A stretch of DNA of 64,000 nt from Adineta vaga (lineage: Eukaryota; Animalia; Rotifera), in contig CP075492.1 in assembly GCA_021613535.1 (NCBI GenBank), positions 8,990,001 through 9,054,000 on the forward strand. Reading direction: 5' to 3'. A model generated the notes under the pieces. The model worked only from the letters and a program-made list of their open reading frames with translations. It did not search any database and had not been told where the DNA came from. Position numbers and translations under genes: made by a program. Positions within the stretch are counted from its first letter, which is position 1, and each line of letters opens with the position of its first letter. This document shows positions 1 through 64,000 of the stretch, one piece after another.

Positions 1-73
1 AAAAGAAAAGAAAAGAATATAGATCAGAAAAGAAAAAATATGCGTATATATATATATATTTGTTAGTTATTGA

Positions 74-762
74 TTAGTCGCAACCAGGTTGATTTTTTGT
101 TGTCATAATTAAAGCAACAATTAAACCATAAAGACCAAGTACTTCAGCAAAAATTAAGATCAAAATCATTCCAACATATAATCTGAAGAACAAGAAAAAT
201 CAACAATATATTCGATGCATAAATACTATATCATAATCAATTCACTTACCGTGGTTGTTGAGCTGTTCCACGTACACCAGCATCACCAACAATACCAACT
301 GCAAATCCAGCAGCTAAACCACTCAATCCAACGGATAATCCCGCTCCCAATTGAAGAAAAGCTCTGCAAATATTGATGATTTTATATAACAAACTTCAAT
401 TAAATCTAAGTCTTACTTATAAAGACCATAGTTTTCTGCGCTAATATTATTCGCAATGAGAACAGCCACGACCAAACCATAAATAGCAATAATACCAGCC
501 ATAACTACAGGAATGACACTTTTCATTATAAATTCTGGTCTCATAACAGCCATAGCAGAGATACCACAACCAGATTTTGCAGTACCATAAGCAGCACCGA
601 ATGCTAAAATAGAACAAGAAAATAAATGAATTTGTTTTTGCTTTTTGTTTTTACATAACAATCAGAAAATCATTTACCGCTAAAGACTACTGCTGCTGTG
701 GCACCCATAGATCCGAAGAAAGCTGAGTAAGCAGGACATTTTTCAGTAACAGCAGATGACAT
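74..762 (-). CDS. ATP6V0C: V-type ATPase 16 kDa proteolipid subunit c (4 exons: 762-678, 603-417, 363-250, 182-74)
   Basis: Spliced protein [40 protein letters not shown]...[20 protein letters not shown]...[20 protein letters not shown], with the proton-carrying Glu; canonical GT-AG introns. Confidence 0.97.
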
Positions 763-2080
763 TGCAATGAGGATTTGAAGATACTGAGAGACTTGAGTAA
801 TAAATTGAGAAGACGATTATCTAGAATAATCAAAAAAAGACTATGTTCATATAGTATTCAAGAAATTGAATTTAATATTTTCGTTCGATTCATACAATGC
901 ATATCGTTAGTTATATCATTTTTATCAATGATGATTTACTGCTGCATGAAAATGAAATGAAAATAGTGTTGATGTTGCGTTTTTCTTCATATGATATTAA
1001 TGATGAAAAATAAGTTTTATATTCTCACTTATCAATTACAAGCCTTCCGGTAGTTTTTATTAACATAAAGTAACTACTCCTAGTTTTATGTCGATATGAG
1101 AAGAAAATGTAAAGTCGTACGATGATAATATGATATAACGAATAATAATCAAAAAGCGTCATAGTTTCTCTGAACAAATAATAAATAACGATTCATCATC
1201 ATCATCACCATCAAAAACAGATCGTCGCGACACGCATTTTTTGTTTCTTTCATCCATTATCAATTTGTTGATTGACTCTCACCATTCACACGCTATTTTT
1301 TTGAAAACATAAATTTATCGAAAAAGAATTCAAAAGAAAAGAAAAGATCTAAATATTTTCAATTATAAAAATGACACGAATGATTTTTTTCTGATTAATC
1401 AAAAGAGAGGATTGAAGAATAAATTTGATTGGTCGACAAAGGGAAGCACAGAATGAAAAATGTTATCAATTGAATGAATGCTCGATTCAAACTATACTAT
1501 ATTACAAATGTATTGTTACACCTCGATGAACTAATATATATGAACGCTACTGAAACGAATTTATTGTTAAGAAAATTAATTGTCAAAATCTGAGAAAGAT
1601 TTACAAGTTGGATGTATAAATTCACTTTTGCAGCACATATTCGTACAGAATGAGAAGCAATCAAATACTAACATTCAATAGAATTGAATGGAATGTAATA
1701 GAATTTAGTAGTGATATTACAGTGTATAAACGTTCAGGTTATGAGTACTTTCTCGTACATCATGTTCACCCTTTCATAATTTTCTTACATCCTGTCGAAT
1801 ATTTGTTGTGATAGAATATTGACAACTAATCTCTTATTTTGTTCACGGAACTTCACATAGAGAAAGATATGATTTGATCATATTAGAAACTAACAGAGAA
1901 AAAAATCACTTTAATTGCTAGACTTTTTTTTACATACAAAAGAAAATCAATAAAATATTTAACCATCCTACTTTTACGACATGATGAAAGTATTGAGTTA
2001 TAATAGAGGCTACTAATCATCTGAGAAGAAAGAGAAAAAAAAACAGTTGTGATTGAAAAAGAGTTTATTTTCAACACACA

Positions 2081-2713
2081 ATGTTAAAGACACCATTTAT
2101 ACCATATAGTGAAAAATTACTCGAAGCAGCACATCGTCGTAAAACTAAAAAACAGTATATTATCCAAGTTTTTGTTGGACTAAAAAGATAATTTCTTTGT
2201 GTTTTTTACAGATCACCTTCAGCCAAGGCGCCTACTTTACATATTGGTGATCAAGCACCAGATTTTTCTCTTTATAATACAGCTAATGAACAGATAGCAT
2301 TACATGATTTAATTGAAAAATCCAATATTGTACTTCTCTTCTTTCCACTAGCTTTTAGTGATGTATGCACAAATGAATTATGTTCAATTCGTGATAATAT
2401 GAATAGATATGAACAATTAAATGCAACTATTCTTGGTATATCTGTTGATTCAATGTTTGCTTTAAATAAATTTAAAGAAGAACATAAATTACAATTTGAA
2501 TTGTTATCTGATTTTAACAAAGATGTTGCTCGACAATATCATGTTCTTTATAAAGATTTTCCATTATTCAATATGAAAGATGTAACAAAACGTGCAGCAT
2601 TTGTTATTGATCGGAAAGGACTAATTCAACATGTCGAAATATTAGATGAGCCCGGAAATATACCAAATTTTCATGCCATCGAAGAAACTTTGGATAAATG
2701 TCGAGAAGAATAG
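2081..2713 (+). CDS. Peroxiredoxin, AhpC/TSA family, AhpE-like bacterial type (exons 2081-2154, 2212-2713)
   Basis: IGDQAPDFSL...VLLFFPLAFSDVCTNELC (PxxxSxxC peroxidatic motif), GISVDS, LLSDFN, RAAFVID; one 57-nt phase-2 intron. Confidence 0.9.
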
Positions 2714-4169
2714 AATGGATTGGATAAAATTAAAATGAACAATTCTTTTTCTAAATAAATGTTTGAAGAACAGATTTAGTTTTAAAATAATAAATAAATG
2801 GTGTAGTCGCATCCATTGATTAGATGGTATTCGAGCTTCACTCGAATAGGAAATACGATGCGAACCGAATGTCATGATTAAATTTCGATATTTTTCTCTA
2901 ATTAGAATTTTATAGATAAGATAGACAATGGTCGTGAGCTTCTCTCACTTTTCCTTTTCTTTCTTTTCAGTACGCTGTTATTCTCTCTATTGAGAGGAGA
3001 ATATACGCAGAATGAGTTAGACAGTTAAATTAAGTGAAAGCACAATAAATTAAGTTTAGAATGAAATATTTAAAATAAATTGACGAAAATAATTTCGAAT
3101 TTCTTTATATTTTGTATGGATAATGTTTTAAAATTTTGATTCAAATGAGGTTTAATTCTAATTTAATTTTGCCTGGTGATCTGACAAATGATCATTTTTC
3201 AAGATTGATTGACAAATACGGTGCAACGAAGTAAATGACATCGTTGTATCAATTAATGATCTTTTCAGTTAATCGTAAGATAAGCTACGCTCAATCAGTG
3301 TTTAGTGAAATCTGAATAATTTTTATGGAACTCATCTGTATTCGAAAGCTATTCGTCAATCTTCTATGAAATTTCTCTGTGATCAAATTGTTATCTATAG
3401 ATTCAGTTTTCAAAACATAAAAGAGAAGGTCGAATCGTCGAAGAGAGTCTGTGAAGAAGAATAGCTTTGTTAGATTTACGTAAATTTTATACTTTAACGT
3501 CACTTTTTGTTATTCATCCTGTTTTTACTTTATTCTATGTAAAATAATCATTCTAACGGAGTAAATGTACTTGATTAATAAATAAATACTAATATTTTGT
3601 AAATCTTTGTGGTTATTGTTCTTTATCAATAAAGTTATAACACAAAACCATGCGTTAGATATCTCAAATAGTTTAACGTATAATAACAGTTTATACTCAA
3701 CAAAAAGATAAATGATAAATACGAAAATAAAGAACAAGTTCAACATCATAGATACTCGCTGTATATAAATATTAGTTTGTATCTAACAAAAACCATAATA
3801 GGAGCATGGAACTATTTTATCTGTCTAATCCATTTTCATCATTTTACTCTATGCTTATTCGTTGTATAGTATGGTATATAAATGAAAAACAACTATCTTG
3901 CTGTCAGTATATTCATTATTAAACAATATTACAATTATGACTTTTAGAACAGATGAATAAAACTGAACTGAATAAAATAATTTTCATAGAATATTGAGAG
4001 TATAGTAAAAAAAGAGAATAACACTTGCAATAATCTTCATTGACTTTTCACAAATTATCGAAATTTCAATCATTCTTTTATTATTCAAAACTCGATCATC
4101 TCGACAACGTGTACAACTGAATTATTATTGACTGTTTTTTTGTATTAGAATGTTATATTACGCTATTTG

Positions 4170-4635
4170 TTAACCAACAAGACCACTACGCCATATACCA
4201 CCACCAATTCGTGTCGGTCGTGATCTTTGTGAAATTATATCAGCAAAACGTTTTCGTCCTAAAGATTCCATAGGTCGACGATTTAGTGAAGCCCATTTAA
4301 AATACTGATCTTCGCCTGAATCCCAAGCATCACGTTTCTCTTCATCGACTGTTTCATCAGTTTCTGCTGAAGTTAATGGTTGATTTTCTGCTTTTATTGT
4401 TGTTGCCAATATAGATTGACGATTTCGGAATTCTGATGAAAGTTCATCATATTTTTTATTCATCGATTGACGAAGTAAATCATAGAAACGAACCTTGCCC
4501 TCAGAACATGAAAGGACTAAAAAAGAAAATGAAATATAGAAAATTGTTTCAAAAAAATGTTTTTATACGGAACTTACCAGTATCAACAACCGACAAGATG
4601 ATGAATAATGAACATAACATATAGATTGACTTCAT
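4170..4635 (-). CDS. Neuropeptide/peptide-hormone precursor (exons 4635-4578, 4516-4170)
   Basis: Spliced N-terminus MKSIYMLCSLFIILSVVDTVLS is signal-peptide-like; acidic spacer, then KR-DAWDSGEDQYFKWASLNRRPMESL-G-RKR-FADIISQRSRPTRIGGGIWRSGLV-G-stop (dibasic sites and amidation glycines). Confidence 0.75.
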
Positions 4636-4717
4636 TGTTGTGATTTTTGAAATAATACAGTAAATGCTACTTTAGTGAATAACTGAATATAGAAGAGGAA
4701 AATCAACTCACTTGGTA

Positions 4718-5212
4718 TTTATAAGATACGATTGAGAAACATCTGGCCGAATTGACGTGCGCGCACAATTTCATTAATACGTCATTTAAACACAATACTT
4801 TATATTCATCAACGCACATCGATAGAGACATCTGAACAGAAGGTAAGCGAAGAACACATATTGATAAGTGTTTTCTTCCGGTTGCAAAAAGTTTATAGAA
4901 TAATCACTTAAAAATAGATTCAAATAAGATTTATATAAAAACCATATCTCTAATAATACGTAACTGATTTTTATGAAATGACGTCTCACTTACGCGTTAA
5001 CTATTGCTCGCTTACGTATTATATCTGTATACGTAAATTATGGATCTTACGTCAAGAAAAAAAATCATCTAATATTATTTCGGCTCTTATTCATTTTAGC
5101 ACGAGATCATTTGTTCATATTTTTATTATTCTATGTCTCTACCGAAGAAGGTTATCTGTTCTTTTTTTTATATAGATCGTATCTGTAGAGTATGTAGAAG
5201 TCTACCAGACGT
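4718..5212 (-). promoter_or_regulatory. Putative TATA box plus cluster of CRE/bZIP-like ACGT sites upstream of the neuropeptide gene
   Basis: TATAAA on the minus strand at 4718-4723; ACGT cores at 4755, 4779, 4958, 4981, 5014, 5031, 5049 and 5209. Confidence 0.4.
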
Positions 5213-6294
5213 AATATATCAGACTTTTCCTGATTTCATGACATGATTTAATGATCAAAACCAATGAAATAAGTATCGCGATTCATTGTATTTTTTTCGT
5301 TTGTAACAGACAAAACATTGAAGATCATTATATATTAGTAATTAATTATATATGTCAAATACATTAAAACTATTTATTATATCGTAATACACCTGTGATC
5401 AGTTTTCTTCTCAATAAAGCTACTGTTTCATACTATATGAAGTTATCAGCAAGTACTAAGCCACTAATGTTGTTGTATTTTCTTTAATCTACTCAGTGCA
5501 AAGCCAGACCAAATGAAATCGAGTGACGCAAGCATTGATATCTTTGTAACATATTAATATTTGAAGTAACATTTTCGATATCAATGGAAACAATTATATC
5601 TCGATTAAAAATCATGGATACATTCTGACTTTTTCTATAAAATAGGGGAAAATCATACTATTGAATATAAATCTAAGTATCCTGTGCATTAGATGTTATT
5701 TATAGGAAACAAGTTAACTTCATGATATTTCTTTTAGATAATTCTTCGAGCAAAATTAAGCATGTGCTTAGAGATCATTTTGATCGTGGATGCTAATATA
5801 GTAATTAGTAGCGTCATTTATATATCTTACTTCTATTCGTAGTTGCATGGAAAGATTATGAAGAAATCATATTGAACATATATACGATTAACAAGCAATA
5901 TGATTTACAAAATGTGTCTTCACAAATATATCTGAATATTAGACTTGTAAATTAAAATAACACTCATAATACTAAGTAGTTAATATTTAAATTGCAAGTC
6001 TATAATATAAGTCAATGAGAATTGAATTTTCTACAGTATTCTTACTATTTATTCATCCACCAAAAAGTCACATGAACTTATTTCAAGTACTTTAGCCGTA
6101 GAGTAAAATGTCATTTATTTTCAGTTAAATCTTTTAGATTATTTTTTAAAAATATCTTCTAAGCATAGTTTTTCGCACATATAAAAAAAGATCCTCTTTT
6201 CTTAATTGCAAACGATAGTCTACATCATAAATTATCTTCTCAAACAATCCAAAGGAAAACACACTACACTTATTCGCAACAGAGAGCAGCTGCA

Positions 6295-7246
6295 ATGTCG
6301 ACATCCATGGACTACGAACTAATTTTAACATTAATATCAATCCAAGAAAGGTTATATAGATTCGGCGGTCCAATTCTGATGATCTTGGGTACGATAAGTA
6401 ATCTATTCAGTATACTTGTTTTTACTCAAAAACTACTTCGAAAAAATCCTTGTTCAATCTATTTTATGGCATTCAATATTGCCAATTTAATGCTGATCTA
6501 TGCATCATTCTTACCTCCTGTACTTGAAATAGGTTACAATATTCAGCATACATCATCGAATCTGGTTTTATGTCGACTACGACTCTATGTAGCATTTGTA
6601 TTCAATTGCTTATGTCCATCTTATTTAATTTTGGCTTCTATTGATCGTGTTATGATAACATCCGCAAATGCTCGTAATACGACAATATAGTACCCGACGA
6701 AATGCTTATATATGTGTCATCTGTGCTGCATTCTTATGGTTTTTATCTTTAATTCATGTTGCGATTTTTTCTACTTTTGTAGAATTAATTCCAGGCACTA
6801 TCTCCTGCTATTTACAACTGGGTTCTTATACAGTAGCAGTTACTTTTGGTTCTTGTATTAAAGAAATTACAACACCAATTTTGATGGTTATACTTGGATT
6901 ATGGACGGTGAAGAATACTCGTCGAACACGACATGCTAGAGTTATACCATCTAATAGTGGTGCACAAATTTCTCAATCGAAAGATCGTCAACTAGTTTCT
7001 ATGGTATTAACCGATATAATTATCTATATTCTATTCAGTTTAGTGATGACAATCTCATTGATGTATCGACAATTCACACAAAATCAAGTTCAAGGTTTAC
7101 AAGAACTGATCATCCAAGGTTTTATCGGAAATGTTGCAATGTACAGTGCGCACATTCCATTCTGTATTACTTCTTATGCGCATTTATTATTATCAAAAAC
7201 ATTTCGAAATGAATTAAAAAGTGTCATTATACGTTTCATTTTTTAA
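6295..7246 (+). CDS. Rhodopsin-like 7TM GPCR of a rotifer-expanded family, split by a +1 frameshift near 6672
   Basis: KNPCSIYF, LASIDR (DRY-like) and KDRQL motifs; TMs run across two overlapping ORFs with no intron at the junction. Confidence 0.8.
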
Positions 7247-7413
7247 TTCATGAATTTATATAACGCACTTTATTTCACACCCTTGTCTCTCTTGTAATCT
7301 TATTTATAGTTGAAAATAAAAAGTCATTAAAATATTTATTAATATCGTTTTTTTCTTAATCTGATAAAATGATTATTCACATACGATACGATAAAAATGT
7401 TCATTTAAAAGTA

Positions 7414-7438
7414 CTCTCTCTCTCTCTCTCTATCTATC
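7414..7438. repeat. (CT)n/(CTAT) microsatellite
   Basis: ctctctctctctctctctatctatct. Confidence 0.7.
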
Positions 7439-7616
7439 TTACAAAGATAAATACTGAGCAGATTGTCAGTATGTCAAGACGTAATACATGTTAGATAGAA
7501 ATTGCACATTGATAATACGATTCATCTATGAACTTTATTTTTTGAATCAACAAAAAAAAGAATTACATTTTATTTATCACAAATGTACAAAAAAAGAAGA
7601 TATACCAAAAAAAAAA

Positions 7617-9546
7617 TTAGTTTTGTTTAAGAAGTACTTTACCATCAAATGGTTGGAGATTAAGTTTAAATGTGCAATTTTTTACTGTATATGTTTCATT
7701 TGTTAACCAATCAATCCATCGACCATTAGTATGATTCTCTGTAATTTCAATACCATTTTTTATCTGATCAGAAAAATTTGTGACTATAACAATATCTGAC
7801 GATCTTTTATAAGCTAATAGACGTTGCTCAACATTTTCATAAATAAACTTCGTTTGATCATATGCGTTTTTATTTAATATTGTTCGTCGAAATTCAATCA
7901 AACGTTTAAAGATCTGATGTAGATTTTTATTTGGTTCCTGTTCTAACAATGACCATTGCATTGGGATTACTTTTCGATGTTGATTCATTGTTCCTAAGTG
8001 TCTTGCTTCACCAAATTCATCACCTTGCCATATCAATGGAGTACTAACTGATGTCATAAGAATAATTGCACCGAGACGTGCACGTTGAAATGCATCATTA
8101 TCATCACAAGCTTTTCCAAGATGACCAATTAAATACATTAAACGTTCATTATCATGACAAGTTAAATAATTTACAAGATTTCGTGTACTTATGATATATT
8201 TCAGACGATCTAATTCAAATTTATTTTGATTAACTAATGCTTCAGAGAGAACACCATGAAATGTCGATGACCAACATGCATCGACTGGTCCATTATTTGC
8301 TTTGAGAATATCAGGTTGTTCAGGAACGTATTCAGCTTGACTAAAAAATGGTTGAGTAAGACGAGTAGATCGAGCTATTTGATCTAAATCACGTAGAATA
8401 TCATAATTATCCATTTGTTTCGCTGGAAAAGAAATCGAATAAATTTATCCAGTCGTGATTATCAAATTAAATTACCAGCATCAAATCGAATTCCATCAAA
8501 ATGAAATTCTCCAACCCAATATCGAACAACATCTTGTGCATATTTTACAGCAGGTTTCAATTTTAAAGTTTCATCGTAATAATCATAATTAAATTCTGCT
8601 CCCCAATAACAAGGATCTTCAGGATGATGTTTATCTTTATAATACTAAATAAAATATAAAATCTTTCAGTATTATAGTGATCATTGTAAATTTTGTTACC
8701 CAGTAATGTTTATCGATAAGTACTAATGGACATGCTAAACTTGAATGATTGAAAACTCCATCGAGAAATACACGAATACCACGTTCATGACATTCATCGA
8801 CGAGTTTTTTTAGATCATTTTTCGCTCCATACGTTGCTTTTAATGCAAAATGATGAGTTGGACTGTAACCCCAATTATGTTCATTTCCCATATAGTCTAT
8901 TCAATACATAGAGAAGAACAAATTACATCGACTCGATTTTCTTCTATACTCTACCATGAATAGGCATAAGTTCAATAGCATTAATACCAAGATCAGTAAG
9001 ATAATTTAACTTTGATAAAACACCTGAAAATTGTCCATTTTCAGTAAAATCAGCAACATAGATTTCATAAATAATCAACTGATCATTTTCTGGAAGTTTT
9101 ATATGATCATATTTCCATTCGTATGGTTCGTCATATTTCATTCCATTTTTGATTGTGATTAAACCATGCCGATGTTTTATATCAAATTTTTCTACATAAG
9201 GATCGACCACCGATGTCCAATATTTTTGTTTAGCATTTTTTCGAATGAAAAATTTATATTCATGTTCACCATCATTGATATGTGAAGAGGATGGCATTCG
9301 AAATACACCTGATTTGACGTCTTTTTCCATAGATATTGGTTTCCAATGTGAAAATGAACTAACAAGATTGACTTCAGCAACAGTTGGAGCAAATAATGAA
9401 AGAATTTTCGATGATGAAGTCTTAGTATCTGATTTCGATGAATGACCAGAAAAATTACTATTATTGCTGGATTGACGATAATACTTGAATGGTAAGGAAG
9501 ACAATAGTTTATGTGAAGATGAATTTTTACTTATAAATGATATCAT
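7617..9546 (-). CDS. GH13 alpha-amylase/branching-enzyme/TreZ-like glycoside hydrolase with N-terminal CBM48-like domain (exons 9546-8955, 8896-8700, 8644-8476, 8422-7617)
   Basis: [41 protein letters not shown] (nucleophile D), AEYVPE (acid/base E), NYLTCHD (stabiliser D), [10 protein letters not shown]. Confidence 0.92.
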
Positions 9547-9764
9547 CTTGATAGATCTGAAATAATGAGGAATGTCGTGATCAATATTCACGTAAAAAAA
9601 ACGATAGATATACTGCAAATTAATTTATATATCGAAAAGTAAAATCGTACAAAAGTTCATAGTAGTCTATAACCAACTGTTAATACAGAATCAAAAGAAT
9701 GAATGAAAGAATGAAATATTAGTTCCATTGCAAAATACGATCGATCAATTCAGAACTTTTTCTA

Positions 9765-10755
9765 TTATGGTGGCATACGAAGTGCACCATCTAAACGAAT
9801 AACTTCTCCATTTAAATATGGATTTTCAACGATTGTTTGTGCTAAACGAGCAAAATCATCAGATTTACCAAGTCTTCGTGGAAATGGTACCATATGTCCA
9901 AGTAATAGTCGAACTTTCTCTGGTAAAGCTGCAAGTACTGGTGTGTAAAAAACACCAGGAGAAATAGCACAAACTCGTACACCCATACTGGCAAGATCTC
10001 GTGCTAATGGTAGAGTCATTGAAACAATGGCACCTTTCGAACCGGCATATGCAACTTGTCCAATTTGACCTTCATAAGCAGCAATGGATGCAGTATTTAC
10101 AATGACACCTCGTTGTCCTTCAGGATTAGGTTCATTATCAGCCATTATATGACAAGCCCAACGAATGACATTAAATGTGCCACATACATTGACGTTGGTG
10201 TACACGATTGAATTCACTGAGACTATGTATTGAATGCTGAAGAAAGACAACATATTTTAAATAACAAAATTATGCATGTATCGACTTTTTACTTTATTGA
10301 TATTGTATGTTCGAAGAGCAATACCAATTCCTGCACAATTAAGTAAGACATCAAGTCTTCCATACTGTTGTTTAATTTTATTCAACATTGTCTTGACTTG
10401 TTCTTCATTAGTCACATCTGCAGAAACGAATGTAGGCCTTTCTAAAGTAGAAGTAACTTGTGTATTTTGATTTCCACTATTCGATTTTGATTCTGATTGA
10501 TTTGCCTGAAATTTAAGGAGATCTTCAAACAATAAAAAGAATCCTATGCATTACCGTTAATTTCTCATCCGGTTCATTGATTACAGAATTAGAAGATGAT
10601 GCATATCCTGAAGACCATTGACTAACAATCTCATTGCCTTTCGAAGAAGGTAAATCACATATAATTACTCGAGCACCTTGTCGAGCAAATCGTTTAACAC
10701 AAGCAAGACCTAAACCAGCTGCACCACCAGTTACTAATGTGACCAAACCGTTCAT
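9765..10755 (-). CDS. HSD17B10: 3-hydroxyacyl-CoA dehydrogenase type-2 / 17beta-HSD10 (3 exons; apparent +1 frameshift near 10200)
   Basis: [66 protein letters not shown]. Confidence 0.93.
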
Positions 10756-10889
10756 AACTGTCACTGATTTAATCTGTTATTTATATCTACAATAAAAAAT
10801 GAATCTTTCTTTTTTTTTCTAGATGGTTTCTAAGGTTTCAATATAGATATTTTTTTAGTCATTGCCTCTTTTTTTTTGTCGGTCTGATA

Positions 10890-11309
10890 ATGAAAGAATG
10901 TCATCGTTTAGGAATAAAAAATTTTCAAAGTAATCGTCAACCTGGACAGATTAATCTTCAATTTGATCTATGTGTCAATGATCCGTCTGCTCCGCGACAT
11001 GCGTCAACCAAAATCGAAAATTACGATAAGATAATTTCATTATTAAATTCTTATCCAACGAAAAAGTCCACTCGTGATTGGTCACAATTATATTACTATT
11101 TTAAACTATTGATTCATTTCTTTATTAATACTATCTATTTAATATTTTGTCGTATGTTATGTTTCATCGTCAAATATCTAATTTATCTAGTGTGGTATCT
11201 ATTGAAAATCTTCCTTTGTACAATTTTTCGTATACTAACCAAATCGGTCATATATCGTCGAGAAACATTTATCTCTCATCCAGTTCGATGTTATCATCAT
11301 CGTTTCTGA
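10890..11309 (+). CDS. Hypothetical protein with hydrophobic C-terminal half
   Basis: 139-aa ORF filling the gap between genes, preceded by a polypyrimidine-AG; no family recognised. Confidence 0.4.
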   Translation: MKECHRLGIKNFQSNRQPGQINLQFDLCVNDPSAPRHASTKIENYDKIISLLNSYPTKKSTRDWSQLYYYFKLLIHFFINTIYLIFCRMLCFIVKYLIYLVWYLLKIFLCTIFRILTKSVIYRRETFISHPVRCYHHRF

Positions 11310-11851
11310 AACGCGAGTACGTACGTACAAGACAAAAACAAAATCATTATTATTGTTACCATTTGATTTAGTAGTTATTAAATAATTGGATTAAACAGAA
11401 TCATATGTCCATGATGAATACAATATCATATCATCATTTTTGTATTGATTGATTGATTGAATGTATACTATAAAGATTTGATGTACGTAATATTCTATAG
11501 AAAAACAACGAAACAGATGTCGCTATGAAACAAATGACATACTTACAACAATCTTTCGAAGTACAATAGATATATTATTTAGATGATGTAGAAATGATTG
11601 ACTTCAACGAATGTCAAAGGTTCTAAAAGTTCTCTACCAAAACACGATTTTCTTCTCATTTGAAAGATGTAAAACTGTACAATTCATCACCATCAAACAA
11701 AAATTAATAGTATATATTTATAAAATAGATAAAATAACAAAAAAATAATAGTATTTAAATTATCTGTCCAATTTGTTTGAATAATACATGTCGAACAAAT
11801 AATAGAACCATATTTAGTGAAACATAGACCGTTCTTCTCTTCACAACAGAT

Positions 11852-12631
11852 TTAAAACATCAGATTATATAAATTATTGCAGACATATCGAATAGGACCA
11901 TTTATATACAAAAGACCAACTAAAATTCCTGCCAAATGACCTAAAATTATACCAACAAAAGATGTTCTACAAAATTCATTTTTTATAAGAAAAAAAAGTT
12001 TACCGAGAAATGAAACATTTGGTGTAATTAATTGAATAACAATAAGTTCAACCCATACAGCATATTTTGTTGAGAATGGAATAAAGCCTCCCAGAAATGA
12101 ATTTGAATTATAATTAGGAGTATAATGTGTAGTAATTACTTTTAATGCAAATATAACTGCACTAAAACCAACTGCACATGTAAACAAATATTCTGGATTA
12201 TCTAATAAACTCGATGCTAATTGACCAAGAATAACTAACATTAAACTTGATGAAACAGTTAAAACTACCAATATAAGTGCAAAATACCGACTACCAAAAA
12301 GTGTTTCTAATTGTTGACCTTTGTATAAAAATGATGCCATATTGTAATACAGATGCATATCATCACCATGAAATAATGGTGCTAATAATATTCGCATATA
12401 ATCTCCTTGATCAAGTACTGCATGTGTACTAACACATACAGATTGTAAATTAGTTGACAGACCAAATAATGGGAAAATATCGAAATAGATTAAAACATTA
12501 AGAATAATTACAGCAAGTGTTATTGGTGGTAAATGTGATGAACGACTTAATTCTGCTAAAAGAAGAATAATTCCATAATATGATCGATTCGTTTGTTGAT
12601 AGTGAGAATGTCTTGAACGACTGCCGAACAT
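11852..12631 (-). CDS. RHBDD1: Rhomboid intramembrane serine protease, RHBDD1/RHBDL4-like (63-nt intron 12003-11941)
   Basis: PPITLA, FHGDDMHLYYNMAS, catalytic AVGFSAV, WVELI, SFLGHLAGILVG after splicing. Confidence 0.88.
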   Translation of the reverse strand: MFGSRSRHSHYQQTNRSYYGIILLLAELSRSSHLPPITLAVIILNVLIYFDIFPLFGLSTNLQSVCVSTHAVLDQGDYMRILLAPLFHGDDMHLYYNMASFLYKGQQLETLFGSRYFALILVVLTVSSSLMLVILGQLASSLLDNPEYLFTCAVGFSAVIFALKVITTHYTPNYNSNSFLGGFIPFSTKYAVWVELIVIQLITPNVSFLGKLFFLIKNEFCRTSFVGIILGHLAGILVGLLYINGPIRYVCNNLYNLMF

Positions 12632-12780
12632 CTGAAAATAATAAATTACAATATAGATACGTATTATTTGACGAGAATTGTTTGTTTGGTTGTTCTCTTT
12701 CTTTTTCGGAATGCGAAAAACATGTATATAAATAGAGAAACAAAAATTACAAGAAGCATTGATAAAAAAAAAGAAGATTA

Positions 12781-13485
12781 TCAAGAAGACGTTGTAGTTG
12801 ATTTATTGCGAAAAGTTAATGTCGGTAATTGTTCATCAGGTGGTAAACATAAATTAATGACACGCATTCGTTCAGCTAGATTTGTTAACGATTGATCGAG
12901 ATGCTTTAATGATGTGGCTACATCACGTAATTTCTTTGATTGTTCACAATAACCAGTAAAACGTTTTTGTTTATCGATAAGACGTTGTTGAACAGCATTA
13001 GAACGAGTATCAACTTCTTTCATTCGACTAATGAGTTGAGTTTGTTCAGTTTGTATTACTTCAGCACATAAACGAAAATGATTTTGTAAACGCATTGAAA
13101 GTTGTAAAAGCTACAATGGAAATGAAATAGGAAGTACAAATGATCTGATGAATATTTAATACTAACCGATCGATTTTCTAAATGCGGTATTTGTGTTGGA
13201 TCATTTTGTTGATTTATAGAAGATCGAAGAATTGGAAAAAATTTCGGAATAGTTGCTAATTTATTGATATCATTATCATCTGCTAAAGATGTATTCGATG
13301 CTGTTGCACCAGCGCCACTTCCAGCAATTGGACCAGAATTGACGACAGTAATATTTGGATGATAGATTGGTGCTATACGACACAATAGATTTTAATATAC
13401 AGTAAAAAAGAAACATTCATTTCTGTTTACTTTTTGAAGTTACCGATGTACTAAGAACATTTCCTGTTGATTGATCATTTCCCAT
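12781..13485 (-). CDS. BORCS5: BLOC-1-related complex subunit 5 (myrlysin), 3 exons
   Basis: Myristoylation-type start MGNDQS; IPKFFPILRSS, RLQNHFRLCAEVI and LNxxLPxxEQL-type C-terminus. Confidence 0.82.
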
Positions 13486-13714
13486 AACGAAAAACAAGAA
13501 TCAATCTAAAATATGTAGAATTCATGGAAGATTTTGTTTTCTTTATCGACAAATCGAAATATTTTAATTCTATTTCTTCTTCTTGTTTCTGTTTATTTCA
13601 CCTTATAAATGTTAATCAAAACAAAAACAGATGAGAATGCACACAACGTTTGCTAAATAAAAAGCAAAAAAAGACAAGAACGAAGCGGCAATGTAAACAA
13701 AGATATCGTTGCTT

Positions 13715-14417
13715 TTAACGTTGGGTGCCTTTTTTCGGGCCAGCTTTGGGAACATTCTTTTGAATTTTTTCCGGCTTTTTCACTGGTTTACCAGCCTAAA
13801 GAATTCAAAAGTAGAAAGAAAACATTTTCCCTAAAAAAATGAAACTTACTTTAGCTCCAGCAGGTTGTGCAACTTTTTTCTGTTGTGATTTAGCTTTCTT
13901 TGCTATTTTAGCCGCACTAAAAACAAATTCAATGTATCTAGGAAGAGATAAATATCGTAAAGAAATCATACTTGATAGCATCTTGTCGTTGAGCTTTACG
14001 AAATTCAGGTTGTTGATTACGTTTAGCAAGAATTTCGTTCCATGTCACGCCGGTGATGGCTCGTTGAAATTTCACTGTACGACGTGTACGCTTTTTGGTT
14101 TCTTGTTCTGCTGCACCTTTTTTATGTTTTCGACGATAATAAACAGTCCAAGTAACACGACGTGGATTTCGTCGCATATCAGCCGATCGTTGACATTTAG
14201 AATTCAAGTAATATGTACCTAAATATGGATACATCTTCTTCTTTCAATCACATGAAAATGCAAGATTAAATGTATACCTTGCCATCAATTTTGCAAACAC
14301 GTTTACCGTGACCAGGATATATTTTATATCCACTATAATTGCAAATTTCAAGTCTATACAAATGAAAATAAAATAAAATAGAAAAGATCGTGTTTTCTTT
14401 TCGAATACATACTTCAT
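13715..14417 (-). CDS. RPL24: 60S ribosomal protein L24 (5 exons)
   Basis: [54 protein letters not shown]. Confidence 0.96.
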
Positions 14418-14761
14418 ATTGGCTCGATCAAATCAATGAAAATATGATTTTACGATATCTAGAATAGATATACAAGACTATGAAGAACTTAATAGACTTG
14501 TTTATGATTAAGAATGACTAAAAAACTGTTTCTGTATTCTGGAAAAGAACTTGGTAAACTATGGATTACCTATCTAATAATCTGTAGTAATCAATTTAAT
14601 TATACGTGATGACGATCTAATAGGATGTAAATAGAGAATATTCTAATTGAATGATGAAATCAGAGTGAATTGAGTCATTTTTATTTCAAAATAATACAAA
14701 CGATTTCTTGGATTCTAACGCCATCTGTAGACACGTTTAGTGAAACACAAAAAATTGCGGG

Positions 14762-15360
14762 TCATACCGATTTTGAATTGATATACTGTCGTTTTCCAAT
14801 GATTACAGCATGCTGTTTTCATATTGAAATCAGTTATATGAATGAGAAAAGAGAAGAAATCTTACAGAACATGGATTGCCAATTGCATTGTATTTTCTCG
14901 TATCATAAAATGGAACCGTCAATCCAATACGTATATCATCTGCATGTCGTCCAATTTGTGTCCAACCAAACTTACATGATAGTTGCGATTTATCATTGAT
15001 ACTATCATATGTCATTGGACCGATATGATCGATATTAGGTTTAGTATCATAAACATTTTTGATAGTCCATGCTGGTGAATGAGGTAATATGGCATCAAAT
15101 TTTGGTAAATAGAACGGTATGAAAGTCGAATGAGTTCGATTGCTTATGGGATGAAGAAGATTACCCATGGCATCGCGTGGATAAATAAATCGAGCTGGAT
15201 CTATATGAACGATTCGCTTTGGTTTGATAGATGTAATTTGATTTGGAAATAAATATTTTTCAAAACCATATATAGGTCGAACTTTCCAAGAATCATTTTT
15301 ATTAGAATAAATTGACGTTATTTTTTGCTGATGTCGTCGGAATTGTTTTCTAATAAACAT
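14762..15360 (-). CDS. ODF3/SHIPPO-repeat-like ciliary protein, divergent (probable intron 14865-14813)
   Basis: Degenerate repeats SPAWTI...IGPMTY, FYLP, PFYD..Y, HAVIIGKR; basic and Pro/Tyr-rich. Confidence 0.5.
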
Positions 15361-15481
15361 TACAACAAAATTAGAACACAAAAAAAAGAAAATTTGCATA
15401 ACTTAGCAACCTGATAATTTTTTGTTTTCGATCAAAGAAAAGTCATCTCATCGAATATGTGTGAGAAGAACGGACAATCCA

Positions 15482-16337
15482 ATGCTGAGTAGATATAAGT
15501 TTGAGAAAAAACCACCATTCTATGATGTTTGTAACGATACTTTTTATCATGGACCAGCATGGGTAATTAAACCAAGATTATTTCCACCGAAAGAATCTCA
15601 AGTGAAAAAACCAGGTCCAGGCTATTATCATATACCAGATCGATCTGTCTATACACGACCAGGTATGAAGTAATTTGATTGATGCTTGATTAATAAAAAC
15701 TGTACTGTATTCTACATATTCCGTAGGTGTAACAATAGGTAGTCGGTATGAAACATTACCACCAGTTTCAACACAACTATTAGCACATTATTATCCTAAT
15801 GATCGATGCATTAGTAGTGCTCAAGTACCTACGATTTCTATCACGCCACGTCGAACAAAACATGAACATTCACGTGGCTATTATGGACGCTTTTATTCAC
15901 CATCCAATCTATTCGACCATCGTGGAGCTCCTCTCCTTCGACCTCTGAATCGTCTGGATCCCTCGCGAAACTCTTTAGACAAAAATTCTTCATCGATTTC
16001 ACCTGGTCCAGCTACTTATCCAATGTATGAGTATGATGAAGATATTCTTCCTCGTCCACAACCTGGTTTTACACAAAAACACCGTTTATCATCAACAAGA
16101 AATGGAGCTATTTTACAAATTAATCCACCTTTCTATTACCCGAACAAGGCAGATCAACATCGTTTACCATCGTTTTCTTTCGGTAAACGTTTGTTAGCAT
16201 CTGAAAAGATCCATCAACGTACAGCTCCTTATTATGCACCATACGATGGCCAACTTACATGCTCGAGTAGAATGAAAGCGGGTATTACGTTGAAAGGACG
16301 TTGGAGCCCAGCGATCTGTATATTAACTGAACAATAA
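15482..16337 (+). CDS. ODF3/STPG (SHIPPO PG-rich repeat) ciliary protein, 2 exons
   Basis: GPAWVI, PGPGYY, GVTIGSR, SPGPATY, PSFSFGKR, GITLKGRW repeats. Confidence 0.75.
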
Positions 16338-16627
16338 ATTTTAGAGAATGATGCAACATCTCAATAATTTCCCTTATACTCTATAAACACAGTGAATGTT
16401 TTGCACATCAGCAAAAGAATTGGTTTTTGCCTTTGTAACCAATGAGTTTTTTGTCTGTTCTTTTTGCATAGATGAAAAAAAGAAATATATTGATGTAAAG
16501 AAAGAGGAAAAACAAAACAACAACGCTGTCGATCTATGATTCTCCGTCGAGAAAAAGAACACCACATGAATCAATACAAAAGCATGCGTGTCGAACTTTG
16601 ACTAATAGATCCAGAAACACGAAAAAA

Positions 16628-17739
16628 ATGCTTTTGAAACGATATTCATTAATCAGGACTATTATTTATCGACGTTTATCATCAGAAAAACCAACGCTTC
16701 ATGAAACATTAAAAGTTCATCGAACTTCTTCTGATGTTTTCATTCAACCAGCTGAAAGTTTATTCGTCTATCCTTATCGTACAAGCGTATTCGGTGGTCA
16801 AATTATTGGCTCAGCTATGTATGCTGCACAACAAACATTAGTCAAAGATTTTCCATTGCATAGTCTTCATTCATATTTCCTTGCAGCAGCAGATAATTCA
16901 TCTGCTATTTCTTATACAGTAAAACGATTGCGTGACGGAAAATCATTTGAAACGCGTAGTGTTACTGCTCGACAAGATGATAAAATTATTTTTGAATGTG
17001 AAATGAGTTTTCATCGAAAAGAAAAGGGCAACTTAGCACATCAACCAGTCATGCCTGATGTTGGTATGTTTCTATCATGAGAAATTGAAATGACATTGTT
17101 CCTTTGATTTTTCTAGGTGTTGTTCCTCCTGAAGAACTACATTCAACAAGATATCGTTTTCAAAATCTTCTCAATGATCAACGTCTTAAACCTGAACTTC
17201 GGCCGTTTGTTGAACTTGCTCTTGAAATGCCTGCACGTATCGATATTCGACATTGTCATCCACGTGATCTACTTCGACCATCACCAGGCTGGCCAGCACG
17301 TCAACTCGTTTGGATAAAAGCTATTGACTCTCTACCGGATGATTCACATTTACATCGATCTGCAGTTGCCTACTGTAGTGATCGAGTCTTATTAACCAGT
17401 GCACTTCTTCCATACGCTCTCAATGTCTTTAGTCCACGTATAAAAATGCAAGCATCACTTGATCATTCCATGTGGTTTCATGATGATTTCACTTTTGATA
17501 CTGCAACATCGCAATCTAATCAATCAACTGACGATGAATATTTGAAACCAATTCGACGTAGTGCTGATATTCCACCGCTTCCATTGAAGTTACCTGTACG
17601 TGCTGATGATTGGTTACTCTATGAATTAGAATGTCCGATTGCAACGAATAATCGAGCTTTAACTTTTGGACGAATATGGACACGTAATGGTCGACTTGTA
17701 GTAACATGTGTTCAAGAAGGTGTCATTCGTTGTTATTGA
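16628..17739 (+). CDS. Acyl-CoA thioesterase II (TesB/ACOT8 family), 2 exons
   Basis: VFGGQ, HSLHSYFL, RLRDGKSF, ASLDHSMWFH, WLLYE, QEGVIR. Confidence 0.92.
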
Positions 17740-17920
17740 TCCTTTTTATTAGTAACCATAGATATCAGATATCGATCTCAGTATGTTCAAATGAATCTTA
17801 CATCAATCAATGCATAATCTCAAATTTATCTCTATCAATTTTTATTTATTTCATAACAATCAAAATTTAGCTAATTTTCACAAAAATAATAATAATAATA
17901 ATATAGAATTTCATTTAAAT

Positions 17921-20030
17921 TTACATTCGACCTGAAAATACATGAATACGTCCACTAGAATTTCCACCTACAATGATTGGTAATGTTCGATGACCAACAT
18001 TTACCGTTGCAAGAGAATTAAGATTCTCGCTCCGTAATGAAAACACTGTCTTACAATTTTCATCAATGACAGTAATCTAAAAAGTAGCAAACCAAATTAT
18101 TCGCCTACAAATTAGATTCTATATGAAACTTTACTTCTCGAGGATATCCACGAACCAATTAAGAAATAAGATTCCATTAAAGAATAAGGTTGAGCAGTAA
18201 AAGGTGTTACAAAACGATTGACAAAATTTCGATGATTAATTTTTTTTGTTGGTGAAATATCTAAAGGATTAGTTGTACGTTGCATATCATCCAATGAAAA
18301 TGACATAACATGATCATCGCGAGTTGCAGCCAACAGATGACTACCAGCTTGATTATAATACGCTCCATAAGATGAATATTCTGTTTGTAAACAATATTTC
18401 ATTGTTGACATATTTCGTAAATCCCAAACTTTGATACAACTAAATAAATCAATTCGATAGAATTGTGTCAAATGAGAGATCATACGTGTCAGTTCCAGCG
18501 ATACAAAATTCATCTGTTTGATTTGGATTAATATGAAGTGTACGAATACGTTTTTTTGTTACATCATAACGTTCTACAGAAGATGCTGAACTAGATTAAA
18601 AATGAACTATAGACAAACATTTTCCACAAATCTTTCTTACTTTGCTCGAAAGTCAAGTAATAAAACATCACCATTGTCTTCTGAAATCAGACAAGTTTGT
18701 GGTGATCGATAATCAAACGCTGTTAATCCATGGTTATTCGTGTCTGTAAATATCTAATTAAACAATTTAAGAGTAATACTATTATTTCATCTTATGCTTA
18801 GATTTATACTTCTATCGATTGATTTTTGGTTATGTCACATGTGCGAAACGTCGAATCATACGATGTTGAATTGATACAATTTGAATTAAGTTGATCGAAA
18901 CGACATTGTGTGGCATATGCAGTATGGAAATCATAGTTGATTTTACACCACGGACCATTTAAATTATCCGTTGACTAGAAAAGATTCTATCAGTATTCTA
19001 ATCTTGTTTATACAAGATTTTTCTTACTTTAACAACAAGACCTACGGTACCCTTCCGATCACAACCAATAATTGCTAAAATATCTGAACGTGAATGTATA
19101 TCCATTGATAGTAAACGATCAGGTGTTAATTTCAGAACATTTTCATCCAGAATTTCCAAGTCAGAAAAATTAAACGTTGATCTAATGAATATTTTTAAGA
19201 AAACTTCTATATAAATGTATACAAACTGTCTTACTTAGTCGACTCAATAGCTGTTGGTTGAGTATCTCCAAAAAATAGTTTCACTTTTTCATTAATTGCT
19301 TCTTGCTCTTCTAGTGAAAGTTCTTGTACTCGTTTGACTACTTTTCGTCGTTGAGTAGTCACAAAAACATTTTCATTCTATACAAAAATAGAATTGTTTC
19401 TTTAACATAAAGATTAACTATTGATAATCTACCTGAGCCGTATCCATTTCAGTATCGCTTACATCCGGTGATGGAAGTTTATTTCCATCGACATCCCTAT
19501 GAGCAAGACGGCGTGATCGTCGCACTGGAATATTTTCCGAAACAGTAATACTAGAATAGAAAAACAAAAATAAGTTTCTAAATATTGATGAAATTTCTTT
19601 CATAATAGAGATATTTACTATTTGAAATCACGTTTTTTTCCTTCGTTTTTCATAGTTGGTTGTAATGTGTTTGTTGAACTTTTGAAATCATCACGAATCT
19701 ATTTTATAAAACAAGATAAAAGATAGTTTCTACTCGAAAAAAGGATTACCTTTGTCATTAATAAACCTTCTAGAAAGGCTTTATTATCTTCAAGATTTTT
19801 TCGACGAATTTCTTCAACATTACGCATTGGTTCTTCTTTTATTTCGACGTCTTCAAGAATCTCAATCTCTGATAGATTTACTTTCGTTTGAGCTCGACGT
19901 TTTGCTACGGGCGGTGAAGAAATTTCTTCTGGTTCAGTCTGTAAAAGAAGACGACGATACACTTGCCTAAATAACTGTATATAAAACTTACTTTAACTCG
20001 TAACGAACGTGAGCGAAGAGCAATAGGCAT
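17921..20030 (-). CDS. WDR76: WD repeat protein 76 (Cmr1-like DNA-damage-binding protein), multi-exon
   Basis: EEIRRKNLEDNKAFL, RRSRRL, IKVWDLR and the diagnostic C-terminus VGGNSSGRIHVF. Confidence 0.85.
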
Positions 20031-20368
20031 TGTTAGTCCAATAGAAAAACTAAACAATAATCTAAAATTTGTTATGCAATATTATTATATATGGAAGTTT
20101 TTCGGAGAAAAAAATCAATGTACAATGAACGACTATAAATTTGAATAGATTTGTGGTTAGAACAGAAAAACCGCCGTACTAGAGAAAGAAAGAAATCCCA
20201 TTGTTTGTATTAGTTATTCCATCGACCAATATTATTTCCAATAGAGGTCGTGATATTGTTTTTATTCCTTGTTGTTTTTTCTTTCGAATATATTTCTTTG
20301 GTTTGGTACTTTGATCTCCCGCCACGCGTTCTCAATCACTTGCTATTTTTAATCAAAAAATTTCGATC

Positions 20369-21406
20369 ATGGCTGCCTACAAAATTGTTTTAGTTCGCCA
20401 TGGTGAAAGGTAGATGAAACCAAAGAAATCGTAGTGAAAATATTATTATGTTTCTATTTTTAGTGAATGGAATCAAAAGAACTTATTTTGTGGATGGTAT
20501 GATGCTGATTTATCAGAAAAAGGTTTTGAAGAAGCTAAACAAGCAGGCAAAGTCAGTTTCTTTGTTCATTTTAACGATAGAAAAATCTTTAATTGCTTGT
20601 TTTTATTTCTTTCTTTCTTGTAGTGGCTTAAAGCAAAAGGTTATACATTTGATGTCGCTTTTACATCGGTATTAAAACGAGCTATTAAAACTCTTTATAA
20701 TATTCAACAAGAATTAGATCTACATTGGATACCTGTACATCGTCATTGGCGTTTAAATGAACGTATGTATGGTGCTTTACAAGGTAAAAATAAAGCTGAA
20801 ACTGCAGCCAAATATGGTGAAGATCAAGTTAAAGTGAGTTGATCTTTTATAATAATCATTCAATAAGGAAAATTTGCTTTGATATTCAGGTTTGGCGACG
20901 TGCTTACGATATTCCACCACCACAACTTGATGATTCTAGTGAATATAATCCAAGAAATGACAATAAATATAAAGTAAAGATGATTATGAAATATTCATCT
21001 TCAAATTTTGTTTGTTTAGAATTTAGATCGACGTGTTTTACCATTAACAGAATGTTTAAAAGATACAGTCGAACGTGCTTTACCATACTGGCACGATGCT
21101 ATTGTACCAGCTATTCGTTCTGGACAAAAAGTTCTTATTGCTGCTCATGGTAATTCATTACGAGCTTTGATTAAATATCTTGACAATGTACCTGATCAAG
21201 AAATCGTTGAACTTAATTTACCAACAGGTAGAAAAATTCCTAAAATAAAGAACAAATAAAATCCTATGTTTATCTTTTTAGGTATTCCTCTTGTGTATGA
21301 ACTTGATGAAAATTTAAATCCAATTAAACATTATTATGTTGCACCTGATGATGTTGTTCAAAAAGCTATTGATCAAGTTGCTAATCAAGGCAAAGCAAAG
21401 AAATAA
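20369..21406 (+). CDS. PGAM: 2,3-bisphosphoglycerate-dependent phosphoglycerate mutase, multi-exon
   Basis: [50 protein letters not shown]. Confidence 0.96.
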
Positions 21407-21843
21407 ATAAAGAATTGAATTGACTTTATCCATCAAATTTTATGCTCATTTTAGTAGACTAATCCATTTTGACTTTATTTTCTTAAAACCCGTTTAAAAC
21501 ACATCCTATAGTACTTTAATATATATATATATATCTATTTATAACTTGTAGTGAAGTGAATAGAACAACTATTTTTTTTCAGTTTCCAAAATAAAAATAA
21601 AATATATAGAGAATGTCGTGTAGTATTGAATGAATCTTGATAATCAATATGGACTGATCTTTCAAGTCCTATTAATCAAGCAATAGACGGAATGTTTTCG
21701 GAAAATCCTAAAGCTATGTAAACGAATGCTTGTTACTTTCTATAAGGATGGGAGAAAATCACTGAATCACATCTTGTTTACATGATTTTTATACAACAAT
21801 CAGAAGCGCGTTTTAATTGAAAGTGTTCATTATTATTTTTCTT

Positions 21844-22791
21844 ATGGTTAAAAATCGTTTAATAAAATATGATGATCGAAATCAAATTTCCAAGCTTCAT
21901 TTTATTGAATCAAAGCAAATAGCATCACAAATAACGAATACATCATTTTTTCATCTTCTTCATGAAAAATTTTTAATCAATTCATTCGAATGTGAAAATG
22001 ATTCACCATTAGCTGCTGGTGAATATTCTTTTCTTATCTATGGGGGACAATATTTAACTCTATATAATATCGATGGTCCACTTCATCGAATACCTTGGAA
22101 TACAAATATCTATGATTCTATTAAACAAATTCGTTGGTCATCATACCATCGTTCATATTTGATCATGACAGCTCGATTTTTCGCTCTATTCAGTTTATTC
22201 TCTTATGAACTCTATGAAATCAAAAAATCATTGAAATCTTCTGAACATTTACAATTATTTACATGTCATCAAACAGATCTATGGCTTGTTTGTTTAGTAA
22301 CTTCTGCCAAGAGACAAACATTGGTTCATTATGATCTTTCTGAATGGGAACAAAATGAATTTAGTATGAAGAATTTCTCTTTAGATCAGTTAGGTTTATA
22401 TCCAACGGATAGTATATGTGCTATTGAGCATGATCAAAATGGTCAATGTTTAGCTTTATTAATAGCTGAAAGAAATAATAATCTGACTGTCGGTATTCAG
22501 CGTCGTCGTCGATTGATTCTTATATCAATTTATCAAATGACTCCAATACGAGTAATCTATTTTAGTGGTGCTGATGATCTCTATTGGACATTAACGTCCG
22601 TTATGAATCGACGAACTGCAAAATTCGGATGGTTACTTTGTAAATGGCAAAATAATGAGTTAACATTTGTTAATAATAGATGTTCTTGTATACAATATAA
22701 AAAAGAACTCTGTAATTTAGCTATTACAATTGATGGACATTATTTGATATTGCGAACTATTAATAGTTTAGATGTTTATCAAATCGATTAG
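21844..22791 (+). CDS. Hypothetical intronless lineage-specific protein, possibly beta-strand-rich
   Basis: Over 300 uninterrupted codons in AT-rich DNA; no family recognised. Confidence 0.6.
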   Translation: MVKNRLIKYDDRNQISKLHFIESKQIASQITNTSFFHLLHEKFLINSFECENDSPLAAGEYSFLIYGGQYLTLYNIDGPLHRIPWNTNIYDSIKQIRWSSYHRSYLIMTARFFALFSLFSYELYEIKKSLKSSEHLQLFTCHQTDLWLVCLVTSAKRQTLVHYDLSEWEQNEFSMKNFSLDQLGLYPTDSICAIEHDQNGQCLALLIAERNNNLTVGIQRRRRLILISIYQMTPIRVIYFSGADDLYWTLTSVMNRRTAKFGWLLCKWQNNELTFVNNRCSCIQYKKELCNLAITIDGHYLILRTINSLDVYQID

Positions 22792-22875
22792 ATTTATTTT
22801 AAAAAATCAGTTTCTTTTCCTGTTTATATACGAATAATAAGTGAAAAATTAGAATTCTTTCTATTAACTTGTTGA

Positions 22876-24068
22876 TCAACCTTTAAGAAAAAGTTTGAAA
22901 CGTGTAAGACCAGCTGATTTCCTGTCGAAATTAATGTTCTCAGCATATAGACGACAAACGACGTGGATGAGTACATTCGGGTTCAGATTATTAAATTGTA
23001 CCCATACATATGGCGCTTGATAAACATCTTGACGAGCTTTTTTACCTCTGAAAACATTCTTATATATTATGTTAACAAAATGGAAAGTAATTACTTGTAT
23101 GGAAACCATTTTGTATCTAATGAACCACATTTTTCAAAATGGCCATTTTCAGAAATATATGTTATATCACCAATATTATCAATATCAGATGCATAACTAA
23201 ACACAAAGTTTTCATGATAAACATTTTTGAAATATTTTACTTTAGAAAAAAGAGTTTATTATTACCTCTCCATAACAATGAACAGTAATAGCATTTGGAT
23301 CAGATTGACATCCAGATTGTTTATATGCATCTTGCTCGTGTTTTTGATAACCGGGTATTGGTTTGAATCCAACAATCTAACGGTAAAAATTGATTCAATC
23401 GATTTCTTTCTATTCGAAATGTTTCTACTTTATTCATTTTCACGAGTATACATGGTTTTCCGTCGGAGAATCCATAGTGATTCTTAGGTGTGCAATCTTT
23501 TGGATCAATAACGAACTTTTCTGATCGAGTTGCATAATTTTCAGTTCCATAATCTATTCGAATAAAGAAGAGAATTTTTTCATATATATCTCCACTTTAA
23601 AACATACAAAGTTCGAGATATTGATTGAGATTTTTTACATAACGATCAGTACCAAGTTTAGTAGCATTTTTATCAATATAGACTAAATTTTCTAGTACGT
23701 TTGGCTGTGGTCGAAATCCCATCCCTAAAATGTAAATTGAATATATCGTTGATTCTTGTTGTAGATGATACAAACCAGGTGAGAGAGGACTTGAACGACT
23801 TTGCATACAGGATGTCGTCGAAGAATAACGTGGAACATCTTGTGGTGTTATTGACATAAGTATTGTTATCATTGCACAGAAAAATGCAGCCAAACCAAAG
23901 TAATACACGGAATAGACTATTGCTAATTTCGCTACGAAAAAAAAGAAAAGTTTTGATGTTTTTTTTGAATCATCTATACTTACCCCATCCATTTCCATCT
24001 CGTCCAAAAAATTCATGTCGTTTAGAATCATAGAATATACTTTTAAAATCGGATAATCGGCTACTCAT
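22876..24068 (-). CDS. Na+/K+-ATPase beta subunit, multi-exon
   Basis: True exon 1 is in a different frame from the ORF track: MSSRLSDFKSIFYDSKRHEFFGRDGNGW; then KLAIVYSVYYFGLAAFF TM, PGMGFRPQP, YQAPYVWVQF, CRLYAENI. Confidence 0.9.
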
Positions 24069-24819
24069 CTTGACTAGATATGATATTCAACTTTATCTAA
24101 AGACAATAGTATTAATTCGATCAAATCGTTACTATACATATGAGAATTAAACGAAGTGCAAAACAAAAGCTTCTATATTAAGATTATATAAATCGTGTTA
24201 GAATGTGATAAAACCAGAAGAATGTTCGATTATGTGAAACTATTTCCATCTATCTGATTTTGTATATCACAATGATTGAAAGACTTATATATAGTCTAGT
24301 TTAATTTCTTTCGTTCATGTATGTCAGTAGAAAGAAATATAATCAATTTATCTTAATTGAATTCTATCGTTCAATTAACGAAATAATTGAATGAGGAAAT
24401 GTTCATTTTAAGTATTTCTTGTTCGTGTGCATACATGTCTGGGCTAGGCATATTTTTGTCATTCAGTTAAGCAAATCGGAATATATCTGGCAGTAATACT
24501 TTGACGTACACGAAATAGTTTAGATAATTAGATCTATATTTCCGAATATTGTCAAAAATATTTAAGTAAATATGATTGGTTAGATAAGTATACCATTAAT
24601 TAGCGACCTCATATGAAAGAAATTTAACTGTTTTGAAAATTCAAATACGTCATCAGTATCTTTTGAACAACTATGTTATAAATATAACATATAATCGTTA
24701 ACTATAAGAAAATTTCACAACAGATTCATTTTCATTGGATCAGTTGTGCAATTACATCAAGATTTTTTTACGTTTCATTTTTCAAATTCAAAAGAATATT
24801 CCTTTTTAATTGATTAATC

Positions 24820-27800
24820 ATGTCTCGTCTACATAAGATGTCTATCCAAGGCATTCGTAGCTTTGGAAATCGTGATCAGGATACTCAAGTCATCACTTTT
24901 TTTTCACCGTTAACAGTAATTGTTGGTCCAAATGGATCAGGAAAAACAACAATTATCGAATGTTTAAAATACATGGCAACAGGTATTATGCCACCAGGTG
25001 CAAAAACAGGTGGTGCATTTGTTCATGATCCAAAAGTAGCACATGATACAGAAGTACGTGGTCAAATTCGATTATTATTTCAAGATGTAACTGGACATAA
25101 TGTACAAGTGCAACGTACACTTGTTGCAACACAAAAAGTAAATACTTGCCGGTAGAGAGAAAGAACAAGATTGATGATTGTTCGATATGTTTTAGAAAAC
25201 GAATATAAGTCTTCGAACACTTGAAGGTGTAATTATTCGTGAAGGTGTTAATGGTGAACCAATTCAAATTACTTCGAAATGCATTGAATTAGATAAAGAA
25301 ATGGTAACTGCGTTTGGTGTATCAACAGCAATTCTTGAAAATGTTATCTTCTGTCATCAAGAAGAATCGAATTGGTGAGTTGTGAAGATTGTTTTTTTTT
25401 GGTTATTAAATCCAATTCATTTCACTAGGCCATTGAGTGAAGGAAAACAATTGAAAAATAAATTTGATGATATTTTTGCAGCAACGAAATATATGAAAGC
25501 ATTGGAATTGATTCGTAAAATCCGCACCGAAAAAGTTTGTTGAAATATTTCCATTTAAAAAAAGTGTTAATATGATACTTTTCATTTAGTTACAAACAGT
25601 GAAAATTAGTCGAGCAGAAATCGGACATTTAAAAACATATCGTGACATGTTGATTCAAGTATGTTCAATTGTTTTTTCATAGAAGAGGAAGAAAATAATA
25701 TTGATATGTAATAGAAAAAAAGGCAACATGCTGAAATTGAAGAACGTCAACAAATATCAACAGCAAATGTCGAGAGTATTGATCTTAAACTAGAACCAAT
25801 TAATGTACGTAGTAAAGATTTCATTTTCTTCTGAAATAAGAATTCCATGTTACGTTTTCTAATTTTGAATAGGCTCGATTGGAATTTATTGTAAAGGAGA
25901 ATTCAAAAATGATGGATTTTCAACGACGAATGGGTATATATTCTATAGAATATTGATGATAGTACTCTTGTTTTGTTAGATCGTCTAACCAATGAATGTG
26001 AAGCATTGAAGAAACAAATTCGTGATTTAAATACTGTTATTGATGAACCGTTTCAAGGTTCTGAAGATGAATTAAAATTAGTTATTTCCAACTTTCAACG
26101 TGATCAAGATAAAAAGAAACGAGAAAATCAAGATGTAAGTCTTTTCATTCGATACTAATCATCGCAAACAAATAGATATGTCTGTTTAGTTAGAACAAAA
26201 GAAACTTTCAATTGAACGTCAATTAAAAAAACTTACAGAAAAACGTACTTCAGATACAAATCGTTTAGGTGCATATGAATATGAAGAAAAGCAGTATAAA
26301 TTGAATTTAACTCGTCGTCAACAATTTCTCGAAGAATATGTTCAACAATCATCTCAAATAATTGATAAAAACGACTTAAATAATCATTTCGATAAACAGA
26401 TCAAAATCGAACAAAAACAAATGATGGAAAAACGTTTATTTTATCAACAACAAGAAACAAATCTTCAACAAGATTTAGATAAATCAAAAGAACAACGTAT
26501 TAAAATCGAATCAACAATAAAATTAAAAAGCTCTCAAGTAGAAAAAACCGTTAAAGAAATTCAAGATATTAAACAACAACAAAAACAAATTGAACAATAT
26601 CTTAAACAATTAAATGAATTAAATAAACGAATTGAACGAAAAGAAGAAGAATATCAAATAAAAATGGCTGGAGGAATTAATCTTGAACAATTAAAACTTG
26701 ATATTAGTACCGATGAACAAAAACGTACACAATTACAATTTGAATTGAAAGATTTAAATACTGAAATTGATAATCTATTAGTTAATGCTAAGATTAATAC
26801 CGAACATGAAATGTTTCAAAAGGAAAAAACAGAACGTGATGAACAAATTCGAAAGATGTAAATAGTTCGAATTTGTTTTTGTTTTTATTTCGATAAATTG
26901 AATATTCCTTTTTTTAGTAAACTTCGTCATCATGAAATCCTTTCAACAATATTTCATGGATCGATTCCGGAACAAGATTCGAATATCTATACACAATTTG
27001 AAACTGAACATCATAAATTACAACAAAGTCGATCAATATTAGAAAAACAAGTTCAAGATATTCGTCAAGAATTATCTGGTAAAGAAGAAAAACGTCGTTT
27101 ATTTGCTGATGAAATCAAACGTAAAGATTCGTTACGTAATGAATATACTGATCGTTTACAAGAACAATTAAATGGACAAAATTATGATCAATATATTGAA
27201 AAATTATCATATGATGTCAAACAAAAACAAGATGAAAAAGGAAATATTGTTGGAATGGAAAAAACTTATCAAAAATTTGTCAATCAAGTTCGATCAACTA
27301 TACAAAACGATCCGTAAATGAACGTTTTTTCGTCAAATCTATTGCTTTCAAATGTGTATTTTTAGTTGTTGTCCATTGTGTTATCGTAAATTTGAAAAAC
27401 AATCTGAAGGTGAACAATTAATTCGTGATATGGAATTACAAATCAAAGGTCCAGAATATCGGCGAAAGATTGATCGAGATTTAGCTTTATTACAAGAAAA
27501 ATTCGAAAAATGTCTGAATTTAAAACCGATCAATAGTCAATTACAAGATCTTGAAGAAAAAGATATTCCATTATTGAAAAATCAAATGAAACAATTGGAT
27601 AAAGATATTGTACAATTGAAAAATAAACAAACTGATATTGAACAAGAATTAAATGATGAAATTTGTTTACCATTAGAACAATGTGAACAAATTAAAACAG
27701 ATATGATTATGTTGAATAAATATATCAATGAAAGAAAAGAATTCGAAGCAAAAATTCAAATCTGTCAACAGAAATTGGGTAAGAATTTCTTCTCGAAAAC

Positions 27801-29742
27801 ACAAAGAAGAGTACTTTCCATTTTTGATTTAGGTAAAGGACAAAACTCAACTCCACGTTCACTCGATCAAGTCAGACAGATTAAAGATGATGTTCAACGT
27901 CAATTCGATACCTTAGACAAAGAATTACAACGTAAACATAAAGAACTTCGAGCCCAACAAGATTTTGTCCAAGAATTACGTGAATCATTAACTGAATTGA
28001 AAAATGACAAGCTGAAATTGAGTTCGGATGTACAAAAGAAAGAAAGACTCGATGAACAATTACAAAAATTAACTAATTTGATTCAAACATTGAAAGATGA
28101 AATTCAAAATGATAAACAATCGTTAGAACCGTTGATTGTAAGTTTTTCTTTACAATCGGAACATTTTGTTGAATTTCTTCTTTAGAATGATATTGAAATT
28201 AAAACTAAAGAGAAAAGTCGATTAATAACAGAAAAAGAAAAAATACTTTCTACATTAAATGAATCGGTTTGTATCTTTAGTTTCGACATATTCACTATAG
28301 AATGTAAACGGATGTTTAGATCAATGCTTTAGAACAAAAATTAAATGAATTAAAAACAATATCCACAGCTATTAACAAGTAAGCGATAGTAACTTCTTTG
28401 AAAACTTCATAATTGATTGGTTCTAACTTAATCGTTTAGTTTTGAAGATCGTACATCGAAATTATTAGTAGAACTTCGTTCATCATTTGATCAATTGAAT
28501 ATTATTGAAAAGCAATTACAAATGGATCTTTCTTCATGTATAACAATAATTTCCGAACATAAGGATGATTTAGCGCGATCGGATATCCGCTATCGTCAAT
28601 TGAATGATAATCGACAACTACTACAAAGTCAAATTGAACTTGAACAGAAAGAAAAAGATCTCGTTCAACTTGAAGAAAAAACTCATGGCCTCAAGTAAAT
28701 GATTTTTATTTTCAATATCACGAATAAACTTTTTTTCTTGATACTATAGATTAGATTCACTTATTCGTGAAGAGAAACAATTACGTTCTTCACAAGAAAC
28801 TCTATTAAAAGAAAAACATACAGCATCTGCACGTTTAGCAACGCTAGATCAACAATTAACTGAATTAGAACAAGAACTTGAACAAGAACATTTAAAAAAT
28901 GCTCATGAACGTTATTTAAAACATTTCGTTCAACAAACAGTTGAAGAAATAGCTTCACAAGATCTTGAACGTTTTTATAAAGTGCTCGATCAAACAATGA
29001 TGACGTATCATACACAAAAAATGAATCAATTAAATAAAATCATTCGTGATCTATGGCGGACAACCTATCGTGGTTCTGATATTGATGCAATTGAAATTCG
29101 TTCGGATGCTGATGAAGAAAATGCATCGAAAGCTCGACGAACCTATAATTATCGTGTTGTAATGCTTAAAGCTGGCTCTGTAATGGATATGAGAAATCGT
29201 TGTAGTGCCGGACAAAAAGTTCTTGCTTCATTAATCATTCGATTAGCATTAGCTGAAGCGTTTTGTCTTAATTGTGGTATTTTAGCTTTGGACGAACCAA
29301 CAACTAATCTGGACTTTGAAAATATCGATGGATTAGCTCAAGCATTGATAGAGTAGGTTAAAGTTTATCTTTATGAGAAAATGTCAATGATAGATTGTAA
29401 GAAGAAAGAAAGATTTGAATGGTTTAACCTTTGAGAGTTTCCTCTTGATATTGACAAATGAAATTTATCATGTTTTTGTTTTCTGTGTATTAGAATTGTT
29501 AAAAGTCGAGCAAGTTTGAAAAACTTCCAATTGATTATTATTACACATGATGAAGATTTTGTTGATTCATTGGGTAAATCAGCGTATGCTGATAAATGTT
29601 ATCGTGTTTCAAAAACAAACAAGTATTGATTACCTATTTTGTTTATATCTTTTGACTTTCTATTTGTTTGTTTTATTCTTTGTATTTCAGTGGTTTATCG
29701 AAAATTGATGTCTGCAATATAGCTTCATTTGGTGCTCATTAA
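24820..29742 (+). CDS. RAD50: DNA repair protein RAD50, many exons
   Basis: IQGIRSF, Walker [20 protein letters not shown], zinc hook CPLC, signature CSAGQ, Walker [19 protein letters not shown]. Confidence 0.97.
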
Positions 29743-30367
29743 TCAAGTCTTCATTTAAGATTATGATTGTATATTTTATTTTAGAAATTTAGTCAGATAT
29801 ATGCTTTTACTTATTGTTATTTTGATAAGACGAAATAAATTCAGAAATGTCCTTTTGTCTTTGTTATAATCTATACTTGGAAATAAACGCATAAAAATAA
29901 AAACTTTTTTATGATCAATTCGATGAATTTATGATTATGGCAATGTGATCGTTTCGGATTAGATTACATATCGTTGACATATAATATTATTTCAACTGAG
30001 TACATGAAAGAGAACTTATATTTAAGATATGATGTTCTCTAGCGTCCTCTATTGTTGATTTAATTATTCAAAAAATCACAGATGTAATCCATTATCTTAC
30101 GATTCAACGTAATATTGTAATTTATTATTATTTTTTGGTATTAAAACGAAAATGATTGGTAACTCACATTTACTTATCGTTAATTCCATTGATGACAAGA
30201 CGCGTGTCTGTTTCTTCCTTCCATGTGGATCTATCTACATATACGCACATATATGTTCTGACATATGCTTTATAAGAATGATTCATTTGTTTGACACGAT
30301 TCACACTTACATACATTCATTGTTGCTTTGCTTGCAATCATTACTATTCCATTGTTAATTTAGATAC

Positions 30368-34551
<4,184 letters not shown>

Positions 34552-36407
34552 GAGAACTATATCTCATTTCGAGATATTTATTTTTTTCATAAACAAGCCA
34601 ATTGATATTCATTGTATTATAAATGAAAATACTTTTCTTTTTCTTTACATGCAAAAAAAAACTGTTTAATTTTTACCTACATTAAATATACTTTTGTTTG
34701 ATGGTATGCACGACCTTCAAAAATTGTTGTACTCTCATTGTTTTTTTTGAACAAATACGCATGATAATTGTTTATCCAAATGTTTTGTTTGTTGAAGTGA
34801 TCTTTTGTGGCTATGTCATTCGTATCTTTGTCAGTATAGTCGTCGCTGTGCCAATGTTTCTGCTGTTCCCATTCAATATTTTGGATATTTTTCTTGCTAG
34901 TTTCATTATACTTGTTGATGAAATATAATCTAATGTATTCCTAATAATTAAGAAAAAAAAGCATAGTTCACGATACCATATAAGTTGTACGAGAGAAACA
35001 AAGAGAGAGAGAGAGAGCAATGATCTCCGATCTTTTCAATGAATACAGATGAACATGTATAAAAACTTGTCAGTTCGAAATCTTTAAAAAACAAAGATTT
35101 TACACTGAATTCTTTGTGGTGAGTATTGTACCGAAGGAATTAATTTAAAATTGATAGATCATTTCGGTGTATGACTTTTTTTTATCAATCATATGCAAGA
35201 CATACTCCAGATTTCAATTCATATTATTGAGTAGAACTACTGATCGTCAAGAGTGCAATATGAATCTGCCCTTTCCAAGAATAACAGAGTTTAATTTATT
35301 ATGACGCAGAAAGGTTATTCTAGACGTTTGATTCTTCTTTCTGTAAGATATTTTCGTCAATATTTCCAGTCTAATCTTGAGATTTATGCATGGTTTTTTT
35401 TACTAGGTCTACATCTTCATCATCGAATAGTTAACAGACTTGTCTTTTCCTTTTCCTCTCATCTATAATTGATCTAACCTATACTCTACTCAATATGAAA
35501 TAATAGAAGTTAGTAAGGATCCGAATTACAAAAATAATAAACTAATGGATAAGATTTCATTCGATTATTTTAGTTGAGTCTGACACAAATATTTCATATT
35601 GAAAGACGTGTTTTTATTAGAATATTGACATACATGAATCTATGAGAAATATGAATAGGAATGAACATATATCAGAGATCGTTCATCCATGGATCTACTA
35701 TTGTTATTATTGTACAGACATAAAACAATAGGTATTGATCTGTTCCATCAATCTTTCATCAATGTATTGATAGAAATGATTTCATTGACTTTTTCGATGA
35801 ATAATTTAAGATTGTTTTGGCTATATAAAAAAGAAACATCGAGTTTTAGTTTATTCTTTAGCAAGGCAACTGATTAATGATGTTTATATTTCTGCCGAAA
35901 ACAAAATCAAGAGCAAATAAATAGTATTTGATCTAATACATAGAATGCAGTGATTGCTATCAATTTTTGGTATTCATATTAGAAATACTGTTGTTGATCA
36001 ATGCAATGAGGTCATCAGATTAGAGTTTCGCTTGATCAATTCTATTAGCATACTGGACTTCTCATTGATGATTGATAACATCTAATATGAAGAAACGTCA
36101 GTGTTTATGTCATATTAGTCATAAGAAAAGCTAATCAACAAGTTCATAATAGGTCGCATAAGTATATCGATATGTATAAAATGACAAGAAATGCACCGAA
36201 AAAAACACCTGCTTGAAGGAATACATTTGTCACTAACTACTTTGCTAGTCTTATGACGCTAATGATAAGCAATGCTGTGTATGTATATTTACGGCTTTCG
36301 AAGATTGTTGTTATTTCTAGTGCAGCTGATTGCATGATTTTGTTCTGGTATTCATCTTAATGAGACAACACTAGCACGAGTTTTTTGTCTAAACAATCGT
36401 TGATCTC

Positions 36408-36429
36408 TCTTCTTCTTCTTCTTCTTCTT
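36408..36429. repeat. (CTT)n microsatellite; similar short repeats near 17886 (AAT) and 37462 (AGA)
   Basis: tcttcttcttcttcttcttctt. Confidence 0.7.
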
Positions 36430-39174
36430 TTATTGACGATTACTAACGTCATCAACACATCCGATATGGACACCTTTCTTTTGCGTTCTGTAATTTGTCC
36501 ATTTTCTCGAAGATTTTTGCGTTTTTTTTCTTTTCTGGCTCGCTAACTCTTCGCGTTTCTACATATGTTCTATTCTAGCCGTTATGGTACGAGTATAAAG
36601 AGACATCAACTTATATATCTATCTGTGTAGTGCAATACATCTTCTGATGGATCAAAGACGTGTACGATCTCCATCAATTTCTAATGTGAGTAAATCTTTA
36701 TGAGGACAAGAGAAGAACAGTAGGAGATAATCATGAAATTCGATCGATCATCATCCTTGCCAAAGTCCAAAAGTGATAAATGATAATAATCAGATAAGAA
36801 GAACAAATCTTATTGTGATTGTCATTTATGCGTTACCTCTCGAGAAGAATAATGTGATAGTCTGATAAATATCAATCTTGCATTTTCTTTTTCGAAAAAG
36901 AAGCTATTATATATCTATATGATGGTGTAAAATGATCTTTGACAATTCCTAGCTATTATCATTGATGGTTCTACTTTCGGCATTCGTCGTTTTTGGTATC
37001 GGAAGATTTGCTTTTTTGACTATTGCTATCGATTGTTTTTTCTAGGTCTGTTTATTCGTCTGTTGATTTTTAACGATGAGGAAAAAAATGTATTTAGTGG
37101 TTAATAGTAATAGCAAAATGGCCATGTAGGATTAATACGATGGAAAAATAAGAACAAAAAAACACATCGTGCATTGTCTCTCATCATCAGCAATCGCTGT
37201 TTTCTTTTGCATTGAGTTTTCTACATAATTATTCGTCTGAGTTGTCCTCTTATTTCTTCCTATTCCACTAACTTAAGATAGGCAAGCTGGATTAGAGATA
37301 AACCATGACGGCTATGGATGCGAGAGCAACAAATCGGTTTTTACCGAGCAAGAGAAGATTATGGTGGCGAAAGAAAAATGTCGATATGATAAAGAGAGAT
37401 GTTTAACAACATATGTTATAAGAAGTAGAAAGAGAAGAGAAGACATAGACATAAAGGGGATAAGAAGAAGAAGAAGAAGAAAAAATATAGAAGACAATAT
37501 CTAACAAGGTCTCGATATAAAAATCCGTGAACTCTCATTCATTGGTGTTGACAGAATCTAAATATTTATCTCTTTCGTTTTCTATTTGTATCCAAGTGAA
37601 TTTGATACTTGTGAGATATTGAGATAACTAATTGATTCTCTAGTGACTAATTTTTTATTTTTCAGGTAGGATGTTATTGACAAGTCTATTTAGATTGTCA
37701 TCTTTTCTTTTCATATTTAAGTTTTCATCAATTGACGGAAACATAGAGAGTGTCAGTTTGTTATAAAAAATAGCCACTGTCGAGTTGACGGATGATATAC
37801 ATAAGCAGCGATGGTTATTGACAAAAAACAAGTTTGCGTTGATTCTTTTATTTGTAAGATACGATTATAGGAAGGGTAAATCAGTTTCTTAAGTTGACGA
37901 TGTTCCAAAACAACAACAGCAGTAGCAGTACCATTGGTAACATCAATAAAAAAAAGACAACAATTTCTCTCCTCCCCAACGCTATTATCATCGGTGCATT
38001 TTCTTCAGCGACTGCTGACGCAAATCTATTTTTCTTCTACTCGTCGAGAGCAGCAAGATAATATGCGACGAAAGTGTCGACTGTATAATAATAATAATAA
38101 TACAGCAGAACAGATAGGAAAAAGAAAAGAAAAGAAAAGGTACACAAGCAAAGAGTGCAAGATATTTTCCTGTAGTATCAGACGATACATATACAACGAT
38201 AGTAAGGACGAAGACATGAAGGGGAAAAAAAGGACGCTAGTAACAAGTCAAAATGTGGTTGTAGGTCTGCTTATAGACAGCGCTTACAAACAGAAAGAGA
38301 TGAATTTTTCTTCCTCTTCTCTCTCTCACCAGTTGGTTTTGTGGTATATGTTGTTGTTGTACAAATGCTTACTGAATGTTAGATCGTTTATTTCCGCCTT
38401 TTTTCTCCTTCTTTTTCTGCTTTGCGATACGACGACAATAACAAGTACAGCCCCATCGTTGTTGTCTCGTATCTCTTGTGTGGTATAGGAGCTGTTGTTT
38501 CCGTCATTTCAGTTCTAATTTATAGCGACTGTTTCTTGTTTTTAATCCATTAAACTATACCATAAAAACTCCTTTTCTTCTTCTCCATACAATTCGTCAC
38601 TGGTGAGTGAGCTCTTTTATACGAACTCAAAGCAGGAGAGAGTATCGATAGATTTTCTTAAGTATTCACATCTGTGACAGATGTTTATTGATTTAGTGCT
38701 TCTACTTTAATGAATTGTAATCTTTCTATTAACCTAGATAAGTTTATTTTTTTATGCTAACATCGGATAAACTTCAACTGAAGTATATACGACGTAATAA
38801 TTTTCAGTCTGATAATATGAGTTGACATGTACAGATATTAATCGAAAATCAGATAATTAATTAAAAGATCGTCTCTGAGGACGGATAATCATCAAGTCTT
38901 ATCTATAATATTCATTTGAGAGAAAAAGTTAATATTTGTTTTTTTCCTTGACAATAGTTAATTATAGAAATTACCAGAATAAAAGCAATCAACCATGAGA
39001 CAGTATTTAACTAATCTGAAAGTTAGATAAACGATTATCCAGTGACCTCTATGATCATTACGTATCGAGACATGCTTATTGGTCATCTTGACCGATCTTT
39101 AACACGAAAAATCAGTCGTCTACATGTACTGTTTATAAGACACATGAAGTATATTCATTTGATTTCAGGTAGCC

Positions 39175-43545
<4,371 letters not shown>

Positions 43546-44401
43546 AAGAAGAAAAAGATTTCGTTTTTTTATTCTCAAATATACTCAATTTTGTTTCTTA
43601 AGAAAATCTCGTCCGACGGTGATCCTTTCATTTTCTTGATGTCGTATGAAACTTCACGCATATATCAAAGCAAACATATGTAAAAGAATTTATCATCATT
43701 CTCTTACATCAAATCCTCGTCCCCTCATCCGTTTGTTAGATTTAGAATTCGTTTTTCTTTTCTTTCTTCTAAGACAATTTGTGTTGTTTTCATACATGTT
43801 TGTCTATTATGTTCAATTCTAATTTCTTATAGATTTGATTGTGTGAGAACATCTTTTTTTTTCTTTTTTTCATTTTGTCTTCTCATTTCAATGATATGAC
43901 CCTCAAGAATGTATTTACCATTCTCTTTTTTCCTGTAAAATTTTTTCTTACACAGTTTTGTCCTGGTTGTTTTGTCTGACACTCATAAACATATCTGTTG
44001 TTTCACTGCCGGCAACAGTTTTGTTGTCCTTCTTTCTTCTTTTTTTTGGAATATAAACACATATATACACAATTTATGTGTTCAATATTTATCTTGATTT
44101 TTTTGTTTCATCATTTATCAAAACGTATGGAGTCACTTGTATTTCAATGATGACGAAGAAGATGGTTCATATTAGTAGAGAGAGAGAGAGGAAGATGAAT
44201 AACCTTTATGTAGGTTGAGAGAACAGAAAAAAAGAAAAAGAAAATTTCGAACTGATTCATACAATGTGCTATTTACGTAGGCGTTGATGAATGTCATGAA
44301 TTTTCATTCTATTTTTTTCTTTATAGATAAATATTTTATTTTTTCTTCTCAATCTACTATAAATTCAGTTATTGTGTCTGAATATTGAGTAATAGTCGAC
44401 A

Positions 44402-45022
44402 ATGGCATCACGAGCAAAAGCTAAACCACCAAAGAAGCGCCAACAACGCGCTACATCGAATATATTTGCTATGTTCGATCAATCTCAAATTCAAGAATAT
44501 AAAGAAGCTTTTAACATTATCGACCATGATCGGGTATAACTAATCTTATCATATCAAATTGTACTCAAATTCCTTTTCTTTCATGATTAGGATGGATTTA
44601 TTAGTGGAGATGATCTTAAAGATATGTTTGCTTCATTAGGTATGTTGCGAATTCTTGTCTTGTGTGTGAATTTATCTATTTTGATTACTATAGGAAAAGT
44701 TGTAACTGATATTGAAATCGATGGTATGATTCGTGAAGCACCAGGTGATATTAATTTTACAATGTTTTTAACATTATTTGGAGAAAAATTAACGGGTACT
44801 GATCCTGAAGATGTAATTAAAAATGCTTTCATGTCATTAGATGATGATGGTTCTGGAAAGATTTCTGAAGAACGTTTACGAGAATTATTAATGACGATTG
44901 GTGATCGATATAGTGATGAAGAAGTTGATGAATTATTTAAAGAAGCACCAATTCGTGATGGTTTATTTGATTATCAGGAATTCGTTAAAATTCTTAAATA
45001 TGGTCGAAAAGATCAAGATTAA
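44402..45022 (+). CDS. Myosin regulatory light chain (non-muscle/smooth type), 3 exons
   Basis: [27 protein letters not shown] (Thr/Ser phosphosites), [19 protein letters not shown]. Confidence 0.95.
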
Positions 45023-45414
45023 ACGTCGAATTTCTTTTACTGTCTGATTCAGATCTTCCAAAAAATGAACATTTCAAAGATAACATATGTTTCTCTTTTC
45101 GTCCTACACACATCTTATTTTCCATATATTTAACATTCATTCATCTCTTTTTGTTGTCCATGTAATTAATATATCTAATAGTTGCTCATTCTTATTAATT
45201 TTTTCTTTTTTTGTTTATATAATAAAATAAAATGCAATATAAAAGTTATTTCATACAAAGGAAAGAAATATCTGTATCCGAACGTCCTCTTTTTCTTGCG
45301 TAAGGATTGGATAAGAAATATTTATCCAATAGAAAAACAAAGTCATTCTTTCGCATTTCTTTGTTTTATGTTGAAATTCTTTCTATTAAATCGCGCATTT
45401 TATTCGAAAGAATT

Positions 45415-46630
45415 ATGTCTTATCCATTTTTGGAAACACTTTTTCATACATATCAATCGCAAATCGGAAATAAAGATGATGCATTAATTATCTTTACACA
45501 TTGGTGTTTGATTTCACATGGTTTTCAACGATTAAACGGCAATCAAGTAAATCTCGGGAAATTTTCATTCTCTATTGTTATTAATTTCATGTTGATTTAG
45601 AAAACAGAATTATTACCAAATGATTGGACACAAAGATCGGATAATTCCATTACAATGGAATATACGAAGAATGATATTGGCTACAATTTAAAATTATTCG
45701 ATGTTGAAGGCGTATTTTTTGCACATTTATTTGTAAGAAAAAACTGCGTTGAAAATTATTTCTAATCTCTTGGTTTTTCTAGCGTAATAAACAAGGTCGA
45801 CATGTAGAAATTAATTTTAGCGTCAATGATCATGTTCATGAAAATTATAAAGAATTTCAATCGTATGATTTCTTTGAAGAGAAGAAAAGAGACTGATTGA
45901 TTTTTAAGATTTCTTTGTTTAGTGCTTATAAAAATTTGAATGATTTGAAAAAAGAATTTCATGAAAAAATTGAATCATTAACAAATGGCAGTTCAGATTC
46001 AAATGTTACCAGCGATAGTACTACGTCCAGTAGTGTTCGTACAGGTACTTCAAGTAATCAACAACAGCAACAACAACAACAAACCGGTGGTCGACGTCAA
46101 ATACCCGATGATCCTTTGATCGATCCTTTGGCTGCTGGCCGACGACCACATCCATATCCGGGTGGTTGGTCAGTGTAACAAATTTGAAGAATCAATCAAA
46201 GAGTTAATACTTTGATTATTTTAGGGGACAAATTCCTGGTGGTTATGGTCCTGGTGCAGGTGCCTATGGTACTTCAGATCTTGATCCATTTGGACGTAAT
46301 ACGCGAGGAGGAGGTATGAATATGGATCCATCGATGTTTCAACCAGGAATGAGGTAAGAATATTAAATTTTAAAAACAGAATTCGATTTGATCTGTAAAA
46401 TGTGATCTTTAAGTGTATTCTGAATAAATAATTCTATTTTAGACCACCCATGGCTCGATTCCAACCTCCTGGTCCTCAACGAGGTCCATATGGTCTTGAG
46501 TAAGTCTTTCTCTTCCAAATCATATTTTCTTCAAGCTTATTTTTTTTTTGAATTCTTTAGTCCATTCCAAGAACCAAATCCTGATCATTTACCAATGCCA
46601 GGTTCACATTTAGATGACATGTATAATTAA
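45415..46630 (+). CDS. PSMF1: Proteasome inhibitor PI31, 7 exons
   Basis: FP-domain start DALIIFTHWCLISHGF...ELLPNDW; Pro/Gly-rich tail with DPL, GTSDLDPFG, GGM, PPMARFQP, EPNPDHL; ends in HbYX motif MYN. Confidence 0.9.
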
Positions 46631-46762
46631 AATTTGTATTCTTGTTTATTTTAACATGTCTGTTTTGGTTTTCTTTTCTTTTTTCATAATAAAACACAAA
46701 ATCTAGCAAAGAGAGTAAGATATATAAAATCATTTCAAAAATGATTTTAGATAATATATACA

Positions 46763-47170
46763 ATGTCAAAAGATTTAGATCCTACGGGTGGTATGTTTAG
46801 TGGTAAGTTTTGATACAATAAAATCTATTCATTATTTCATTTCCTTTTTCTTCGAAATAAAAAGGACCCAAAGATACAATGATGGAAAAGATAAAAGGAC
46901 CGGGCAAACCGGATTCTCAAACGTAAGTATCATCATTAACAGAATGAAATCAATTTTTTTATATTTGTTTCTTTTTAATAGATCTGCTCCACCAGGTGCT
47001 AAAACGGATATTATTAATCCAAAACAACCACCTGAGTAAGTAACATTTTAATCAGCCACTTTTCCTTATACAATGATATCTTTAGACCAAATCGTGATCA
47101 TGCACCAAAGATTGATTTCCAAAGAGAACCATTGCCAGGTCAAGGACCGCAAACTGGTGGTTTACTTTGA
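46763..47170 (+). CDS. 78-aa 'mini-PI31', a stand-alone PI31 C-terminal-like microprotein (exons 46763-46802, 46865-46922, 46982-47035, 47086-47170)
   Basis: Three GTAAGT...AG introns splice into an open 237-nt frame: MSKDLDPTGGMFSGPKDTMMEKIKGPGKPDSQTSAPPGAKTDIINPKQPPEPNRDHAPKIDFQREPLPGQGPQTGGLL. Confidence 0.8.
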
Positions 47171-47265
47171 TGATTCTTTTTGTTTAATTCATCTATCTGA
47201 TATTCAAGCTTGTAGTCTTTCATGTCCGTGCTTTTCTGTTCTTTTTGCTTTTAGATAGATACTTT

Positions 47266-48723
47266 ATGGCATCGAATACGAAACTTCGAGTAACAGTTAC
47301 GTTGCAACCATCAGGAAAATCAAGTGTTCTAATGGTTCAAACCCTAGATGATCTTCTTCGACAATGTTCATCAAAATTTCGTATTAAAGCTCGTCGAATT
47401 TTCTTTTCAACTACGGCAGAAGAATTACTTACAGATTTAACGGGAGTTTCCAATGATACGAAATTAATTGTTACTTGTGGTGATACATATACTCTAGGAA
47501 ATCTATCATCCACAACAAAAGTAAAAACTTCAATCGATCCATCATCCGTTTCTATACAAATTATTGCCAATAGAACACTGATTGAAGATACAGCTGTTGA
47601 TCAACTGAAAAATGTCGCACGAATCTATGCACGTGTCAAACATATCTGGGGTATGCCTGATTTGCATCTTGGTCAATCAACACCGATTGGTTGTGTTGTT
47701 GCTACTGAACCATCTATTGTCTATCCTGAATTAATTGGTTCTGATATTGGTTGTGGTATGAGTTTTGTTCGCACATCTTTACGTCTCGTATATGAAGATG
47801 ATGAAAGAAAATTAACAAAATGGACTAAACAATTGCAAGGTCTTGATGATTATTTATCAAAAGAAAAGATTAAACAATTTCTTCAATCGGAACTTGAATG
47901 GCCAACAACAGTTACGCAAGTAAATACAGATTATTCGGAAAATGAACAATTAGGTACCATTGGAGCTGGTAATCATTTTGTTGAATTACAACGAATCGAA
48001 GAATTATATGATGAAAAGTATGGACAATTATCAAAAGATTCTCTTTATCTTCTTGTACATTCGGGAAGTCGTAGTTTGGGTGAGAAATTTTTGCGTGAAT
48101 TTGGTAAAGGCACAGATGAAACACGTGGATTAGAAAAGGGTACGGACGCTTATGAAATCTATATGAATAAACACGATGAAGCATGCGCATGGGCAAAACG
48201 AAATCGTGCTCTCATCGCACAACGTTTTCTTGCATGTCTTGGGGATTCGACTTCTGGACAATGTCTTGTTGATATTTGGCATAATAATGTTGTTTTAAAA
48301 GAATTATCTTCGGATAAATCTCAAGTACATCTTCATCGTAAAGGTGCTGCACCATCTGATAAGGGTCTTGTTGTTATTCCTGGTAGTCGTGGTACACATT
48401 CCTATCTTGTGGAACCTATTGAAATTAATCAAGAATCATCCGGTTATTCTTTGGCACATGGCGCTGGTCGTGCAATGTCTCGTTCAAAAGCTCGTCAATA
48501 TTTCAGTGAAAAATATCCTGATATCAATCGGTTGAAAATAACTGAAAGTTTAGATTCACATGTCGTTTGTGATGATAAACAATTACTATTTGAAGAACAT
48601 CCACAAGCCTATAAAACGATCGATGCTGTCATTGATGATCTTGTTGAAGCAAAATTGATTCGAGTGCTTGCAAAAATGAGACCTTTAATTACATATAAAA
48701 CACGTTTAACACATCACGAATAA
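47266..48723 (+). CDS. RtcB-family RNA ligase of the release-factor-H-coupled (RtcB2) type, with N-terminal DCX/ubiquitin-like domain; intronless
   Basis: GMPDLH, YPELIGSDIGCGM, LGTIGAGNHFVELQ, LVHSGSR, WHN, HRKGAAP, VVIPGSRG, SLAHGAGR; metal ligands and guanylylated His present. Confidence 0.92.
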   Translation: MASNTKLRVTVTLQPSGKSSVLMVQTLDDLLRQCSSKFRIKARRIFFSTTAEELLTDLTGVSNDTKLIVTCGDTYTLGNLSSTTKVKTSIDPSSVSIQIIANRTLIEDTAVDQLKNVARIYARVKHIWGMPDLHLGQSTPIGCVVATEPSIVYPELIGSDIGCGMSFVRTSLRLVYEDDERKLTKWTKQLQGLDDYLSKEKIKQFLQSELEWPTTVTQVNTDYSENEQLGTIGAGNHFVELQRIEELYDEKYGQLSKDSLYLLVHSGSRSLGEKFLREFGKGTDETRGLEKGTDAYEIYMNKHDEACAWAKRNRALIAQRFLACLGDSTSGQCLVDIWHNNVVLKELSSDKSQVHLHRKGAAPSDKGLVVIPGSRGTHSYLVEPIEINQESSGYSLAHGAGRAMSRSKARQYFSEKYPDINRLKITESLDSHVVCDDKQLLFEEHPQAYKTIDAVIDDLVEAKLIRVLAKMRPLITYKTRLTHHE

Positions 48724-48769
48724 CTTCTTTGTTTCTAGATAGAATTTTTCTTTATCAAATATTCATACA

Positions 48770-50699
<1,930 letters not shown>

Positions 50700-51100
50700 A
50701 TATTGTTACTATGAGTCTATTTCTTTGTATATCTTTATTGTATAGTGTTGAATCTCTGTTAGAACTTCAGACAATGAATGTCAATAAAATAAATTAGCTT
50801 CTAAAAGTCGCTTGGACTGAATGCAATCTCTTTTGCAAATATACGTGCATATATGATTAGTATTGAATTTTAATTAAAATAATCAAAGGCATGGTTCCTT
50901 TCATTCAGAATAGATAATGATAAACATGATCCATATTTTTCCGAATACGAGCGAATGTTGTATGGCGAATAATAGTCTTCTCTTTCAACAGAATTTTTAA
51001 ACGAACCAATCCTATTCCAATTGAAAAAGTCATATATTTAAATATTCATATAAGCAAACAATAAATTGTTAATTTTTACGTTGTTTTTTTTCGAATAAAT

Positions 51101-52273
51101 ATGATTACAAAAAGAATCATTTCTCATAGTTTGTGCTCACACGTCACCATGATCTTTTATGTCTTACTTTCCAGTGTTCTTGTACATTCTTTTCAAATAC
51201 CTTTCATTGATCAAACCGTTTTAATTCCAAAATCCACACCCAAAACTACTATTATTACAAATCAAACCTGTAGCCAATGCCTCTGTCAATTCAACTCGGC
51301 GCATATAGGTCTAAATTGTTTTCCAAATGATACATGTCAATTTTTTCAGTCGTATCCACGTGTTTATACAATGGAAAACTTATTGGCAGCGCGTCACTAC
51401 TTTCTGCAACATATTTTTCCGAATTCAAGTGAATGTTGTATGGCAAATGACAGTTATCTCTTTGGTCAACTCAGTGTAGCCTCACCAATATTTGTCACTG
51501 TGACGAAACCTCGTTGTCTTATTATCGACAATGATGGATATCTAGTGACATTTTCTCAAACAACTAACAATATTATTCGTTTAAATCCAACAAATTTATC
51601 CATCATTAATCAACCAATTTCTCCAATATTTCCTAATTGGCCAAATAGTATTGTATATTACGATAATGCATACTATGTTGGATTCGATCGTTATGTTCTA
51701 GTTTTACATACCAGTAATTTCAGTATACTCGCTAACATCACATCACCATCGTTAGATTTAAGTCGTGATATAACGTTACTTCATGATGGACAAATTATGG
51801 TAGTTTTATCTACCGGAAATAATCGTATTTTATTTTTTAATCGAACTAATAACATCTCGAAAAATTATATTTATGTCAATCAGCAGTTAGTTGCTTGTCA
51901 ATCACCGCATGGACTATGGCATGTCAATGATAGTTATTTTTACATAACATCATGGGCAACCAATAGTATTTATTCATATTCAGCTACGAACACTAGTTTC
52001 ATATGGACTGAACAATTTTTTATTAATGCCAGTTCTATTACATCATCACAAAATGGCAATCATGTGACCGTGGATAATTGCAATCGTTATTGGTTCTCAT
52101 TAGGATCAAATGGCATACGTATTTTCAACGAACAAAGAATACTAATAAAAAACTTTACTGGAATTACTTCATTTGTTTTTGATATACTTATCACTGATGA
52201 ATATGTAATGTATATCTCAGATTCGATTGCCAACAAGATATTTCGTATCGATTTAAACACTACATGTTTGTAA
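51101..52273 (+). CDS. Secreted protein with Cys-rich N-terminal module and NHL-like beta-propeller; intronless
   Basis: Hydrophobic signal segment; TCSQCLC...LNCFPNDTCQ; PRCL, PHGL and YISDSIANKIFR blade motifs; many NxS/T sites. Confidence 0.7.
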   Translation: MITKRIISHSLCSHVTMIFYVLLSSVLVHSFQIPFIDQTVLIPKSTPKTTIITNQTCSQCLCQFNSAHIGLNCFPNDTCQFFQSYPRVYTMENLLAARHYFLQHIFPNSSECCMANDSYLFGQLSVASPIFVTVTKPRCLIIDNDGYLVTFSQTTNNIIRLNPTNLSIINQPISPIFPNWPNSIVYYDNAYYVGFDRYVLVLHTSNFSILANITSPSLDLSRDITLLHDGQIMVVLSTGNNRILFFNRTNNISKNYIYVNQQLVACQSPHGLWHVNDSYFYITSWATNSIYSYSATNTSFIWTEQFFINASSITSSQNGNHVTVDNCNRYWFSLGSNGIRIFNEQRILIKNFTGITSFVFDILITDEYVMYISDSIANKIFRIDLNTTCL

Positions 52274-52460
52274 AAACTGAAAGTGTCTTTTCATGAGGTC
52301 TTAATCAAAAGAATTCTTTCCAAATAAAATATATTCATTGCATTTGTTCGTTCATGATGATCTATATAGAACGATAAATTTGACCGTGTCGGTTATAGTT
52401 AAGTCTATACAGAAAAGAAAAAGAAAGGGACCTAGTGAACTTGTGTAAAAGTAAAACAGA

Positions 52461-54140
52461 ATGATTATCTTCACCATGTCGATAAGTTTATTTGAAAATA
52501 TCGACCAAAAATGTATTTGTACAATATTTGAGTATCTTGATGGTTGTGATATTTATTATGCATTTTCAAATCTTAATCAATATTTTGAATCTCTTCTCAA
52601 TTCATCATCATTTGCATGGAAATTCAATTATCATTGGTTACCATCGAATGATCTATATTTCAATATTTATCAACAATTGTTGCTGAAATACAAACATCAT
52701 TTATGTTCATTTCGTCTATGGTCATCGTTATGGAAAAACGCTTTTTTCTCCTCATTTTCAATCGATACGTCATTGAACCACCTTAAATCACTTGTTATCG
52801 ATATTATTCCACCATCAACACTTATTTCATTATTATCAACGTCACTAGTTAATCTTATCTCATTAACTATCCATACTGGACGAACATTTAATAATTTAGG
52901 TGAAATTTATCAATTAATTATCGCATTACCGAAATTGAAATATCTTAAATTCTTTGCAAATACATTCTCTACATATATCTCTTTGCAAATTGTAGGTGAC
53001 CATTATAGTAATATTCAATATTTAATTATTCAACATGATTGTACTTTTTATGAACTCTGTAATTTAATATCTTATATGCCTAAACTTTGTCATCTTAGTT
53101 TAATGAATTTACTTGAAAGTGATTCAAATAATAATGAAATTATATTACCAATTGGTTATCCTAATTTAACGTATTTATCAATCGAACAAATGCATATTAG
53201 TTATGATGATTTTGAAATGCTACTTATGGAAACAGAATGTAGTTTACAAGTTTTACACATGACGGTTTTCTCATCATGTAAAGATTATCTTGATGCAGAT
53301 CGATGGGAAGACTTGATTTGTAATTATTTACCAGATTTAAAACAATTCGATTTAAAATGTTATGAAAATATTGATCTGAAATCAGGATTTTTAGTCAATT
53401 TCACTCCAGCAGATTCGTTTAATTCATCTTTTTGGAATGAACAAAGATGGGTATTAGAAGTGATGATGAATTCTGGCAAAATTGTCTATACAGTTCAATC
53501 ATATAAGTATATTCAACAAAACAAATTTTTCATATCAAACGAATTGTTTTTGTTTAGAGAAAGATGGTATGATGATGATGATATTTTTGAAGATATTTCT
53601 GATTGTACACAACTTCTTTTTACAAATGTTTATAAAAATGATTATCCATCAATTTTAAATTTAATTCTTCGTGATTTATTATCAGTGACACAGATTTATC
53701 ATTTGCAAATCCTTGAAGGAATCCTCGATGTTAATCTATTAATGAAATTGTTGTATCAATTACCTACACTTAAGACTTTGAAGATATCTTCTTTAGCATT
53801 AATCCCTACTGAATATTCGTTGATCGAGAAGAAAAATAATATTACCAAAGTTTATATGAAAAATATGTGTTCCATTATTGAAGTTTATTTTCTTATGAAG
53901 CTTTGTCCTCGAATTACATATCTAAAAGTCGATTTACCTGATCATATCCATACGGAATCGTTTGTCAAGAATATTGTGAATAATAAAAAAAATCATTATC
54001 TTCGAACATTATGTATTCATTCGTCAAGAACAGATGATATTACTACAGAAAAATTGAAAGTGATGATCAATGATGAGAAATTACTTGATGAATTTGTTAT
54101 TCAATCTGTAATCGACAATATATTTTTACGATGGAAATGA
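52461..54140 (+). CDS. F-box/LRR-like protein of a rotifer-expanded family
   Basis: IFEYLDGCDIYYAFSNLNQYF (F-box-like start), LxxLxxL repeats, YLDADRWEDLI..YLP.LKQF, FW...W. Confidence 0.75.
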   Translation: MIIFTMSISLFENIDQKCICTIFEYLDGCDIYYAFSNLNQYFESLLNSSSFAWKFNYHWLPSNDLYFNIYQQLLLKYKHHLCSFRLWSSLWKNAFFSSFSIDTSLNHLKSLVIDIIPPSTLISLLSTSLVNLISLTIHTGRTFNNLGEIYQLIIALPKLKYLKFFANTFSTYISLQIVGDHYSNIQYLIIQHDCTFYELCNLISYMPKLCHLSLMNLLESDSNNNEIILPIGYPNLTYLSIEQMHISYDDFEMLLMETECSLQVLHMTVFSSCKDYLDADRWEDLICNYLPDLKQFDLKCYENIDLKSGFLVNFTPADSFNSSFWNEQRWVLEVMMNSGKIVYTVQSYKYIQQNKFFISNELFLFRERWYDDDDIFEDISDCTQLLFTNVYKNDYPSILNLILRDLLSVTQIYHLQILEGILDVNLLMKLLYQLPTLKTLKISSLALIPTEYSLIEKKNNITKVYMKNMCSIIEVYFLMKLCPRITYLKVDLPDHIHTESFVKNIVNNKKNHYLRTLCIHSSRTDDITTEKLKVMINDEKLLDEFVIQSVIDNIFLRWK

Positions 54141-54968
54141 TTTTTTTGTGTCTATTTTCGATTTGAAATTTTAAATAAACGTCTGTTACAAAGAACTATT
54201 CGTATCTTCTTGATGGAATCGTCAGTTTTCTTTAACAAACATTCGAGTTTATCTGGGTGAAAGTAAAGTGGTTGGAAGAATTACGAGGAAAAAAGACCAT
54301 GTTATTGTTTCTCTTGGTTTAAAAATTGAAAAAATAAATTATGCTATTTCATTTCTTTCGTTCTTCTCATAACATATTTTTTAGATGCTTTTTTCCGAAA
54401 GATTTATAGTTGGAAGAATGCATTGATGTTTATTTTCCATTAACAGTATGTAACGTTTTCATGTGCAAAAGTGTAGTAGGTAGCCTTAAACGTTCGAGAA
54501 AAAGAGAATATGTTGTTTCTGTCAAACCATTGAAAATATTATTCGTAGATACGCAAAAGAATTTCTATTCGAGTTGCCGTGTTTTGTTTTTCAGACGAAC
54601 ACTTTATTCTTTTTTTCTTATTTCGCATCACTACTGTGTAGTTATATTCAGAGTGACGAGCCTTTGAAAGAAGCATACAGGTATTGTAGTGTTAAACTGG
54701 AAGTTTGAATTCAATTGAAATCAGCTTTCAAGCTCTACATGTATGGAGGCGCTTTGTAGTGAACTTGTAAAGTCTCAATATACCCTAGGTTCTGTCGCAA
54801 GGGACACTTGATCAGGCATCTATACGTCTAGAACGATAGTGGAATTACATAGAAAAGAAATAAAGCGAAGTTTTGTTTTTTTACATATTGCTCCATCAGA
54901 CTTTTTTGAAATGCAGTATATGAAACTACGATTCGGTCGAATTTCAGATACTTCAATCAAATATAAGA

Positions 54969-55810
54969 ATGGCTATGTCTATGGATATCAATCGACGTCT
55001 TTTACAAAGTGTTCGTGAAGAACCAAAAAAAATGCTGATGCCACTATCTGGCTATGAGAATGTAACGGTAAAATCTCTTGAAGATGCATGTGAACCAATA
55101 AAAAATTTATTCGATCAAAAACTGAAGCAAAATATCAACATTACAAAGATGAATTCATCCGATCCTGAAGATAATTTGACTCCGGATGAATCAGCCGCCA
55201 TACATCTCTACACCATGGAATGGGACGTGCATGAAAAAAGCCTGTATATGATACTTAATCAAACACTTCGTTCGGCTGATCGTTCAAAGTTACAACCATG
55301 GTTTAAATACTTGAAATTATTTCTAACAGCATTTTTCAAATTACCGTGAGTAAAACAGCTTGTCTCATTATCTGCCATGGTTTCGTTCTGTATTAGATCA
55401 AGTGAGCACACACTTGTTTGACGTGGTGTTCGTGAAGATCTGAGTGCACTTTATCCAAAGGGCAAAGAATTCGCTTGGTGGGCACTCAGTTCTTGCACTA
55501 CTTCAATTGAAGTGCTAGAATCACCGAATTACTTGGGTAAATCTAGCACGAGAACGATTTTTTCCATACAAACCAATCGGGGAAAATCTGTTCGTATCCA
55601 TTCTTATTTCGAAAACGAAGACGAAGTACTTCTTCCACCAGGTATTTATCTTAGAGTGATTGGCAACATGAGTCCAGCTAGTGATTTACATATTATTCAT
55701 CTCCAAGAAATTGAGCCACCACATCAGATGCTAGCCGATCCTTTTGATTTAAGCCAATTAAAGCATACGTTATCAACAAAATCAACTACGCAAGCAACGC
55801 CGAAGAAAGG
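54969..55810 (+). pseudogene. NAD+-arginine ADP-ribosyltransferase (R-S-E clade) with in-frame TGA at 55419-55421
   Basis: DESAAIHLYT, SLY..LN..LR, YLKLFLTA, LV*RGV, WWALSSCT, SYFENEDEVLLPPG; intron about 55346-55396. Confidence 0.75.
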
Positions 55811-58800
55811 TAAGTAGATTTATTTTCCTTTTCGATGATAAATCATTAACTAAACGTTCGATAAGTGTATTTTTCTACATCTATTGTATATTGTATGTAC
55901 ATCTACAATTTGATTGAGCATTTTAGATGCCCATCTCCGCAAACTAATTATAACAAGATTAGATACATGTCTTCATTGTCAGTATATACTAGAAAAAGAT
56001 TTTTCAAAGGGTTTAGATTTGTTTAGAATGCGAAGATCAACTAAAATTTTCTCTTTTAAATTTTATACCGTATATAGACGCGCAGATTATCTTGTGTAGC
56101 TAAAACAAACATTAATTTTCAAATCTCTTTGCAACACAGTTGTCATATACTCAATTTAGATAGCTATTCTCGAAATCAGAAACACGTTGAAATTCGTTGT
56201 TTAGAACAACTGCCAATTGATGTACCAAAGAAAAAATCACCATATTCGGATAAAAAACTGGATAAAAACTATGCATTTACCTGAGACTTCTTACAAAACA
56301 CTTAGACATGAAACATTTCAGGAAAGATGAGTAGATATTACGAATAAAATTCTTGTTCTTGTTGTTCCTGTGCCATATCATGTTTCCTTACATTGATTTG
56401 GTAAACAATACTCATTAGATGATCAAATAAGCACACAAATTTGAAGGGACATCACACGTATTCACTATAGGAGTATTTTCAACTAAGATACAAATTTGCA
56501 AGTTTTGGCAAACGCAATCAGTATATGCAGACAGAATCATGCTCAAATTTATTCACTTTCCCGACAGTCTTTAGACAAGTAATAAATCAGAAAATTTTAT
56601 TCAAAAACGAAACAAAATTATCAGACGTTAATCTTTGTGCCGAATGTTATTATTATTCAATAAACATGGAATATATCATTTATTAGCTGATCTATGTTCT
56701 TGAATTGAGAACTCATATAATAAATGGTCTAATCTATGGCAATTGTCGTTAAAATCAAACGTTTGTTCTGTGATCTCAATCAACATTATTGATCTTGATT
56801 TTTTCGGCACTAAGTTGATAATATATGAAGAAAAGCATGATTGGTGTTTGATGATTTAAACTCTAGATGATTTCTGGATTATTAATAAGGATAATGTCTT
56901 TCCTTTATATCCAGCAAATTAGGTGAATAGAATCACTGGAGAGTATTTATTCAACTGTCATTACATTTTTGTGCTTATCTTGCTCTTCGCATTTCTTTCC
57001 ACAAAAAATTAATAGATGAATCATGTTTTGCTCTAAATTATTCATCTATGATGCAATTCACATCATACCGAGTGTTTAATAGTAATTAGTTTTAACAGGT
57101 TATTGATACTGAATATCAAACTGAGATTAGTACAGTACATTCCTTCTCAATGCAGTTTTCGAATTGTTTCGGTATCATTAGAAACATCAATCATCGTGAG
57201 CTAAGAAAAAGAACAGAACTTTGGAGTCAAATTGATTTTTCATTTGCCTCATAATAATTGTTTACGCTGATAACGTAACACTTTTCGTTTCCCGATGAAT
57301 AAAAAGTAAACCAGAAATGAATCGCAACTTTTCTTTATTCTTACGTCAACTTCTTCACAAATCACTTACCAACTTACCGTTATTGTGACAGCGATAAATG
57401 AGTAAACATATTTTATAAATCGTTCCTCAACCATCATATATACGAGCAAACGTAGCAATTTCGATAATCAAATCATCTGTTACAAAAATATGAATGAACA
57501 TATACCAACATGTTTCCTCATTAGCATCGTGATACTAACCTAGATGTTCCATCCCAATCTCTTTCATCGAATGAGTATAGAATGTGAGCATAATCTGCGT
57601 GTGCGTATGCATTTACGATGTCATTTCTCTTTTATATAAACGTAACCAATTGTTCATACGCATGATCCTACAAGTGAAAACACGCTTAGTGCGCATTGTT
57701 TATTTCTCACAACATACATCAATCAAAAAAAACTGAAGCATCTTTCGTTCTATATGATAAAACTAACGAAAGAAGTCTTGATTGATTACATTCAATTTCC
57801 TTCGGAATATCGGTCAACCAGCATCCTATTTTCACTAGCGGAGAATGACCACAGAAAATAAACAGACCCTTGCCAATTGTACTTGTTTAATACAATTATT
57901 TCCCGCACCCATTAAAATGGCTAATTTCTGCTATTTGTTTCCAACTCACCAAAACAAGTGAACAGAACAGTTATGAGAACTATTCAGGAGCCAAAATACC
58001 TCAATTGATTGAAAGAGCTTTTTTATCACTACATAATGGGAACAAAATAGACAAACATGGCATCCTATGCGAATGTGATGATAATCGCTCCTAAATTGGA
58101 AAATGGTGGTTATGTATTATGGACTTATTTTTGAAAGAGTGAAGTGCGACCACAAGTTTTTATTTAATTAATAAAGTACGACTATTCGAGTAATTTAGCT
58201 CTAAAGTTCCGAGCATAGAATGTTTGGTGAAGAATCAGTTTTGATTTCTCACTTTTTTTAGGTATGGTTATTTCTGTGTAGAAATAGTTTTATTTTTTTT
58301 ATCAAGTATCGTTTTTCAATGTTTCTCAAAATACGAGCATTTAAACAATAATATCTGGATGCTGGGTACAGGTATTCATGTAAAAGTGTTTCCTTTTTCA
58401 AGAAGATCACGGCGATGATGACGTTGTATTGTTTGTTAGGATACTTTTCACGATCACAATGGACAGTAAAGTACACAACTGAAAATATGCACCTAAACAA
58501 ATCACTGCACATACATCAAGGAGTTTTTCTGAAGTGTATACTTTGTACAGATTGCTCAAATTCTTCGACAACAAAAAGGGCAGATGTGGAATTATTTTGT
58601 CACAAGAGACGCGGAACTCTGTAATCAGTCTAACGTGAAGGAAATGAACTTCGTTTTTCTGTTGTTGTGGTAGGTGAATCGATTATTGAGATTTTTAAAT
58701 CCCAGTTGTTTCGTTTGAAAGATTCTTGTAGTACTGGAACTAAGGTTCTGACGGAAGAACATGTCAATGTAAAAATCCTCTTTATTTACCTGAAAACAAA

Positions 58801-59636
58801 AAATAGTCAGCAATGTCTCTCATTAGAGTTATTTGTCTATTAATCTTAATTGAAAGATTTATATAGGTTACAATATATCATCAGTCATTGTAATAAGTAG
58901 CAACTGATCACTATTCATTAAAACACTAGAACACGTGAAAGACGAACGATGAACAAATTTTTGATGCTAAGTAATCTTAATATTAAGGATTCTTTTTTAA
59001 ATGGTTTCGTCAATACGATATTGATCATTCATTCTTTCACAATGCCGTTTCTACGTAGGACATTAATTGTTACCTATGTTTGCTATTATATTGTGTAGAC
59101 AGTGCTTAACTATCAATCAGTTTACACAATTTAGAGTATCGTGACACAAAAGTCAAATATATTTTTCAGTAACTCGTATTGAAGAAAACAAATACAGATT
59201 CTAAATATCAATAAACACAATGGACCGTCTGTATAGACGTGTATGTTTATATAAATATATACCATAGCTACTATACGATGAGAACAACAACAACAATAAT
59301 AATTCTACAGATGAGTGCTCGAACAAAATGGAATTATATAACAATCAAAAGCGAAGAAACACTCAAACAGTACCGTCACAGGGAGCCGCCCCTTCTGCTT
59401 TTGAAAAGTTTGATTTTTCTCTCACTTTTATCTATAGCCCCTTGCTTTTACCTCTTCGCGCCTCCCTTGCTATACACGCACACATTTATCTTTATATGAC
59501 GACTATCGATAGTAATTTTCTAGAAAAACTGCACAAATGCTGATAATGAATATTAATCTTTCAGTTGGTCCAAACAATTGAAAACTATATTTAAGTCTTG
59601 ATTATTCATCGAAAAAAAACAAATTTAATAAAGCAT

Positions 59637-60697
59637 TTATTTTAAGAAAAGAAATGGCGTTTCTTCAGTATTCAAGAAATCGAGAAATACTTGAATGAAA
59701 AATAGACCATCTTTAACATAAACACTTTTTGGATCAGTAAGATAATGAAGTGGATAAAACTTCAATATTCCATATTGATCATTCTTTTCGCTTGTTGGTC
59801 GAACAAATGCAGAAGAATTTAAATCTGGTATCAAAATATGTCCAATATGTTTATTTTGATTAGATTGATCCAATAATAGAAGATGAATATTGTGAGGAAA
59901 TGGAAATGGTATCAGATTATCATACTGTCCACTATGAAGAGTAACGAAAATTGACAGATATTCTTCATTGAATTCAATTGTTGAACATACACGAATTGTT
60001 AAAATGTAACCATATTCTGAAGTTCTAAATTTGAATGAATCAGTTGAAAAGGGAACAGTAGTTTGGAAACTGAAGCAACATATAATAGTCGATTTATTAT
60101 CGAGAATGAAAACTTATTTGTTTTCGAACGTTCGTTTAATATTCTCTAATTCAATCTCAGAATTTGTTTGCATTGCTGTTAATTCTTGAATACGTTGATC
60201 ATTGTCATGGTTTTGTTTCTTTATATCCTTAATTTTTACAAGATTTCGTTCGATATCAAGGCGTATCTGATCCATATCTGATTTCAAACGGCTTTGATCA
60301 GAAAATAAAATTTCTACTACTGACAGAATGGTATTTATAGATGTTTGAACATGATCAAATTCTTTTTTTATCACTTCCGAATTATTTTCATTAATTGATT
60401 GCTGAATAATATACTCATAGATAAATACAAGTAAGAATTGTTGATGTTTATCATTGAGGTAATGCATGTTCATATCATGCCATTTAACCTAAAACAAAGA
60501 TATTCAACTACAATCGCAAAATACAATTTCTTGGCACACCATTGACATAGAACCACACCACAGCATCGAAGTTGATGTGGATATAGCAGCAGTAATTTAC
60601 ATATATTGCAAATAAGCTTCAAATCGATCTCATTCAGATTTTTGGCTTGAAGTCCTCCGAAAAGATCAAGCCTCCTATTGGATATATAGCCTGACAT
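59637..60697 (-). pseudogene. TRAF-like gene (partial RING, coiled coil, MATH domain), apparently degenerate
   Basis: LICNICKLLLLYPHQLRCCG..LC..C; coiled coil; GYILTIR, YLSIFVTL, GQYDNLIPFPF, LLDQS, AFVRP, YVKDG; AT instead of GT at the donor (60117) and a phase mismatch after the RING. Confidence 0.65.
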
Positions 60698-61122
60698 ACA
60701 AAGTCTAAGAAGAAGCGAAAAGTTCAGTTTAATAATCAATATCTGCTGAAACATAGAAGCAGTTTCTCTGAGAAGAATCAAATTCCTTTTTTTTAAGTAA
60801 AAAATTACGCCATATGCTGTGAGACTTTCAAATGATTTTTTTATATGAAGTTAATATAGCTATTGAAAGGATATATCTTTTAACAACGAAGATATAAGAA
60901 TAAAAATAATGTGTAAGAATAGTTTATAACTTCAGAAAAAAAAGAAAAAGAATGTTATACAATATACTGCTATGTAGCTCCCTCTGTATATAGAGAATAT
61001 AAATTATTTTTATCGATTCTATCTAATATCGATGTAAATATACGAATAAATTCAGTGATGGAGGCGCGCCCTTTACTTTCTTGAAGTTTTATAATTAATT
61101 CCTTTCTTTCAATCTTCTCTAG

Positions 61123-62480
61123 ATGACTGATCCACTTCGACGTGTTGCGATTGTTGGTAGTGGTAATTGGTACGTAATCAAGGAAATTACCTATCTTAAT
61201 CCTATCATTCAGTTGTTGTTGTTTTTTTTCTCGTCATGTATAATTTAGGGGTTCAACAATTGCCAAAATTATTGGAACGAATATATCAAAATTTAATACA
61301 TTTGAAAATGAAATTCGAATGTATGTTTATGAAGAAATGGTTAATGGAAGAAAATTAACCGAAATTATTAATCAAGAACATGAAAATATTAAATATTTAC
61401 CAGGTCATAAATTTACACCTAATGTTGTAAGTATTCTGAAAAATCAATTCAACAAACACAATTAGTCTTTAGGTTGCGTATGCTGATGTGATTGATGCAG
61501 TGAAAGATGCAGATATTTTACTATTTATTTTACCTCATCAATTTGTAGAACGTACATGTCTAGCTATCAAATCACATGTAAAGAAAACAGCATTTGCTGT
61601 ATCGTTTTCAAAAGTATGTTTCTTACAGATATTACTCTATCTAAGAAGAGAGATGTATGATTATTTGTTTTTTTGTGATAGGGTTTTTATGTTAGTAAAG
61701 ATAAACGTGTTGAATTACTTTCAACTGTTATCAGTCGTTTATTGGAAATTCCATGTTATGTATTAATGGGAGCTAATATTGCTAGTGAAGTAGCAGCTGG
61801 TACATTTTGTGAAGCAACTGTTGGTTCAAGAAATTATGAACATGGACAATTGATTAAAGGTCTTATTCAAACGGATGAATTTCGTCTAGTTATTAAACCA
61901 GATACTGAAGTTATCGAAGTACTTGGTGCTTTGAAAAATATTGTAGCTGTAGCAGCAGGACTCTCAGATGGATTAGGTTTTGGTGATAATACAAAAGCAG
62001 CCGTAATTCGACTTGGATTGAAGGAGATGGTGAAATTCTGTGAAGAATTCTTTCCTGGTGAGTTAGAAGACATATATATATTTCATTAGAAACGAAGATT
62101 TCTTTCTTATTTTTTGTAGGACATCATCCACAAATCTTTTTGGAATCATGTGGAGTTGCAGACTTGGTGACAACATGTTATGGTGGTCGAAATCGTAAAG
62201 TAGCTGCAGAATTTGTTAGATCAGGCAAAGACATTAAAACATTGGAAGAAGAAATGCTTAATGGACAGAAATTACAAGGTCCAGATGCAGCAGCAGAAGT
62301 TCAAGAATGGTTGAAACAAAAAGGACAAACAAATAAGTAGGATTGATTATAAAATTAAATATTGTATCAAAATCTTTGCGTAGATTTCCATTATTTGTTG
62401 CTGTTCATGAAATTTGTGAACGCCGGTTGGAACCTAAAGCTTTAATCGATGCTCTTCGATATCATCCAGAATTTTGGTAA
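61123..62480 (+). CDS. GPD1: Cytosolic NAD-dependent glycerol-3-phosphate dehydrogenase, multi-exon
   Basis: [63 protein letters not shown]. Confidence 0.96.
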
Positions 62481-62811
62481 ACAAACAGACTAATTCAAAA
62501 TAGACATTTTATATTTTTAGTTACCAGATAGAAAACTTGTTCGTTTTTTTCTCCTTTCTCCTTGTTATTATTCATAGATTCTTTTTTAAAAGATCCGTAT
62601 TTACCGGTTAAAATGAATGGAAATTATTCATATGTCATTGATTTTCATTGATTGTCGTTTCTTTCATGTTAATAGCACGCGATCTGTTTTAACCATTAGT
62701 GTTTCCAAGGTTAAAAGAAAAACATTTTGAAATAATTTGTTCCGTCTAAAGAATTTCCTTTTCTTTCCCTGTCTAACGTAAGTCAGTAGAAAAATTTCAT
62801 TTACAACAAAT

Positions 62812-63399
62812 ATGAGTAAACAAGAAATCAAAGAAGTGAGTCTCAACATTTATTCTAATTACATAGAAGAATAGAAATTTAGTTATTTCGAAAATTTGAT
62901 AATGGCAATGGTCATTTATCATTAGCTGAAATTGATCGAGCTATTCTCGATTTCTATCCACAATTTGGTACAAATCGAAAAGCAATTCTTCGTGCATATA
63001 AAGCTGCAGACACCAGTGGTGTATGTATCATGACAAACGAATGAGATTGATGTGATTGATTGCATTTTTTTAGAATGGTTTTGTTGAATTGAGAGAATTC
63101 GAAAAAATTGTTCAATTACTTAAACAATATAATGAAATTAGCAAGGTTTTCGAAGAATTAGATACAAATGATGATCATCGTATTAGTTTTCAAGAATTTA
63201 AAAAAGGTTTTGAATTATTGGGAGAAGATAATTCCGATGAAGAAGGTTTAAAACAAGAATTTGATTCGATTGATTCTAACGATGGAAATTATATTCTCTT
63301 TGATGAAGTAAGAATTTTCGAAATATAAAACAGAGAAACAAATTTATATTTTTATATACCTAGTTTTGCATGTACATGGCAAATCGACAAATGCAGTAA
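62812..63399 (+). CDS. Four-EF-hand protein resembling protist flagellar calcium-binding proteins (calflagin-like), 4 exons
   Basis: FRKFDNGNGHLSLAEID, RAYKAAD, FVELREF, LKQYNE, FEELDTNDDHRISFQEF, EFDSIDSNDGNYILFDEF. Confidence 0.75.
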
Positions 63400-63488
63400 T
63401 ACAAAATTCGAAAATAATGCATAAACATTTTCATATTGATGTTGTTTTGTTCATAGAAAAATAAATACTTAGATAAAACTTCGTTTTG

Positions 63489-64000
63489 TTATATGGATTG
63501 TAAATCAAATGCATCATTGGAGATTTGTGATCCGGGTACGATTCGATTTTCTCGTATTCGAGTTCGTCGACATGTATTGACAAAAGCATTTCTAACTTGT
63601 CGACGATATCGTGCCGATGAGATTAAAAATAAATAGAAAGAACCCTAAATAAATAGAAAAGAAAAGATCTTGAGAAATTAATGAATTCAATTTACTTACG
63701 GAATAATTCAGATAGAAGAGTGAAATTGTAATTGCTCCAAGAAGTTGAACAATAGCTCGATGAATTACATTCTCTTTACTAATATATACGACATAAGTGT
63801 AGATTCGTTGTAAAACATATGGTGTAGTCAAAACAACGAGAAAACCCACTCGAACGAGAATCATAGCTGTCAATTGTTGATCAAGTTTTCGTCGACGAAT
63901 AGGTATTTGTCGTCGAACAATACGACGAACATTTTGATAAGCTAATATAGCAAACAATGTTGAAATTGTAATAGGTAAAGTTCCCGTTAAGATTAAATAA
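63489..64000 (-). CDS. Rhodopsin-like GPCR, rotifer-expanded family; 3' part only (runs off the window)
   Basis: LAYQNVRRIVRRQ, LDQQLTAM, TM6 with P, FYLNYS|GSFYLFLISSARYRRQV across a GT-AG intron. Confidence 0.85.

Follow-up and report, generated by a model that had tools for sequence, protein, structure and literature searches.

The tail of the proteasome inhibitor PI31 (PSMF1, Fub1) carries the motifs DLDP, PPGA[R/K]xD and PNxD in that order, with an Asp at each of three blocking positions. In the human protein D197 faces the β5 threonine and D244, with R242 in S3, faces the β2 threonine (PMC10319324), and D259 faces the β1 threonine (bioRxiv 10.64898/2026.05.28.728263). Two human constructs, the monomeric residues 152-271 without the FP domain and residues 1-261 without the HbYX end, each inhibit all three sites, the substitution D244A weakens β2 inhibition, and the Pro following the β2 Asp is thought to resist cleavage (PMC10319324). 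Prolines organise binding at human β1 (bioRxiv 10.64898/2026.05.28.728263) and the central residues of PI31 co-evolve with each species' proteasome (PMC10743371). In the microsporidian Vairimorpha necatrix, PI31L, which is described as the species' own PI31 orthologue, is a reduced PI31 of 147 residues; its N-terminal half has no resolved density, its chamber-resident part comprises 72 residues, its blockers are D84, T118-D119 and P129..D132, and its role in dormancy is established (PMC9666519). The proline-rich tail of FBXO7 is a second animal tail of the PI31 type; it enters the 20S chamber, where it has an Asp at β5. Its central motif is reported to differ from that of the PI31 tail (PMC4453063). 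FBXO7 itself is a large F-box protein whose tail has been seen at β5 only. PITHD1 is a folded protein unrelated to PI31. It offers a functional precedent as an animal proteasome inhibitor of dormant cells, one that acts on the 26S proteasome, unlike the protein proposed here (bioRxiv 2024.12.04.626795).

Here we analyze a locus of the bdelloid rotifer Adineta vaga within a window (the whole stretch of DNA analyzed, 64,000 nucleotides, on contig C3, one of the six that make up the 100.8-Mb genome) in which a small gene, mini-PI31, lies in the gene order myosin light chain, PI31, mini-PI31, RtcB-like, RBBP4-like. Its 78-residue product shares with the PI31 tail the three ordered motifs, Asp at the three blocking positions, a Pro plus Gly content of about 31% (24/78 residues) and a last intron at the human position. 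Human PI31 from G194 to its end also has 78 residues with the β5 Asp as the fourth, which is a parallel and not a proof. With PI31L it shares the reduced form, Thr-Asp at β2, a distance of 13 residues from the β2 to the β1 Asp, and a size near that of the chamber-resident part (PMC9666519); PI31L is its closest counterpart in size and spacing. Unlike PI31L, however, it is an animal protein and a paralogue that coexists with an intact PI31. Unlike PI31, it is a separate gene beside the full-length one, has Thr for the aromatic residue, usually has no Pro after the β2 Asp, and has a compressed or re-registered β5 hairpin. The first-pass annotation had noted that mini-PI31 lacks both the FP domain and the HbYX end, and this was confirmed; it is consequently not a full member of the PI31 family. 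By analogy, it probably works like the PI31 tail. There is also no UBL or F-box (neither these nor an FP domain would fit 78 residues) and no Pfam match. Our literature search, which covered few subscription journals, found no tail-only PI31 paralogue or microprotein.

Mini-PI31 is a separately transcribed gene

The first-pass annotation had proposed four small exons, beginning 132 nt past the PI31 stop, that splice into 78 residues, and this was borne out by a GT..AG splice model of the window letters that contains no stops (introns of 62, 59, and 50 nt in phases 1, 2, and 2; Table 1). The letters also confirm the motifs DLDP, GGM, PPGAKTD, and PNRDH in order, as well as PPMARFQ (46444-46464), the β1-type motif EPNPDH and the MYN end in the neighboring PI31. 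All three predicted junctions are present in contigs of sequencing runs X5 and X20, from two different studies, in records of 282 and 270 nt, respectively, that are separate from the PI31 records. As the contigs skip GT..AG introns they represent spliced molecules, though the RNA nature of the runs is a guess (they are presumed RNA, hence "RNA-like"). The six PI31 junctions are likewise all present in RNA-like contigs, and no joint between PI31 and mini-PI31 was seen in four runs.

Table 1. Features of the PI31/mini-PI31 locus (window positions) and examples of spliced-leader RNA genes (contig positions).
Feature	Position	Strand	Description and basis
Full-length PI31	45415..46630	+	7 exons, 281 aa; FP domain; ends MYN
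AATAAA, likely PI31 poly(A) signal	46688..46693	+	Window letters; PI31 contig ends
Trans-splice acceptor AG	46749..46750	+	Spliced leader joined between 46750 and 46751, 12 nt 5′ of ATG
Mini-PI31 exon 1	46763..46802	+	Residues 1-13; DLDP with D4 (proposed β5-site Asp), GGMF; splice model, RNA-like contigs
Mini-PI31 intron 1	46803..46864	+	Phase 1, codon 14; joint in X5 and X20; place common to all orthologues
Mini-PI31 exon 2	46865..46922	+	Residues 14-33; least conserved linker
Mini-PI31 intron 2	46923..46981	+	Phase 2, codon 33; splice model, RNA-like contigs, orthologues
Mini-PI31 exon 3	46982..47035	+	PPGA[K/R]TD at 46989-47009; K40 proposed β2-site P3 residue, D42 proposed β2-site Asp
Mini-PI31 intron 3	47036..47085	+	Phase 2, codon 51; PNRD directly 3′
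Mini-PI31 exon 4	47086..47170	+	PNRD at 47087-47098 with D55 (proposed β1-site Asp); ends GLL, no HbYX
Spliced-leader RNA gene examples (L044-L049)	C1:1639629, C1:2551162-2551334, C2:8684675-8691977, C5:9884358-9925967		

The X20 contig carries nine extra letters, CTTACCAAG, ahead of position 46749. When the AG that follows is included, they match the 3′ terminus of a multicopy genomic exon, which ends in CCAAGAG before GT (46 genomic copies of the exon end versus 6 for a control), and since trans-splicing of a 23-nt leader onto many transcripts is known in bdelloids (PMC1925144), we conclude that CTTACCAAG is the spliced leader. The position of the acceptor just upstream of the ATG makes this ATG the first start of mini-PI31's own mRNA, and a TTTTAG-type acceptor is likewise found 5′ of the ATG in the orthologues. 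PI31 contigs end at 46696-46729, 5′ of the leader acceptor. Mini-PI31 is thus a real, separately transcribed gene that has an ATG and a leader acceptor to itself, and its own leader and mRNA exclude an alternative 3′ end of PI31. As to the source of the leader, the genome contains 46 copies of the leader 13-mer, many in divergent pairs about 160 bp apart, and in these spliced-leader RNA genes the exon end CCAAGAG is followed by GTAAAT.

The arrangement of PI31, mini-PI31 and the RtcB-like gene is operon-like (window 45415-47259); the coding regions are 132 and 95 nt apart, and the leader acceptor follows the 3′ end of PI31 by about 20-50 nt. One X4 contig spans mini-PI31 exon 4 through RtcB, and an X20 contig of RtcB begins at 47259 directly after an AG, as expected of a trans-spliced mRNA. 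The RtcB-like gene (47266-48723), which is probably FUN_012184, is intronless in the window, has an intron near codon 129 in L025, L029, and L037, and is missing from the C6 homoeologous region. Elsewhere in the window, 33001-34387 and 41800-43410 match the same exons of a C6 cation-ATPase gene, a local partial duplication.

That mini-PI31 is unannotated seems correct for this genome, in which FUN_012182 (EF-hand), FUN_012183 (PI31), and FUN_012184 (RtcB) are consecutive and leave no id for it, if the published A. vaga ids correspond, as we infer, to the window genes. It does not hold for Adineta steineri and Rotaria sp. Silwood-1, for which the NCBI assemblies list the orthologue as an unnamed 78-residue product with no domain.

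Conservation among bdelloids and descent from the PI31 tail

Intact orthologues were modeled in A. steineri (L017, L018, L021), in Rotaria sp. Silwood-1 (L040; species according to PMC7943196) and in about eight metagenomic bdelloid sequences (L022, L028-L032, L036, L037, L042). All are 78 residues long except that of L022 (85), their introns always lie in codons 14, 33, and 51, and they end in GLL, GLH, GLK, or GFP with no HbYX. Among the ten 78-residue copies protein identity is 76-99%, dS is at most 1.0 and dN/dS is 0.04-0.33, with the motifs kept, and mini-PI31 is under purifying selection. Invariant columns (43/78 overall) are most frequent in the motif exons, with 12/14 in exon 1 (11 orthologues) and 12/18 in exon 3 versus 7/19 in exon 2 (G14, D17, M19, K22, G25, P26, and P29). 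In A. steineri, Rotaria and L031-L035 there is no PI31 between the myosin gene, which in the window is 91% identical to its A. steineri homologue, and mini-PI31, so in these the gene is no alternative 3′ end of PI31. In some A. steineri contigs (L018, L020, and L021) the RBBP4-like gene downstream of mini-PI31 is apparently broken off after exon 1, with calls of 132 and 390 residues in its place; it is whole in L017, L019, and L055.

One intact mini-PI31 and one PI31 were found in the A. vaga genome. Its C6 homoeologous region has no PI31 and no RtcB and holds a decayed mini-PI31. Its exon 3, at 81% nucleotide identity, is interrupted by a one-base insertion, one donor reads GC, and exon 4 is truncated. 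This copy (L011:2320-2510, equal to C6:6853320-6853510) and a second decayed copy (L039:318-646) both lie upstream of RBBP4, and in L025 RtcB follows PI31 directly with no mini-PI31 between. The decayed C6 copy and these losses indicate that mini-PI31 is older than the divergence of the homoeologous regions and that single copies have been lost several times. An open frame of 105 codons, which may be fortuitous, encloses the C6 remnant. Neither the mini-PI31 tree nor that of the myosin light chain was resolved, and we therefore draw no order of events from them. A search of 1.84 billion representatives with an exon-4 profile, which at 27 positions is blind to distant kin, returned nothing but sequences of bdelloid type and a single chance match of repeat-like character. 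No match to exons of PI31 or mini-PI31 was found in the acanthocephalan P0021, and none in viral contigs. Look-ups starting from P0009, P0012, and P0017 led to a different myosin light chain locus. Two homologue searches with single-exon frames gave no candidates, yet an orthologue is present in the collections searched, so these negatives carry no weight.

In the neighboring PI31, exon 1 matches solved PI31 FP domains (E 0.006), and exon 7 has its match at the C-terminus of PI31. The full-length bdelloid copies keep the FP domain, the HbYX end and a standard β5 hairpin, and all seven seen have PPMARFQ, in which Gln replaces the β2 Asp. At a separate locus on the minus strand of C1 (L007, C1:1192920-1196039) lies a pair of short exons, alike in sequence and separated by about 360 nt, that are reminiscent of the beginning of an FP domain; they match PI31 exon 1 weakly (E 0.2) and possibly belong to an FBXO7-like or other FP-domain gene.

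We consider it likely, on the evidence of motifs and introns, that mini-PI31 descends from the PI31 tail. Alignment alone is a weak guide: the local alignment to the neighbor's tail has shuffle p-values of 0.002-0.03, and the hhalign probability is below 7%. Searches of Pfam, PDB and the Atlas with the orthologous protein P0082 (the full-length query; window exons were queried singly), with its part 30-62 and with an exon-3 profile gave nothing significant, the kinesin matches to P0082-derived and exon-3 queries being chance ones (E > 1). The PI31 C-terminal profile PF08577 (PI31_Prot_C) found nothing in this genome and was as blank with the controls, and the tail exons of the neighboring PI31 likewise have no Pfam match. 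The ordered pattern DLDP, PPxA[RK], PNxD is present in all intact orthologues (as PPGARTDP in L031-L035) and in the neighbor's tail and arose in 0/200000 shuffles, a figure that flatters because the pattern was picked after seeing the sequences.

Intron positions are more telling. The human PSMF1 donor at c.764 is phase 2 in codon 255 (PMC13376622), and by a short alignment to the solved structure human PNPDH starts at residue 256, which places mini-PI31 intron 3 exactly at the human position; the neighbor's last intron lies four codons earlier, so that mini-PI31 and not its neighbor keeps the human position. The PI31 genes of L022, L025, L037, and L042 have tail introns in phases 1, 2, and 2, as mini-PI31 has, at offsets of 2, 2, and 4 codons. 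The phase-1 intron of these genes lies in the Gly that precedes Met in GGM, at a distance from DLDP two codons greater than that of mini-PI31 intron 1, and is absent in this genome (window 46226-46353) and in L029, an intron loss or gain within bdelloids. The first-pass annotation had rested an old partial duplication on the last two introns being phase 2 at positions equivalent to those of the neighbor. The phases are as claimed and the positions are not, lying 2 codons (T/SAPPGAKTD versus R/PPMARFQ, the slash marking the intron) and 4 codons (E/PNRDH versus D/PFQEPNPDH) apart; the duplication itself is probable, with the human intron position and the phase-1 intron a stronger argument than the neighbor's introns. 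Motif order, the human intron, phases 1, 2, and 2, and the adjacency of the two genes in this genome add up to a likely descent from the PI31 tail.

The β5 region is less straightforward. DLDP, matched to PI31 by the first-pass annotation together with GGM, is invariant; the register of GGM is uncertain and perhaps wrong, as it lies 7 residues from DLDP versus 11-15 in solved structures, a gap that is probably too short for the β5 hairpin, and M11 is Ala in L031. Residues 13-15, rather than GGM at 9-11, may be the counterpart of the PI31 GGM because of the intron position and because D4+11 is the human spacing; the residue at D4+11 is P, M, Q, or S across orthologues, with Met in one A. steineri allele. 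A single-sequence AlphaFold2 model of P0082, which is weak evidence, has no fold beyond one 4-residue helix (pTM 0.14).

A proposed division of labor between mini-PI31 and PI31

The explanation we favor, with somewhat better than even confidence, is that mini-PI31 is a partial duplicate of the PI31 tail that acts as a monomeric blocker of the 20S proteasome and splits the job with full-length PI31. An old duplication of the last PI31 exons, before the split of Adineta and Rotaria and the divergence of the homoeologous regions, would have given rise to an independent gene equipped with an ATG and a leader acceptor, an origin for which the case is strong. Its product would be a disordered chain of 78 residues that corresponds to the portion of PI31 residing in the chamber. 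Going by the solved PI31 structures, this chain most likely enters the 20S core by threading, as a monomer, and there D42 at β2 (K/R40 in S3), D55 at β1, and possibly D4 at β5 would face the catalytic threonines. That both human constructs inhibit implies that the FP domain and HbYX end, missing in mini-PI31, are dispensable for inhibition, and a monomeric chamber binder is plausible by analogy. Mini-PI31 would then supply β2 and β1 blockade of free or open-gated 20S, and full-length PI31 dimerization, gate docking and β5 blockade. That the two probably divide the ancestral job in this way is the weakest step, and is suggested by the Gln at the β2 site of bdelloid PI31, which keeps the FP domain, HbYX and the β5 hairpin. 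The Gln of bdelloid PI31, against the Asp kept by mini-PI31, is a new observation; the first-pass annotation had given the neighbor's PPMARFQ and had not drawn from it that the full-length protein is without the β2-blocking Asp. RFQ may still work, however, as the central residues of PI31 co-evolve with the proteasome.

The proposed blocking residues are conserved in all 11 mini-PI31 copies (D4, K/R40-T41-D42, P52..D55), as is PPGA, with Thr in the aromatic position. The Asp spacing is 38 and 13 in mini-PI31, 35 and 13 in V. necatrix, and 47 and 15 in human PI31. Among ten mostly acidic columns only 4, 6, 17, 42, and 55 are invariant, each of them assignable to a PI31 motif, although with 43/78 columns invariant the invariance of any one Asp is not rare. 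Other features leave some room for a protein that is derived from PI31 and binds within the 20S without stable inhibition at several sites. Such a protein might compete with full-length PI31 and displace it while being cleaved slowly, or it might serve core particles that are immature or faulty. Pro follows D42 only in L031-L035, and Ile or Val does in most copies; PNRD is invariant, with H56 in 9/11 copies (N or D otherwise) and the prolines after it mostly replaced; and the β5 hairpin is altered. The FP-less human tail can be degraded, some proteasomes hydrolyzing it, such as the immunoproteasome, and PI31 itself is reported to contribute positively to the assembly of the immunoproteasome (PMC11761684). 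As invariant Asp at three blocking positions and the V. necatrix-like spacing fit a blocker, we give this alternative a minor though appreciable chance.

It is also rather unlikely that mini-PI31 serves some other function as a Pro/Gly-rich microprotein of bdelloids, whether it has no relation to PI31 or was repurposed after descent from it. The blank profile searches (Pfam, PDB, Atlas), the weak global similarity in sequences of biased composition and the conserved parts KIxFQ and GPQxxG, which have no PI31 counterpart, are consistent with such a protein; against it, coincidence would have to account for motif order, Asp spacing, the human intron, phases and adjacency together, and selection is concentrated on motif exons 1 and 3. 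The suggestion that PI31 uses the exons as an alternative 3′ end, or that they are a remnant, non-coding or in decay, has adjacency alone and the decayed copies on C6 and L039 in its favor and can be dismissed as having a negligible chance, given the leader and ATG, the separate contigs, the missing joint, the intact copies without PI31 upstream in three lineages and a dN/dS far below 1; for the alternative 3′ end, which the first-pass annotation had itself raised, the leader-bearing transcript and the selection on PI31-less copies amount to a refutation.

A special case of the 20S-blocker explanation, and the one favored by the first-pass annotation, is a dormancy-specific hibernation factor that would load onto proteasomes during drying and leave them at rehydration. 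Its precedents are PI31L in microsporidian spores (PMC9666519) and PITHD1 in dormant fish eggs (bioRxiv 2024.12.04.626795), and both flanking genes are stress-induced in the tables available from one study, PI31 in radiation table S5 and RtcB in radiation-plus-rehydration table S3 (PMC10809525). PI31 is listed in those tables, however, under the radiation and not the rehydration response, and the published desiccation tables, in the parts covered, give no id for mini-PI31 (PMC10809525). The depth of its X20 contig is higher than those of its neighbors, contig depths being unable to rank genes. We regard this special case as improbable. Similarly improbable is a two-part PI31 in which the full-length protein has lost β2 inhibition and the tail microprotein switches off the 20S in anhydrobiosis or after radiation damage; if true, mini-PI31 would have no earlier counterpart, in the literature covered, as a natural PI31-tail microprotein that stands alone in an animal.

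With no gene model, mini-PI31 is a candidate that has been invisible to published rotifer stress studies. It would also offer a compact natural template for proteasome inhibitors directed at β2 and β1, PI31 peptides already having been used as a basis for such inhibitors (PMC10743371). Whether the inhibition by PI31 in vitro matters in cells has long been in question because the same protein carries the FP and HbYX functions. A tail-only gene under selection, beside a full-length copy minus one blocking residue, separates the functions of PI31 and makes this question testable.
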